From positions 1 through 64,000 of the forward strand of contig MU006097.1 of the NCBI GenBank assembly GCA_010093705.1: a DNA stretch of 64,000 nt. Direction: 5' to 3'. The notes beneath the pieces were generated by a model. That model was not told the DNA's origin, ran no database searches, and was given only the letters and a program-made list of their open reading frames with translations. How positions within the stretch are numbered: position 1 is the stretch's first letter; each line of letters opens with the position of its first letter. This DNA comes from Patellaria atrata CBS 101060. Taxonomy: Eukaryota. The position numbers were made by a program, and so were the translations under genes. Below are positions 1 to 64,000 of the stretch, in pieces.

Positions 1-840
1 AAAAAAAGTGCCGCCTGGCTGTCTACAAAAATCCATAGGTTTTTGGCAATGGATTGTCCCTTCTCGCATTGGGTCTTTTCTCTTTCAAGTGTTTTAAGGA
101 TGGTAAATAGCTCTGCATCCATAATCTCAACGCTATCTCCTAAGTTCCAGTTGCTGGCAAACAAAATTCGCTAATTGTTTCCTATTTAGCATGCTCCTGC
201 AGCATTTCTATTGCCTTCTTTAGACCCATCAGTGTAGTACACACTGACCAGCCCATCCTTCATGCCCGACTCTAGGTCTCTGATTAGTTTATCATGTTGC
301 TTTGATGCCTTTTCTTTATACTTGCTGGAGATGATGAATAATGCCTTTAACTTTGGCCTCCAAGGTTGAGCATTATGTACGGAAGTCTTTTCTATCTTCC
401 AGTTGGTGATAAACTCCTAGGTTCTCTTCAATAAGGATAGGAGTTTAGTGTTTGGTCTAGTGAAATACTTGATTAAAGTATTGCCTGTTTCTAAGTCAGA
501 GTCTAAGGTTGCATTTAAGTCCTCTCTTTCAAGCTCTTCCCAGAGCACTCTCTTGACCAGATGGTTTTTATGGAACTTTAAAGTCCTGAGAGCATAAGAG
601 TTGCACAGCTTCTCAAATCTGACAGCTGGAGGAGACAGGCCTGCTTCAATTTCCATGGCCATGCTTGGAGAAGTCTTGAAGGCACCCAACATCATCGTCA
701 GTGCCTTGTTCTGCAATGTTTGATGTCTTCCAACTTGCTGGCTGTTTCTGTGATTTGGGTTCCACCATACTGGTACTCCATAGTCTGCTATTGAGTTGAC
801 GCATGCACTATATAGCTGACGTAGTGCATGACTTGTTTTG
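1..840 (-). mobile_element. Degenerate non-LTR retrotransposon (LINE, Tad1-like): RT C-terminus and RNase H remnant
   Basis: The minus strand reads QNKALTMMLGAFKTSPSMAMEIEAG (post-RT motif), then RNase H motifs VYYTDGS (~240), NWNLGDSVEIMDAELF (~150-110) and WIFVDSQAA (~35-10). Stops and frameshifts interrupt it, and it continues off the window edge. Confidence 0.85.
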
Positions 841-847
841 CTTTGAT

Positions 848-1090
848 CTAGGGTGGCTGGTATGACTTCTTAGCGCGGTTCCAGACACGGGTATTGGATA
901 TTCCAATGTCTAAGCATCCTTTCCTTACGGATATGATTGAGTTAGTATCTTCTAACCAAGGGTTTCCAAGAATCACTTCGTGATTAAGGCCTGGGAGCCT
1001 GATATCCACTAAAAAGGAGTCTTCATCCATCTTTGCTTCTCCAACTTCTTGCAATGAAGTCGAAAATGAGCTCATCCTACATAGGACCAT
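848..1090 (-). mobile_element. Ty3/gypsy-like aspartic protease fragment (LTR retrotransposon relic)
   Basis: FLVDIRLPGLNHEVILGNPWLEDTNSII resembles the retropepsin C-terminal 'ILGxPWL' motif. The N-terminal catalytic motif is not seen. Confidence 0.65.
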
Positions 1091-1778
1091 TTTTTTCTAC
1101 TGGACTAGAACTGAACTAACAAAGGTAACTTTAAAATAACCCCTGGGCCAGTAAACCTCCCTACTTCTTGCTCCACCACTCTTGGGGTCTTTCTCACGAA
1201 CCTCCTAAAGGTTTTCCGAGTCCTTCATCCTTGCCAACCCCTCGTCAGTGTGTTTTCATCAGGCCAGCGATGGTAAGGTGTACGCTGCGCGGGATAAGCT
1301 ACATCACCAGGGGAGTAAATGCAGCATTTAGCTACTAAAACTCATCCGTCTTTCCACTGCACAATCCGTTATGTCCGGCTCTCGCGACCTTACCCAGCTT
1401 TTCCACAGCGTCAGGCACACCCATCATAAACGTCTCCTCGGCGTGGACAGGAGTCACGAATTGCGTATGTACGGGACCGGACGCAGAGTTGAGTGTTGAC
1501 GATTCCGGGATAAGGGCGAAGTTCGACGAATAACTTAATGATATCGATGATGAGGAGAGGGTTGCATCCATCCAAGCGGAAGTACAACTAGGTAACTACC
1601 TAAAAATAAACACAATGACTCCGCTTTACCGTGGTTTCAACTCGTAAATAGGCGTGTGCAAGAGGCCCAAAGGACGTACATAACCACGATTTTCAAAGGT
1701 CCCTCAACTTCGATCGGCCATGTCCACGGCAGACCTATTAATTTGCGTTACGGGCATCTGAGACGTGACGAGAAAACT

Positions 1779-1810
1779 TCTTCTCATTGATCTTCTCATT
1801 GATCTTCTCA
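1779..1810. repeat. 12-bp tandem repeat TCTTCTCATTGA (about 2.6 copies)
   Basis: Directly visible. Confidence 0.8.
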
Positions 1811-2608
1811 AATTTCCCATTGATCTCTGCAAATTGGACGTCCCATTGCCCCGCCTTATCCTGAATGAAGTCCAGCTTCCTGGGGCACTATCGTGCGAAT
1901 CGTGATAATTCCGCAGGCCGTAAATGTAACTGCAGCGCCAATGCAAAACACAATGATGGCGGCTTACACATCTTCGAAACATTAGCGGGAAAGTATATGG
2001 ATATGATCATCTACTATGTGGAAATACATACGTTGAGGTAGCGGGAATAGAGATTCCCTTTGACCATTTCTTATTTGACAGAAGTCGTTAGTAGCTTTGA
2101 CGAAGGAAACGAGGCTGATGCCGAAACAGTGGACGTAGTGAGAATATTTTCTTCATCCGTAGGATCATCTTGATGGCGTTTACAATGTGTGAGATGTGTT
2201 CTAAGAGTTTCGAAGGATTCTGACGAAAGTATGTTGAGGAGAAGAATGAGACGAGAACATAGTGGCGGTTGTATTCTGATTATTTTTGAAATTTAGTTCA
2301 ATAAGCTGTGATTGAGGATTAAGGTATGGAAAGAATTTTTCTACTGTAATATTGAGGTATAAGGTAGGGGGAGATAAGGTTAAAAGTATCTCCGGTATTG
2401 ACCCTTATAGCGCGATATCTTACCTGCTATTTTAAAGAGGAATTATATGCTACGTATTACCTAGGCTTTCAAGAATAGTACCGTAACGCTTGGTTCCCCT
2501 AGAACTTAAAACGCCGAAGTAGTCCCTTCCCAAGAATCATTCTGCGAGGCTTGTCTCGCAAATAGATCTACCCCCTAAGCACATCAAATACACAACAGTA
2601 ACCAGTTA

Positions 2609-3432
2609 TTATAGGAGATGTACCGCTCCAGGATGAACCGAAAGCACATAGATATTATCACCGTTAGGCTTGATGACCCGATCCAGAAAGCCATACTTAA
2701 CTCCAAGTATGATAGCAAGTTTCGACCTGCCATACAACTCAGCGTTGCCTACGTCGGGGTTATTGATCTCATCGAGAGAACCGAAATGGACCACCGAAGG
2801 TGCACCGCGATGGAGTTCTGACGACTCCCAAACGATACGAGGAGCCGGGGTATCAGGAATCTTTGACGTCTTGCGGAGAACTGGATACAGCAGATTGCAA
2901 ACATAGAATTGTCCTAGCCAGTTGACCTGGAAATGGCGGTCTATGCTGTCTGACGTTTCGCCATATTGATTTGCATTGATGCCAGCAGAGAGAATAAGCT
3001 ACTTCAATAGTTAGTGGTTACTCATTTAGACACTTAATTGGAACCCACAAGATCGAGACGCTCTTCACGCTCACGAATGCCCGTGAAAACTTCCTTCACT
3101 TCTTTGAGGTCCGCCAGATCGCAACCCAACCATTCAATCTTCGCATTGTCGCCAGCTTCCTCCTTTATCTTCTGAATGATTTCCTGACCTTGCTCTTCTC
3201 TGCGGTTGACTACAATTACGCGAGCTCCATTGAGCACGAAAGCACGTGCAATCTCAGCACTGGGATAAAGAGGGATTAGTAATATGAGCTTGAGCAAAAA
3301 GAAATGCAACAGTTAGAATATGGGGCTTACCAACCCTATGCCCAATGCGCCGCCGACAACAAGAGCTACCCTGCCATGGAGATCATGGAAGTCCTTTCTG
3401 GGCCCAATAACTGGGTGAAGTATAGATTGCAT
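2609..3432 (-). pseudogene. Short-chain dehydrogenase/reductase (retinol-DH-like), apparently 3'-truncated
   Basis: Spliced exons give MQSILHPVIGP...VALVVGGALGIG (Rossmann motif), CDLADL, LILSAGINA, VNWLG, catalytic YGRSK and SVHPGA. After the next donor (~2622) no SDR-like C-terminal exon follows. Confidence 0.7.
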
Positions 3433-4031
3433 TTTTCTTAATATGTGAAGCTCTTTAGGTCAGTTCGACTATTATCCTTTAGTCGGATAGGTGGGTAGAA
3501 GAGAGTGATTTTGGAAAGGATCCAAAGAAACTGTTCTGCACTTTTATATAGTAATCATCAGAGCGGGTCGTAGTTCTGGCGTCATAGTAACCTCATACGG
3601 TGATAACATTAATGCTCGGAGCATCTTGAGGAGGGTTACAAATCGCACAGTAATTGTCCAAGGATGATGAACAAACACTTTTTGGTCTAAGGTCATATGT
3701 TCGTAATGTTAAGATTTTTTTTCTTTATTCTCGTCTCTAGCAAGATTTGACGTTAACCTGGATAGACGCCTGCAAGTTATCCATCAATCAAACTAAAGCA
3801 GCTACTTATTCCGTTAGAAGCATAATTGCCCTATAAGCTCCAGCCTATCCCTTATCCGCAAAGTAGAATAACCCGTGCATTTGATGAAAAAGACATGTTC
3901 TAAATACCTTCGTACGTACAAATACAGTTCAAGCACTTCATGCTCCAACTCATCGCTCAGAATCCACGGCAAATTAAATGATCAGACCCCCTAACCTTCA
4001 GCCAGCGGCACAAGTAATACGTATCTAAGGA

Positions 4032-4621
4032 TCACCAGTTGAACCAATCGACTCCCCTCACTACACGGTCACATATATATCCCGTCACCAGGCAGTAAGC
4101 AGTTTTGTGCAAGAGATCAACGACTTGTTCGTTGATCGGCCATGTCCACGGTAGACCACTTTCACCAGCAGCATTTTCGACCACCTGATCCATCGTGATT
4201 CGAATGCCCGTGTGCATGAAGGTTGCGACTGGTCCAATAATGCCGTAGTAAGACATAATTGATCTGACAGGACCGGCGAGAATGCCCATACCAAAGTGAT
4301 GAACATGGTTGATAACATCCGGGTGCCGACGGACGCTGTCTGAGAGCCCAAGATTGGTTGCCGTGGTGCGTGCAGGAATGTAGGAATTCGCTCGATTCGT
4401 AAACAATTGCTCGATCTTGTTCGTAACCGACATGCTAAGATAATGAATTAGTATATTGCGGAGTAGACACGACGATAGAAATGTACTCACCCCAAAGCTC
4501 CAAGGGCGCCAACTCCTAGACCAATTACTGCTGCTTGCCCGAAAGTGACCTTCGGGAAGCGTGGGTATGTTGCCTTTTCATTGGCGTTCGAAAATGAACC
4601 AGCTGGAGGATATGAAGACAT
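4032..4621 (-). CDS. Small hypothetical membrane protein, 2 exons
   Basis: ATG at 4621 gives MSSYPPAGSF...AVIGLGVGALGALG. A GTGAGT...CTTAG intron (~4490-4436) joins it to MSVTNKIEQLFT...RGVDWFNW*. It has hydrophobic Gly-rich helices. Confidence 0.7.
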
Positions 4622-6345
4622 TATGTGCGGCAAAGGTATACTTGTAATCTTAGAAGAGGGTGAGCAATTCGAGGTTTTTACAAGGAATGAACGAAAGGTA
4701 GTCGCAATAGGCTTTTTTGCGCTGTGTAGGACGCGACTAAATCATCACCACATGTGACAACGTGTAGGTCAATTTTACGTCACAGGCCAAGCCTAATCTT
4801 AGAGTACAGCAATGTTAGGTTACTACCTCATACTCCGCGGCAGTACATAAAGGTGTGTACGCGTATTGATTACGAAATACTTTGAATGAAGTTTTTTTGA
4901 AAGTAAGGTATATAATAACCTAATGCATATAGAAGTAATTCTGATGGTGTTGGTACCGTATGAGAAGATGTTAGTTTTTGACCCTTGCAAGGATGGATAC
5001 TGTACTATGATAATAAGACTTCGTCTCAGGTTGGCCTAAAGCATGCTGTTGTTGAACTCGTGAGAAAGGAAAGTCCCGAATCTATACTTGTGTTTATACA
5101 ACTTCTAATAAGGTACGGTACCTTACCTTATCACTGCTGTTGTATCCAATGATGATGAGAACGGCAGGTCCATGTGGATTCACGATTAGGCGGTTGTAAC
5201 CTAAGTCATAGAATCTAATACTGTACTGTACTGCACTGCACAAAGTAAGGAAGTAATAGGGCCATAACAGGAGTATCTCACTTTTTCTGCTCTCCGGTAT
5301 TCGAACTCTGGCTGAGGTACTTGCTCCGATCCTGTCGAGCTCCGAAATTACAAGTATCCTCAGCCTCATAAAGCTCATTTGGGAATATGAAGTTGAAGGT
5401 ACAGATATAGTAAGATAAGTTTTCGAGATAGGAAATAAAAGCTATATTCTGTTGGTGAATTTATTAAGAATAAAAGAACGTTGGGAAAGCCGAGACGAAA
5501 CCTGATATGATATTGCACTAGTCTTAAAGTGTGTATAGTGCGGCTCCTCTAATCGTTCGGTTCATTAAGGTACAAAAGGCAGGGCCGATTTTAGAATCAA
5601 GTCCCAATACCACCCATAGTGGGCTTAGCGAGTCTTATTTATAAGAGATATTAAAGAGGCCTTTAGTACTATAAGCGATCTTATAATACTCTTTAAATCT
5701 ATCCCTTTTTCCAAATTTATTTACTCCATCTAGTAAGTTTATTAGAGGTCCCCTGAAATTTTGTACTGTAAGCCGGGAAACCTAACCAAACCTAACTCGG
5801 AAAGCAAGCCAACACAAAATCAAACCTACATCTCACCTCACCTCAACTCACTTACCTCACCATATAGCTCGGGAACTCCTTTCGTACATTAAAGATTTTT
5901 CTTTGCTCATTCTCAGCTGTTTAGCTTGTAACTTCAAGTGGCACAGGTGGATCGTATAAGAAGAACGGTAAAATCGACACGTGGAGAGTCCAAACATGAT
6001 CACCATTGGAACGTTTGGCTGAGGTAGTCTACGGTGAGGTCTCCGATGGGATTCAAGTCCAAAAGAATGGCACTAACCTTAACTTAAAGGCCAGTAATAG
6101 TTGTTGTATAGTATAATGCCGTGTTTCTAGAAGGGTATTTGGTGGTAGACCGTGGAATTGCAAAATTAGCCTACTTTTAACGTTTTCTCTCAACCTTTGG
6201 CCATCCTGTTCTTATATAATTAGTGTGATAGTGACGTCGTGATAGTCTCGCTTTATTCTTAAAGACTTTCTATTCCACCTCACCTTTTATCAAACTTATC
6301 TGCCTTCCAATCTCCGTACAGATCCCTCTAACCTTCTACTATACG

Positions 6346-7092
6346 ATGGGCCCTAGCTATACTGACGGCCACGTCGTGGATTGCAACGAGCCACAGACCG
6401 GTCTACTCATGCGTTTCGTTCCTGAGAAGCTTAAGCACTCTGCGCTGTACAGGTGGTTTCTTCGTCTAACTCGTCTCCTCCAATTCATTTCCGCCACAGT
6501 CCCACTCAGTATCTTTTCTCAACGCCTGCATAAGGTTTACCACCTAGTCAACTCCATCAAGAGCCATCGTGGTGTTAATGGCTCGTATGGTGCTGCGGAA
6601 GATATCCTAGCTGCTGCTGTGTTGTACACTCTCATCAACGTTCTGTTCACGTGCATCATAAAACCAGTAGCGGTAGCCCTAGATTGATACGATGGTTAGG
6701 GGTTTTGTTTGATCTTCTCTTCGTTGGAGCTTTCATCACTGTTGCTGTCCTCACCTCTCCCAAAGGCGGAAAAGCTGGGCCACGTCATTGCTATGGCCGT
6801 TCTCGGTTTAGTAATGAAAATAACCTCACTGATGATATAACCAATGCTACCGACGCTTCTTGCAACCTTTCATGGGGCACTTTCATCCTTGCCATTATCA
6901 GCACGTAAGTGATTTGATATTTCTAAGGATCTTATTAGTTACATTGCTAATTGTATCTTTAGACTTCTCCATGCTATCACTGTTGCCTTCCATGACCTGT
7001 GTGACCACCACAAGAAGAACATAATTTTGCAGAGGAAAAGACATCTAGCAACCACACACCGGAGCTGGCGTCCAATCAGAGCAACCATATAA
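6346..7092 (+). pseudogene. MARVEL-like four-TM membrane protein with frameshift
   Basis: LRLTRLLQF (TM1) and FDLLFVGAFITVAVL (TM3) lie in different frames, with a one-base shift near 6660. An intron runs GTAAGT 6905 to TTTAG 6962. The 3' end is uncertain. Confidence 0.6.
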
Positions 7093-7209
7093 TGCAGCTT
7101 GTGGCGTCACGGCACATAAGGAAGTTGGCATCAACCAACAGCAACCATATAGTGGAGCTGGAGGGAGTCCGTCCACTGTATAGCAATCGGCCAGTTGCTA
7201 GGAATAGAG

Positions 7210-7386
7210 TACCGGATCTTCTGAATTTAAGTTCAACTCTCTGTCTAATATAGGTCTAGTACTAGATTGGACCTAGTTTCCACCCGAAAATAGACCTGCA
7301 CTAAGATAACTATGGTCCAACTAACGGCCTAATCCAACATCTGGCCTGCATTGAACTGAGGAAAATAAGTTCAGAAGATACGGGTA
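7210..7386. mobile_element. Candidate MITE relic with imperfect terminal inverted repeats
   Basis: The left end TACCGGATCTTCTGAATTTAAGTTCAA matches the reverse complement of the right end, TACCCGTATCTTCTGAACTTA(...)AGTTCAA. Both ends carry TA and the interior is non-coding. Confidence 0.5.
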
Positions 7387-7893
7387 TACGGCCGCTGTTA
7401 GCAGGACTGCCAAGAGCTCTTTATCTACCGTCAACGTAATTTCATAATGAATGATTAGGGAACATAGGTTCGCTTTGATCATATTCCCGGTTCTCAGATT
7501 TGTAATTCAGTTGTAAGAAAAGATTTTTCGAGGACAACAATAAGCAAACGTCCGCCAATTGGATAATTTGTTGATATACTACCTTATAAGAACTACATTT
7601 AGAGATGACCTTAAGTATAAGTTTCTAGTAAAACTAGTAGACTGAAATATACCCTCCCATTGTCCCAGATGCTCAGCCAAGAACATATAGTACCATCAAT
7701 TCACTGCAAAGATTACTACCCAATATAGAAGGCCCAACCGAAGTAACCAGCTACCCGACATAACCCCTCCAGAACCTCATAACATACGCCGCCACCAAAA
7801 TCAAACGCCACTTTTACTTTTGTACATTCTGAAGGTGATTTCCCCACCTCATATTTTGCGCTTCCTCAAACAATCCTTCCAATTCGACCCCAA

Positions 7894-9072
7894 ATGATGA
7901 CCTCATCCGCTCCCGACGACTCCAACATTACCTCCGCCCACAATGAACCCTCAAACAAAATCAATATCGGCACCCGACGGTCCGCACTTGCGCGCATCCA
8001 AGCCGATCTCGTCAGAGACGAGCTGCAGAAAGCATGGCCGGAGAAGACATACGAGATCCATGCGATGAGCACGATGGGCGACAAGAACCAAGTGACACCT
8101 CTACACGAGATGGGTGCGAAAGCGCTGTGGACACATGAACTAGAGGCGCTGTTGTTGGAGAAGAAGTTGGATGGGGTTGTGCATTGTTTGAAAGGTGTGT
8201 ATATGTCAATTGATGCCCGTCTACAGGGAATCGGGAGCAGGGGATATAATACTAATTGTTTTGTGTGTGAGGTAGATATGCCCACACAACTACCTGCAAA
8301 CCTTAAAATCGGCGCTATCCTCCCTGGCGAAGATCCCCGCGACGTCCTCGTCGTTAGATCTTCTCTCAATACTACCTATAGCACTCTCTCCTCTCTCCCT
8401 GCTAGCTCTATTATTGGGACCTCCTCCGTAAGACGTAGCGCGCAAATCCGCCGCAAGTACCCGCACCTCCAATTCGCCGACGTGCGCGGCAACATCGGGA
8501 CGCGTCTCTCCAAACTCGACGATCCCGAATCGCCCTACACTGCACTTGTGTTGGCGGCCGCGGGACTTAAGCGACTGGGGCTAGACGACAGGATAAGCCA
8601 GTATCTGACTGGGAAGGAAGGGGGAATGTTGCATGCGGTTGGTCAAGGCGCGTTGGCGATCGAAATAAGAGAGGGTGATGACGAGATGGAGTGTGTCGTG
8701 AAAAAGATTGCGTGTTGGAGGACTACCAGGCAGATGTTGGCACAGAGGAGTTTGATGAGAACGTTAGAGGGGGGTTGTAGCGTCCCGATTGGGGTGGAGA
8801 CGGAGTGGGTGAAGGGGGAAACCTCAGGGGCGGGCGATGGAGATGTGGATGAGGAGAGATTTACGAATGAGTTGGTTATGAGTGCTATCGTTGTGTCATT
8901 GGATGGTGCTGATGCAGCGGAAGGGGAGATTAAGAAGGTGGTGAGAAATGAAGAGGACGCGGATGAGTTTGGGAGGGATATGGCGAGGTTGTTGATTGAG
9001 CGGGGAGCTTCTGAAATCTTAGAGAAGATTAACCTGAATAGAAAGATTATTGAGGCGCAGGGTGATGCATGA
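7894..9072 (+). CDS. HEM3: Porphobilinogen deaminase (hydroxymethylbilane synthase)
   Basis: Motifs IGTRRSALARIQ, VHCLK/DMPT, GTSSVRR, VRGNIGTRLSKLD and LEGGCSVPIG. One 81-nt in-frame intron at 8195-8275. Confidence 0.96.
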   Translation: MMTSSAPDDSNITSAHNEPSNKINIGTRRSALARIQADLVRDELQKAWPEKTYEIHAMSTMGDKNQVTPLHEMGAKALWTHELEALLLEKKLDGVVHCLKGVYMSIDARLQGIGSRGYNTNCFVCEVDMPTQLPANLKIGAILPGEDPRDVLVVRSSLNTTYSTLSSLPASSIIGTSSVRRSAQIRRKYPHLQFADVRGNIGTRLSKLDDPESPYTALVLAAAGLKRLGLDDRISQYLTGKEGGMLHAVGQGALAIEIREGDDEMECVVKKIACWRTTRQMLAQRSLMRTLEGGCSVPIGVETEWVKGETSGAGDGDVDEERFTNELVMSAIVVSLDGADAAEGEIKKVVRNEEDADEFGRDMARLLIERGASEILEKINLNRKIIEAQGDA

Positions 9073-9468
9073 TATGGTTCAAAATGAAAAGGTTATGAAA
9101 GAGTTACGAATCTATGTCCGCATGACGTCGAGGCGGATAGGACGGTAGTCAAGAGCAATTGCGACCAAGATTCGAACTATATGGATATTGAAGATGGTTT
9201 TCGTCCTCCTCTAGCGTTAGAAATATGTAAAGTGTATATACAAACTTAATAGACGTCGTCATATTGAAGACAGTCCGGATCATCCGCGCTTCTACTTTTC
9301 AATACCAAGAAAGTCAGAGAATACTCATAAATCCTTGAATGTATGAGTGGGTTCTCAACATTTACCAGATCCTTATGCGAAATGAAGTCCAGAAGCGTAG
9401 GAGTCAGAGGCCGTGCTCAAGAACTCTGAAGATGAGAAGTCCAATATAGTATCTGACGAGAACGGAGA

Positions 9469-10353
9469 CTACATTGACTTCATGAGATTAGATACGGCTT
9501 TGGCGGCATACTTCTTTCGTTGAAGTTCCGGCAAGTCCGCCCCTTTCTCTCTTATAGCTTGCAACTGCTGCATCATCCTCTCCAAGTTCTCGACCTGATG
9601 TGCCTCATTTTCCTCTATCCCTCCAGTATCAGACGCTTCAGCTCTTATCGTGCCCAACAAACTCGACTTCATATCCGCCTCAGCAGCTGGAAACATGGAG
9701 CTAAACTCCTCCACATCACCATGTAGCATATCATCCGAATCAACTAATTCCCCAAAGTCATCCAAATCCTCGATATCATCCGTCTCCCACTCATTCGCCT
9801 CCAACGCCTCCCTCACCCTCTCAACCCCCCTACTCTCCCCAAGCTCATTCCTCCCCCTCGCCATCCCATCCACATACTCAAACCCACACTCTCTGCACTC
9901 ATCCTCCCAGACCTCAACCTCCCTCTCTAACGCGGGTTTACTTGTCTGCCCCATCGCCACAGCAAGCATCACACCATCCCAGCCTTCCGCCCCCATCCCT
10001 TTCTCTACAACCTCCCGCACACCTCTCATCCCCTCGATATGCACCCGCCATTCCTCTTCGCTGCTCGGAGCCCGGAAGACGTAGATCCAGGCCCCGACTG
10101 CACGGATCACCTCTATGGCTTCGGGTTTCAGAAACTCGGCGGTCCAGAGCGCGGGCGTGGTCAGCTCGTCGATCCAGATTGGGACTGTGGTGGTGTAGTA
10201 GCGGGTGCAGAGTTCGAGGGAGTGAGAGGACCCAGCGAGAGAAGATGTGGTGAGGGTTGGGACGGAGCCGGTGAGGAGGGTCAGGAGGGAGAGGGTTGGG
10301 GAGGGGTCGATGGGGGAGAGGATGAGGATGCGTTTTGGGTTTTGGATTTCCAT
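9469..10353 (-). CDS. IRC6: Alpha/gamma-adaptin-binding protein p34 (Irc6-like)
   Basis: Motifs TRYYTTTVPIWIDE, GFEYVD, GVERVREALEANEW and a C-terminal coiled coil. Likely start is MEIQNPKRIL at 10353. Confidence 0.85.
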   Translation of the reverse strand: MEIQNPKRILILSPIDPSPTLSLLTLLTGSVPTLTTSSLAGSSHSLELCTRYYTTTVPIWIDELTTPALWTAEFLKPEAIEVIRAVGAWIYVFRAPSSEEEWRVHIEGMRGVREVVEKGMGAEGWDGVMLAVAMGQTSKPALEREVEVWEDECRECGFEYVDGMARGRNELGESRGVERVREALEANEWETDDIEDLDDFGELVDSDDMLHGDVEEFSSMFPAAEADMKSSLLGTIRAEASDTGGIEENEAHQVENLERMMQQLQAIREKGADLPELQRKKYAAKAVSNLMKSM

Positions 10354-10768
10354 TATTCGTGGAAGTGCGTGGTGGTTGGAAAAGGACTGTTTCGTCCGAT
10401 GTACCCGTTCACATTTTGCTGGTTGTTTTGCGAGGTTGCGAAGGGGATTAAGGTGGGATATTTGAGGCGCGGAATGGGACCGCACATGTGCCAAGGACTT
10501 TTGTGATTTTATATTGAGCAAAGTATTGAAATAGTACGACAGCATGGTGTAGACACAGTTGAATAGAGCATCTTTGAAAGATATGATAACAAGCTGTAGA
10601 CCTTTCACATCATTTCTGTATGCTCCAGACCATCTCCCAAGGGTTCATGAACTCCAGCAACCGAGGCCAGGCTTGCCGGAACCAAATGAGCCCATATTCC
10701 ACGATATATCAGCACCATCCTAGGTACTCTAAAATTATTTTTGAGCCATATTGTCCTTAGGATGTGCT

Positions 10769-11286
10769 TCAACCCCTTCCACCCCTCTGTCCTCTCGCCC
10801 TGTTCACAGTCGCTCTTCCACGCGCAAGACCAACACCACGACCTCTCGTACCTTTCGATCTAAACATGGGCGCATTCCTATATCGCATCAGTTTCTATCC
10901 TTATTCATAAGTCCATTTGATCGAGTATACCTTAACATATCCGGCACGATGAAGAACCGCACGTGTGATCCGCGAATATAGACTTGATCAAGATGTGATA
11001 CGCGGCCGTCGCGAGCAGTAACGGTAATATCCTTGAGTTGTACATTCATATTATCTTCCGCTACAAAGTAGAAAAGCTGTTAGTTTGGTTCGCAATTGTA
11101 TGTTCGGGGAGCAGCCAGACTGACCTTCCAGGAGTTTTCCTCGGTAGACTTGACCAGAATCGATTTCGAGCGTGACAACATGGCCCTATGGTGCATTAGT
11201 GAGCGCCTTTCGTTCATAAACCAAGCAGAGAATGGTACCATAGCTTCATTGAGCAATTTTATAGGGATGCCGATTGTGCTCGTCAT
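10769..11286 (-). CDS. SMD3: Small nuclear ribonucleoprotein Sm D3, 4 exons
   Basis: Exons read [15 protein letters not shown] / [20 protein letters not shown] / [44 protein letters not shown] / NAPMFR...RGGRG*. Confidence 0.95.
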
Positions 11287-12170
11287 TGCGGGCAATAAGG
11301 AGCGCGATATGTGATTGTGAGATTAGAATTCTCCAGGCAGCTGGAGTAAAAGGTATCACGGAGTTACTAGGGGCTGGTACTAGAAGATGTTTTGCGTTTG
11401 AACAATTAGAAGCTTAAATATATTCTCATCAATATCTAGAAGACAAGAGTACGTAGTTAACGTAGTTTATGTCTTGGCGATTTGCTCTTTCAATCTTGAA
11501 CTACAACTATACTTGCACAAATTACAACTGCGAATGTCGAGCAGGCAAACACTGTAAGATAATATGCTCTTTTCATATAGATATGGTGTAATCCAGGCAC
11601 AAGTAGCGCCTAACTCATCTCTTAATATGATGAATTCATATCCTTTCATTACTACTCCGTATATTTCCTATTGTTCTAGGAGCTCCTTAAGCGACTATAA
11701 GGGTTTTCAATTCCTTAAGATTTAAATTCTTCAAATCCTATTGTTGGATATATTTCTATACATGTTGTGCTCATTACAAGATTCATTCTCCTCAGTGAAC
11801 GTGGTGACAACCTGTAAAGATACCGACCTCTATATAGTTTCTCTACGAATCGTCACTACTTCAACGTTCATTTGAGGGGCGTAGCATGTAGTGAACGTTC
11901 CTGTTCTCTCTGCCATGGTAAGTTCAACTGCGTAACAAATAATTTGTTATGTGCGAACTGAAATTCTTTGTTCCGAGCATCGTCAAATCCACTAACATCT
12001 GAAAGAAACCTTCTTGCAATCTTACATAACTACTCAGAAAAATCCTTTTATCTCTCCTTCACGTCTCTTTATCTTCAATTCCGTTTCCGGCCATAACTGT
12101 ACAGTTTATCGAATTTGTTAAAGCTTTCTTCGGACTATTCTCCAACTCAAGTACATCAAAGCTAAGCAGA

Positions 12171-14349
12171 ATGAACCGCCATGGAAGAAATACTCGGGCC
12201 AAAAGAGGAAATGCTCCACCTCCACCCTTCCCTGACCTTGGGAAGGATCCCCTTCGTGAGGCCAAAAAGGTCAAACTAGCCCAAGGGGAAGGGGTACAAC
12301 CAGCAGCAGGGGTGCAACCAGTAGTAGGGGCGCAACCAGCAGCAGAGTCACAGGTGGCAATAAGACCGCAACAAGGAGCACGGTCACGACGAGCAGCACA
12401 AGCACGACCGGGTCTAAGCCGATTTAAGGAAGTTCATTCATCGTGGGCCATGGAACGTCCCTCAGTGAGAAATAAGAGTATGCCAACCAATCATAGCGAG
12501 ACTAGATGTACATAGACGCTAACCTAACTATGCAGTTCAAGCAAATAAATACCTCAGTGATATTTGGCAACAACTATCAGATGAGCAAAAAAGTATCTAT
12601 TACAACCCCAATATAGACTTCAGCACTAGGGAAGAGCGGCCTCTAAGACCTATAACTCAACCCAGCGAGACTTTTTTGATCGAGACGGATGCACCCCCTG
12701 TCGCAAACGAGGATGTGTTTGTAGTCAACGAGTACATTCCAAAGGGTGGACAAAATGAAGTACAGCTTCGGGAAAATAAGAAACAACTCCTCGACAAATT
12801 CCTTGGCCGAAATGTTCAACTTGAGGGACATGAGTGGCGGGGAATTACTTTACTTGGGGGCGGATCATATGGGAGCGCTGGGTTATGGTATCGGACCGAT
12901 ATACATGGTAATATTCTCGATGTAAGCAATTTCTGAGCATCTTACGATGTCTTAATACTGACGGAAACTCATAGCGTCTAGCGGTTAAAGAAGCAGACTA
13001 TAGTCCTAGAAAGGGAGAGATCCCTAGCGAGATCACGATACACGAAGCGCTGCAATCGAATTGCTCCTACATTGTTCGGTACAGGGGTTCTCGGCTTTTC
13101 CGCGAGAACGAGATGTATCGACTCTATCTTGGATATTGTCCACATGGTTCATTGCACCAATTTGGACACATGATAGGTACAATTTGGGAGTACACTTCGA
13201 CACCGAAAGCCATACCCGAGCAGTATCTATGGTATCTCTTCAAAGCTCTCGCAGAAGCCGGAAAGTTTCTCGAACGTGGGACTTTGGACCAAATCGATGA
13301 TTGGCAATGGCCTCAAATTCTTCATCTTGACATCAAACCGGACAATATATTCCTAGCTCCCCCTGACCCTAATAGCAATTTCCCACAAGTAAGTAACGCG
13401 TCCCATATAATTTAAAGCTCAGTTAACAATCCTACAGTATCCAAAACCTGTCCTCGGGGACTTTGGCATGTCTCGCCTCACTTACGACGAAGACCCAGCC
13501 AACCCACTGCAATTTCGGGGTCTAGGAACGCCTGCCTACTTCGCTCCTGAGCAGTTCAGATTAGATCCGCCATATGCTAACCCAGTGAAGCTGGGGAGTC
13601 ATACAAATGTCTATGCTGTTGCAGCGACGATGTGGTTCTTAATTGAAGCTGATGATGACGGTGGTAGATACACCAGCCCATTTGTCTATCGTCGCGATAA
13701 TGAAGGCAAAAGGCAACGGGTTCGACTACATTCTGGAAATACACCTGATGATGTCGAACAGTTATTTTCGAACACAGAACACAACGAAAATTATACTGAC
13801 GAACTGAAAGACCTCGTCAAGAAGTGTTTGAGATTCGACCCGCAATCTCGGCCGACTTTTGAAGAAATCCTGGAAGAGATTGATAGAAATCTCCATGGGC
13901 TTGTTAGAGAGCCAGAGGTATTTTTCGGAGGTGACATCTGGAAGATAGGGCAAAATGAGAATGACGTGAATCACCTCGAGGAGATTATCGCTCTCGTTAA
14001 GAAGAATGTGATAGAGGCGTACCAGAAACATGAACAGACCTTCCAAGCCCACCATGGTGACGACTTCGAACGGGCCGCCTTGTACGCTATGAGGGACCCT
14101 TTACCATATCTCGGCTTGAAGTATCATATAGCCACTAGGCCTAGTGGTGGCCCTAGAGGTAGCCCGAACGGCAATAATCCGAGCAGCGGTGGTCACAGTA
14201 GTAATAGGCCGAACAGCAGCGGATCGATTAACAGTGATATGTCGAACAGGAATATCTCGAACAGTACTATGCCGAACAGCGATGCGTTGAACAGTCATGG
14301 ACATAGCAACAATTTGATGAGCGATAATGCTATGGATAGCGACGAGTAG
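12171..14349 (+). CDS. Ser/Thr protein kinase (non-RD, HLD catalytic loop) with HMG-box-like N-terminal segment, 4 exons
   Basis: Motifs GGGSYG, LAVKE, HLDIKPDN, DFG, GTPAYFAPE and CLRFDPQSRP. Introns at about 12478-12535, 12921-12974 and 13389-13437. Confidence 0.88.
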
Positions 14350-15235
14350 GATGTCGATGGGTCGAACAAGCCCGAAAGGTTGTAGTGCGAATAGCGATAG
14401 ATCGAATGGTGATGAGCCGAATAGGGAGGATTGGGTGACGACGGCTGGTTCAATAGAATTTGGTTCAAAATTGGTAAGTGAACGGTGCTGGCGCATCCAG
14501 TATATATGTGATTTCATATCTATCCTTTTCCTCATGATCATTAGCTAATATACTCTAGCTGCCGCTTCGATAGTTGAATATAGAGAGGTTCGTACGAGGA
14601 AAAGGGTCCAAGAGCGCGATACCTTAATGATACGGATGGTATCATTCTTTACACTTTTGGATCTTGCGGCAATCAGGGTTTGTACCTGTGCTGCACACAA
14701 GCTTATAGGTCGAAATTAAAAGATAGGGGCATCGAGCTTCAAGATCTCTTAAGGTAAAAAGAGCTGGGACTTTTTGGCCTATAGTTTTTCAGGTTTATTT
14801 CCTACTTGATTTCATAGTTGCTTTCATAATTTATTTCGTAGACGATAGAATTTCCGTAATCTATTTTCAGACTTGTACCTTGAAGAGAATCCACCGCCTA
14901 GCAATGAGCAACTGTCTATTGTACAATAAATACCCATGATATACCCGGAGACAGTAAGTAGAGTTGACCTGCTATTAGTCCCTGTTCGCATTCTATCGAA
15001 TACATGCATATCTATACAGTAGTTGCAACGTATGTTAGGCCGTAAGCGTGTGTTTCAAGATACGCCACTCATCTAACCATGAAATTCCGTTGATAACATT
15101 ACCATTGGTCGTGCAACTAGCTGAAAGAGCTCTGAGTGCATGAGAGGAATACGTCTTCGTCTGTTCTAACAAGGGCGGTGAAACATTACACCTGCTTATA
15201 AGCCATGGAATCCACAGGATTAAGTCCAGCTTACT

Positions 15236-16189
15236 TCACTCGCTCTTCCAACTTTCGAACTCTTCCTCTAAATGTTCCTTAAGCCTCTTGAATTTATTAC
15301 CAAAATCCTTGCGACAACGCCAACATCTCATGTTCTCGTCTAGATACCCAGCCCTACCCGGATGCCAACGTAAATCATCCTCTTGTAGCGGCAAGTCTTC
15401 TACAGGGACCAAGAATGGTGTTGCAAAGCTGTTGTAATGTTTTCTGTGCTTCATGCACTCACTATGACGATCAGTTGAAAGTACATGAACGTGCAGATGA
15501 TTCATGCTGGGAGATGCATGGACGCCTGATATAAGTGATGCATGCCAGTCCCTTCCGGGAGGCAAGTCCAATGCTGCTACCTGAGAGTCATCAGTGGGAT
15601 CGAGGTCCAGATTTTCCAATAATGCTTTCTCAAGTACTGCTTCCCGCACTTGTTCACTTCTAGAGTTCTGCCTAAATCGTCGTTTAAGCTCCTTAGCAGC
15701 GTACTCCCGAACGACAATCATTTCAGCCTTGACCAAAGCCAGAAAGTCGGGATCTTTGAATGCTTCAAACGGATGTAGGAGCTGCTTAGAAGTATCCCGC
15801 GGCAGGAGGAGCAAATGGACTTCGGACTTGGGAAACAAGTCGTTGATAACGACAAAGTTTTCATTGTGGTAGACTACACGACTCCCCTTGAAAGACTCTG
15901 GATCTGCTGTATAGGCGCCTAATCCATCTCTACGCGAAAAGTCCAGTTTCCGCGAGGGTCGGGTTTCGGAAGGTGAGGATTGCTCATTGTTCGCTTTCTG
16001 AGAGCTCATAAGTTTGGTGACTGTCATAAATAATCAGAGATGTCGATAACAATGGCGAGAGGACCTACAAGCATTTACTGGTTTGCGTGCGCTGCCCGAT
16101 TCCTGCAGTGTGGAATCAAGAGGTAGAGAAGTACTTGCGATCTCCTCTTCATTGATAGCATCTTGAGGATGTCCCTTCAGGGACGACAT
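15236..16189 (-). CDS. HNT3: Aprataxin (HIT domain plus C2HE zinc finger)
   Basis: Motifs DLFPKSEVHLLLLPR, HASPSMNHLHVHV and CWRC...HLEEEF. The 5' exon MSSLKGHPQDAINEEE starts at 16189; the exact start is less certain. Confidence 0.9.
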
Positions 16190-16473
16190 CTTCAGGAAAG
16201 GTGGAGAATAGAAGTCTAGAATTATGACAGCTCCTAGGAAACTTTAAATTGTTTAGACTACATGGTTGATGTAAATAAACTGTTTACACAGTAAAGTGAG
16301 GTGAAGAAGTGACGTGCCATGACACACGAGACCATCAACCGAGTCCGGAAATTTCCAACCTTACTGCGACTTAGAACTACTATAAGGTCAAGATGCTTTA
16401 ACCAATGTACAAATCAATATCATGGATGCATCGACTCAATTATTAATTTATCTACAATCTTACCCGTTACTCT

Positions 16474-19400
16474 ATGCCTAAAAATCCTCATCCTCCGCGA
16501 GGGGATGGTAAGAAAAAACTCGCCGCCAACTCTAATTTCAAGGAAGACGATGCAAGCTATATTGTCTTTTCCAATGCAAAAGGTGATCCTAAAAAGGCGA
16601 AATCTTCCAACACCCAACAAAATGCCGCAAGTGGAAAAGGTAAAGCAAAAGAAGCTACACCATCTACTGAAGATGGGCCAAAAAAACCAACTGTACGTGA
16701 AGTCATTGGCGGCGCATCGTGGACTGGCAAACTTCCCGTAAACCTGCTCTCCGAGCATTGTCAAAAGCAAAAATGGGATAAACCGGAATATACTATGGTA
16801 GGTAACTAGACAATGATTCTGTATGCAAACTCACGGAAATTTAGAGAAATATACGGGGTCAATTCTCAAGCGGTGTCATCTTGAAGAATACAAACCCGAA
16901 AACAAAGGAGATGACTACCTTGCCCGTTATCCTTCTTCCACCGGATGATAAGAAGCATGGACAGTTAGCATTGCAACCAAGTGCAGTCGAGGCCCGTCAT
17001 TTCGCCGCTGTCTATACTCTGTTCAGGGTTTGTAGCATGAAAAACATTCATATGATGCTTCCACCAAACTACCGTGATCTTTGGAAAGGCCCATTCAAAG
17101 AAATGAAGGATGAAGCTGTAGCGAACGGGAATGCCTGGATGTATGATGCAGACCCCTTTCAGGCTCGGAAGGAAAGAGATGAGGCAGTCCGTCTCAAAGC
17201 TCAGGCTAGAGAATCGAGTGAAAAGCGAACTACCCCTGATTCAACCGAAAGAACCCCAGGGGTTAACGGGGAGAGTAATCGGGCCAAGCATGTAAAGCCT
17301 TGGACAGGCGTACCAAAAGTTGAAATGGGTAAAAGAGTTCGGGCAGAAGTTCAGCATCTAGTAAGCAGAGATGCTGTGTGGAATGCACATAATCATCGAA
17401 TGACGCCAACTGAATCGAAGCGGGTGGTCGATGAAATCGTCAATTTAGGCTTTCGCCGTGCCCATGTGGACGAAGCAGCGGAAATTTGTAAAGATCGGGA
17501 AGAAGTATTACACTGGCTTTTAGTTCATATTCCTGAAGACGATTTACCGGCCTGGTGTCTCCCAGAAGGATACTCAACCGGTATCACCATGGCGAGCGGA
17601 AATTTAAGAAGAGACGGAATTGTCACTCGTCTCGCAGCAGCTGGTTATGCAGTCGAAGTTTGCGAGGAGGCGTTAGATCTTCACGAAGATAACGAATCGA
17701 AAGCTGCTACTTACCTTCAGGACCTACTCCTTGGTTTGAAGGATGGCACGTATGATAGCAATCTGAATACTTGTACCCCGTTGGAACAAGATACTATACT
17801 GGATGAACCGGATGTTTGGGCGGAAGAGCAAGAGGTTCTAGTATCAATATATGGCGATAAAGTCACTCTCACATCCTCGGAAATCTGCAGGATCAAACTC
17901 GATACCAACAACCAAAATATCACGGGCTTGATCGAGCTTCAAGTTCGGAGACCGTCGGGTCCTTATCCTTATGTCCTTCCTATTATATCCATACATGGAA
18001 AATTACCAACATATATTAGACTCAGCATCACGAAGCAAGCATTGAAACATGCACAATCAGCACTCTTAGGACAGCAAATAATCTTTAATATTGTTGATTG
18101 GCTCGAAAACGAAATTTCCAACATTATCGATCGTCCTGGTAGACTTAGAGATGTAGCCGCCGTGTCATCTCTGCCTGATTCCGAATATCGTGTTCGTGAA
18201 TCCACGACTACAGGGAAGCAGCTTCCTCCTAAACCAGTCACCTGGGTTAAAGGCAGTGAGAAGAGTAAGCGGATATTGGCGGAATGGGACAACAGACAAA
18301 CCACATCGCGGCAACAGAAGATGCTTAAAGCACGAGAATCACTTCCAGCTTGGGCATTACAAAACGACATTGTGAATGTTATCAATAATAACCAAGTTAT
18401 AATCATTTCCGGTGAGACGGGTTCAGGAAAGTCAACACAGTCTGTTCAGTTCATTCTTGATAGCTTGATCAAGCGCGAATTAGGAGACTGCGCAAACATC
18501 ATTTGCACACAACCACGACGAATCTCAGCTATTGGCCTTGCTGACCGTGTGGCTGATGAACGTTGCTCCACTGTAGGTCAGGAGATTGGGTACGCCATAC
18601 GCGGAGAATCGAAGCGCAGTCATGAGACTAAAATCATGTTCGTCACTACCGGAGTGCTTCTACGCCAACTTCAGACTTCTGGTGCGGGAACAGACGATGT
18701 TGCTGCTTCCCTCGCCAACGTCAGTCATGTTGTTATTGACGAAGTGCATGAGCGGAGTCTTGACGTAGATTTTCTTTTGGTGCTTTTACGAGATGTCTTA
18801 AGGAAGCGGAGAGATTTAAGATTAATTCTAATGAGTGCAACTCTGGATGCCAACATTTATGAAAAGTATTTCATTAAGTCAGCAACGGTGGGCAAAGTAG
18901 AGATTCCTGGTCGGACGCATCTTGTGACAGATTACTACTTGGACGATATTGTGCGCATGACGATGTTCGATGGTCCAAACGACGAGGAGCAGGAAGGAAT
19001 CGACACACAGCTTGATATTTCAGGTGCTCTTAGGCGCGTTGGAATGCGGATCAACTATGATCTCATCGCGGACGTTGTGCGGCATATAGATCAAGAACTT
19101 GGAGCGGCTGCGGGTGGGATTCTCATATTTCTTCCAGGTACGATGGAGATCAATCGGACACTTCAGGTACGTTCACCCTTTCTTGTATTCTGGTCAGTAA
19201 CCCCAGAAAAGGGATGTACAAGGTTTGGGTAGTCTCACTCACTATTTACCAGGCCTTACGAAGCATTCCAAATCTTCACGCGCTACCACTACATGCTTCA
19301 TTATTGCCTGGGGAGCAACGCCGAGTTTTCTCTTCTCCGCCGGCCGGAAAAAGGAAAGTTGTTGCAGCTACTAACGTGGCCGAAACCTCTATTACAATAG

Positions 19401-20743
19401 AAGATATAGTGGCGGTTATAGACACCGGAAGGGTGAAGGAGACAAGCTTCGATCCAGTTACTAACATGGTCAAACTACAAGAGACCTGGGCCTCTAGGGC
19501 TGCGTGTAAGCAGCGCCGTGGTCGTGCTGGTCGTGTCCGCGCAGGCAAGTGCTATAAGCTTTATACACGAAATGCCGAAACATCACACATGGTTGAAAGA
19601 CCGGATCCAGAGATAAAGAGGGTCCCATTAGAGCAACTCTGCTTGTCTGTTAAAGCTATGGGTATCCAAGATATCGCAGCGTTTCTTGCAGGGGCTCTCA
19701 CGCCTCCAGATGAGTTGGCTGTTGAAGGCTCTTTGAAGATTCTAACGAGCATGGGCGCAATTGATGGGGATCAGTTAACTGGTCTTGGGCATCATTTAGC
19801 CATGATACCCGCGGACCTTCGATGCGGCAAACTACTTATTTATGGTGCTATCTTTGGCAGTCTCGAAGCGTGTCTTACAATTGCTGCTATTCTCACTGTC
19901 AGGTCTCCTTTTTTGTCGCCGCAAGGCAAACGAGATGCGGCAAATGCGGTCCGTACATCCTTCAGTAAAGGACAAGGTGATCTCATCGCGGACCTACGCG
20001 CATACGAGCAGTGGTCAGATCTCCGTAGCAAAGGCAGCTTCCGTTGCGAACTCCGCCAATGGTGTGACGAGAATTTCCTCTCGCCCCAAACACTCCAAGA
20101 TATCTCCTCCAACCGCTCACAATATCTTTCTTCACTCAAAGACGCTGCCTTCCTCCCCTTGAATTACAGTTCCACGAACAACTCATTCTATGGCTCCTAC
20201 AACCGCCACAACGGCAATGGCACCCTTCTCCGCGCCCTTATCGCCGGCTCCTTCCACCCACAGATCGCCCGCATCCAGTTCCCCGAAACCAAGTATCTCG
20301 CCTCCGTCTCTGGTACTGTGGCTCAAGACCCGGAGGCCCGACAGATCAAGTACTTCACGCGCGACAGCGGCCGCGTTTTCATCCACCCCAGCTCGACGCT
20401 ATTCTCTGCACAGACGTATCCCAACAACAGCGCGTTCGTGAGCTACTTCAGCAAGATCGCCACGAGCAAGGTGTTTGTGAGGGATCTGACGCCGTTTAAT
20501 GCATATAGCTTGCTCCTATTCTGCGGGGGTGTGCAGCTGGATACGATGGGGAGGGGGTTGTTGGTCGATGGCTGGGTTAGACTGAGGGGCTGGGCGAGGA
20601 TCGGGGTGTTGGTTAGTAGGCTCAGGATGATGTTGGATGAGGTGTTGGCAAGGAAGTTGGAAGATCCGGGAAGCGAGTTTGGGGGAGGGGAGATCGTGGA
20701 TGTTGTGAGGAGGCTGGTCGAGTTGGATGGGATGGATAGGTAG
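16474..20743 (+). CDS. DEAH-box RNA helicase, DHX57/Ucp12/YLR419W-like (UBA, RWD, helicase, HA2, OB), 3 exons
   Basis: Motifs GETGSGKST, TQPRRISA, DEVH, MSAT, ATNVAETSITI and QRRGRAGR. Introns near 16798-16844 and 19167-19252. Confidence 0.93.
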
Positions 20744-22228
20744 GTTGGGTGCAGACTTTTACTTGGTGTTGAGTCTGGTGTTCAGATAGACTTGGTTCAA
20801 TTAGATCAATTTTCTTTTCTCGTTCTAGAGGATGTTCCCTTTGTTCGAATTGTTAGGGGTCAATCGTTCTATCTTTCTCGGGTCAGTGTTCTCTGGTTGA
20901 TATGTACCTCAAGGACCTATCGTTTGCTCCAAAATATCGAGGGACACAACTATCTACACTGTCCCCGTCTCTACAGTTCGAAGTATCTATGCATCTACCA
21001 TCCTGTCACGTTAGGGGTCTCCACAATTCACTTCAGACACACTCTACACATATCCAATAGCGCCATCCAGTCCAAACACCCTAAAAACATTCAAAGCAAC
21101 CCATTCATAATAGCGAGGTAAGTCTACGAATCCCCGCGAACAGGGATGAACGAGATATCGAAACCTATCCGTTTACCCCCTCCAACCCCATCTCATCCCA
21201 TCACCATCACCATCAAGACTCCAAAAAGAACAGACGAGTCTCCCACCTCTTTGCTGTATCATCAACACACTCTCGACACCCTCCGCCCTCCCCACGTCCC
21301 CCACTGTCCAGTCAATCGGAAACCTAGCACACTTTCATCCTTCCATCTTCGATCGAAGGCCCATCCAGCTCGCCATAGACCCTTGGAACAACCCCATCTG
21401 CTACAAAGCCCCACCAGCACAAAACTGTACCTTCCGCTGTCCGAAATAGAACCCCACCTGCGCGGTCTTGTACAGTAGATCATAAGCACCGCCCCCAACT
21501 TTCTCGTCGAGCTCAGGAGACGGGGGTATAGATCACGGGGGTAAGGGTGAGTTCTCTGGGGTACCGCAGTGGTATCATGGCGGTATCGGCTGGGGATTTC
21601 TATCATAGTGTAGCGGATATACCCTCTGCCTTAGTTATCTACTTTTATGAAGACCTTTTGGGGGGGGAAATACTGTACCGTAGAACTACCGGTATTCCCC
21701 TGTCGAATTTCCAGATCAGGAGCTATGTGATCGTTCTTTCTGAGTCATCGCAGAGAACCATATCCTCGAACTTTTATTCCTCGAACGACACAGAAGAGTA
21801 CATGCGAGAGATTGTTTGGACTTCAATGAGCAACGATGATGGATAACTGCCAATGCTGTCCATCGAAACGAAGTAATGTAATGGTATGATTTCCTCTGAG
21901 CTGAATTGTGCATGGGTAAACCGTAAGAGGTAGAGAATGGGTGATGTAATCTATATTATGGGGAGGAAGACGTGCGTAGTTGAGGCGAAGTAAGGAGGAC
22001 AGGGGTCAGGTAGAGCAAAGCAGGTAGGGGAATCAACAGTACCGAGCTGGTAAAGGTATGACCACACAGTATAGTTTAGATTTAGAGCTGAATGGACCGG
22101 TTTTGAAGCAGCAGAGATCGACTTCAACACTTTCACGTTATACACACTAGGAAAGAAGTAGAACGAGCAGAGCAGCTCAAGTATTTTTCTATTCGAAGTA
22201 GGTTCTCCACTTGGACGAGACCATGCAT

Positions 22229-22873
22229 CTATTCTTCATCATCGTCATCGGCGTCATTAACCACATTGAAGAACCTAAGCTCATAGACACCCTTGGAAGT
22301 GCTAACGACACGAAGCCAATCACGAAGCTGTTGCTTCTTGAGGAACTTCTTAGTCCTATCGCAGCGTCAGTAAAATCCCCCAAACAACTCTCCCCAATCA
22401 CAAGAAGTCAGAGGTTCGGAAAAGAGGTAAACATACAAGTACTTCAAATACCTCCCCGAGAATTCCTGATGCGCCACGACCTCAATCTTGCCATCTCCAA
22501 TCTGAGAAATCGTAACCGTATCGCCCAAATTCCCGGTCCGGCCATCCACCTTGATCTTATCGTGAAGGAACTTTTCGAAAGCAGCGACGTCGAAGATCTT
22601 ATCGTTGGCGGGCTGCGAGGCATTGATGATGAACTATTGGAGAGCAACCGTTAGCACAGTACAAGTAAAACCTCGCCCCTTACGGGTAATGGTAAGATGG
22701 TGGTGATTATTTCGGTCTCTCACCTTCTTCGTCACCTTGGGAGCTTTTCCCTTCTTCGTTCCGCCTTGTGTGTTCTTCTACATGTTCGAAATCATCATAT
22801 CAGTATTTTTTCTGTACACTCAACCTACTGCTCGAGGGCAGCAAAGTGGTGCACGTACGGTTGCTGGAGCCAT
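22229..22873 (-). CDS. RPL22: 60S ribosomal protein L22 (eL22), 4 exons
   Basis: Exons read MAPAT / [18 protein letters not shown] / [37 protein letters not shown]...SGRYLKYL / [31 protein letters not shown]. Confidence 0.96.
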
Positions 22874-23533
22874 TGTGGCGGTTCTAATTTGAAACTGATT
22901 ATTGCGCAAAGAGATGGATATCCTGCGCCTTGCATAAAGGTATAGTTGAGGCGATGGTCGAATTAATGGAAACTTGAAAAGTTAACGGAATATTGAATGT
23001 GTGCAGGATGTGACTTGGCGGAATCTTGGCAATATACGGAGAACCGCAACGCTAAGAGTGCATCATGAAATCTGCTCTATAGCAGATTTCTTAATAAATA
23101 GAAAGTGCTATGATTAAGAACGGAAAGTGACAAGAGAAGAAAAAAATGACTATTCACATTCTCCATTAAGAGTCTATCACTACTATCTGGGTCTCATGCA
23201 CTTCCCCATCCGAACTCACAGCCATCCATTACATATCTCATTCGCCGAGTCCCTATTTACAAAAGAGTTTATCAACTCCGGGTATTATAATATTACGTCT
23301 AACATTACAGTCAATGCGTGCTGACGTTGGGTTCCATGACCTCTAAAGCGAAGGTAAAGTGAGTCGAGGAAAGAGCGAGCGTACTCAGCAGCAAGACAAC
23401 GTGACCCGAAGAATAGAAGGTAGAAATGATAAATGATCCCGCTAGAACTCCGATATGATGATTATGATTCCTCTTTCCCCTCTAGTGCGCCTTCACTTGC
23501 TAGCCCAACTCTTTAAAGTAAGTTACGGGTTGT

Positions 23534-25576
23534 CTATCGCAGAGGGACCTTAACATCTTGCACACCACTCTTTATTACATCCTCTAGCTTCCATCTCGGT
23601 GGAGTGACCGAGGGTTTCTTGCCTGTAGCTTCCATCTCGCGTCTAATCTCTTTCTCCATCTCGTTGGTTAAGCCATCAGGTAATGGTTCAGCACCGCCGG
23701 CAATGCCGCTTGAGAACTTGAGTTGGACCTCGTTTCCGATCTCATTACAAGCAGTCAGCATTCTGTCTAAGTCGTCTTTTGTATGAGCTGCCGAGACGCA
23801 GAAACGAGCGCGAGATGAAACGAGGGGAGTAGCAGGATATCCGACTACGACGACGGAAATCTTGCGCTTTAGCATTTGGTGAGAGAAAGCCGGCATCTTT
23901 GCGGGATTGTAAAGCATGAGGGGAATAATAGGAGAGTCATCATGACCAACGACAATGAAACCTAGCCGCTTGAGCCCTAGGCGGAGGTATCGAGAGTTGA
24001 AAGCTAATCTTTGCAGTCGCTCTTCACCTTGGCCTGGGCTAAGCTCTCCTGTAATGATCTTGAGGGCTGACAGAATTTGCATAAGCACAGGTGGAGTGGG
24101 TGATTCGCCAAACATGGTACCTGCGTTCGTAGCACGGAGTTTGTCGATAATGGGTTTGTCTGCGGCAATATAGCCTCCATTTGCGCCAAATGACTTCGTG
24201 AGGGTACCCATAAGAATGTCAACTTCAGCAGGATCGATACCGAAGTAATCGCATACGCCACGTCCTTTTGGTCCAAGTGCTCCGACGGAGTGCGCCTCAT
24301 CGACGTAAAGACTGAATTTGTACTTTTTCTTGAGCTCGACGAGGCCTGGAAGATTACACATGGTTCCCTCCATGGAGTATAAACCTTCGACAGCAACGAG
24401 GATCTTCTTCCACGGACGATGTGTTCTTGGTTGACCCTGAGAGATTACTTCTCTAAGTAAGCGTTCCAAATCTTGCATGTCGTTGTGCTTGAACATTTCT
24501 ATCATAGCTCCCGATAATCTCGCGCCGAATCGAATTGATGAATGGTTGAGCTCGTCAGAGATGATAAGACATCCTTTCCCCATGAGAGCAGGGAAAGCAA
24601 CAGCGTTTGTGACAAAGCCCATCGAGAATACCATAGATGCAGGTTTCCCAACGAATTTAGCAATGCAGTCCTCGACCTCCAGATGAAGATCTGTAGTACC
24701 AACATCTCCTCTAGAGCTAACGGTGCTGATACCGTATTTTTTAACTGTGGCTTCTACAGCATCCGCACAAGGGCCCTCCGACTGTGCAAATCCGAGGTAA
24801 TTGTAGGAGCTCATATTAAGAGTTTCCGTGGTAGTACCTGTGAACTGGAAATTGTAGAATCCATCGTTCGAAGTCCTATCAAGGAGAGTGATATATCGAC
24901 CTGGGACTCCTGTGGTCGGGCGATTAAAGCAATCATTGATACGCATCTTGAGCCGACGAACGTAAAAGTTATCGAAATCGCTATTCAGCGGAGCGTAGCC
25001 GTTCCTTTCCATAAGATGTTGGTAATAGTTTTTCCTGAATCGTTTCCCAAAAAAGTCTCGAACGTGTCCAAAGATGATAAGAATAAGATATGAAATATAA
25101 GTCGTCAATAGGAAAAAGTACGGTGGTTCATCTTCAATAGGTTCGGGAAACTCTCCTCCAGTAAATCTGCTCGAGTATCTATGAGTTTGCGAACCTAGGG
25201 GACCGAATTGAGCGTGTTGTCTAGCAATTCGACGCGCTTCCTCCGGCGAAGGAGGTTGGAAGATAGTTGTTGTCCGATCTTCCATTGCCTTCTCGCCCGT
25301 CGCAGTGGACAAGGATATAGTAGGTAAGGATAGTGTCGAGACGTTGATGGAAGGCGAGGGAGAATTCCGCAGAGCTCTCTGCTGAGCAGCGAGCGCAGCT
25401 TGGAAGGCTGGGTCGCTAGCCTTCGACTTAGGAGACGTTGAAAAGAATGACGTGAATCGATTATTCGTTTTGGAAAGAGAGGACCTCCTAACGTTCTTCT
25501 TCTCGCTTGGTGGATCGAGAATAGATGCGTTGGGAGAGGGATTGCTAGCGAAAGGGTTGATGCTTCGAGTAGGCAT
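23534..25576 (-). CDS. LCB2: Serine palmitoyltransferase subunit 2
   Basis: Motifs LNMSSYNYLGFAQ, SDELNHSSI, YVDEAHS and the PLP lysine motif GTLTKSFG. Single 680-aa exon. Confidence 0.96.
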   Translation of the reverse strand: MPTRSINPFASNPSPNASILDPPSEKKNVRRSSLSKTNNRFTSFFSTSPKSKASDPAFQAALAAQQRALRNSPSPSINVSTLSLPTISLSTATGEKAMEDRTTTIFQPPSPEEARRIARQHAQFGPLGSQTHRYSSRFTGGEFPEPIEDEPPYFFLLTTYISYLILIIFGHVRDFFGKRFRKNYYQHLMERNGYAPLNSDFDNFYVRRLKMRINDCFNRPTTGVPGRYITLLDRTSNDGFYNFQFTGTTTETLNMSSYNYLGFAQSEGPCADAVEATVKKYGISTVSSRGDVGTTDLHLEVEDCIAKFVGKPASMVFSMGFVTNAVAFPALMGKGCLIISDELNHSSIRFGARLSGAMIEMFKHNDMQDLERLLREVISQGQPRTHRPWKKILVAVEGLYSMEGTMCNLPGLVELKKKYKFSLYVDEAHSVGALGPKGRGVCDYFGIDPAEVDILMGTLTKSFGANGGYIAADKPIIDKLRATNAGTMFGESPTPPVLMQILSALKIITGELSPGQGEERLQRLAFNSRYLRLGLKRLGFIVVGHDDSPIIPLMLYNPAKMPAFSHQMLKRKISVVVVGYPATPLVSSRARFCVSAAHTKDDLDRMLTACNEIGNEVQLKFSSGIAGGAEPLPDGLTNEMEKEIRREMEATGKKPSVTPPRWKLEDVIKSGVQDVKVPLR

Positions 25577-27140
25577 GATAGTAGGTTCGAAAGGGCCCCT
25601 GGGTTGATTTGCTGGAGATCTTTGAAGATGTCCAATTGCAATTTAGGATAGGAGAGGAGAAGGGCGTAAGATGATGGAGTCGATGCGTAAAGGTCTAGCA
25701 GATTTGTAGTTTTATGGAGGTGCTGAGTCAAACTATACAGAAGTACTTTCCAGTATTAGCCACTATAGCTCAAGGAAGAATCATCAAGCAGAAAATATTT
25801 TAGATGGTACTGGTGGGAGTGAAGAGGGAAGCAGTTTGTTGTAATTTCTCTCGACCGGAGGTGCGCGGGAAAGAAGGAAGCATCCGGCTCACGAAGAGAT
25901 TCTCTTAAAGGTTGAAGCGCGTACTGGGACAATTTTGCTTTTTGAATTGCATGTAAGATAGGAGGAAATAGGTTTACTTACAAGCGACAGGTATTGCACA
26001 CAACGTCTGAGCCCTTAAAAGAGCGAGGAAGAGCTGTTGTAGCACAAAAATCTCCAACGGCCGCGAGGAGCAAAGGAGAGAAATGGAGCTCTGGCGATGC
26101 TGGGCGAGACTGCAAGGTACCCACGTCCGAGGCCCAAGCCCCCCCGCAGACCCCCTTATTAAGATTTCCACGCGACGGCTTCCCGACAAATGTCCGGTTT
26201 CCAAAAGCTACGGCCTTCGATCAAGAGTCCGATATTGCGAAAAGAAAAGGAAATAGAAGTATAAGGAACGATTGAGGTGAAAGGAAATAAGGACTTGAAG
26301 ATGGTACGGATCAGATATCTCTTAAAATTGAGTTGAAATTAAATTTCGAAGATCAAAGGTCAGCCAGTAAGAAAGCAGAGAAAGGGAAAAGCTAAATACA
26401 AGAATGATACAGGGATAGGTAAGCATGTGGTAAGCCCAACGGTTATAACGAGATACCCGACCCGACGGCGTTAGGTTACGAGTACTGAACTGTATTATAC
26501 GACAAGGTTGGATATCTTGCAATTGGTTCTGTCTACTGATGTACAGTACAGCACTCTCAATTATAGTCGTTTAGATTTATCCTTCTGTGAGATCCTCATT
26601 CTCGATCGGATACAATTGAGTGAATATACAGTACTATACTCTATGGGAGTAATACTACAGGTAATAAATCCGTTTGCAGATCTTAGGCATGAGTCGAGGC
26701 AACCCCTTTTCATAGGCTAGACCGCTCTGTGACTCCAAGCAAATGGGCAAGAAATGCAAGTTGTCACCTTATTCACCCACATCAAGACCCTTCGTTCAGA
26801 GATACAAGCATGAATCGTAACCGGTATATATGGTTTGATTCAACCGAGCAGATTGCACTTTTACTAAGCTCGACTCTTGACCCTGATTCCAGCTGCCATG
26901 CAAGAATGGGAGCAATGACGAGCCGTCGTAAGCTTTCAATACCACCTTAACCAACTCTCAGGGTGATAAGAATCAATTTACTATCCTACATGCTTTTGAG
27001 AAATGTACCTACATACGCTGCGATTGAGGAAGCCAGCGGAAATGGGTGGCAAGATCATCAAAGTGAGAGATGCCCAGATGCGTTTGGACGTCGTACCTTT
27101 TGATCTTACCTTTCCATCCCAATCAACGGCCATGTGCTTT

Positions 27141-27179
27141 GCAGGTAAGTATTTCCCGGTACAACCTATACTCACCCAC
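27141..27179 (-). promoter_or_regulatory. Hairpin pairing a 5' splice-site-like motif with an exact U1 snRNA 5'-end sequence, downstream of the U1-70K stop
   Basis: The minus strand reads GUGGGUGAGUAU-N15-AUACUUACCUGC, which gives 12 contiguous pairs including 3 G-U. Confidence 0.45.
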
Positions 27180-27600
27180 CAGAAAACAAAACATAATGAA
27201 AAGATTAAAGAAGACCTGGGGGAGCAGCAGCTTGGCTAGTAAAACATGAGAAAAACCAATTCCAATCCCACTTCTTCCGCTTACCCGTGTTTGTCGTGTC
27301 GGGCAAATTACTTGTTGTGTGTGCGAAAGAGTTGACGGGGCGGTCGTTCGAAGCGGTATCGGTAGTATCGGCGACGTATCTGGAAACTGAGAGAGTTTGC
27401 GCATGCTTACCCTTGCAATGATAGTTGCGAAAGTAGCTTGGGTGAGAAAAGACCAGCTAAAGCCGTCCAAAAATTGTCTGCCTTACCCTTGGTGTGAAAG
27501 GGGTGAAGTGTGAAAAGTGTGAATGCGAAAATCGAGTATACCAGGGACACAATGGACATGCTATAGTCCAGTAAAAGAGCTGGAACTTGCAACAGCGAGT

Positions 27601-28908
27601 CTAGTACCTTCTCTTGCTTCTGGGGTCGTCGTATCCATCACCGCCGTAGTTGCGTTTCTTGGAACCATCGTCTCGTCCGTAGGGGCCGTCATGTTCGCGA
27701 TCTCTAAACCCAGATCCTGGTTCGCCTCTCTTACCCACAGGTTCACGGTTGCTTCCACTTCCGCGATCGCCCCCCCTGTATCCTCTATCTTCGTAGGGTC
27801 GACCACCACCATTAGGACCATCCATGGGACCGGAATTACCGTAACGGCCGCCACCTCCATACCCACCACCAAAGCCGCCTCCTCTACCACCACGAGGTCC
27901 GGAGGGTGCTCCTTCGGGAGGCGCTCCATTACCTTGGAACCCGATACCGCCTCTACCTCCACTATACCCACCTCTAAAACCACCTCTATCTCCGCCAAAG
28001 CCTCCTCTGAAGCCGCCGCCGCCGCCTCGACCACGGAAGCCTCCACCACTAAATCCACCTCGGAACCCACCAGGACCAGCCGGAGGACCAAACCCTCCTG
28101 AGCCTGATGGTCTTGCTGGAAGCGCCTTAGTATATCCACGTCCGCCTAGACCGCCTCCAAAGCGTCGAGGTCGCCATCCAGAAACGGTCCTGCCACGCTC
28201 GACGTCAACAAGTACTCGTCGGTCTTTGATACGGATACCATCGGTTTCTTTGTAAGCGGCTATAGAAAAGAAAGCAGAGCTCTCGTGTTAGTCTTGATCA
28301 CACAGATTTACCTGATAGGGGAGGATTGGAGTTGGGGAATTGGGATGAGTGCTGCAGTACCCTTCATGTCCTTCTCACGCTCATATACAATGAAAGCATA
28401 GCCTTTCGTTTTCTTCTTCGCTAATTTCTCTGGACTTGCGTGAGTATCGGCAACAATACGTATCTATGTGCTTGTCAGCGATGAACTGGTGATACGATGA
28501 TAAAAATGATAGATAAAAACATACCCTTTCAATAGGGCCGAAACGCCCGAACTCTCTCTCGAGATCTTTAACTTCTGTATCATAGCTCAACCTAGCTACG
28601 AACAGTGTCTTGAAAGCATCTCCTCTCACTTGCGGATCCTCGTCTGGTTTGTATTCCTTGACGCCCTCCGTCAAAAGATTCGTAATCTTCTCCTTCTTCT
28701 CCTGTTTGATCCTATCTCTGCGCTGCTGCCAGCTCTCGGTTGGGACATAATGATCATCGTACTCCTTCAGAGCTTGAAGATAATCGCCAACACCGGTAAT
28801 CTTCGCGGTCCGGCGATTTTCGGGCGCATGGTCGGCGTGAACTAGGTATCGCAATGCTGGTCGCGGTGCGAAGAGCGCAAGAAGATTTGGTGGGAGTTTA
28901 TCTGTCAT
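27601..28908 (-). CDS. SNP1: U1 snRNP 70 kDa protein (U1-70K), 3 exons
   Basis: [31 protein letters not shown]...[23 protein letters not shown]...[22 protein letters not shown], and an RGG-rich tail. Introns at about 28524-28464 and 28360-28260. Confidence 0.96.
28281..28306 (-). promoter_or_regulatory. Candidate U1 stem-loop-I mimic hairpin overlapping the branch point of U1-70K intron 2
   Basis: The sense RNA reads UCU-GUGU-[GAUCAAGACUA]-ACAC-(G)-AGA. The loop resembles the U1-70K-binding loop GAUCACGAAG. The branch sequence GACUAAC spans the loop/stem junction. Confidence 0.55.
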
Positions 28909-29435
28909 AATGGCATTTGTCAAAATGAAGCGCCGATAAATCAAGATGACAGGCACGTAGGACCCGATCCAGATATGTTCTGGGGATGAAAACAATAAAA
29001 GGAATGAGTTGAAGTGGAAGGTTGGGGTTACAAGGATCGCGTCCAAGGCTTAGTAACTCTAGTCGTGGGACTGCAAACCGCCCAAAATCAATGGGACCAT
29101 CAGACTCTCCCTATACTGAGAGGAAATTAACACCAGAAAGACAATAGTTATAGGACCGTGAAGAAGTCAGAATATTTTCCCTGATACATAGAATATACTG
29201 GTCTCTTCAGATTTTCAAATTTGCTCGAATTTTATACCGTAATCCCTTATTGAAGAAGGTGACTTTCTGTTAGTCCCACGATTAGTTACCAAGCCTTGGT
29301 CCCTTTCTCTCAGTGCCAAGAAAAACCCTTTTCCAAATAAGGCCCGTGCACCATCTTCGGCTTCAAACAGTTCAACTTTCTAGCGATGGAATAATGATAT
29401 ATCGTTATCATACTTCCTCCACAAGTGTCATCAAT

Positions 29436-29960
29436 ATGCCTCTTGCAGCATTAAGGTCTGTCGCCAAAGGCCAGGTATTTGCATTCCTCTAAAATCCGTT
29501 CACTCTCCAACCAGACTAATACTTGAATCCGTAGAATGGCGTCGGCGCATTCGTGCTCCAATGCAAACGCCTCGATTTTCATTACTGCGACTGGGCGGGC
29601 AGTTCGAAGGGCATGAAGTATGGCTGTCAAACAGGATTTCTCTTCATCTACTAATTCCCCTTTAGCTCCTTTCTTAAGCACACCCTTCCGAGCTTTGCGA
29701 AAAAGCACCCTCAAATCGAAATCCGCGTATCCCCACGACCGAGTAAGCATCCCGTCATCAAAGCATCCTATATAAATGGGCGTGAGAAGGCCATTTGTGT
29801 ACGAAATATGGAGAAAGAAGAGATTCTTCAAAAAGCTGAGCTATTACGAGATGCCAGTGGAGAAAAATTGAAACGGACGCTCAATAAACCGGTGAAGAGT
29901 TTAAACGAAAGCATAAGAGGTGTTTGGAGTCCGTTCCATGGAGCTCGATATCAAATATAA
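29436..29960 (+). CDS. MRPL51: Mitochondrial large ribosomal subunit protein mL43, 3 exons
   Basis: Exons read MPLAALRSVAKGQ / NGVGAFVLQCKRLDFHYCDWAGSSKGM / ...HPVIKASYINGREKAICVRN...SIRGVWSPFHG. Confidence 0.93.
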
Positions 29961-30183
29961 TGGGCAATGGAATTTCAAGATTATATACCATAGCATTATC
30001 ATGGCGTTTGGACAACGGTTTCAGTATATCGACCCTGTAACAATATCTCTTGCACAAAGATCGAGCCCCAGAGGATGTTCAGAGGGGTTGCATATGTTCA
30101 GGTATCGCAATTTATGTATACCTTCTACATGTTGAATCTCCCGTTTTCCAGCCCTGTACCATTCCCCACGTCTCATTACCTGC

Positions 30184-31399
<1,216 letters not shown>

Positions 31400-32991
31400 G
31401 ATGGCTGATGGTTTTTGTAAGTATAATCCTAAAGTTTCTCAATATGTTCGAAGGTTTTGTCGTAAGATTGAAGAGTTTTTCTGTGCCTTAAGAATGTTTG
31501 CTTCTTTCTAGAGACGGCGGGGGGATGGTTGAGATGGTGGGGTTCGTCTGAGCTCACTCACAAAAGCCCTGAGCAACGTCAGTCGCGGGGGGCCGATCGG
31601 AGAATCATAAGGTACAACACTTTATTCTTAGAATGAGGAGGCTCTCAATAATAGAGGAAGCCGAGGACGACAGGAAAACGATATGGAATCCCAGGACCTT
31701 AGCATTCCATTTCTACGGTGGTATGGAAGTCTCAATTCAACTCAACATCTAGAAGGTAGTTTCTATTCGTACCCTTAACCTTATCACTACATGGCCAGCT
31801 GCTTGCAAAAAGATGTCTTCCCACTTATTTTGAACAGCTTTGTCAAATTCCATGGACGCGAGACTTAGAGATGAGAGGCCTGCGTATAGCAGTCGTACAA
31901 CTGGAACTGTACGAACGAAAACCCTTCATACGCTCCTGTCTTTCCTGCGCAGTACAAATTGTATTATCAGAGACAGTTAGAAGACATAACATATAGTAGG
32001 CCAGCAATGTATGAGTCTGTAATCAGTTCCTATGTTTTTGTTAAGTAAAGAGCAAGGCAAGACTATATGACGTTTTCGATATATCCACTCGAACGTTGTA
32101 GAACTATGCATGTTGCACACATAACGGGAAATTATCATCTTTGCTCTATCATGGAGATCTGAGTACTATATGTCTGCGTGAGTCCCTAGAGTTGAGCTAC
32201 TAGAGGAAGGGAGTACCACGGATAAACACCACCTACTCTCGATTATTACCAATTCCTCAACTTCCAAACTCCCCCAACGCCTCATTTCCATACTCAGATT
32301 TCGCATCCTTCCCCAGCACAACTTTCTCCTACTCACACTAAGATCTATCTCTCTCGATTCGATACAACCACAACCTTCAAGCTTAGCGGACTTTAACGAG
32401 CCAGACCGCCCCCGACTACCCTCAGGAATTGATACTCGAAGCAAATCACCTGCATACTTTCGGTAACCTTAACGATACCCACCGAGCCATATTCTCAGAA
32501 GACGAGTGGTCTCTGGTAAGAGCAGTCGTTGAGCTCTACCCAAAACCACCGCTATCAAGCATTAGAAGCACTCGCGTGACACGACCAGCGAATTGGGGAC
32601 TCCCAGAGTCTTGATTTGAACGCGGTATGCATAATTGCGTACTATCAATACCTATCTTCGCCCAAATTCCATACCGGCTGTACGAATAGGACAGAGTTCT
32701 TCTCGACTATAAGCGTACAGTACGAGAAACGAATGCTCGACATAAGGGAACAGATCAAGCAAATAATACCGTGCTCACTCGCGATGGTACTCGCCATCAC
32801 TTGATCACGATCGAGCGCATCTTATGCTTTCTCTAAATTGTTTGGCCCAGGCTCCGCCAACGAAGGAGGAAAGGAAGTAGTGCTATCCGGAACCCCACAC
32901 ATTTCCGCCAAGCTCTCTGCAGTTGCCGGAGTTACTGTAGTTTTACGGAGTACTGGTAGTTCTAATGATTCGGAGCAACCCAGAACTACTC

Positions 32992-33024
32992 CCTCCGCAT
33001 GAACCTCCGCATGAACCTCCGCAT
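32992..33024. repeat. 12-bp tandem repeat CCTCCGCATGAA (about 2.7 copies)
   Basis: Directly visible in intergenic sequence. Confidence 0.85.
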
Positions 33025-33258
33025 AACGAATTCCGCAAACTGACCGACTGGATCCCACCTAAACCTATAACTCCCCAATATAGCAAAAATTAAATCAAGT
33101 CAAGTCATGAACGGCACAACTATAGAGACCACTTACTCGCACCAGCCATACATATGGCCCTCATCGTCCTCACCTCAACCAACCCTCCTATGTCCTAACA
33201 AAACACGTCCACTCCCCTCGGGCTCTCTCCACCCAATCCTCCCCATAGAACCCCAGCA

Positions 33259-33943
33259 ATGGCTCCAATAGTCGTAATCGGCCACCTCATCACCTCCACC
33301 CCCTCCGCCCGCCGCACCCTCATCACCGAGCTCGCGAAAATATCATTCTACTCCCTCGCCTCGGAGCCAGACGTGGTCAAATACGCCATCACCGTCCCGC
33401 GGGATCCAGCAGACGAGACATCGATCTACGTCGTTGAACAGTACGCCCTACCTTATACCCCCCTGTCCCCTCCCCTCCCCATTCCCCCCTCTACCCTGAT
33501 ACACGAGAAACGAGAAACGAGCAACAGACACCAAAGTTGACATCACCAGATACCGCACCCAAGCCGCGCTAACCACGCACATGTCCTCCCCGGCCGTCTC
33601 ATCCATCCTCTCCTTCTTCGCCGCCAACCCCTCCCTCCTCGCTGGCCCGGGAAAAGTCTACACCATGGACCACCAGTCCGGGTACACATCCCCTTCCGCA
33701 GCGCGCGCGAGCGACGCGGTCATCGCATTCGGCCCTGCTGGCAATGCGGAGTGTGTCGAGGGCGTGTTGGGGCAGCATGGGGTGCTGGGGTATCAGGTGT
33801 TGAGGGACCGGGAGGGCGGGGTGGAGAGGTGTCTTGGGATCTTTGAGGGGGAGGGGGGTGCGAGGGTTGTGGGGGAGGGGAAGGTGCTTTTGAAGGTAGA
33901 GGCGGGGTTTCTTTATCGGGGGAGCTTGAGGGCTGTGCTTTAG
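33259..33943 (+). CDS. Dimeric alpha-beta barrel (ABM-like) protein, 2 exons
   Basis: EPDVVKY...SIYVVEQ/YRTQAALTTHM fits the ABM 'E-x-Y...A...H' pattern. Intron at 33441-33549. Confidence 0.7.
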
Positions 33944-34242
33944 GGGATGGGTAGAGAAACTGGTGAAGGGGAGTTTGTATATATCTTTTCTTTGGAATCG
34001 GAAGGGGGCGTTTTTTATCTGATTTGTTTGATGTGATGGTATTTTCGTATCTCTGTTCTATCAGCGCGACTTCTACGCTTCGTTACGCTATGAGTACATC
34101 CCGTGTGCTCGTCTCCATGACGAGTTAGGATGGAAATGTAAGATTGTGCTCCCTCTCCCGTCGATAATACTTACTGCTTACTTATCCCGCGATCAGGACC
34201 GAAACTGAAGATCGCATATTTCTCCACAAGGGCATCTCCACC

Positions 34243-35367
34243 TCACTCCGAATTCCCAGGCCTCCAACTCCTCCCTTGCGCCCCAGAGCCCCTATCACCG
34301 CGCTTGTCGGCACCCGCGCCAAACCTCGCAGAACCCCACTCTCTAACCCCATCATCCTCCGCACTCCCACCACTTCTTTGCCTAACACCACGATCCCTCT
34401 CCCTATATCCCTTCCCAGGTACAATTTTCAACTCACCATTCTCCCTCTTCGCCCCCTCGTCCTCTTCAAACCGCACCACAGCCCACTCGTACCCCAAGCT
34501 CTCGTTCCACAAGACCGGGTTGCGCTTCTTGCCCTGCCACTTCTGCTCTAGCATGTCGATCAAGCGCTGCGAGTGTGGAGCGAGACGCTCGAGATCCTTG
34601 ATCTTGAACCAGCCGACGAAGCTGTAGCGGTTGTCTGTCATCCTGGCTTTTTGCTCGAAGACTGCGATACCGGTTGGTAAAGGGGCTGATGGAATGGATG
34701 GATTTGGGTTGAGCGGTTCTTTGGGCGCCTTCTCGGAGATGGGGGAGTCCTTGATGGATTCCCCTGGATTAAGAGACGGGTTGGTGTTCTCAATGTGGGA
34801 AAAGTGTGAGTCCTTTTGCTCAACCGATGACTTAATTGATGGCTCAACTGACGTCTCAGCTGCTGGATAGTGTTTCTCTTCTCTGGATTCAAGGTTGAGG
34901 AAAGATATGCCGACTTCTGCAGATTCAACGGCACCATTGCTGGATGAAGTTGCAGCTGTATTGTCTGGAGTGGAAACTGCCCCTTTCGAAGCCTCCGCCA
35001 GATTGGGATCATCTGGTAGGAGTTCGAGATGAGACTTGACAAAGATTATCCTGTCGTTATCCCAACGTGGATGCGCTTCTGGGAACAAGAGGACATAATC
35101 TAGCTTGTCTGGGCTTTTGGCAGAGTTGTTCAATGTCGCCCTTTGATAGAAGGACATGGCTGGAGTGTGGTTCTCATCGTTCCCGTCCAAGGGCCAGAAG
35201 TGTTCATGGATGTCGTCATAATGAATTCGATTCTCGCGATTAGATTCCCTTTGCGTTTGGGAGGAGAGAGATTCTAGGGTTCTTGGAATGGTTGGAGTAG
35301 ATGCGCTATTAGTAGAACTGTTTCCTATACCTTGATTGCGTAGCGCAGGTGGAATATAGCGCAACAT
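34243..35367 (-). CDS. Hypothetical fungal protein
   Basis: A ~375-aa ORF with globular-looking blocks (YVLLFPEAHPRW...IFVKSHLELL; FVGWFKI...LIDMLEQKW...WAVVRF) separated by a disordered linker. Confidence 0.75.
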   Translation of the reverse strand: MLRYIPPALRNQGIGNSSTNSASTPTIPRTLESLSSQTQRESNRENRIHYDDIHEHFWPLDGNDENHTPAMSFYQRATLNNSAKSPDKLDYVLLFPEAHPRWDNDRIIFVKSHLELLPDDPNLAEASKGAVSTPDNTAATSSSNGAVESAEVGISFLNLESREEKHYPAAETSVEPSIKSSVEQKDSHFSHIENTNPSLNPGESIKDSPISEKAPKEPLNPNPSIPSAPLPTGIAVFEQKARMTDNRYSFVGWFKIKDLERLAPHSQRLIDMLEQKWQGKKRNPVLWNESLGYEWAVVRFEEDEGAKRENGELKIVPGKGYRERDRGVRQRSGGSAEDDGVREWGSARFGAGADKRGDRGSGAQGRSWRPGNSE

Positions 35368-35789
35368 ATTATGTTGGATCAATGGAAGCGAAATAAAATA
35401 AAGAACAGGAGAACTGATCGATTATTATAACGCAAGGATGTTGTTTTTGAGAAATGTAGAAGTTTGTTTGTTTTGTTAGACGTGTAGAGGTTGGTAAGGT
35501 AAACGTGCGTGGATGAGCAGCTTCTCAGGTTTGAGCTTGCCTTCCTTCCCGACCAATCCAATGACACTCACGTGATTGGAAGGTTCAATACCGTACTGAG
35601 TTGAACGAGTACCTTATGAATACCGTCGTTTTGTTGAAGTGACGTTCTCCTGAGCTGATTTGGTACATTTATGCTCTACATAGCCCGAGAGTCTTCTATC
35701 ACTTAATATAATCCGTCATTGCCGTAATAATAAATCGCAGAGTACTGACCGCATATCCTAATCGCTACTTCATCTACTGACCTAGGCGC

Positions 35790-38643
35790 CTATGCAATGT
35801 AACTATACATGCCGCCCTCTTCTCTTTCCATATACTCCTTCTCAATCAAACGATCTATATTTTTCTTGATGCCGCTCACGTCCAAAACACCTCGGCTCTT
35901 CGTTGCGCTGATCACCTCTGCTACAAGCTCACTATGTCCGATCGTCTTCCTACTCTTCATTATTCTCACAATGGCCGCTTGGGTTTCGAAATTCCTATCT
36001 GCAGCCACCCGCTCGTGCGTCTCTTTGTTCTCTATAGCCGTTTCCTTAAGCTGCACTTGGTTGATCTTAATGCGCATTTTGGGATCGGAGAAGGCATGAT
36101 TTAGGGTAAAGGTGTCGGTCTCGTTGATATCACGGCTTTTGGGATGTTTGGTTAACGGACGTACCCGTGCACATGCTAGGGATTGCAGGGTACGACTGAG
36201 TTCGGCTGGGGCTATCAGATTGGTTAGTACACTTGAGAAGGCCCAATGCCAAGCAATACAGATATAGAAGATGATCAGGAGAAAGCTTACGCAGTCCTGT
36301 TTCCGCCTTTAGATACTCCCAACTCAAATGTTCATCTTTGCCCTTCTCATTGAACAGTAACATAACTACAGCCTGGAAGCTGCTGACCACGAGCTCTTTA
36401 TTTCCTTTAGGAAAGCGCGCCTTCAATTGACAGTGAGCGAGAGCATGTTTCCAGTCTAACTTCCTACCACTGTGTTTGCTCTTGTAGTGTCTTTCAAATT
36501 TCTCAATTGCAGCCCTGATATCCAGCGGAATCGCTACTGGTACATCAGGATAGGTGGGCCACGCTGAAGCCGATAATATATTGACACTGAGATCAATTGC
36601 CGGCTTCTCGCCCCGTTCTTCCATTATTGCTTTGTAGCTGGTCATTTCTTCACGAGCAAGCTCAACGTCTTTGAACATTTGCTCCAAATTCTGCGTGAAG
36701 CCAGCTCCGCATTCTGTCTTTAGGCGCGCAAGCATGCTACGTTCGGCATCCGCACTCGCACTACGCCCCATCAAGAGGCGGCGTGCGAGGTCTTTCTTAT
36801 AGAATGCCTCAAACACTGCCTTACCATGGACAAATCGGAAGAGATCAAGAACCTGATCCAGTTGGTTATTGACCTCTGTATCTTCATCAAAGGCAATATC
36901 TTCATTCTCATCGTCTTCAGCCGTTTGCTTTTGTCTTGCATTCGTTGTGAGTTCATTTGGAATTGCTTTAGCACCGCCGCGAAGCAAGAGGTCTACGTAT
37001 TTGGCGATCATTTCTCCCGGTTTTGAGTTATCTGTATTCCAAGTCTTGCTGGTTTTCCTCGTCTTATTAATGAATGTCTCGAACGCTTGCCGCAAGCCTA
37101 AGCCGAGGTCACTGTTCTTATGGAATGAGACTCTCCATATAGTATCTAGTCGCTTCTTAAGACTCAATAGGCGTATAACCATTTGATCTTGCTCTTTCTC
37201 GTCGAATACAATACTAGTACCTGTATCCTCTATCCATCTTTCAAACGGTGGCTGTAGCTTACCACCAAGATTCTTCCGTTCTAAAAGACTATAAAGCTGC
37301 TCTAGGTCGCCCACTGAGTTGTCATCGAGGAGATCAGCTACACTATCTTGGTTGGTCAAAATGGACTCTTGTCGCTGAATCAGGTGATCCTCTAATAATA
37401 TTAGAAGATCCCTTCGTGTCGATGAGTCTAGGTTGAAAAGGTCACAACGTCCCATTTCTCGGTCCATTAGTTGGAGGCATGAATGGACATACTCCGCTAG
37501 CCCTTTCTCGGAACTAGCTTCTTTGGCCCAGTCAACAACATAAGTCTGAGAAAGGTGAAGTAAACGCGGCTCGAAGACGCTGGTATATACCGACAGATCG
37601 TGCATCATACGGATCGCCTCCCTAAATGTTGACTGGTCGAAGTCTTCACCCCTGCGATCTCCTGAAACCATATCGCATGTACCATCAACGATTTTTGGTT
37701 TCAACTGAGGATCTTCGAAAATTGTTGTGCGGAAGAGTTGAATCGCATTTTCTTTAAGTGACGGCTTAGACTGTTGTAGGAGATAGGATCGATCAAGATA
37801 GTAAAACAACCACTGGATAACAACCTATGGAATGATGTTAGCTTCTTAAAACTTCTTTAAAACCGTGCGAAGGGACCCTACCAATTGCTTATTCCATGTA
37901 GACCACGTTCCAAGAACCGCTCGAAGCAAGTCGATATTCCTCGCACCCTGCCTTGATATTAAGGGTACCTTCAAATTATTCGAAATGTATGCCGTGATCT
38001 TCTCTTGATACCGTGCCCAGAGATCCCCGGCAAGATTTTGCTTACAGACATTCTCAACCCTCTTATAAAGCTCTTCGATAGAAAAGCTGAGCTTTTCACT
38101 GCTTTCGAACACTTCTGTCACTGCAGCATCTAGTTTTACCCATGTTTGGTTGAGATATTCCGTTGAGTTCATTTTTGATGTCGTCTTTAGATTCTTGATT
38201 ACCAGCTTCTTTGCGGTATTGTGGGGGGTGAAGTTCGCTCGATCAGTTCTTACTCCATTGGGTGGTCGTCGGTGAGTTGGGCTTGGTGAGGTGGTAAGAT
38301 CGACGACATCTCTCTTGGACGGCTGATTCTGTGCAAAGGTGTACATCTTCTCGGTGGGAAGAGGGCGAGCTCCAATAACTGGTCCACTAGATGAGACACT
38401 CTCCGTAGAGGGGGAGAGTTTTAGCTTCTTGCTACTTGGAGAGAGTGGCGGTCCGCCCTTGTCTCGTGAACCAGGCTTCTGTTGCGATGAAGAGAAGACG
38501 TCTGATATTGTCTGCTGCTTTGGATTGATACCTGTATCACTCGAAGCGGGAAAGTGCTTAGCTGAGTGCTTGCGCTTTCTTTCCGTGGAGAGCTTCTCGC
38601 CTCGTTTGCTGGTCGGACCGGAAGAGGCTCGCGAGTGCTGCAT
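35790..38643 (-). CDS. CUL4: Cullin-4 (CulD/Pcu4-like), 3 exons
   Basis: Motifs KKLVIKNLK, YLDRSYLL, GKAVFEAFYKKDLARRLL, ECGAGFT and the neddylation motif AAIVRIMKSRK. Confidence 0.93.
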
Positions 38644-39595
38644 CGAACGGGGTGAAGTCCTCCTGGAGACACGACCAGACTGTTGGAAGTGTTAGGGGTT
38701 ATAGAAAAATAGTGGAATGGTATATCATACCTAATTTCTTGATTAGATACCGTGAATACTATAGGTGTATCATTACGTGATGTACGGAGGTACAGTACTT
38801 ACTCTAAATGTTGAAGTACGGTCATGACGCTAAGTAAGAGCTGCCGCCAAGAAACGGGAATATCGGGATTAAGATCTATAGACGTTAAGACATTTCCCGA
38901 TAAACTGTCAAGTTCACAGATTTATATTAAGTATGAGATCAAATACCGCAGAGATCACTTTTCACGCAGAAGTCTATTTAACGCAAGCTTTGGGCAAGTA
39001 ACTAGATTGATTCTATCCTACTTGACATTCTATTAACATTTGAACTACTGCCAAGCCAAAAGAAAGACCCTACACGCAATTCGAAACTCAAAAGTGAAGG
39101 CAGCGCCGGGGATATGATGCCGAGGTGGATTACTTATTGTTGGAGAATACATGATGGTGAATCTTGAATGTTCGTGGACGGTCATGACAAAGGGGTGAAC
39201 TCGCTCGATAGGTGGGAAATAGGGGTCAAGATGATGTTTGATATGCGGATGAAAGGGGAGCGGGTGCTTGGGAGAGAGTTGAGAAGTGGGATACAGGGTG
39301 GGGCTCCTGATTTGGGTGTAAGAGTACAGAGAATGTTGAAGGATTCCATTGTGCTCTGAAATTCCCAAAGAATGTCTCCCGTACAATGCCGAGTTGAAAG
39401 CATCCAGATTTGAGACTCCTGGGTACCTGAAATGACAAACACGCATAGAGACGAGACCAACTCCGGGTGATCGCTGAGTCAAACGAGTAGATACCGTGAT
39501 ATGGTGTGCTCGGTGTCGTGCTGGAAAAGCTAACCACAGTTTCGGCGTTAAAGAGATACGCAGTGCAGCTGGGAAATGCTGGAATATCCTTGGGT

Positions 39596-41516
39596 TTACA
39601 TATCCATGGTATCACCACCATTTGCAAAGTTGAATTGTTGTTGCTGTTGAGCAGCACCGAAACCAAAATGACCATCTTGGCCTTGCTGAGGGGCTAGGTC
39701 GCCTTCACCACCAGCATCCTCTTCGTCTGAGAAGTATTTCTCAATGATGTTGTACGCCTTCATGTAAATCTCCTCGTTGGCGTTATTTTGACAGTCGTGA
39801 ATCTTCTCCATCCCACCCACTTCTTCAATGAAGAGAGCAAATCGATTGATCTGCTCACCAGCTTGCTCGGCAGCTTCTTTATCCATCTCACCAACTTTAA
39901 GAACATTCTCTAGCCCATCTAGTGCAACTTGGATAATCTTATTATCGGGACATGCGAGAAGGTCACAGAGAGGCTTGATGCAGCCACATTGTACGAGATA
40001 TCGAATTTGCTCTGGTTTCTGCAGGCCTCCTGAAGTGGCGTTAGAGATGGCCCAACAAGCCTCCTTGCGAGTCTTGAAATCACCATTGGACAAAAGGTGA
40101 ATCAAAGGTGGAACGATGTTATTATCAATAACGGACTGGATCTGCGTGGAATTGCCTGCAGTGATATTAGAAATCGTCCAACATGCTTCCTTACGAATGC
40201 CATCCTTGGTGGAGCTAAGGAGCGAAAGTAGGGCCGGAAGAGCTCCGCAATTAATAATAACTTGAGTCTGGACATCGTCCCCAGTGACAATGTTCCCAAC
40301 TGATCGAAGAGCGGGTGTCTGCACAGATGTTGATGCATGCATCAATAGTTCTACGAGACGGCGCGGGATTCCAGCTTCAATCACTGCCTGGATCTTATCG
40401 TTGGACCCGTCCGAAAGATACGAGATAGCCCAACAGGCATCGATAAGAACCTCATCATCAAGCGAATAAACTAGTTTAGCTAGCACAGGTAAAGCAGGGG
40501 CAATCTGAACGATCTGAGTTAGCATTTAGAAAAAGGAAAGGGAGGAAGTATTACTTACAGTTTGCCAATCAGGTTGAGGGGTCTTCCCACGGCAAAAGTT
40601 ACTCAGTGTCCAGGTGGCATTTCTGAGCATGCTCAACTTGCGGCTATCGCCAAGAAGGTTGAGCAAAGGGCGCAGAGCACCAGCTTGGAGGACGAAGTCC
40701 CGACAAGTAGGGCTATCACCGGCAATGTTGCCGAGAGCCCAAACTGCTTGTTCTCTTACATCGGGTTCGTGGCTACTCAACAGTTCAACGAAAATAGGTA
40801 CGGCTCCAGCCTCAATGACCACCTGAGTTTGCTGTGCAGAGCCGGAAGCGATGTTTGTGAGCGCCCAAGCAGCTTCAAATTGAACCAAAGTATGGGGTGA
40901 GCGAAGGAACTCGACGAAACGGCTGACAACACCAGTCTCGATGACGCGTTCGATGGGAGGATTCCTTTCCTTAGATAATAACTTGCGAAATTTGGTTGTG
41001 GCTTGGATTTGTTCATCGATCTGATCCGAAAAGACACCTTTGACCATCTCAGGGAGCTGCTCATTGAGCTAATAGAGGTTAGCATTATACATAAATGTGA
41101 ATGTCGACTTTATCGAAAAAAAGGAACACTTCAGGAGGTTGATGAAGTACGGACAGTGAATAACTCGACAGGTAACGGAGATGTGATGAGTGTAATAGTC
41201 GGTCTAGAAAATTATGTACGCTAGAGAGATATCGAACAGGATTGAGAAGCAAAGAGGAAGTAGAGAGGATAATATAACGTACCTGGGATTCCAAATTTCC
41301 GCTTTCATCGTCGCTGTCTGGAGCAGCACCGAGAGAAGCCCCGGGAGCGTTGTCGCCTCGAGTAACAATGCCTCGTCGTTTAGCTAGGTTTTCTTCTCTC
41401 TTTGCCTTACGGATCTCGACTTGCTGTTCTTCGCGACGCCTCCTCAACTCATCCTGTTTGAAGGCACCCTTGGCTTTGAAGGTACGACGATGTTCGGGAA
41501 TGTACCGGTCGGCCAT
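39596..41516 (-). CDS. SRP1: Importin subunit alpha, 3 exons
   Basis: IBB domain [26 protein letters not shown] and ARM repeats ([40 protein letters not shown]). Confidence 0.97.
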
Positions 41517-42142
41517 ATTGCTAGGGATGTGATATGAGGAAATGTGGTGTTATTCTTGATCGCTTTGGCAGTTATCGTACTGCGAGGCTTTTTGTTTTCT
41601 AGCAGCACTTTCTCAGTAGAAACATCAGTGGTGGGTTTGTAGTTGTGGGGTGGGTGAGAAAGATTGACCTGGGCGTTTCTGGGTGGAGGGTGGTTCTAGC
41701 GCCAGTTGCCTAAACCTAATTAAGCGAGCCGCATTCAGAGCTTGTACTTTGGTAGGTAAGTAACGACCCCTTGGATCAACCTAAGTACCCTTCAGGTTTG
41801 ATATTTACTGTCAAATATGAAGACGGAACATTTTGCCCTGCAATTCTTAGAAGTAGAATATTCCTAGGCATCAGAACACCTAATTAAACAAAAACCTCTT
41901 GCATTGATGAGTTAATGAGCACGTCAGTAAAGTCCTGGTCTTATCGCATCATTCTTAACATATATTGACCACAGCTTGGTAGAACGCCTAAGTAGTGATC
42001 ATGTGCTGTAGAAGGGAGAATTGAAGCTGCTTCTAATCTTAATTCTTCGTCGCTTGCTCGAGGTACTGTGCTTATACGGTGACATAACATCAACGCAGAG
42101 CAATTACCTAGCATCGTGCGTGCAAACCGACGCGTCTCCACG

Positions 42143-44198
42143 ATGTCTGCGCGTGGAAAACTCCCCGATGGCTATATCGACATTGAGAAGGCTGTTGAAC
42201 TTTGCGGTAGCAGCACCGCGGCGAATATAACTGGCGTTGTAACGGACACCTTAGAACCCAAAATGAGCAAGGGAACAGGTAGTATTGAACCTTCTTGTGT
42301 TTACTCCACGCTAATCAAGGACATATAGACCATATGAGTACACTCAAGATACAAGATATGTCTAGCATTCAGCCGAACGCGAAGCATTCATGGCTGAGAG
42401 TAAGAATCTTCAATCGATATGTGGAGAAACTTCCGCGTCCGTCTGTAGGGGATGTCATACTACTAAGGAATTTCAAGGTTCGTATTCTCCCACACAATTC
42501 TCAATGCTAAAGCATAACTCCCGTTAGTTCACCTTCTGGGCTGGTGATCCCTTGGCTTACAGCTCTAACTGGTCCCAATGGCTCGTCTATGCGGCTGCAA
42601 AAATCCCATCTACAGGTTTTCAGGAACCCTTTGCCCTAGGAAGGGAACTCCCAAGCACGAATAAATCATCTGATGCTAGAGCTGCGAATCCGGCTGAGGC
42701 GATGTATATAATATATTTGCACGAGAACGCCCCAGTTGTCAGTAACCTACCTATTCCACCCAGGAGTATTCAGGCACAATCCAATCCCCATGTCGTCAGT
42801 GCTAGGGATAGATTTTCCCTCATTTCTGATGTCGAAATTGACAGGTTCTACGATCTGGTTGGAGAGGTGGTTAAGACATATCCTGACCGTGGCACTCTCG
42901 ATCTCTACATCACAGATTATACGTCGAATAGCCTCCTCTACGAATACGTAACTCCCGAGGAAGAAGAAGAGCTTGATTCATATGGTGGAAACGGCGATAG
43001 TTGGCGCCATTCAACAACCAATCGTCCACATAAATGGGAAGGTCCATATGGTAAACTAACCTTAGTGGTACGGCTATGGCAACCTCATGCAGAGTTTGCC
43101 GATGAGAAAGTCCGACCGGGAGATTTTGTCTTCCTGAGGAATGTTCGTATCAAACTCAGCAACATGGGGAAACTCGAGGGTCAGCTGAACCAAGATAAAC
43201 AGTATCCAAATAAAATAGATATCAAGCGCTTTAATGACCAACGCGAAGAGCGCGTGCAGGACGTGCTAACCCGCAAAGAGAAGTATTTCGATCACATAAA
43301 GAAGCTTGAATCCAAGGCATCAAAAGGGCCTAGGAAACAGAGGAAGAAGAAAGCAAAGAAAGGGATAGAACAGGCTCGAAATCGGGAAGAAAGTGAGCAG
43401 ACGGCAAATGCGCTAAATGCTCCTGAGCCCATAGACACAGTAATGGTGGATTCGCATAGGCCCAATCAGCATGGTATGTTTATTACAAACATTGCAGCTT
43501 TCTGAAGCTAATCGTCGGCAGTCGAATGTGCCCACAAGGACATTCGGTTAACTCCACTCTCAAATATCTTAAATAGCCTCCAGTTACGTGGGAAGCTAGA
43601 TGATGGTACGGCAGTGGAGTTCCCATTTCTAAACTTGAGGTACAGAGCTCGCGTACGCGTTGTAGATTTCTATCCATCGAAGTTAGAGGACTTCGCTCTT
43701 CCCCTAGATGACAAATCCTATAACAACCAAGAATCAGATCAAAGTGAATCGGAAGTGTGGCATAATAGTAGTCCACATAAGAGATGGGAATGGGCGTTCT
43801 ATCTTCTTGTTGAGGACGCCGTACGAACTTCCCCTAAAGAAACTCCCACTAGGATGAAATTGCTCGTCAATAACGATAGTGCACAGTATCTTCTAAAGCT
43901 GGATGCAACTGAGTAAGTCTACTCCCTTCGAAGCCAATATAATGAAGCTAATGAAGCATCCAGTTTACGTCAAGACAAGCAAAGACTCAAGCAACTAGAA
44001 GAAAAGCTTTTCATCCTCTGGGGTGATCTCCAGGAGCGCAAGTCGAAAGGTGAAGACATAAGCCCAGCACATAACAACGCTTTCGAGTGTTGTATTCGGG
44101 AATATGGCGTTCCTGTGCAGAACCCCCGGGCAAAAGACAACTTCAGTGCTCGTTGGACCAGGATGCACGGGATGTTCGAGACAACCATTCGTGGCTGA
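42143..44198 (+). CDS. POT1: Telomere ssDNA-binding protein POT1 (OB folds), 5 exons
   Basis: OB1 NITGVVTD...LP...GDVILLRNFK, OB2 FYDLVGEVVK...LYITDYT...VFLRNVRIK, and C-terminal YRARVRVVDFYP...WEWAFYLLVED...EEKLFILWGDL. Confidence 0.88.
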
Positions 44199-44892
44199 GA
44201 CTATCTTTCTGCTATGCGTTTAATTGGGTTATTGGATTTTCTTAGGGGGCGTACTCAATTACTCAATGATACCCACTTCTCCAAGCGTAGATATGCTTTT
44301 ATCATGGGCTTGTAGATACATATGTAATACACGAAGGATGTTTGCAGCATGAGAGAAACATTGGTTCTCGGTATTCTGACAAAATTCCTCACTATGAGCG
44401 CGATGTAAACCTGGAAACACCCAGGAAGGAAAGTAATATGTTCAGTACAGTACAAAGGTGACATGCGCCCAGATGGTCTGCTTGAAATACCTTAGATCGA
44501 ATTACTCATTATAGCTCTATGTTGTTTGCACAATCCGCTCTATTCCAGATAGTTCAAGTCAGATATTTTCCAAAACCAACCGTACAGTAGGCCATGAGTA
44601 CACTGATACGGGTAGCAAATGATAGAGAAACTACGATATTCATACACGTTACCTAAATTATTCCTAAATGTACAGATGCCGTATATATGGAGCTTTTAGA
44701 TATAGTTTCTCGGAGCTTTTTCGTAACATCAATCTCCGCATTGGGAAGCGGCAATGACCTCCAACGTAGACCATCCTTAACTTTTACAACCTACGACAGC
44801 CAATCACGCTCCTAATACTCAGGATAACCCTTTACTCTCCTATCACGCCCGCCCCTCATATTTTCGTCTATATAAATGACGTATCTTGTAAC

Positions 44893-45843
44893 CTACGCAG
44901 CTGGTCTAGCCTTTGTCTTCGGGGTACCGGTCCTCCCGCTACCCACCCTCCTTGCCTCAGGTCTTTGCAAGTGTGATGCGGGAATCCAGCTCTCATCATA
45001 AGCCTTAGCTCCGCTTGTCACAGCCGGGCCATCGGCACCCATAACGCTGACCTGGTCCGCAGGATCGACCTTCTTGGAACCACCGGAGCTGCGTTTGGCG
45101 CGCTCACCTCCTTTACCGCCACGTTTCTTTTGCGGGAAGAGGGTCGTGATCCAGGTGCTGTAGATGAAGTAGCAAGTACCGACAAAGGCGCCTGTGAGGA
45201 CCAGGTAGAGGAAGATACTTTGGGATTTTGTTAGCAGACGTTTGACAGGGAAGGGGAGTGGAAGGTGTACATTTGCGGATCGAAGAAACTAGTGGGTGCT
45301 TCGACGACACTGACAGTCTCGTTGAAGACAGATACTGTGTAGATACTATCCTTGGCTGCGAGTACAGCACCGAGGTTCAGTCGTAGGTCTTGAGGGTGCA
45401 TTTCGGTAGCGAAGCTATAGGTGATAGAATCGGACTCGCCAGCCGGGATCTCGACATCATAGGTGTGAGAGGAGAGATTGCGAACGATGACGTCCCGCTG
45501 AAGGTCATAGAGAGAGCCGCCGATGAGCTTGACGACAATGGGCACCGGCTCTTCGTTGTTGAAGCTCAAGACCGTCTGAGTCGGGTGTCCATTGATGAGT
45601 TTGATGCCGAAGATCTCGGCCTTGGGGAAGGCGGCCGAGATGGAGACCTTTAGGTTAGGTGACTGAGCTTCTGGATCCTCAATTGTGTCTGCAAACTCGT
45701 CCTTGGAGAATTCTAAGTATTCCGGATTGCATCATCCTCGGGAAGGGTATAGAGCTTACCTCAATCGATGCATCTGACGCTACAGCAGCATGGAATGTTT
45801 GGAAGGACAAAAGCGCCAGTGTTGCAAGCTTTAGGAGACCCAT
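44893..45843 (-). CDS. IRC22: Translocon-associated protein alpha / Irc22-like, 3 exons
   Basis: Signal peptide MGLLKLATLALL, then IFGIKLING, YSFATEMHPQDLRL, VFNETVSVVEAPTSFFDPQ, a TM segment, and the tail YDESWIPASHL. Confidence 0.85.
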
Positions 45844-47119
45844 TGCGATGAAGTCTACTCCGAGTTTGTATGATGAATTGGAATTGATTGCGGAGAAGTG
45901 CGTCTGGTGTAAGGTAATCCCTACGTGGCTTGAAGCGATTATTAGTCAGCTACGGAGAGTTTGTAAATCTACGCAGGTGCCCTAAATTCTCATTTACACA
46001 CTCTATGTAATGCTTGAGAAAGGATTACCGTATGATTTCTTTCCTTGATTCTTCTTATAAAGATCAGAAGTCTATTCTACGTAAATTTGTTATTAAGTAC
46101 AAGGCACTTCGTTCCCCCAAGGCCCCCTAGGTCGTCCTGTACGTGCGTATCATACAGAAACCGCTCCTCGTATCTACTTAGGTGTTTATCAATAATATAG
46201 AGAAGAATTTGAGGCGAGGAGCAGCTTACTTTAGCCCGCTTCTTTCTATTCGCAATATTCAGTGATGAAATCCAAGAACATGCAAGTCAATTCCGTTTTG
46301 AGATATATCTGAGTTATTGTTTCAATCCATACAGGGGGAATGACCTTCTAACCCCCTGTAAAACCCGCTCTAGCAACGGAAATTCAAAAGTAGATGAGAG
46401 AAATATGAGTCCCGAGTATAGAAAGTAGTATTTCCGTTTTTTTTTTCTTGAAATCATTATCTTGGATGTGACTTCGTGGTTAGAATCCCTGCTATTTCTA
46501 TGGTCTTTCGAAACATTGGAAACCGATTATCATTTTTCTCGGACGAAAGGCAGCTTCAATCTGATCTTAGGGAGATGATTATGACTATACGTGGACTTTC
46601 TTTTCCTATTAAGGTATTTTATAAAGTCGAAAAACGTAAAGACTTCACTTATTATACAATAATACAATAACTCTCCTTTTCCATGTGCATTTAAGCCAAT
46701 GAAGACGGCTGGCTAATCCTCGGAAAGGTCTCTCAGACCATAAAAGTGTATGAATTCCACTTACCTTCGACTCGAAACCATCGCGATTTCCTGATGAGCT
46801 TTCGCTACATAACAATAACTTGGTGAGACAGTCTTCACTGATAGAAGTAGTCTGAATGTCAGGAGTCTTAAACATTAAAATTGCCTTCGTAGTATTTCAA
46901 AGTATTCCAGTTGCTAACCTAGTTCTACCAGTTTCTCAACTGAGCTCTCCCTTTTCAACTTCAAATCAACTTTAACGCGTAGCAACAAACACCACAACAA
47001 CATTTCTTACATCTTCCAACCTCATTCAATTTCTTCATTCTCGTAACTCCCTGAGGACTTTCCTTTCGTTTTCAATAGTTGTGTTTATCAAAGTCTTCAA
47101 TAAGCTAGAAGTATTGAAA

Positions 47120-48808
47120 ATGAGCGACTCAAAGGGTGTGATCAACACAATTCGTGATGCCACAACAGAATCCCTTTGGCACCGTTTCGAGGAGCTGAAG
47201 TCGCGCGAGGCTAAGAAGGACCAATTAATTGAGGTATGTCAAAACGGTCCATATCTTCTCATCGCAATAGCTTATATTCGGTTATAAGGAGCTTCTTTAC
47301 AGATATGAATATCTCAGTGAACAACACAAAAAGGAGTGCGAGGAACATGACCGCGAACGCGAGCACAATCGCATTGCCCAACAAGCTCAAAAGTCACTCA
47401 TGGAGGATATGCGCAAATTGCAAAACTTCATGGTAGGATACGAGACACCACGTTTAATTCTCACGATAACTAACATGTCCTTTACAGAACAAAGATCCAT
47501 TTGTTCTCCTTCTCATCGATGGTGATGACATGATTGTGAGTTTCCAGACGCCGCCCCAAATTTCTCCCCCGCGATTTATGACGCTTTGTTAATTTTGATC
47601 ATTTCACAGTTCGCAGACCAATTCCTACAGGAAGGAGAAGCTGGTGGCAAGAAAGCTGCTGAATTTATTCACCAATCCATTGTCGAATACATGCATTGTA
47701 ACCTCACCGATATACCATCTGACACTAAAGTGGTCGCAAGAGTTTACGCCAATGTGAAAGGTTTGGCTGATGTTTGTTATAAAACTGGCGTGGTCAACAA
47801 GCCCAGCTTGGTTGAAGAATTTGTTCGCGGTTTCACTCGCGGAAACATCCTATTTGATTTCGTCGACGTTGGTCCTGGTAAAGGCCGCGCGGACGAAAAA
47901 CTTGCTGGTAGGTGATTTGATCCTCAGCTTCTTTACGACTCGAGGGTGAAATCAAGTGCTGGATGCTGACCATCTCCCTAGAGATCTTCAAACTCCATTT
48001 GTACGACTTTCACTGTCGTCACATCATTCTCGGGGGTGGTCATGACAAAGGCTACGCCCGCCTCCTCGAAGAACTAGCCCCTGATGAGGGCAGCATCCGT
48101 CGTATCACCTTATTGGAAGGCGTCCCATTCGAAAAGGAGCTTGCCACTCTCCCCTTTACTACTCATAAAATGGGTCATACCTTCCGCGAAACTAAGATCA
48201 ATGTTTCCTCGAATAACAACTCTATCGGCATTGCTCCGTTTCCTCCAGCATCATCCGTCTCTCCACCACCGTTTTACCCAGTAAGTCGAACTGTATCTAC
48301 TTCCAATACACCTCAACCTCGCGCGGAAGCCACACCTGCCATCTCCTGGGCATCCGCCGCTGCCAAGGCAGCCGCTCTTCCCATGAGCTCCTTGCCTCCG
48401 GCTGCAAAGGCGGTCCAACAGGACCCAAACTACATCCCCCGCAACCGTAAGGGCCAACGCATCGACTCACCTCCCCGCCAATATGACAGGGAGGAGGTCA
48501 ATCGCGTCAAGAAACTGAAGATGTGCAACGTACATTTCTTGCGCAAAGCATGTCCCTTCGGCGATGAGTGCGCACACGTCCATGACTACAAGCCTACACA
48601 GGCGGAACTGGAGACTTTGCGGCTAGTGGCCCGCATGACGCCTTGTACATATGGCACCCAATGCGAGGATCCAGGGTGCACATATGGCCACAGGTGCCAT
48701 GCTCCAGAAGGGAAGAATGGTGAGAGGTGCATCTTCGGTGGGATGTGTAAATTTAAAAACGAGATGCACAACATGGATCTGACTCCCGTCACGCTCACCA
48801 AGATTTGA
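47120..48808 (+). CDS. CCCH zinc-finger protein with N-terminal NYN/PIN-like domain, 5 exons
   Basis: Motifs LLIDGDDMI/F, VARVYAN, FDFVDVG...ADEK, GGHDKGY, and CCCH fingers CNVHFLRKACPFGDECAHVH and CTYGTQCEDPGCTYGH. Confidence 0.85.
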
Positions 48809-50297
48809 GGGTGTACAAGAAATAGTCGGAGATCTCGTATGTGTTTAGCTTTGAGCTAACGGCTTGGGGTTCAGGATTTACGATGGAGACTCTAATGGAG
48901 TCTGGTGTCGCGGCGTCTTTGTGTCTGGGGATACCGGAATCCCCTGGGAGTGCATGGTGAGAAAAGCTATGTATTGTATTATATGGGCCCCTAGGGGCGT
49001 AACTATAGGCTAAGGCCTCTTCTCTTTGACTACTGGGAATACAGTAGCTCCAATAGGAGCTAAGCATTTTTTTTTTTTTTTACTTGAGATGATATTCAAA
49101 TTCTGAGTTCTGAGGGATCCTCTCAAAATATGGGCTTTGTTTTTTTTTTCTCCTGACTTCTAAATCTTGTAACTAAATGTTCTGTATAATTCTACAAAAC
49201 CTCCCCACTTCTACTCCCTTCCTTACTAAATTCAATCGCTTGTTTATTATTTTCGAATGGAACAGTGTGTACTCCGTATAGTACACACAACCACAAAAAC
49301 AACCCAAAGATGCCATTATCAATACCCCAGGGGTAGAATGCGTTTCTATAACGAGGAGCTGAGTATCTCCCCCAAATCATACTCGACACTCCTTTCTTCT
49401 CGTACAGGTACCATAAATAAGATCCCCCACCCAAAACCCCTTACCCGCAATACCCATTCCCAACGCATAAGCGAAAATGAATCTTCTATACAGTATATAC
49501 TCCCACAACAACAACGGGACGGTACTATTATCACTATCCTAGGGTGAAAATACATTTCTATAAGGAGCATTCAAGTCTCTCCCTCTACTCATACCTGACA
49601 CCCCTTCCTTCTCGTACAACTGCCATGAATAAACCCCCCCCCCCCCCCCTCTGACAAAGCTCTACTCGCCATCCCCGTCGCCACCGCATTCTCAAGCCAT
49701 AATCTCTCACTACGTAACTCCAAATATTCGCGCGGAAGGTCAGGACAGGGGATGTTGTAGGACTGGGAAGTACGATACAATAACCAGGGCTCAGTTAGCA
49801 CTCATGGAGCGAATTGTAGGGTATTTTCCAACACGATCCAGTTCGTGGATTCCTCAACGGCAGATAGTTTGGCGGTATGGTTTATAAGTACGGAGATAGG
49901 TTTCTCTGTATGGCTTTAGCCTTTCCAGAACCTCGCTATGGTGTACGTACTGACTACACAGGCCTCGGCAAATGGAGGAGTTTTAGAGAATGTATCATCC
50001 TACTCTCATCACTTGCTCCATGTTCATGCGAACTTGGAAAAGAAGGGATTCGTGGTATGTTATGTGGGAACGTGAGAAATAAGGGGAATTCGACTGTGTA
50101 CATATGTTGTTAGGGTAGATCAGGGGCTATGGAAACGTCAATATCGCTCAAACGCTCTTCGATATTCTATCGGGTATCTATACACAAAGTACAGGGTACT
50201 ACCCCCCAGCCTCCCCAGATCGCAGACATCAGACATCGACTTTTCTCATAACAGGGCCGAAATAGTATCACAACCTCTCATTTATCCATCCATCGCT

Positions 50298-53200
50298 TCA
50301 ACGTCCATCCAAGCACATCCACCACCACTCCCTACACCTCCACCCGCCTTCATTCCCCTCAACAACCTCCACAGCCCCCACATCAACCGCCCACTTCAAC
50401 GCCGCCCTCAACTCGGCCTTACTAACCGCATCCTTCAAACTGGCCAACATCCTCTCGGCGCTAATACCGGGTCTCAGCGCTATCAAACCCAAAACCACAC
50501 CCACCAACCTATGCCACCACTCGAGCATAACCTCCCCATGAACGTCGACCCAAAGCGGCAACGGCTCAACCTTCCCACAAAGCCCTCCATAACTCTTCGG
50601 TGGGTGCGATAACCTCCCTTCCCCCTCACTTGAAGCGAGCAGGCCGTTTCCGTAGACGTATGTGTCGGTAGGCACGACCTCCATTCCCCAATCCACGCAC
50701 CTCCGATCCATCTGCGTGGTCTTATAATTCCCCTCGGTGAAACCCCACCTCGTGAGTCTCGGGAATGGGTTGCCGAACTCGTGGTTCGTGGGTGGTAGTT
50801 TAGGTTGGACGCGGATGCGGTTGTGGGCCGCTAGAGAAGTGATGGCGAGGATCGTGCCTTGGGACGCGTTAACTGGGATCGTGTAGGTGGTATTTGGCTT
50901 CGAGTATGGAGAAACGTAGGTGCGTTCCTGGGACTTTGGGGTAGAGGACGACGAGAGCGCGAGCTTGTGAGCTTTGAAGATGGCGTCAAGCTCGTGTTTT
51001 GTCTTGATGGCGTCGAGGAGTGCGGGGGGTTCGATGAGCTTCTTGAATCGGAGCATGTATACGTCGTTTATTGCGAAAGCCCTGCCAGGTTTGAGACGTC
51101 CCTTGTTCTCGCTTCGCAACACGCGCTGTTCTTTAAGCTCGGATGTAGCGGCTTTGAGTAGATCTTCGGATAACGATTTCAACTTCTCCCTTGCGGCTTC
51201 TGGTTTGTACTTGTCTGCTGGGGTCAAGCTATTTGCTCGAATCCAGGATTTAGCGAGTTCGAGATCGGTGATGCGCTCTTGAGGAGTATCTATTTGCATT
51301 TCGTCCTCTTGTGCTTTATGGGAGAGCTTCCGGTCAGAAGGGGAGAGAGAAGTGCTGAAAGACATCTCCAGAACTATCTCCGCTCTACGACTCGTCGTGG
51401 TAATTTCCTTTGCCAGCTCTTCTCTGGGATCAGCTTTGCTGCTCAGAAGCTTTTTGAGTTCCAAAGTTGTCCACTGGTCCCGCGAAGCCGGTAATTGTGA
51501 ACCCAAAGTCATGGTCGCAGCCAACTTCATATGTTCCCTAAATCGTTCAGTAGCCCAATCAACAACCAAATCCCATTGATAGTTCGCGATGTCCTTATAG
51601 TTTAATAGGGGCAGTTCGCCGCTCTCACATGCCTCTAAATACGCCTCTTGAAAGGCAACGTGGATGCTATCCACAACTTCCGGGAAATATTTGCGTATCC
51701 AAGTCCATCGATTACGGAAAGCGATATGGTCGAAATTAGTATGAAAAATTTGCTCGATGATGCTCCAGTTGATTGCAGAGGATATTCCACCTAGAAGGGT
51801 GCGGACGACAATGATGGACATGACAAGACGACGCATATCAGCATCGGTGAGTTGCAAATCCGGATTCATGACCTTCGTGGGTGGCTTCTTCTTTGTTTTT
51901 AGGCGCAGTCTCTTGTGAGGACGCTGGCCCGTCTCGAAACTGACCGCTAAAGCCTTGCGCTTCTTTCCTCTTTGGTTAGGGACAGGTACTGAAAGCCCAG
52001 GGACGGGTTCTGAAAGTTCAGTGACGGGCACTTGGGGTTTAAAACGCTCGTTAATGAATGTATGTTGCTGTGGGTTATCGATTGTTTGATTGCTAGATAT
52101 TGGTGGTAGCACAGGCGCTGGGACGTGGACATGTGAAGGGCGAGTAATCCAGGTATTAAAAGCAAATTCTGTCGAATAGGTGCCATTAGTCGGGCAGAAG
52201 ACACTCAAGGGGTGCGTCAAACTCGTCGTCAATACAGAATCGGAAGAATATGTAGGCCGCGGAACCCAAATATTGAAAGCGAACTCGGTCGAATAGGTCC
52301 CATTAGTCGCGTAAAAAACACTCCTGGGGTTTATCAGACTAGTAGTCAAGACTGTCTCATAATTGGGATATTCTTTATGCCTCGTTATCTGGGTATAAAG
52401 AGGCCTTTCGGTTGGTAATAGCGTGTGCGAATGAGAGGATATTCGCGCCAATCGCTGTACAGGTTTGTTCGACGGCCTCCTTCCATTTCCAGGTACGTTG
52501 TTCGGCACGATATGATACCGTTTGAGTTGACGCTCATGAGCCTTCCATCTCTCCATTTGCTTTACGGCTTTTCGCCTGATCCTCGCCTCGGCGAGCTCTT
52601 GCTCAAGCCTCACTGCATCCGGCGGTCTACCTATACGCTCAACAATCATTTCTTCGTCAACTGGATAGATTTTCTTCTTATGCCCCGCAATCCTAGCTTC
52701 ACTCTCAAACTCTGCAAAAATGGGTGGGATATAAGGATCCGGGAATGTCTCTGTCATTTTGCGCTGCGCGTCCTTGATAGCTGGAGAATCAATTGGTACA
52801 TTTGTGGTCGTGAACATCTCCTTTGTAACAACTAGTCCGCCCTTACTCTTCAATGTGAATACTATCTTCCGTATCTTGCCAGAACTAACAAGGGCCTTGA
52901 GATGCCGTGATATAGTATAAAAATCCGGCTTTGGTAGATTAGGGTATAACTTCGCCCACTCGGCTGAGAGGGGCTCATATAATTCGCGAAGTCCACCTGG
53001 AAAGACACCGTCAACCTTTTCAAGAATGTTATTGAGAACTTTAGTCCTATTGAAGGCGATGGAACCGCCCCTAAGAATCCCAATACCCTTACTCGAGTTC
53101 TTCTTAGGTGATGGCCCAAGGGGCCGTTCGTGAAGAGAGTTTGACTGGGAGTTTTCAGCATCTATAATATGTTCTGAGGACGATACACCAGCGTCACATG

Positions 53201-56200
53201 AGAAAGTGGTTTCCATAGGTGAACTCGTCGCTTTGGATTGCCTGACGTGTCGCGAGCTTATGATGTTTGCAGTTTGGTTATTGACAACGAGGGTCTCTAG
53301 CACTCGCTCTTGTGGGATAGCTTCAAATGGCTGAGTAACATTCTCACTAGAAATGAGCTTCCCATTTGCGCGGTTCAAAGTATCGGTCCTATCTGCGACG
53401 AGAGTTGAAGGAGTATCATTTGCAGGGGGAGTGGAACCAGCTTTTCCGCTAGTTAGGCCTTCGGATTCCTCAGAAATAGCTCCACCGGGTGTGGCAACGT
53501 CTAACGGAGCCTCACTATTGTCCTCCGACTCTATAAGGATCTGCAGTTTGTAAATCGGTTCTGGTAAGTCAGGCGGTATATTGAGCTCTTTAGCTATCCG
53601 ATTAGATTTGATAACGGCGACAATACTTTTCCGGGGACGGCCTTGTTTAAACGGACGTTTCGATCCGGGGGGATTGATATAAAGCCCGGGTTTTGAGGTA
53701 TCGGAAAGCTGCGCTACCAGTTCTTTGATCCGAGCTTGAGAAACATTGAGGCGTGCACGTTTCTTCTTAGGCTTTTTCTTGACCTTCACAATGGTTGTAG
53801 AAGGGCCTTGTATAGTCGATGTTTCCGCAGGTGGATGGTTACCGGATGTGACTTGCTGTAGAGTCTCGCTATGCGGGTGAGCAGTAATAACCGTAGAAGT
53901 ATCTTCTGCAGGTACAGCATTCGTGGCTGGATGATCAATAGGGATGAGTGGACGGCTAATTCCATCACATAATAAGGACAAGCCATTATCGGTGGGTGTT
54001 GTCTCCATCCCGTTGCTCTCCAGCTGTTGTGCAGCTTTTTCAGCTCTTCGTTGCTCGTCTCGCTTCAATCTCACCTGTCTCTTCTTCAGGGTGCGTTGAT
54101 CCCCACCTTCAGCAATCCAGTCCAAGTCCATCAGACGGTCAGATTTGAAAACTGCAACCATAAACTTCCGAGGACGGCCTTTGATTTTACGGTTAGGGAC
54201 TGACCCTGGCGGGTCTATATAAACCCCCGGATCTAACAAAGGTTCGAATTTAGTGGAAAAGGAATCGAGACCTTCTATGGTACGATCTAACAACTCATCG
54301 TTATCAACTATCCGCACCTTTTTTCTATCTCGTCCTTTGACAGCTGACACTGTAGATGATGGAGGTCCTGCTACTGGTGTCGTCATATTTGATTGAGTAG
54401 AAATGATGCTTGTATTCTGTCTGTTAACCCCTGAAGTAGTCTGTAGAATTTCAAGAGTGGAGCTATCATTGGAGTTAGACATGTCTCTCCCAGAAATCGG
54501 TAAGATAGGAGTTTGCAGAGTTGCCGAGACTGATTGATTGTGAGCATTCGAGCGAGGGTGCTCTGATACTCTATCAGCGACGCCGTTAATTGTGGGATTC
54601 ATGTCTTTGTCGGATTCCGAGTCTGACGTCTCTGGGATCAAGCCTAATTCCTGGTTCCTCTTTCTCTCCTCTTTGGCTTCCGCAGTTGCAATCTTCTTTG
54701 CTTTTTCTAAAATCCGAGCTTTCCATTCCTTCTGCTCCTTTATCGCATGCTGCTTTATCTTCCATTTCTGGGCGGTTGATAGTGAAGCGTCGCCTTTTCC
54801 TGGCCGGACTAATAGACCCCTACTTTTTAATGTATGAGGCCCAGTTTCAGAGTCAAAAATGGCGTCCAGATTGATATCGTCATCAGAAGGTGCGCTACGC
54901 TTTTTTGGAATTGCACGGGAGTCCGGATTCCAGTTTACCGTAAATGTACCATTCCGTCTATGCTGGACAACTGGATCTGTCTTGTTGAGCTTCAAAGGTG
55001 GAACCTTTGCAGTTTTGAGAAGATCTTGTAGCGTAGCTGTATTAGTGTGACCAAGTATGCGACCAGCCGCGATTATGGGGAATCCCCACTGATCAACCAT
55101 TGCTGGCTGAAGATGAGCAGTCTTAGTCACTCCCTTTCCCTTCTTTGCACCACTAGCCACCATGACTGCTTCCCAAGCTGTTCGACCGTCTTCAACAGCC
55201 ATTTTGAAATTATCATATGACCGATAGACGTAATGGAGATGAGTATTCGTGGCGGTTTTGGTAAGACCGTTGTCTCGAATGATCCCAAGATGGCGCAAAT
55301 GCGGCGGTTGCGATATCTGCCAATGGTCACATATTCGGGCAGATATATTATGCATCGGCCGAACCCAGAAAGGGCCAAAGCCGGATTTCATAAGATCCAT
55401 AGCAGTAATCCCACCGGAGCCGCTGTTTTCTACGAGACGGAAGACTTGATTGGTATGTGGAAGGTCTGGCGTCCACAATGGAGGCTGTCTAGAAAGCTGA
55501 GTTTCTCTTGTTTCAGCGGGTTCTTCATCATCTTTGAGCAAGTCTTCGATATCGTCGCCCTCCTCATCAGAATCGACGTCAATTTGTTTTTCTCCGGTGC
55601 GCTCGGACGGTTTGAATCTGAACCATTTGTTGAAAATCTCCCGATCATGGTCAGTTGGTTCACGTAGAAGCTTAATACACCGTAGCAGCTTTTTCGCACC
55701 AGCACGAGCGTAGCCAACCCGTGCTGTTGCCAGTACAATATCCACTATGCCAAGCTCCGACATGCGATTTATTGCCCTACATAAATTTCTTCTTTGACGT
55801 TTCGTACCGTCCTACCAACATTAGCAATACCCCATGCATGCTATAAAAGTGAGATCTTACTGGTAATATAACTCGTATAAAGTCATGCAGTATGATTGCA
55901 TTGACATCCTTTAGCATTTCACAAGCTCTCTCTAGCAAGTGCTCCGCAACCAGTATCCCGTTATGATAAACAGATCTCGGCTGCTCACTGAGTGCCTTGT
56001 GAAAGCGTCTAAGCGTACACAAGCTCGTTTTCGTTCCTTTGCCATAAACGGTCTTTTTAGTGATATAACCTTTTTCAGCAAGCTTGTCGGTCCGTTGTGG
56101 CGTTGATCTCTTGTCCTGCCCAGACTGGTGGGTAAGATCCCTCTGAAGAATTCCGTCTGGGCCATGGAACGCAATGATTGAAAGAAGCTGGAACTCATGA

Positions 56201-56927
56201 CGAGGGATACGTTGCCAATCAACACCATGGCCGGTTAGTGCATGCCACATTCGGCTTTGAGTGACACGTACTTGAACAGACGCATGTAGCTTATCTGTTC
56301 CTCGATCGTTCGCGTTGAGGTCCCCACGACCTTCTGTCATATTTGACGTAGTCGCATTAATGCGCTCTTCTACTTGAACCAATGTCAAAGCATTCCCCGA
56401 ACCTTCTGGGCTGATGAGAACATCTGGATGAGCTGTAAGCCATTTCCAAACCTTTTCCAGAAACCTTCGGTCAATCTCAGGTGGGGAAAGCTCAGTTTGA
56501 TCATCTTCAGAAACAGTAGTATCGGTTGCTTCACGTTGATTTGTCAAGAAAACTTGGACGAAACCCTTGATATCAACTAAGCTTGCGCCTGTAAAGTAGG
56601 TTAGTATCAACCAGACACTCAAAGAAGGTTCACAAATAGGCAATTCCTCGTAACAAGGGAGTACATTTTCAATCCTACAAGCCAGGCAGAAGGGCAAAGC
56701 TACTGAAGTATTCACATGTATTACAAAATGGCAGATGCAATTAATCATGATATTCTTAATGGTCTATTCTGAGGATATGTAATATCTCAAGTGGGGAAAG
56801 AAAGAAAACCGTGTAGTGAGGTAGCATTAGGAGTTCAAGTTGTAGTTGCGTTCAACGTACCTTGCTCGCCTTTAAGGGCAACACGCTCGAGTAAAAAGTC
56901 GACCAGATCATCCACACCTCCACCCAT
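50298..56927 (-). CDS. TFC3: TFIIIC B-block-binding subunit (Tfc3/Sfc3), 3 exons
   Basis: Exon 1 MGGGVDDLVDFLLERVALKGEQG. Winged-helix B-block motif LLSIIAFHGPDGILQRDL...GQDKRSTPQRTDKLAEKGYITK. C-terminal GLIALRPGI...EWWW. Confidence 0.88.
52140..52355 (-). repeat. 117-bp (39-aa) tandem duplication within TFC3 CDS
   Basis: VLTTSLINPRSVFYATNGTYSTEFAFNIWVPRP is followed by VLTTSLTHPLSVFCPTNGTYSTEFAFNTWITRP. Confidence 0.9.
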
Positions 56928-57655
56928 CGTCCCCTGTTAACTGAGAGATGTGCCTGTGCTTCATGCACTCCCTTTTAGTGGTGACCCAAAATTCCTGATT
57001 AGACAACACCGGGAATCGAACGCGTGCTCCACTTGTGAGTTGTGATTGTAGAAATGCAGAACAAGGCTCAGGTATCGTCGTTTACTTTGGGTGCAGAGAT
57101 TTGCAGGCGAATTGTCGGCGGTGCGTTCCCGCCTGGGATCTGGATTTTGGCGCACAGGCACCAGCGAAAAGCCGAAAATGATGCGGGGCAGAGCCGAGCT
57201 CTTGGTGAGTTTGACTTGTTTGTGTTGAAGCCAGACTTCTCTCCGCTCCCTGCCATCACCGTCTACTATCGGGTCTTACAGATGAACCTATGAAGGTCCT
57301 AGGATTCGCTTAAAGATAGTAGGTATCAGCAAATTAGAATAATGAAGGCCGCATAACGAAGACACCACCTACGGTGGTACTGTACTATAATAATGTACTA
57401 GAATCTGTGATTGCCCTCAAGAGTACAATAATAGGGTATACCTCGCATCACCCGATGGATGCAATGAGTACCTCAGATATCGAGAGAAGTAGATATTACT
57501 CTTCTATGAATCAATAATGACGTCTGCCTAGCAAGTAGTTACGAGCTTCTTTGGCCTTTTCCCTAAAATTAGATCTTTTTCAGTTAACCAGTCTATAATT
57601 ACGAGAGCTTTTCCACTCCAACTCCAATACAATCTCAGCATAACTTGAAGCAAAT

Positions 57656-58503
57656 ATGGCTGATCAACAAGTCACAAACGACGCTCTAGGAGAGCCGCTC
57701 TCCACCAAAAGCAAAGTGCTCGAGACCGGCGCCTCAGCCATTCAGGTAAATTATCGAAATAAACAGTTCCTTTCTCTTACACTAATGTGTGCTTTTAGGA
57801 TTTTAGGCCTGTCAAGCATATCTGCGCCCACTTGAACGCTTTCCACGCGTATGCATCAGATCCCACACGCACGGTGGAGGCCAACCATTACTGTTCTCAT
57901 CTCAACGAAGGTATCGTGATTTATATCCTTCACGTATTGCTCAACTCATCCTAACTTCCCCACCATATAGACGTTCGTCAATGCATCCTCTACGACTCGC
58001 CTGAACCTAATGCTCGCCTTATCGGTATCGAATATATGATCTCACCCAAGCTCTACAATACGCTCGATTCAGAAGAGCGGAAGTTGTGGCATACTCACGT
58101 TTTTGAAGTCAAATCTGGTATGCTCATCATGCCTCGTCCGGTCGGTGTGCCAGATGCAGTTTGGGAGACAGCGGAGAACAAGGAGATGGAAGAAGTGATT
58201 AAGATATATGGAAAAGTATATCACTTATGGCAGGTCGATAGAGGTGATAAGTTGCCCTTGGGTCAGCCTGAGCTCATGGTCAGCTATACTGCAGAGGATC
58301 AATTCGACTTCGATAAGTATGTGGGCGACCGTGATGCGAGATTCGGGGAAGACTACAAGCATAAACAGGAGATTAGAGATTATATCGAAGTACCAGAGCT
58401 CCATCCTGGTAGGATGTGTCTAAATCACTCTGTAAAATACGGCTAACGAATAGCAGATGCTGATGCCGTATGGAAATCCGGTATCAATCCACCTACTACC
58501 TAA
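57656..58503 (+). CDS. DUF1264 / oil-body-associated-protein-like, 4 exons
   Basis: Motifs HLNAFH...[14 protein letters not shown]...[39 protein letters not shown] and HP/DAD. Confidence 0.9.
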
Positions 58504-60453
58504 GCTTCGTTTATTGTAGCCAAGACCTCGCAAGTTATGGAAACGAAGCTTGAAATTTATAATGATAGAACGAGTTATGAATGATGATACCATACGGGGT
58601 TGAATTAAAGTATTTAAGGATGAAAGGGAGTGAGAATTTTATTTTCAACTTCACTGTATTATAGTAATAACCATTCCTCTCTAAGTAGACTCTCCACCCC
58701 TTTCGTTTCTAATGTAATTGGCAAAATTCTGAATAATGTCACCTCAGTCACTCCTGCGGGTGTCAACATGTGACAACCACTGGAGTGATAAGGATCTCCT
58801 GCCTCAATTAAGTGGCAGAGTGGTGTCTTTCTTGCTTCTCTGTCCACACCTCCTCACCCTGGCGATGGCGATGAGGGGCTCTAGCAATTTCGAAGCTTCT
58901 AATACGTTCTCGAAGGGAAGGAAGGTAGAGGTATACCGACTGCTCACACTCGAGTTGTTCTACTATCATGGGAATGAGGGATGTCTATTGAGCTGGATGG
59001 GGATGCAATTGAAAGTGGGATACATGTCTACTGTTCGTCCATTGTGGAATTGTAGCTGTATTGAGATGAAAACCACTAAATTTGTGATTTTGCATTTCAT
59101 GAAAGAGAGTTGACGTTGGGTTGAGGAAGAAATTTAAACGCCCTTAGCTCTCAATGGTCCCACGCGCTAAGCCAATTTCGATGTGAAACAAGGGGTTACA
59201 ACTACAACCTTATACCTCACCTCAGGAGATAATAAAGAAACTGCCCGAAATTTAAATCGACGCAGACTACAAAAGTCGTCTTTCATATCTTTAGAATTAT
59301 TTGGACTCTTGGTGTACCGATCTTTGATTCATACGTTCTCTCGAGGAAACTTACCCCTAAAACTTCAGCTCTGGTACAAATTAGGCAATAAGGGGATAGC
59401 TCACGAGAGGTGTTAGAATGTACGATATTTCTTTCCTTCTTATAATACTCGGTATATTGAATTTATTGTTCTTGAAATTCGCTATTTATCTATCTGTCTG
59501 AATTTCTGAATTTTCCTCCTTCATTATACCGGTTGGAATTCCCGGGCACTGTACGATTGCTGCACGATAACTACGTACTCTACAATCTGTCTTCTCGAGA
59601 ATTCGTACACGTCTGTGCAGTACAAGGAATACGTCATCTTTCTGGTACCGTACAGAAACTCGGGAATTCTACGATCAGGAAAAAGACCCTCGAAGGCCGC
59701 AATCCCTGGGTTGAGAGGAAACCTCTAGCAAAGAGCCCCGAAATCTTTCCTCGGAATGAAAAAGCAATTTACAACATTATACTCAAGGATCATCTGTTCG
59801 GCTGCGAGGACTGATGCCAAAGATCTTCGTGACCCCGCGTCTATAGACATATGCACATTATGACATGCATGGACCAGGAGTCACTTAACTTAAGAATACC
59901 GCTGGCAATCAAGTTGTCCGACGCATACCGAGGAATCAAGATCATTCTCAACTTACCCATGGACTATCAGTTCATCGCTGTAAAAGGATGACCAGCATGG
60001 AATAAGAACAATCCAGTCTTCTCCCTAAAAACTGGCCACAGTCATGTCACACTTCACATACGGTCTGGCTATTGTTCGCATTACCGCTATTCACATGCGA
60101 CAATTTCTGGCGCAAACCTACTCAATTACCGCATTTTCCCATTCAGAATGGCTCCAGTTGCATGCGTGACCTCCGGTATGACGCAAAATCTCAACGACAA
60201 TAAGGTCACAGCAGTAGCAATATGCTGGCCATTGTCACCCGCCTATCCGATGGCTCTCTTATATCCCCGTCCGACTCATTTCCTTTCTCTTTTCTTCATC
60301 TCACAGTCATCTCACTTTCTTGAGTCTTATTTCTGTCTCACTCTTCACACAACGCTTTCTTCAATCTCGCATATCACAATTCACGTTCAATACACCTCTA
60401 CCTATCACTCCTTGTCGAATTACTCACAAAGCGCCAATATCACTGACGCAAAT

Positions 60454-61643
60454 ATGATTACTTATCAGCTCTACAGTCATCCTCACCACCAAAACCTCCT
60501 CCTCACTCCCATCCTCGAAGACACACCATCAATTCCTCACGAGCTCGCCGTACACGACCTCACTGTCGCGCTCCCAAAGTCATCCGAACGCAAAAAAGCC
60601 TTCAACGCTTTCCTCAACGTCACAAGCCACAGGCTCGTACAGCTCACCGCCGACCAACTCGACTCCCTCAACGTCCAGCGCATCGTGCACGAAAAGCGCG
60701 CTCGAGCCGTCTTCCGCGCCGCCGTATTCCACATCGTCACCTCCCGCGTAACGCAGCAACTCACTTCGCAGCGCTACTGGACCGCAGCCGAAATCAGTAC
60801 CGGCATCCAGCTCCTGCGTTCCGAGTTCGAATCCGCCGTACGAATCGGGATGTCTCGCCTCCCGTTCCTGCAGACGGGCGCTCTTCCCGCCCTGTCCGAG
60901 GACGCCGGCGCCGCCACTTCCTCCCCGGCCCGCGGCCAGGAAATGCGTTCGAACCTCCTGCAGAAACTCCGTGCGCCGGCCCTCGTGCACTCCTGGTCCT
61001 TCTGGCACGATCGCCAGGACCGGCGTAAACCTGCCGGCGCCACTGCCGATGCGGAAGATAGGTACGAGGATCGCCTCGTTATGCTACACGAGATTGAGGA
61101 TGTCAAGCAATTCTGGAGCGTGTATAATAACTTCGAGCTCCACAATTTACAGCTTAAGGACAGCATTCACCTGTTCCATCGCGGGACGAAGCCCGTCTGG
61201 GAGGATCCCAGAAATGTCAAAGGTGGTGCTTGGACGTTCCGCGTGCCGAAAGAGAAGGCGGGTGAGTTCTGGCAGCAGGTCAGTCTGTTGGCGGTTGGCG
61301 AGCAGTTGCAGGCTGCGGTCAAGGATCCAAAGCGTGTTCGTAAGTTTATTCCCCTTCTTGAATGCTGGTTCTGTTGTTATCGTTGCGTACATTTGCTAAT
61401 GCGATTCTAGGCTTTCACGATGATATCTGTGGCGTCAGTTACTCTGTCCGCTTCACGTCTGTGCTGATCTCTGTCTGGAACCGAGACGCCGAGAACGCCG
61501 CTGGCATACAGAAGATCAAGGAGGTCATCTTCGAGGCGTTGGATCAGGAACTTGTCCCGAAGGAGGGTGTGTACTACTACAAGAAGCACTCCCAGCATCC
61601 TGGATTCAGGGCTCCCGAAGGCGATGCTTCCGCTGCTGCTTAG
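60454..61643 (+). CDS. eIF4E-family cap-binding protein with N-terminal extension (alternative start at 60850), 2 exons
   Basis: Motifs HSWSFWHD, FWSVYN, HLFHRGTKPVWEDPRN..GGAW and DDICGVSYSVR...ISVWN. Intron at about 61340-61410. Confidence 0.85.
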
Positions 61644-62076
61644 ATTTGAGTTTGTTCTACTTCTCAGGGAGTTATGGTAGCATAGATTACTTTTGGAATT
61701 CATGATCACGGTTTCGATATATGCTATTTCCTCAGTTATTACTTTGTGAAAAGTCCTTGTTCTTATGGTATGACCCTACTGTCCGCTTACCGTCTAAACC
61801 CTCCACCATATGAGTGCAGTTCCTAGGATAATCAATCCGAAGCAGGTTCATACAGTAGCCTAGTGCATTTTCATGTTTTTATACCGTACAGCGGCAGGAG
61901 GAAAGGTATAGGTCGTATACAAATCTCATCAATAGTATTTTTCATAGGAACGAACCATAGGCATCACCTATCTAAACCCTATCCATTCCCCTTACCCAGA
62001 AGCCCCAAGAATAGCCAGTCCACTCTCATCCATCAGGAATAAATAAAAAATAAACCCCATATACCCCCAACCAACC

Positions 62077-62839
62077 TTACCCAAACACCCCCGCCCGTCT
62101 CATGACAGCCTCAAACTCCTCCACCCCGACCGTTCCCCCATCCCCCTGTCCCTGACTCCCATTCGCCTCCCTCAACATATCCCTCAAAACCTCCTCAGCA
62201 ACCTCCTCCCTCAACTCCCTTGCGACCCTCTTCAAATGCGCCAGCGTGATTGGGCCCGTCCCCCTCGCAAAGAGCTCATAAGCCTGCTTTACCTCCTGCG
62301 TCCGATGTCTCTGCCTCGCATCCACGCGCTCATCCTCATCGTACACAGAGCCCTCGGGCGAACCGGACGCCTGGCGCTCCGCGTGGTTGAACTGGAGCGC
62401 GGCGTAGGAGAGGAAAGGGGGGTAGGGGATGTAGCCGGTCTCGGTGGGGTCGAGCGTGTCTAGCATCTCCCCGATCTCTGAGGGGGGAGGAGGGTAGCCT
62501 AGTGCGCTATCGTGTCGTTGGGTGTGAGCGTGGTTCTGAAGGGGGGAGGAGGGAGGGGCGAGACGCACATCAGACACCTTCGCACGTCTTCACGTCTTAA
62601 GACGCCGGAGTCCTCGAAGTCGGGATGTTGAACTGCGAAGAGGGAGAATGCTTCTTGGATCTCGGCTTCTTGCGTCGCGTTGATGCTGTTTTCTTTGGCG
62701 AGTTTGGAGGCGCGCTTGGGTGTGCTGGTGGAAGGGGGTTTGGCTTTAGCTTTGCCGGTGGCGGTACGTTTGGGAGGCTGCGAGAGGGTGTTTGGGTGAG
62801 ATCGGGGGGCTTCAGGGGAGAATAGATATGACTTACCAT
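62077..62839 (-). CDS. EF-hand (centrin/calmodulin-like) protein, 3 exons
   Basis: An ATG-only first exon is followed by GTAAGT. Then PPKR...EIQEAFSLF, LDPTETGYI, ITLAHLKRVARELRE and EEFEAVMRRAGVF. Confidence 0.85.
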
Positions 62840-63063
62840 TATAGAGTATGGGAGAAGGGGAAAGCGGTTTGGTGGGGTTGGAGCTGGAGTTCACATGCGA
62901 GAGGAAACGATGATGCGGAGGTCTTTGCGGGAGATGCCTTTTCAGAAATTGAACAACGAAAAGTTTCTTGCTCCTCTCCTCCAACACCAACACCGAACTC
63001 CAATTCTACTCCATTCACAACGCAATTCAATCGTACTCCCATACCCCTCATCGCGCGACCAAG

Positions 63064-64000
63064 ATGACCCTCCCCAACTCCAAAAAGCGCAGAGCTCCCA
63101 GCTCCCCATCTCCCACCCGCGACGTACGACGAAAGCTCTCCTCAACGCATCCATCCACCCTCTCGCCCGACTCCAGCCACGCACCATCCTCACCTCCCGC
63201 AAACACCTCCACCTCCGCCTCCCCCTCTCCCTCCTCATCAACAAGTCTACCATCCGCATTAGACTCGTCTATACTAGTCGACAGCTCACCGTCACCGCCA
63301 CCCTACTCCTCCTCCTCCTCGCCATCCTCCAGTTCCTCAGAAGCATCCAGCTCCTCAGTCTCCTCGCACAACTCAGTCCGCAGGAGCAACCTGCTACCCT
63401 TCCGCTCCGAATCGCCCTCGAGCTCCTCAAGCGCGGACGACTCATCCCTCGTCTCAAATTCCTCTATACCTCCGACATCGTCCATACCTCCCAGTTCTTC
63501 TATTCCCCCAACCTCATCTATATCACCAACCTCGTCAATATCTCCGAGCTCCCCTTCCCCATCTCCCTCCCCCTCCCCTTCCTCCGAAAAAGAAGAAGAA
63601 AAAGAAAAAGAAGAACGAGAAGAACGAGAAGAAGAAGATCCCATCCCCCAAACGTCCCTACACCTCCCCCCCCTCCCCACCCTGCTATCCTCCACCCTAC
63701 CCCTCCAAGCGAAACTCAAATCCTTCATCCCCTCCCTCGCGGCTGCAAACCGCGCCCTAGAAATCGCACGCACCGAAAACCGCCTGTCCGACCAACGATT
63801 TGAAATCTCTGTCACCTCCGCTTCTTCCTCTGCTTCTTCCTCCGCTTCTTCCTCCGCTTCTTCCTCCGCTTCCTCCTCTACCTCTGATTCCGGCGACAAC
63901 AACCCGAAGAGGAAGAGGAAGAACAAGAAGAAAAGAAAACCCTACATCGAGATGAACCTAGCCCTCGGTGTTCTGGAGCACAAGAACAGAGAGCAAAATC
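63064..64000 (+). CDS. DUF4598 / NOPCHAP1-like protein, partial (runs off window)
   Basis: An open frame from ATG 63064 with no stop, so it is missing from the ORF track. A Ser/Pro-rich N-terminus is followed by LQAKLKSFIPSLAAANRALE...FEI and YIEMNLALGVLE. Confidence 0.75.
   Translation, partial: MTLPNSKKRRAPSSPSPTRDVRRKLSSTHPSTLSPDSSHAPSSPPANTSTSASPSPSSSTSLPSALDSSILVDSSPSPPPYSSSSSPSSSSSEASSSSVSSHNSVRRSNLLPFRSESPSSSSSADDSSLVSNSSIPPTSSIPPSSSIPPTSSISPTSSISPSSPSPSPSPSPSSEKEEEKEKEEREEREEEDPIPQTSLHLPPLPTLLSSTLPLQAKLKSFIPSLAAANRALEIARTENRLSDQRFEISVTSASSSASSSASSSASSSASSSTSDSGDNNPKRKRKNKKKRKPYIEMNLALGVLEHKNREQN
63460..63549 (+). repeat. Five degenerate 18-bp coding repeats (SSI[P/S]P[T/S])
   Basis: SSIPPT-SSIPPS-SSIPPT-SSISPT-SSISPS in the DUF4598 frame. 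Confidence 0.75.
63815..63880 (+). repeat. 12-bp tandem repeat GCTTCTTCCTCC (about 5 copies)
   Basis: Directly visible; encodes (ASSS)n. Confidence 0.9.

Follow-up and report, generated by a model that had tools for sequence, protein, structure and literature searches.

The gene for the U1-70K protein of Patellaria atrata CBS 101060 is followed, past its stop codon, by a row of sequences resembling 5' splice sites, which raises the question of whether the mRNA of a U1 snRNP protein carries landing sites for the U1 snRNP itself. How the U1 snRNP is kept in balance with its proteins is known for vertebrates (U1A; the U1C/U1-70K switch), as is a comparable balance for the minor spliceosome (USSE). 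A literature search of main texts found nothing on U1 snRNP balance in filamentous fungi or on an element in a fungal U1-70K 3'UTR. The locus was analysed within a stretch of 64,000 nt (contig MU006097.1, positions 1 to 64,000), referred to as the window, and was then compared with U1-70K loci of related fungi.

The U1-70K gene and the sites behind it

Exon 1 of the gene matched Pfam family U1snRNP70_N (1.1e-30), and the homologues of the product are named U1 snRNP 70 kDa, the top one being a Botryosphaeria protein with 80% identity. From the stop codon to the next gene there are 1.95 kb without a long ORF. The features of the region are as follows, all on the minus strand, with a slash before the GU of a donor-like motif.

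27601 to 28908, minus strand: U1-70K gene (ATG 28908-28906, exon 1 28525-28908, two introns, stop codon TAG 27603-27601)
27730 to 27736, minus strand: GGGTAAG in the last exon, a sixth site of the GGGTAAG/GGTRAG type, in codons V-G-K about 130 nt 5' of the stop codon
27481 to 27488, minus strand: site 1, GG/GUAAGG, motif match, 113 nt past the stop codon
27405 to 27412, minus strand: site 2, GG/GUAAGC, motif match
27279 to 27286, minus strand: site 3, GG/GUAAGC, motif match
27168 to 27180, minus strand: site 4, the "strong donor", GGUGG/GUGAGUAU, complementary to the canonical U1 5' end over 10 positions in a row
27141 to 27152, minus strand: copy of the U1 5' end, AUACUUACCUGC, from reading of the sequence, with a possible 12-bp stem with site 4
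27091 to 27110, minus strand: distal tandem pair, G/GUAAGAUCAAAAG/GUACGA, donors 13 nt apart
27048 to 27067, minus strand: conserved block CUCACUUUGAUGAUCUUGCC, common to the window and seven Pleosporales-like loci
27057 to 27048, minus strand: "anti-donor" UGAUCUUGCC, with a predicted 10-bp pairing with GGUAAGAUCA (27110-27101)
27003 to 27016, minus strand: more overlapping donor-like motifs, GUAUGUAGGUACAU, with a site at +588, the end of the enriched zone

A sequence-only reading of the window had listed five GGURAG matches on the U1-70K sense strand, giving for each the position of the G of GU. All five were recovered by motif search, at 27487-27482, 27411-27406, 27285-27280, 27176-27171 and 27110-27105, so that the minus-strand GGTRAG cluster spans 27105-27487, 113-490 nt past the stop codon; the additional motifs GUACGA (27096), GUAUGU (27016) and GUACAU (27008) were also read in place. 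GGGTRAG is the form taken by four of the five sites, and only site 4 has U at +6. Against the canonical 5' end of U1 snRNA, which is assumed here and below to stand for the U1 sequence and may differ from that of the host, seven sites of the window show complementarity over 7 or more positions in a row when G-U pairs are allowed, and at one of them the run is 10.

At equal base frequencies about 0.23 sites would be expected, close to the 0.25 given in that reading, and about 0.30 per 385 nt from the minus-strand density of the window (50 GGTRAG per 64 kb). In a scan statistic, at least five matches in 385 nt on either strand were obtained in 1.06% of 5000 random placements of the 50 + 41 matches (P about 0.011), and only at 5837-6284, where donors overlap in a row, does the window have another five GGTRAG inside 500 nt. 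The window by itself gives the cluster no more than moderate significance.

The cluster is conserved, strand-specific and specific to U1-70K

A metagenome scan matched 573 stretches, 506 of which encode a relative, and the best 80 were kept. Of the 80 loci, 53 allowed the stop codon to be placed; weak matches removed two (L061, L062) and downstream sequence of less than 100 nt another two (L075, L078), and the remaining 49 gave 35 non-redundant clusters of ascomycete-type U1-70K genes. Lineage labels of the loci are the sources of their best-matching named proteins. In the loci whose exon 1 is most like that of the window (L017, 80%; L018; L011) the sequence stops before the stop codon or only 211 nt past it.

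Enrichment of donor-like sites behind U1-70K orthologues, on which the sequence-only reading turned, was found. Within 600 nt past the stop codon (35 loci, 18,749 nt) GGTRAG occurred 100 times on the sense and 8 times on the antisense strand, corresponding to 5.3 versus 0.4 per kb, with a flank background of 0.5 per kb (161 in 317,924 strand-nt). Sense matches outnumbered antisense ones in 32 of the 35 loci, three loci were tied and none showed the reverse. The enrichment is confined to the region from 0 to +600 and recurs in 16 out of 17 groups that lack mutual blastn similarity in their downstream DNA, while the control set of 63 other ORF ends gave a mean of 0.17 GGTRAG per 600 nt and a maximum of 1. 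The most enriched 6-mer past the stop codon was GGTAAG itself (86 sense, 1 antisense, 3.9 expected; in 31 of the 35 loci) and the most enriched 7-mer GGGTAAG (41 sense, 0 antisense, 0.9 expected); sites complementary to U1 over 7 or more consecutive positions numbered 137 on the sense and 20 on the antisense strand. It is these comparative counts that make the evidence decisive, and the cluster is retained in most of the related moulds examined. The blastn-related loci L010, L022, L024 and L044 have 0-1 exact GGTRAG each, yet 2-4 wobble-tolerant sites. Among distant U1-70K homologues without the RRY end (17 loci, stop codon placed by ORF extension, 3 of them unreliably), 0-2 sites were counted per locus and no cluster was seen.

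The layout of the sites is also shared. The first site lies at +39 to +165 in nearly all loci, mostly at least 59 nt past the stop codon. In many lineages a GGURRGUAU site, complementary to U1 over 9-11 positions, is located 40-70 nt 5' of a tandem pair, and tandem donors 10-13 nt apart were also found in loci matched to Pleosporales, Leotiomycetes, Sordariomycetes and lichen fungi. Strong donor, tandem donor pair and a predicted masking "anti-donor" helix recur among the loci, and the window has all three. At the protein position of the last-exon GGGTAAG of the window, three lichen-like loci have GGTAAGA, by way of codons P-V-R.

The consensus of the sites is (G)G/GUAAG, with U at +6 avoided (10 of 105 sites, as compared with 60 of 244 flank GGTRAG; Fisher P 0.0012) and G at -2 more frequent (48 of 105 versus 56 of 244). 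The latter is off the canonical exon-side consensus and could face the canonical U1 sequence only as a G-U wobble pair. The full donor consensus including U at +6 occurs at one site per locus. UUUCUU and other U-rich words are likewise enriched on the sense strand past the stop codon. An acceptor reading of the conserved UUUUAUUAG of the Pleosporales-like loci was rejected, the AG not being retained in L039, L001 and L002.

Predicted folds around the distal sites

RNAalifold predicted exactly the UGAUCUUGCC/GGUAAGAUCA helix listed above. In the aligned loci 78 of 80 cells of the helix are paired, as compared with 20-53% in slid controls, and the hairpin of the window has a calculated energy of -28.3 kcal/mol (z -3.83); these models establish the potential of the anti-donor to pair with the first donor of the tandem pair. 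Two-sided compensatory changes were seen at 0 of the 10 pairs. Because a covariance model of the distal module, run against 44 sources, recovered only its own 8 training sequences and a marginal L079 (E 0.73), the helix appears to be lineage-limited in these loci. The fold of the whole 601-nt 3' region was unremarkable (z +0.86).

An exact match to the canonical U1 5' end, AUACUUACCUG, is located at 27152-27142, and the plus strand of 27142-27152 reads as a perfect CAGGTAAGTAT donor. The hairpin between site 4 and AUACUUACCUGC (-14.7 kcal/mol, z -1.44) was not significant, 14 of 200 shuffles being as stable; ACTTACC was found in the first 900 nt past the stop codon of L058 only, among 35 other loci. 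This hairpin may be a chance product. Reading UGAUGA at 27060 as part of a C/D box snoRNA was also rejected, as the relatives carry GGUGAUC or GUUGAUC there.

A candidate U1-sensing module, rival readings and known systems

We favour, with slightly more confidence than doubt, the reading that the roughly 600 nt past the stop codon are a conserved U1 snRNP-sensing 3'UTR module giving negative feedback on U1-70K. Assembled U1 snRNP, which requires U1-70K, would base-pair with the (G)G/GUAAG sites of the U1-70K transcript, its role as their reader being suggested by complementarity. Because U at +6 is avoided, G at -2 is favoured and the sites remain in cDNAs, they appear to be made for holding U1 and not for splicing. 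U1 bound to the terminal exon would lower the amount of mature mRNA, either by a block of cleavage and polyadenylation or by nuclear retention and decay, and a rise in U1 snRNP would presumably be answered by a fall in U1-70K. In the lineage of the window, pairing of UGAUCUUGCC in the 10-bp helix may mask the first of the two distal tandem donors and set a threshold for U1 access. The broader proposal that Pezizomycotina moulds use the U1 snRNP outside splicing, with a decoy-donor array, partly masked by a helix, repressing 3'-end formation or export of the U1-70K mRNA, is put forward tentatively.

The idea that the mRNA senses U1, through landing pads or donors in its 3'-UTR, had been raised from the window alone and is supported by the enrichment behind orthologues and by transcripts of relatives that cross the sites. 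One cDNA contig, L035, was verified by the absence of a 74-nt intron that is present in genomic L029; it is collinear with L029 to +496 past the stop codon, retains two proximal sites and the strong donor, and ends 3 nt past the first distal donor motif (GGTAAG). Four others (L001, L004, L005, L016) are probable cDNAs with uninterrupted full ORFs, which keep 2-6 sites in 200-841 nt past the stop codon, L001 and L004 extending through all their sites. Transcription past the sites, also part of that reading, was thus seen in relatives. Odd C-termini were noted in 13 of 120 annotated proteins; they trace back to frameshifts, to gene models that are incomplete or cut short, or to reading that continues into intron 2, and are uninformative on 3'UTR splicing.

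The foremost alternative is regulated splicing within the 3'UTR, which we consider unlikely. The strong GGURRGUAU site or the proximal sites would be alternative donors and the others U1-binding enhancers in the manner of the USSE or of exon 7a; a junction more than about 50 nt past the stop codon would lead to NMD or a new 3' end, and the result would still be negative feedback by U1. The distance of most first sites from the stop codon would suit the 50-55 nt rule for decay (NMD), and a single full-consensus donor per locus would suit this reading as well. The tandem donor pair finds a likeness in the USSE (PMC5473595), and the SNRNP70 switch requires a cluster of 5' splice sites (PMC3798272). 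The end of L035 just past a distal GGTAAG could be taken in the same sense, but this contig runs genome-collinear through its two proximal sites and the strong donor with no junction seen, and L001 and L004 cross all of theirs. Moreover, inspection of the Pleosporales-like alignment by eye revealed no conserved branch point with an acceptor, and the depletion of U at +6 implies that most sites are not meant for splicing. No spliced 3'UTR form was present in the one verified and four probable cDNA contigs, which show the dominant isoform only; a minor spliced isoform could exist.

Because G at -2 departs from the canonical consensus, a reader other than U1 has to be considered. It could be a termination factor of the Nrd1/Seb1 type, whose motif is GUAA/GUAG, or another RNA-binding protein, serving 3'-end formation or mRNA stability without U1 sensing. 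The over-represented G and the sense-strand enrichment of UUUCUU-like words agree with such a factor, but the core of the sites covers donor positions -1 to +5 (86 GGTAAG versus a total of 104 GTAAG), beyond what a GUAA-type reader needs, the complementarity of extended sites to U1 reaches 11 positions, the host gene is that of U1-70K, and the cluster is absent from the 63 other ORF ends. We regard this explanation as improbable.

Still less probable as the source of the donors is an unannotated gene of its own, or a spliced non-coding RNA, in the spacer behind U1-70K, to which the 1.95 kb without a long ORF and the perfect plus-strand donor at 27142-27152 might point. Against it, the cluster begins 39-165 nt past the stop codon in nearly all loci and does not reach beyond +600, and L035 is a single contig from coding sequence through the sites. 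Pfam gave zero matches for the seven spacer ORFs; Rfam found nothing over 25500-29500 except bxd_4 at E 8.2, judged a chance match, and nothing at gathering scores over the whole 64-kb window, a U1 snRNA gene included. The gene neighbouring U1-70K also differs between loci, since the downstream gene of the window was without a homologue in all 23 loci whose downstream DNA exceeds 2.5 kb. Chance or base composition, with which the moderate rarity inside the window would agree, deserves practically no credence, being refuted already by the comparative counts, with a ten-fold strand-specific enrichment in 16 of 17 mutually unalignable groups.

If true, the U1-sensing module would be a fungal counterpart to the control of polyadenylation by U1 and the U1 equivalent of the USSE, of independent origin or reflecting a very old principle. 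The array behind U1-70K would offer a concrete and readily mutated element for fungal U1 control of 3'-end formation, export and decay, and, with U at +6 avoided, a case from nature of sites that bind U1 while staying unspliced. The region downstream of U1-70K is also liable to mis-splicing by gene predictors.

According to PMC5071671, 5' splice site-like sequences located 5' of a poly(A) signal inhibit polyadenylation via U1-70K; the HPV-16 late element has four in tandem, the BPV-1 late 3'UTR is a further case of a U1 site, and the terminal exon of mammalian U1A mRNA contains one. Like these, the fungal 3'UTR carries several donor look-alikes with sequence complementarity to the U1 5' end, retained in the cDNA contigs of relatives, and like U1A mRNA it belongs to a transcript coding for a U1 snRNP protein, feedback being a known feature of U1A. 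Unlike these viral and mammalian examples, the fungal U1-70K array has 2-6 exact GGTRAG over 600 nt (more with wobble), a fixed layout and a predicted anti-donor helix. The BPV, HPV-16 and U1A sites act near the poly(A) signal through contact of U1-70K with poly(A) polymerase. The fungal sites lie past the stop codon, in relatives within RNA-derived contigs that reach 496-841 nt past it.

The vertebrate SNRNP70 exon 7a switch (PMC3798272) depends on a cluster of 5' splice sites, which is intronic, adjoins an alternative 3' splice site and gives rise to an NMD isoform; the fungal cluster lies past the stop codon. The USSE of U11/U12-65K and U11-48K (PMC5473595) consists of deeply conserved, unspliced tandem 5' splice sites that activate an upstream 3' splice site in the 3'UTR, and its own feature is negative feedback including nuclear retention. 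The fungal array shares with it conserved tandem 5' splice sites in the 3'UTR of a gene for the cognate snRNP, with no splicing seen. However, its GUAAG sites are of the U1 type and not U12-type sites read by U11, and no upstream 3' splice site was found in the alignment by eye; the relation is one of analogy, not membership.

Finally, intact 5'SS motifs bring about nuclear retention via U1-70K and ZFC3H1, as described in PMC9074902. A consensus donor in the 3' terminal exon, which lowers export in that system, is likewise present here, and the S. pombe homologue Red1 is mentioned there; the pathway has fungal relatives. That retention is described for human cells as a quality check on misprocessed RNA, whereas the fungal array is conserved and gene-specific.

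The U1-70K gene and the sites beyond its stop codon

The U1-70K gene lies on the minus strand of the window and contains two introns, both short. Among the matches listed, the nearest named proteins were Dothideomycetes U1 snRNP 70 kDa proteins, the top one (Botryosphaeria) with 80% identity.

Features of the U1-70K locus
28908-28906, minus: U1-70K start codon (ATG)
28525-28908, minus: U1-70K exon 1 (Pfam U1snRNP70_N, 1.1e-30)
27603-27601, minus: stop codon (TAG) ending the last U1-70K exon
23534-25642, minus: aminotransferase-class ORF, the next same-strand gene downstream (Pfam Aminotran_1_2), presumably serine-palmitoyltransferase-like

The spacer between the two genes measures 1.95 kb and holds no long ORF; a Pfam search with seven ORFs from it gave zero matches, and an Rfam search gave no match in the spacer. 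Intron 2 (28270-28355, minus) starts with the weak donor GTACTG and carries CAG|GTAAAT inside, and the annotated homologous proteins P0055, P0097 and P0119 read through into it. An uninterrupted U1-70K ORF of 462-471 codons was observed on some multi-gene genomic contigs (metagenome loci L012, L013/L014 and L002/L003), and therefore the intron content of the gene differs among lineages.

The sequence-only reading had described a cluster of donor-like motifs beyond the stop codon. A motif search recovered all five minus-strand GGTRAG exactly where it had placed them (27487, 27411, 27285, 27176 and 27110); three weaker motifs, GUACGA, GUAUGU and GUACAU, were likewise present. Four of the five have the form GGGTRAG. 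The window contains 50 GGTRAG on the minus and 41 on the plus strand, and when these were placed at random, five fell within 385 nt in 1.06% of 5000 trials; on its own, the cluster is statistically only suggestive. The sole other GGTRAG cluster in the window is a 30-nt run of overlapping donors, GGTGAGGTAAGTGAGTTGAGGTGAGGTGAG, at 5832-5861 (minus), where that strand has no long ORF. An extra GGGTAAG occurs in the last U1-70K exon (27736-27730, minus), about 130 nt before the stop codon. The GGTAAG there is coded by V-G-K in the window and by P-V-R (Val = GTA) in the lichen-like loci L030, L051 and L065.

Donor enrichment downstream of related U1-70K genes

Related loci were fetched from metagenome contigs with an alignment of 34 of the 120 listed homologues, which yielded 573 matching stretches, 506 of them encoding a relative; the best 80 were retained. 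The stop codon was placed by tblastn with C-terminal 60-residue queries, a stop being required directly after the match, and this succeeded in 53 of the 80 loci. After omission of L061 and L062 (weak matches) and of L075 and L078 (less than 100 nt downstream), the 49 remaining loci formed 35 clusters at 90% identity, from each of which one representative was counted.

The donor enrichment looked for in these orthologous regions was found: the first 600 nt after the stop codon (18,749 nt in the 35 representatives) contained 100 GGTRAG in sense and 8 in antisense orientation, or 5.33 and 0.43 per kb, respectively. The flanks of the same loci gave 0.51 per kb (161 in 317,924 strand-nt). Sense exceeded antisense in 32 of the 35 loci and was lower in none, the three ties (L010, L021 and L024) having no site. 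The enrichment was limited to the first 600 nt, with 0.30-0.81 sites per locus per 100 nt; farther downstream the value was mostly about 0.04-0.05, a single bin (+1100, in nt after the stop) reaching 0.18. Beyond the stop codons of 63 other ORFs with 250 or more codons (window and loci), GGTRAG averaged 0.17 per 600 nt and never exceeded 1.

When loci were grouped by any blastn similarity of their downstream DNA, 17 groups besides the window resulted. Sense exceeded antisense in 16 of them, and 15 reached a density of 3.3 sites per kb or more; repeated counting of a single inherited stretch therefore does not explain the signal. The 23 loci whose downstream sequence exceeds 2.5 kb all lacked a homologue of the window's downstream gene, and the cluster is therefore tied to U1-70K and not to a neighbour's promoter. 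In an unbiased word count GGTAAG was the top 6-mer (86 sense, 1 antisense, 3.9 expected; 31/35 loci) and GGGTAAG the top 7-mer (41, 0 and 0.9; 28/35 loci). By their best-matching named proteins, the positive loci included Pleosporales-, Dothideales-, Leotiomycetes-, Sordariomycetes- and lichen-fungus-like forms, these labels being approximate. Distant U1-70K homologues lacking the ascomycete-type RRY end had 0-2 sites and no cluster.

A second conserved word, GGTTTGT, was observed just after the stop codon (+11 to +80) in 16 of the 35 loci (e.g., L030, L041, L051, L065 and L073), and GGGTGGGT often comes next; the word does not occur in exact form in the window. What follows it in Pleosporales-like loci is AAAGGTTACCTCC, a potential pairing partner of the first donor site.

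Site design and a predicted masking helix

Among 105 sites, A occupied -3 in 50% and +3 in 86%, and G occupied -2 in 46% (48/105, compared with 56/244 flank GGTRAG). Real fungal donors prefer U at +6, which touches both U1 and U6. It was found in only 10 of the 105 sites, against 60 of 244 flank GGTRAG (Fisher P 0.0012); T makes up 27.8% of the region, against which the binomial P is 6e-6. This avoidance suggests sites that would retain U1 yet be poor for splicing. With a wobble-tolerant measure (an unbroken run of 7 or more positions complementary to the canonical U1 5' end, G-U allowed), 137 sense and 20 antisense sites were counted, the sense density being 7.3 per kb against 1.25 per kb in flanks; a locus group without exact GGTRAG had 2-4 such sites at corresponding distances.

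In the recurring layout, one or two sites fall between about +60 and +230. A single strong donor, GGURRGUAU, with 9-11 U1-complementary positions is followed 40-70 nt later by a tandem pair AG|GUAAGG...AG|GUAAGR with donors 10-13 nt apart. The window matches this layout, its early sites being 27487, 27411 and 27285.

Later elements of the array in the window
27176-27168, minus: strong donor GGUGAGUAU
27110-27091, minus: tandem donor pair GGUAAGAUCAAAAGGUACGA
27067-27048, minus: conserved block downstream of the pair

The block, CUCRCUUGRUGAUCUURYC, is shared by the window and seven Pleosporales-like loci, and the first donor of the tandem pair, together with the next four bases, is complementary to its core. 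RNAalifold predicted exactly this 10-bp helix from the eight sequences. Of 80 cells, 78 were paired, against 20-53% when the partner was shifted by 1-3 columns. One-sided variation, with pairing always kept, occurs in seven pairs; two-sided changes numbered zero, so that a shuffle control was uninformative. The hairpin of the window (27120-27040) had -28.3 kcal/mol and z -3.83, a fold equalled by 1 of 200 shuffled sequences, and persisted when the whole 601 nt was folded. A covariance model of the helix found no further match except a marginal one. A donor-masking helix is predicted as probable, not proven, in the lineage of the window.

The U1 5' end is copied exactly at 27152-27141 (minus), and this copy can pair with the strong donor; the pairing had no statistical support (z -1.44), and the copy was not conserved among the compared loci. 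On the plus strand, 27142-27152 reads as a perfect donor, CAGGTAAGTAT, the mirror of the sense-strand AUACUUACCUG, with no gene evident around it on that strand.

Sites in RNA and a possible U1 feedback

For the fungus of the window, the only sequencing runs in which the stretch was found gave contigs with the introns still in place, which probably represent its DNA source. Among relatives, locus L035 is a true cDNA, in which a 74-nt intron is precisely absent compared with the genomic L029 (97% identical). Past the stop codon the two stay collinear for 496 nt, with the sites at +86, +150 and +487 kept, L035 ending 3 nt beyond the last. The short contigs L001, L004, L005 and L016 have uninterrupted full-length ORFs (401, 408, 386 and 339 codons) and are probably cDNAs, because many genomic loci in the set, some judged their nearest groups, show shorter uninterrupted ORFs and split frames. 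They reach 200-841 nt past the stop codon and retain 2-6 sites. Since L035 and these four keep them, the sites are present in RNA of relatives, and most of them appear to stay unspliced in the dominant form. The cDNA contigs showed no splicing of the 3'UTR, although a rare or unstable isoform would be lost at assembly, and no poly(A) site was located in any locus.

A negative feedback through the 3'UTR is, by a modest preference, the reading these comparisons point to: assembled U1 snRNP would pair with these sites in the mRNA encoding its subunit U1-70K and lower the yield of exportable mRNA. One route might be a block of polyadenylation, exerted by U1-70K at a 5'ss-like sequence that precedes the poly(A) signal, as is known for BPV, HPV-16 (an element of four tandem 5'ss-like sites) and mammalian U1A mRNA (PMC5071671). 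Alternatively, the mRNA might be retained in the nucleus through its 5'SS motifs, for which PMC9074902 offers a precedent; a spliceosome-exosome link from yeast to human is reported in PMC13322074. The main rival, U1-dependent splicing inside the 3'UTR followed by decay, has models in USSE, the tandem 3'UTR 5' splice sites of minor-spliceosome feedback (PMC5473595), and in the vertebrate U1-70K exon 7a switch (PMC3798272). It is considered less likely; the avoidance of U at +6 and the retention of the sites in cDNAs of relatives speak against it, and because of both we lean to a non-splicing route.

Full-text literature searches found no description of a fungal U1-70K 3'UTR element. The principle that decoy splice sites in an mRNA can be sensed by the snRNP whose protein that mRNA encodes is already known, and in this the U1-70K array would resemble the known snRNP-sensing systems; it differs from them, and is new, in its place, taxon, site design and predicted anti-donor helix.

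Follow-up and report, generated by a model that had tools for sequence, protein, structure and literature searches.

The window analysed here, the whole stretch of 64,000 nucleotides, is fungal sequence, and its minus strand carries the gene for the U1 snRNP protein U1-70K (SNRNP70). The first coding exon (28525-28908, 128 codons) matches the Pfam family U1snRNP70_N (E 1.1e-30), is 80% identical to U1-70K of Botryosphaeria and has 521 homologues at E<=1e-20, with Dothideomycetes at the top of the match list. Exon 2 (28361-28463), recognized by its sequence and splice signals and continuous with the homologues, is flanked by introns of 61 and 101 nt, and the translation of the last coding exon (27601-28259) matches the C-terminal part of the homologues. 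The stop codon is at 27603-27601. Approximately 450 nt 3' of it lies an 11-mer (27152-27142, minus strand) that we take to be the start of canonical U1 snRNA; this identity draws on a preliminary description of the same DNA and refers to the canonical molecule rather than to the U1 of this fungus. The location of the 11-mer and its placement beside the U1-70K gene, both given in that description, were confirmed by a scan of the window and by the Pfam and homologue matches, respectively. The 101-nt intron 2 holds an internal AG and, immediately after it, a donor motif (28311, minus strand), 49 nt from the start of the intron.

Orthologous loci were searched with an alignment of 30 homologues, and the best 80 of 506 confirmed metagenome stretches were taken. 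Ten of these had no peptide anchor and ten ended within the coding region; 35 combined a C-terminus of the filamentous-ascomycete type with 450 nt or more 3' of the stop codon, the L026 group was added manually, and merging of near-identical loci gave 25 UTRs, none of them from a close relative of the window. Judging by the nearest named proteins, these 25 orthologues span Pleosporales, Helotiales, Lecanoromycetes, Sordariomycetes, and others. Further relatives were limited to one UTR-less fragment in genome_contigs and none in viral_contigs, and no Botryosphaeriales-level or closer relative with a usable UTR was found among the loci searched. Genes upstream of SNRNP70 (29655-31200), one of which looks like triosephosphate isomerase, are common to about 50 of the 80 loci. 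Also upstream, an element of 30-58 bases at 29042-29099 has copies about 90% alike on two other contigs of the same sample.

The minus strand carries a row of 5' splice-site (donor) motifs between 115 and 595 nt after the SNRNP70 stop codon. Motif D1 (27479-27489, GT 27486) lies 3' of a pyrimidine tract, and by inspection many orthologues have a donor after a pyrimidine tract at about the same distance from the stop. It is followed by D2 (27403-27413, GT 27410) and by D3 (27277-27287, GT 27284), which aligns to a donor-like block in seven orthologues. Module A (27168-27179) contains two overlapping donors (GT 27179 and 27175), is the best U1 complement of the cluster, forms the 5' arm of a hairpin, H1, and has a homologous overlapping-donor module in orthologues. 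The tandem donors B1 (GT 27109) and B2 (GT 27096) at 27089-27112 are of the major GTAAG type and form the 5' arm of a second hairpin, B. A further overlapping donor-like site, C (27004-27016, GT 27016, 27012, and 27008), is the predicted rival partner of the 11-mer in long transcripts.

As judged from the sequences, this cluster of sense donors is conserved across orthologues: the 25 UTRs hold 103 sense donor motifs (16.5 expected), and the tandem pair, a pattern chosen after inspection, is present in 17 of 26 sequences (0.7 expected). Two contigs bear on whether the cluster is transcribed. The first, L035, is identical to the genomic locus L029 at 1,735 of 1,747 aligned bases and is without the 74-nt coding intron of L029; it is also without a 33-nt stretch of the glycine-rich coding region that has no splice signals. 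In L035, the 496 nt of UTR that are colinear with L029 take in D1, D2, and A, and the contig ends at B1. The second, L001, is without the coding intron at the same place and retains the tandem donors within a whole hairpin B element. Both look like spliced messages, and since they are intron-less with the UTR donors kept, the cluster probably lies within the transcript and is mostly unspliced in these relatives. The contigs carry no strand, and assemblies of this kind show the main form and hide rare or decayed isoforms.

Some features around the cluster stand apart from it. In the loci L026, L027, L030, and L031, the first 280 nt after the stop codon hold five donor motifs that sit in short repeats, a pattern that growth of the cluster by local duplication would give. 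A short block at 27248-27236 (minus strand) is kept in five of the seven orthologues with hairpin B and in L002. A long-range helix between 27248-27241 and 26996-26989 that would close the region from A to C was rejected, the 3' partner fitting in only two of these seven orthologues.

RNA structure over the donors is not a general property of the UTR. Contiguous helices of at least ten pairs cover 16 of the 103 orthologous donors against about ten expected, and general masking of all donors is not supported; D1 and D2 are not masked above chance in orthologues (z 0.06 and 0.35), and whole-UTR folds are no more stable than those of shuffled sequences (z 0.29). The tandem donors, in contrast, have a predicted partner. 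In the window, 27110-27101 pairs with 27057-27048 (B1 stem, 10 bp) and 27099-27095 pairs with 27064-27060 (B2 stem, 5 bp), so that the minus-strand segment 27048-27064 is the predicted partner strand of both B1 and B2; the B1 stem has a mean predicted pairing of 0.89 in every window fold that contains it. Hairpin B is common to the window and seven Pleosporales-like loci, where the partner strand is found 35-60 nt downstream of the tandem donors, in UTRs that are otherwise about 54-73% alike by global alignment. In a hand-registered comparison of its 15 pairs in these eight sequences, pairing is possible in 116 of 120 cells on the sense strand, compared with 85 of 120 on the other strand; the pair is preserved in 11 of 15 kinds of departure, and the 15 pairs hold one two-sided change. 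Counted over eight clean rows, the ten pairs of the outer stem are 97.5% paired, compared to 20-53% when the arms are slid, and contain no two-sided change; a shuffle control on this count is uninformative because each column varies on one side only. Covariation is consequently unproven, as almost all changes in hairpin B are one-sided, and the conservation of both arms could reflect constraints on sequence. The predicted pairing of B1 in the orthologues was 0.87 versus 0.56 in flank shuffles (mean z 1.94, n = 7), and that of B2 was 0.82 versus 0.58 (n = 6). A function of hairpin B as a U1-70K binding loop was rejected on the ground that its apical loop is not conserved.

The hairpin is restricted in its distribution. 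A model of hairpin B searched across 81 sources returned only near-duplicates of its eight sequences and weak matches (E 3.1) in L051-L053, and the Pleosporales-like locus L002 lacks it. Outside the Pleosporales-like group, donor masking is at chance (mean z -0.26 for B1 and 0.34 for B2, n = 9 each; 0.37 for A, n = 11). In six non-Pleosporales loci (L020, L041, L073, L051, L065, and L079), the tandem spacer or the second donor can pair downstream, with a partner that contains a branch-like word in most of them; this pairing is possibly a distant form of hairpin B that is unscored by the donor-centred test.

The 11-mer occurs once in the window and is still the sole match when one mismatch is allowed, with 0.89 matches expected by chance. 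It lies 15 nt 3' of GTGGGTGAGTAT, with the donor G at 27175, and together with one additional base (27141-27152, minus strand) it forms the 3' arm of H1, as seen from sequence match, fold, and alignment. The 12-pair hairpin of the preliminary description was reproduced in the 39-nt piece as a predicted stem of nine Watson-Crick and three G-U pairs (-13.3 kcal/mol), and the donor at 27175, the 15-nt gap between the arms, and AGGTAAG at 27111-27105 were likewise as described. On the opposite strand the same stretch is predicted to fold poorly (-5.8 kcal/mol). The arms differ at three places, all of which are G-U pairs on the sense strand, in a helix search that had allowed G-U. Read on the plus strand, the 11-mer is a perfect donor with its GT at 27145.

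How exceptional the 11-mer and its hairpin are depends on the frame of reference. The 11-mer is unusual locally: when the 700 nt 3' of the stop codon were shuffled 20,000 times, it appeared in only 2 of the shuffled sequences. An earlier estimate of about 1 in 4 million stands as a per-position figure, but over 128,000 positions it amounts by simple arithmetic to approximately 0.03 exact matches per window. The stability of H1 within 39 nt corresponds to a z of -2.5, with 4 of 200 shuffles as good, and falls as flanks are added (z -1.4 at 61 nt, -0.65 at 101 nt, and -0.07 at 141 nt). A contiguous helix of at least 12 pairs over donor 27175 arose in 167 of 3,000 flank shuffles (5.6%), and donor A in the window has a predicted pairing of 0.93 versus 0.65 in flank shuffles (2 of 40 shuffles). 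A strand required to pair with every position of donor A would equal the exact 11-mer in only about 0.002 of cases. The 11-mer tracks the consensus donor rather than the neighbouring donor A, and a strand complementary to the consensus donor necessarily reads like the 5' end of U1. Likeness to U1 thus needs no copying from U1, and to call the 11-mer a copy of U1, correct as this is for its letters, was an overstatement. Its exact identity would be explicable by selection to cover several donors, by an inverted copy of an earlier module A, or by use as a plus-strand donor; 10 of the 11 bases of its reverse complement coincide with module A in L060 as well as in L038.

A U1 snRNA gene or pseudogene beginning at the 11-mer would account for the identical first 11 bases, after which nothing further matches. 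With no Rfam match up to E = 5 on either strand of 25500-29700, this reading was rejected and is exceedingly improbable, unless a U1 is present that has diverged too far for the Rfam model to recognize. Seven orthologous loci searched at gathering score contained no Rfam family.

The 25 orthologous UTRs show neither conservation of the 11-mer nor an enrichment of U1-like strands. None of the 25 contains at least nine contiguous matching bases, and the longest exact match in the first 700 nt is eight bases in one locus, seven in another, and at most six in the remaining 23. Near matches of at least 9 of 11 bases over 1,000 nt numbered two (1.6 expected), and antisense donor motifs numbered 24 (24.5 expected). 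In the alignment, the 11-mer falls in a spacer that separates modules A and B, is variable, and is less conserved than any other part of the A-B block. The comparison with relatives that the preliminary description had suggested thus went against the motif, which is absent from 25 of 25 orthologues, none of them a close relative. In the seven best-aligned Pleosporales-like orthologues, donor A is the least paired donor (mean z -0.47), and H1 would accordingly be a departure from the more open state. Of the claim that H1 buries the donor at 27175, what holds is that the stem is good on the sense strand only; the corresponding donor, however, is the least paired one in these orthologues. H1-type pairing was found exactly in 0 of 25 orthologues and has one analogue, in L002, where an A-like donor can form a 12-bp helix with a strand that is like the 11-mer at 9 of 11 bases (z -2.95, the region having been picked afterwards). 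L002 (3970-4060) and L003 represent a Pleosporales-like SNRNP70 UTR without hairpin B in which an A-like donor lies in a 12-pair helix.

Within the cluster, the 11-mer has its best duplex with donor A (-13.0 kcal/mol, compared to -5.6 to -10.8 kcal/mol for six other donors). We followed its predicted partner as the 3' end of the RNA grows, in a series of equilibrium folds. The 11-mer is predicted to pair with A at 0.70-0.93 in five of six lengths that end before about 27020. The proposed alternative pairing with AGGUAAG of B1 at 27111-27105 was predicted at one nascent length, with the 3' end at 27060 (0.66), but was 0.00 at the six other lengths containing B1; it would be transient because B1 has its own conserved partner, and after this length the 11-mer is predicted back on A (0.89-0.90). 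Once the RNA extends past about 27000, the 11-mer is predicted to pair with the C region (0.49-0.71, partner 27013-27006), H1 is at 0.00-0.07 in the same folds, and forcing H1 costs 5.3 kcal/mol. It is tempting to propose, though it is very doubtful, that the 11-mer is a built-in U1 mimic that switches partner during transcription, from A briefly to B1, back to A, and then to site C. If so, the 11-mer would decide which donor U1 snRNP reaches and when, the U1-70K message would gauge free U1 against an internal copy of the U1 5' end during an interval that transcription dictates, and such lids (hairpin B, H1, and the L002 helix) would have arisen independently in different fungal lineages.

We consider it likely that the region after the SNRNP70 stop codon is a U1-sensing feedback element. 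This proposal starts from the cluster, its conservation, its retention in the contigs of two spliced relatives, and the pairing potential of hairpin B in eight sequences, all of which can be read directly in the compared loci, and its functional part is by analogy. A row of 5' splice-site motifs that are normally unused for splicing would sense U1 snRNP. By inference from mammalian systems, abundant U1 snRNP would bind the open donors of the message for its own protein, and the U1-bound message would be poorly polyadenylated or retained in the nucleus, giving less U1-70K. Local stems over some of the donors would raise the U1 level that is needed. The shared cover would be hairpin B over the tandem donors, and a second, lineage-specific cover would be the 11-mer over donor A in H1; both stems are predictions for the living cell. 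The 11-mer may stem from an inverted copy of an earlier, more consensus-like module A. We see an even chance that it is a working, lineage-specific lid on donor 27175. The preliminary description had regarded the 11-mer as an intramolecular competitor of U1; masking of donors is indeed shared in this UTR, but at hairpin B, and the 11-mer is the part that the 25 orthologues do not have.

The lid has to be weighed against a tentative alternative in which the donor cluster and hairpin B are functional and the 11-mer is neutral, being either a chance match or a short inverted duplication tolerated in a free spacer. The position of the 11-mer in the least conserved part of the A-B block, the lack of enrichment of U1-like strands in orthologues, and the unexceptional stability of H1 in its context (z -0.07 at 141 nt, 5.6% chance helices) all agree with neutrality. 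The site was also picked afterwards from a 64-kb window with about 0.03 exact matches expected, and the 10 of 11 bases that its reverse complement shares with module A of L060 and L038 are what an inverted copy would give. Against it stand the rarity of the exact identity, both locally (2 of 20,000) and among strands fully pairing with donor A (about 0.002), and the fact that the three differences between the arms are all G-U on the sense strand, with the reservation about the search already given. Another reading concerns the cluster as a whole: its donors might be spliced at low frequency, creating a 3' UTR intron that targets the transcript for nonsense-mediated decay. A pyrimidine tract and AG precede several modules, a branch-like word and then AG occur in the 3' arm of hairpin B in several loci, and decayed isoforms would be missing from assemblies; according to PMC3798272, vertebrate SNRNP70 couples a donor cluster to decay. 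We regard this reading as rather unlikely, as the two intron-less contigs (L035 and L001) keep the UTR donors unspliced. Two sequencing runs also contain no splice joints, but they are probably DNA from one sample, possibly the source of the window, and carry no information on expression.

Alternatively, the plus strand might give rise to a non-coding RNA that leads from the divergent promoter region of the neighbouring aminotransferase-family gene to within the 3' end of SNRNP70, with the 11-mer serving as an ordinary 5' splice site (GT 27145). The 11-mer matches the consensus donor more closely than it complements its hairpin partner, and further plus-strand donors are present at 26419, 26430, and 26661, the first two of which have a consensus branch site and AG (128 and 117 nt) outside any long reading frame. 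Moreover, both 8-base U1-like matches less than 1,300 nt from the stop codon, in L002 and L041, stand at the start of plausible antisense introns, 55 and 51 nt long, each of which has a consensus branch site and AG. We nevertheless judge the antisense donor unlikely. For 150 nt beyond 27145, the plus strand lacks the combination of a consensus branch site and AG that an ordinary spliceosomal intron would have, with a non-consensus intron of 39 nt or a longer intron being possible. The first branch-like word is 187 nt beyond 27145, and nearer to it the sole candidate intron has a length of 39 nt and a non-consensus branch site; fungal introns are not known to be so short. The register of the 11-mer beside donor A would be a coincidence, and the downstream neighbour of SNRNP70 is common to no locus (no tblastx match). 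The weights given to the sensor, the lid, the neutral 11-mer, and the antisense donor are our judgement.

Several plus-strand features deserve mention in their own right. The segment 26419-26546, with two strong donors (26419 and 26430), a consensus branch site at 26536, and AG at 26546, is probably an intron of a non-coding transcript heading toward the SNRNP70 3' end, which would start upstream of the aminotransferase-family gene at 25576-23534. The putative antisense introns just downstream of SNRNP70 are situated about 1,046 nt (L002) and about 651 nt (L041) after the stop codon, and the core of the L041 antisense donor is also present in L073. A plus-strand protein-coding gene across 25700-27700 was rejected; the best ATG-started spliced frame has 78 codons and no tblastx match.

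Control of U1 snRNP levels has been worked out mainly in vertebrates. Repeated 5' splice-site-like motifs have reportedly been noticed in fungal SNRNP70 and LUC7, and the donor cluster itself may thus already be in print. We found no published description of the fungal SNRNP70 element in a search of mostly open-access literature; the main texts of two fungal structured-RNA surveys (PMC8216456 and PMC5640933) do not contain snRNP, SNP1, or 70K. According to PMC2367729, U1 sites in terminal exons inhibit polyadenylation and lose activity inside stems until about eight bases are free, and the bipartite U1 site in the human U1A 3' UTR (Guan et al. 2007, as reported in PMC2367729) is a natural site repressed by structure. 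The best reading, by analogy, is that the SNRNP70 element would work like the U1A bipartite site. Both appear to place a U1 site in the terminal exon of a gene for a U1 snRNP protein and to restrain it by RNA structure. Here, however, the gene is that of U1-70K, the organism is a fungus, and there are six or more sites rather than one. The sites are conserved, as in the 103 donors and the 17 tandem pairs counted above, and U1 binding and inhibition of polyadenylation would follow by analogy. A protein-bound partner element as in U1A was not identified in the SNRNP70 UTR.

Two other systems resemble the fungal element in part. As PMC3798272 describes it, intron 7 of vertebrate SNRNP70 contains a cluster of 5' splice sites that is read by U1 snRNP as feedback, activates an upstream 3' splice site leading to decay, and is conserved within its lineage. 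The gene and the use of a donor-motif cluster for U1 feedback are thus alike, but the vertebrate cluster is intronic, whereas the fungal one comes after the normal stop codon and has a hairpin over its donors; membership in the intron 7 switch was rejected for this 3' position. The word fungi does not occur in the main text of PMC3798272. The USSE of U11-48K and U11/U12-65K consists of tandem 5' splice sites that are unused for splicing and, in 65K, is tied to the 3' UTR, to nuclear retention, and to a conserved U1 site near the poly(A) site (PMC5473595). Like the SNRNP70 element, whose tandem is retained in L001 and probably mostly unspliced, it places tandem donors in the gene of the very snRNP by which they are recognized. 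However, the USSE is U12-type and binds U11, the two have no sequence relationship, and the available parts of PMC5473595 contain no stem over the USSE; membership was rejected, the SNRNP70 tandem being of the major GTAAG type.

If the U1-sensing element exists as proposed, it would provide a compact system, amenable to genetics, in which U1 acts on 3' ends in filamentous fungi; exact positions for disrupting and compensating mutations are supplied by hairpin B. The weight of the finding lies with the conserved cluster and hairpin B more than with the 11-mer. As a neutral strand or an antisense donor the 11-mer would be a curiosity; as a working lid it would suggest that such thresholds are retuned lineage by lineage. 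Elsewhere in the window, the minus strand at 5861-5833 carries five overlapping donor-like words in non-coding sequence, possibly a simple repeat, which by motif count is the densest donor-like stretch of the window.

Follow-up and report, generated by a model that had tools for sequence, protein, structure and literature searches.

Conserved donor-like sites in intron 2 and behind the stop codon of a fungal U1-70K gene, candidate elements for control by U1 snRNP

The U1-70K locus and its introns

The window analysed here is a stretch of 64,000 nucleotides from Patellaria atrata CBS 101060 (contig MU006097.1), a fungus that we take to be a Dothideomycete. The gene that runs from 28908 to 27601 on its minus strand, with the ATG at 28908, encodes U1-70K (SNP1), as the database matches to its product carry PF12220, the U1-70K N-terminal domain (Table 1). 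For exon 1, the translation matches a database protein labelled Patellaria atrata at 100% identity, and this protein aligns with human U1-70K with an E value of 1e-50. Removal of both introns, including splicing of intron 2 from 28360 to 28260, yields the junction DMK-A-AYK and a protein of 381 amino acids, and the non-consensus GUACUG at 28360, here termed the outer donor, is therefore the productive one, in agreement with the initial annotation of this locus. The same annotation described an inner donor, CAG/GUAAAU at 28311 (the slash marks the splice junction), the use of which would add 49 nt, shift the frame and lead to UGA at 28207-28205; each of these coordinates proved to be correct. 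The inner donor splits intron 2 into parts of 49 and 52 nt, and its use would give rise to a predicted product of 196 amino acids, while complete retention of intron 2 would bring about a stop after 179 amino acids.

Table 1. Features of the U1-70K gene and its 3' flank, in window coordinates.
Feature	Position	Strand	Remarks
Coding exon 1, 384 nt	28525..28908	minus	PF12220 matches, identity to database protein
Intron 1, 61 nt, phase 0 (GPIER/IR)	28464..28524	minus	ordinary geometry: donor-branch 49 nt, branch-AG 12 nt
Exon 2, 103 nt	28361..28463	minus	82-nt human exon 7 plus 7 codons
Intron 2, 101 nt, phase 1 (DMK/A)	28260..28360	minus	position of human intron 7
Productive (outer) donor AGG/GTACTG, weak, without +5G	28355..28360	minus	U1 match and cross-species count
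Inner donor CAG/GTAAAT, first intron base 28311	28306..28314	minus	proposed U1 decoy, 23 nt before branch A
Branch site GACTAAC, branch A 28288	28287..28293	minus	sole CTRAY within 60 nt of the acceptor
Predicted 6-bp hairpin, branch point to acceptor	28270..28284	minus	-5.8 kcal/mol, z -3.2
TGA met upon inner-donor use	28205..28207	minus	translation of the shifted frame
Exon 3, coding part	27601..28259	minus	ends in TAG 27603-27601
Array of donor-like sites past the stop	27091..27489	minus	first G of GT at 27486, 27410, 27284, 27175, 27109; weaker tandem at 27096
11-nt stretch identical to U1 snRNA 5' end (Rfam U1 consensus)	27142..27152	minus	not conserved

The frames surrounding the gene presumably encode a serine palmitoyltransferase LCB2-like protein (23534-25642, minus strand), a mitochondrial ribosomal L51/S25-type protein (29655-29960, plus strand) and a triosephosphate isomerase-like protein (30245-31189, minus strand). 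Upstream of the U1-70K start, at 29043-29299, imperfect inverted repeats of about 30 nt lie about 200 nt apart; the left arm also matches other contigs, and the pair resembles a small element of the MITE type located in the promoter region.

Intron 2 of the window lies at the position and phase of human intron 7 (phase 1, human S159), and intron 1 at the position of intron 6 of human and Arabidopsis. With the human ATG assumed to be offset by 10 nt within exon 2, the upstream human exons total 131 codons and both boundaries agree. Exon 7 is 82 nt in length in human as well as in Arabidopsis (PMC8211703, Table S4), and exon 2 of the window, at 103 nt, corresponds to these 82 nt plus 21 nt; the protein alignment with human has a single gap there, of seven residues. 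The coding exons of Arabidopsis are in phase 0 ahead of the 82-nt exon and in phase 1 behind it, as in the window. The assignment of intron 2 to human intron 7, and of intron 1 to intron 6, follows from these exon lengths, the seven-residue gap and the phases. In human, the 82-nt exon is followed by a 642-nt intron and then by a 72-nt exon (PMC8211703, Table S4), the latter of which fits exon 7a of PMC3798272. The long Arabidopsis U1-70K intron, of 909 nt, precedes the 82-nt exon, i.e. it is intron 6 (PMC8211703, Table S4). It is accordingly the counterpart of intron 1 of the window and not of intron 2, so that the expectation of a shared position holds for human intron 7, in codon and phase, whereas the Arabidopsis parallel moves to the neighbouring intron. 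Golovkin and Reddy are said to have identified this long Arabidopsis intron, in 1996, as the alternatively retained one.

The two donors of intron 2

Pairing with the 5' end of U1 was scored across donor positions -3 to +8 (11 positions). The outer donor of intron 2 forms four Watson-Crick pairs and one G.U pair, compared with seven and one for the donor of intron 1, and the inner donor pairs at 9 of the 11 positions, which makes it the top U1 match within intron 2. A scan for homologues provided 80 related loci, or 81 with the window, comprising 58 with a parsed intron at this codon, 11 without (four cDNA-like contigs and seven genomic loci) and 12 that were cut short, duplicate or unparsed. 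Exclusion of near-duplicates left 39 introns, of which 33, including that of the window, are long (89-255 nt) and six are short (46-75 nt); the 54-nt intron 2 of locus L078 was counted as short, and was scored as negative within the set used for the shuffle test.

A strict AG/GTA motif located 18-32 nt upstream of the branch point was found in 26 of the 33 long introns and in none of the six short ones, and a looser donor pattern at the same place in 30/33 and 0/6, respectively. Shuffled sequences (1000 shuffles) gave means of 0.2 and 1.3 for the strict and loose patterns, with maxima of 3 and 5. The three long introns that are missing the loose pattern (L014, L041 and L046) have variant sites. 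Among 31 intron-1 controls, the strict motif was present internally in none, and the loose pattern, sought anywhere in the intron, in five. The loci are kin rather than independent, 20 of the 33 belonging to a single group, which on sequence grounds we infer to resemble NCBI-named Sordariomycete and Leotiomycete proteins. The initial annotation had named beforehand an internal donor lacking conservation as the observation that would speak against it; the donor is conserved. Guanine at position +5 of the outer donor is present in 1/33 long and 3/6 short examples of intron 2, as against 27/31 intron-1 controls; the outer donor is weak and stays so across species. Nearly all inner donors show exon-side pairing and are without +5G, and in many loci of the 20-locus group a second donor lies 9-16 nt downstream of the first. 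Six species-level variants have a short, plain intron 2 and seven genomic loci have none, indicating that the element is dispensable in some lineages.

The distance from the inner donor to the branch A is 23 nt in the window, and from the branch A to the 3' end of the intron 29 nt. Across the 33 long introns the corresponding ranges are 14-30 nt (with L041 assigned by hand) and 19-39 nt, as against 35-117 nt and 9-20 nt in the 26 intron-1 controls for which a branch site could be recognised, and the inner-donor spacing is fixed even though the long introns range from 89 to 255 nt. Working rules for Aspergillus, as given in excerpts of PMC5587772 and PMC6616335, put the distance from donor to branch element at 25-120 nt, always exceeding that on the acceptor side, with a minimum intron of 42 nt (PMC5587772); with 13 nt between donor and branch element and 24 nt between branch element and acceptor, the inner intron of the window breaks the spacing rules. 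The branch-AG distance of 29 nt likewise falls beyond the 9-25 nt that an excerpt of PMC4408805 reports for 96% of Neurospora introns. The spacing limit applied here is an empirical one, derived from 26 introns of one position plus rules of thumb, as opposed to a proven physical limit. The initial description of a normal-sized 52-nt intron thus holds for length and fails for geometry, the donor-branch distance being 23 nt against at least 35 nt in the controls, and the branch-AG distance 29 nt. Smith and Nadal-Ginard reportedly showed in 1989, for alpha-tropomyosin, that a branch point too close to the donor blocks splicing.

The hairpin predicted between branch point and acceptor would cut the effective branch-AG distance in the window from 29 to about 14 nt. 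Hairpins in this interval have z values below -1 in 20/33 long introns. Covariation within the hairpin was not significant, since the 97.9% of paired cells was equalled by 71 of 500 shuffles.

A separate motif of 16 nt (GGC, a loop of 9-10 nt and GCC, with a variable lower stem) occurs in mid-intron 2 of L009, L010, L023 and 17 further loci; in this 20-locus group it lies upstream of the inner donor, and it is missing from the window. Three proteins (P0117, P0129 and P0131) suggest at least two tandem copies in some species, and RNAalifold picked a different register for the motif. A poison exon in this larger group was considered and rejected, as the AG before the motif is mostly without a branch point. 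The motif has five loop letters in common with the U1 stem-loop I consensus, this consensus being that of Rfam and not a fungal U1. The intron of the window matches the Rfam stem-loop I loop at 8/10 positions, within a small hairpin over the branch site. A conserved mimic of stem-loop I was nevertheless rejected, given a shuffle p of 0.037 and 0.14 such matches per 100 nt of window; 8/10 was reached by only 1 of 38 other loci.

Protein models provide a further view of how intron 2 is read. The search was restricted to proteins of 70-224 amino acids, which selects truncated forms, so that no rate is derivable from the counts that follow. Among 120 short matches are 39 NCBI-named models, of which 24 are spliced at intron 1 and continue into intron 2, three end in intron 1, and the other 12 are partial, spliced or mixed. 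One protein, P0046, appears from back-translation against the consensus of its relatives to read across the entire intron 2 to the acceptor. Three JGI/IMG proteins (P0084, P0107 and P0129), on contigs of about 1 kb, are without the upstream introns yet read into intron 2. Proteins of the JGI/IMG pipeline are, we assume, called by a prokaryotic gene finder, and if so, these three would derive from transcripts in which the 5' part of intron 2, at least, is retained. The odd geometry could by itself mislead gene predictors. The elements of intron 2 may account for many fungal U1-70K gene models ending there. Most read-through peptides end ahead of the inner donor, where retention and inner-donor use are inseparable. 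Retention breaks the frame or brings a stop in 32/33 long introns. Searches with the shifted frames gave no match for one frame and 24 for the other, the 12 of these that were inspected being internal-start calls or genomic read-through. Separately, P0105 is identical to the full-length P0121 up to the intron-2 donor and then carries 10 further residues that do not match the usual read-through of the intron and are not obviously encoded by exon 3; this tail may reflect an alternative acceptor.

Donor-like sites behind the stop codon

Five RG/GTRAG sites lie 114-491 nt past the stop codon of the window, where 0.09 would be expected, and this array constitutes the top count of such sites per 600 nt on either strand of the 64-kb window. 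For none of the five was a CTRAY plus AG at normal spacing found in the 300 nt that follow. Since the pattern was picked after viewing the window, the relatives serve as the test. Of 45 loci tried, with L036 excluded on account of an extra intron, 30 (the window and 29 others) have at least 250 nt beyond the stop, four of them (L011, L016, L017 and L021) being close kin. All 30 have at least one donor-like site past the stop, with 75 sites in 17,463 nt, or 4.29/kb. The antisense strand has six (0.34/kb), upstream flanks five in 44,220 nt (0.11/kb) and far-downstream sequence two in 12,172 nt (0.16/kb), so that the density is 12- to 39-fold over the three controls, an imperfect background in that upstream flanks are not 3' ends of other genes.

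The sites form a strand-specific cluster, which is also kept in loci with a short intron 2 or without one. The order of the sites is conserved in part, and close to the far end tandem donors are spaced by 10-14 nt. Three intron-free contigs without a genomic partner still carry array sites (L008 four, L012 two and L045 one), and these cDNA-like contigs are probably of RNA origin. L049 is from a distant fungus and has a plain intron 2 of 46 nt; five near-perfect CAG/GTRAGT sites are located 56-170 nt past its stop. In L004, L035 and L078, which have a plain short intron 2, a donor lies 10-13 nt before CTGAC plus AG within 300 nt past the stop; in these lineages the module of a donor next to a branch point has possibly been relocated behind the stop. 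The same three loci, and also L045, have in common a hairpin-like element past the stop that encloses two donor-like sites.

Pairing between the donor-like site at 27175 and the 11-nt stretch of the array that repeats the U1 5' end is possible, in the centroid structure only (z -1.2). This stretch was rejected as a U1 gene, since Rfam gave no match in the window at gathering score, nor in 25700-29600 at E values up to 5. Three of the contigs retrieved (L090, L091 and L094), which are short and assigned to bacterial MAGs, carry complete or near-complete eukaryotic U1 snRNA genes, i.e. contamination.

A candidate mechanism, its alternatives and known systems

A weak outer donor and a stronger inner donor thus coexist in intron 2, the inner one about 25 nt upstream of the branch point. 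From the positions, conservation, geometry and predicted stops we infer U1 binding, competition, retention and decay along the following lines. We see an even chance that these sites of the U1-70K pre-mRNA bind U1 snRNP, stay mostly unspliced and reduce the output of U1-70K at times of abundant intact U1 snRNP. So short a spacer would not allow productive assembly of both U1, at the inner donor, and the factors at the branch point (SF1/BBP, then U2). Were the branch site committed first, the outer donor would be spliced and full protein made; were a second U1 to reach the inner site first, the intron would stall and be retained, or now and then be cut at the inner donor. Either outcome would place a premature stop inside the RRM, presumably followed by decay, and with more U1 the blocking race would be won more often, which would amount to negative feedback. 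The sign of this feedback is a kinetic argument and not a measurement: U1 might occupy a stronger decoy whatever its own level, in which case sequence alone does not yield the sign, and the sensor could read U1 composition instead. The array past the stop may form a second layer; its most likely target is 3'-end formation or nuclear export, by analogy with the systems of PMC5473595 and PMC9074902, in the parts of these papers available. Two findings from Neurospora bear on the decoy model. According to an excerpt of PMC4549623, mRNA of snp1 (NCU07548) rises 2.3-fold on exosome knockdown, as do the transcripts of many spliceosome genes, and this rise is for that reason no support; the splicing of many weak sites in this fungus, reported in the accessible part of PMC4408805, counts against the model.

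One alternative is genuine donor function of the inner site, in which case the 52-nt inner intron would be excised, 49 nt added, the frame shifted and the mRNA degraded. Its standing as the best U1 match in the intron would suit this, as would an inner intron of typical length (45-62 nt in most species), the broken frame or added stop that inner-donor use entails in 30/33 loci, and the use of human cryptic donors once decay is blocked (PMC3798272, in excerpt). However, the donor-branch spacing of 14-30 nt in 33/33 long introns is under every one of the 26 controls (35-117 nt), which speaks against a normally used donor as first envisaged, and with the hairpin folded the inner intron would effectively measure about 37 nt, below the Aspergillus minimum cited above. 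Frames are distributed 8/13/12, so that in-frame use of the inner donor is not clearly avoided and three loci would remain open, and no equivalent of the junction 28311 to 28260 was found in protein and sequence searches, which are weak tests. We consider this alternative rather unlikely. It is also unlikely, in our judgement, that the intron-2 elements act via something other than the level of U1, candidates for which are a protein on the inner site or hairpins, U1 composition (U1C, Luc7), an effect of temperature on the branch-AG hairpin, or a U1-bound site aiding the outer donor. The conserved pairing between branch point and AG, the separate 16-nt hairpin motif conserved in 20 loci of one group, and the exon-side pairing without +5G of nearly all inner donors are compatible with such a role, and human cryptic donor sites differ in sign and in U1C dependence in the excerpt of PMC3798272; but it is the core complementary to U1, and the spacing between this core and the branch point, that all groups have in common, the window is without the 16-nt motif, and the 3' array points independently to U1 binding.

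A recursive, zero-length-exon or stwintron-like removal, in which the 49-nt part is spliced to CAG first and the 52-nt part afterwards, had also been raised for this junction, and here the CAG/GT of the window and the pyrimidine-rich 5' part of intron 2 are as would be expected. Yet a YTRAY 9-40 nt before the inner junction is absent in 27/33 loci, the window included, leaving the first step in the window without a branch point; four loci have TG or CG instead of AG at the inner junction, AAG or GAG is found there in most, a context better suited to a donor than to an acceptor, and the second step would meet the identical short spacing. We regard this route as very improbable. Fungal splice signals are short and frequent by chance (PMC4408805, as excerpted), and a chance occurrence or neutral relic might be suspected on those grounds; but 26/33 against a shuffle maximum of 3, with the spacing fixed in otherwise poorly alignable introns, together with a 3' array at 12- to 39-fold over three controls, renders this scarcely credible, and the sequence conservation largely refutes it.

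The preferred reading of U1-binding decoys has its closest relative in the intron 7/exon 7a switch of vertebrate SNRNP70 (Rosel-Hillgartner et al. 2013, PMC3798272; statements on this and the following papers, save PMC8211703, refer to available excerpts). Gene, intron position and phase are alike, as are intronic cryptic U1-type donors and unproductive forms with a premature stop, which in the fungal case is predicted; the human cryptic donors bind U1 and see little use, and the remainder of the intron is for the most part left in place. The vertebrate switch differs in that downstream donors activate an alternative acceptor located at 642 nt within a long intron; the window has no such acceptor plus branch point, a poison-exon acceptor inside intron 2 being left without a branch point for the 49-nt part, and its donor abuts the branch point of a 101-nt intron. 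The excerpt of PMC3798272 deals with vertebrates only and has no 3' array. The fungal case as proposed works like the exon 7a switch and is, with the alternative acceptor missing, not a strict member; on the sequence comparison the conserved feature is real, and the fungal version differs from the vertebrate one.

The SRSF5/srp2 intron (Lareau and Brenner 2015, PMC4379411, in excerpt) is likewise a splicing-factor intron at an animal-shared position, unusually long and retained in fungi, with decay demonstrated in Neurospora; its sequence is not notably conserved among Aspergilli, whereas U1-70K intron 2 has conserved, defined elements. The genes for U11-48K and U11/U12-65K, with their USSE and a 3'-UTR U1 site, also have unspliced, partly tandem donors in an snRNP-protein gene, which affect 3'-end cleavage and nuclear retention (PMC5473595, available part). 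The USSE, however, consists of minor-spliceosome donors that activate an upstream acceptor, while the sites here are U1-type and in fungal U1-70K. Among pseudo-5' splice sites, a donor that is never spliced impairs, through the U1 bound to it, the removal of the intron in which it lies (PMC13100119), and mature mRNAs with donor motifs are retained in the nucleus in a U1-70K-dependent manner (PMC9074902); in the excerpts available both are animal cases, with neither U1-70K autoregulation nor branch-point overlap described. Stwintrons, too, have two donor-like elements in one intervening sequence (PMC6616335 and PMC5587772, excerpts), but the window has no internal intron, equipped with a branch point of its own, that would interrupt a splice signal. 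Full-text literature searches found no account of the fungal U1-70K elements, nor did keyword checks of PMC8216456, PMC8211703 and PMC12861292, although subscription papers or supplements may contain one.

A broader proposal, which we put forward tentatively and regard as possible rather than probable, is that U1-70K has been under U1-binding decoys at the same intron since before the split of animals and fungi; in filamentous ascomycetes the donor would lie too near the branch point to splice, with U1 masking the branch site, and the post-stop array would give U1 snRNP control of 3'-end formation or export. If true, U1-70K homeostasis would extend from vertebrates to fungi at the same intron and would join SRSF5 as unproductive splicing common to kingdoms, and an array kept where the intron element is lost would imply a splicing-independent function of U1 in fungi. 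The 101-nt intron offers a natural test of the smallest workable donor-branch distance and of U1 as repressor, and the 3' array makes U1 snRNP control of polyadenylation or export testable in Neurospora or Aspergillus. Elsewhere on the minus strand of the window, at 5836-5855, three G/GTRAG sites are packed into 20 nt.
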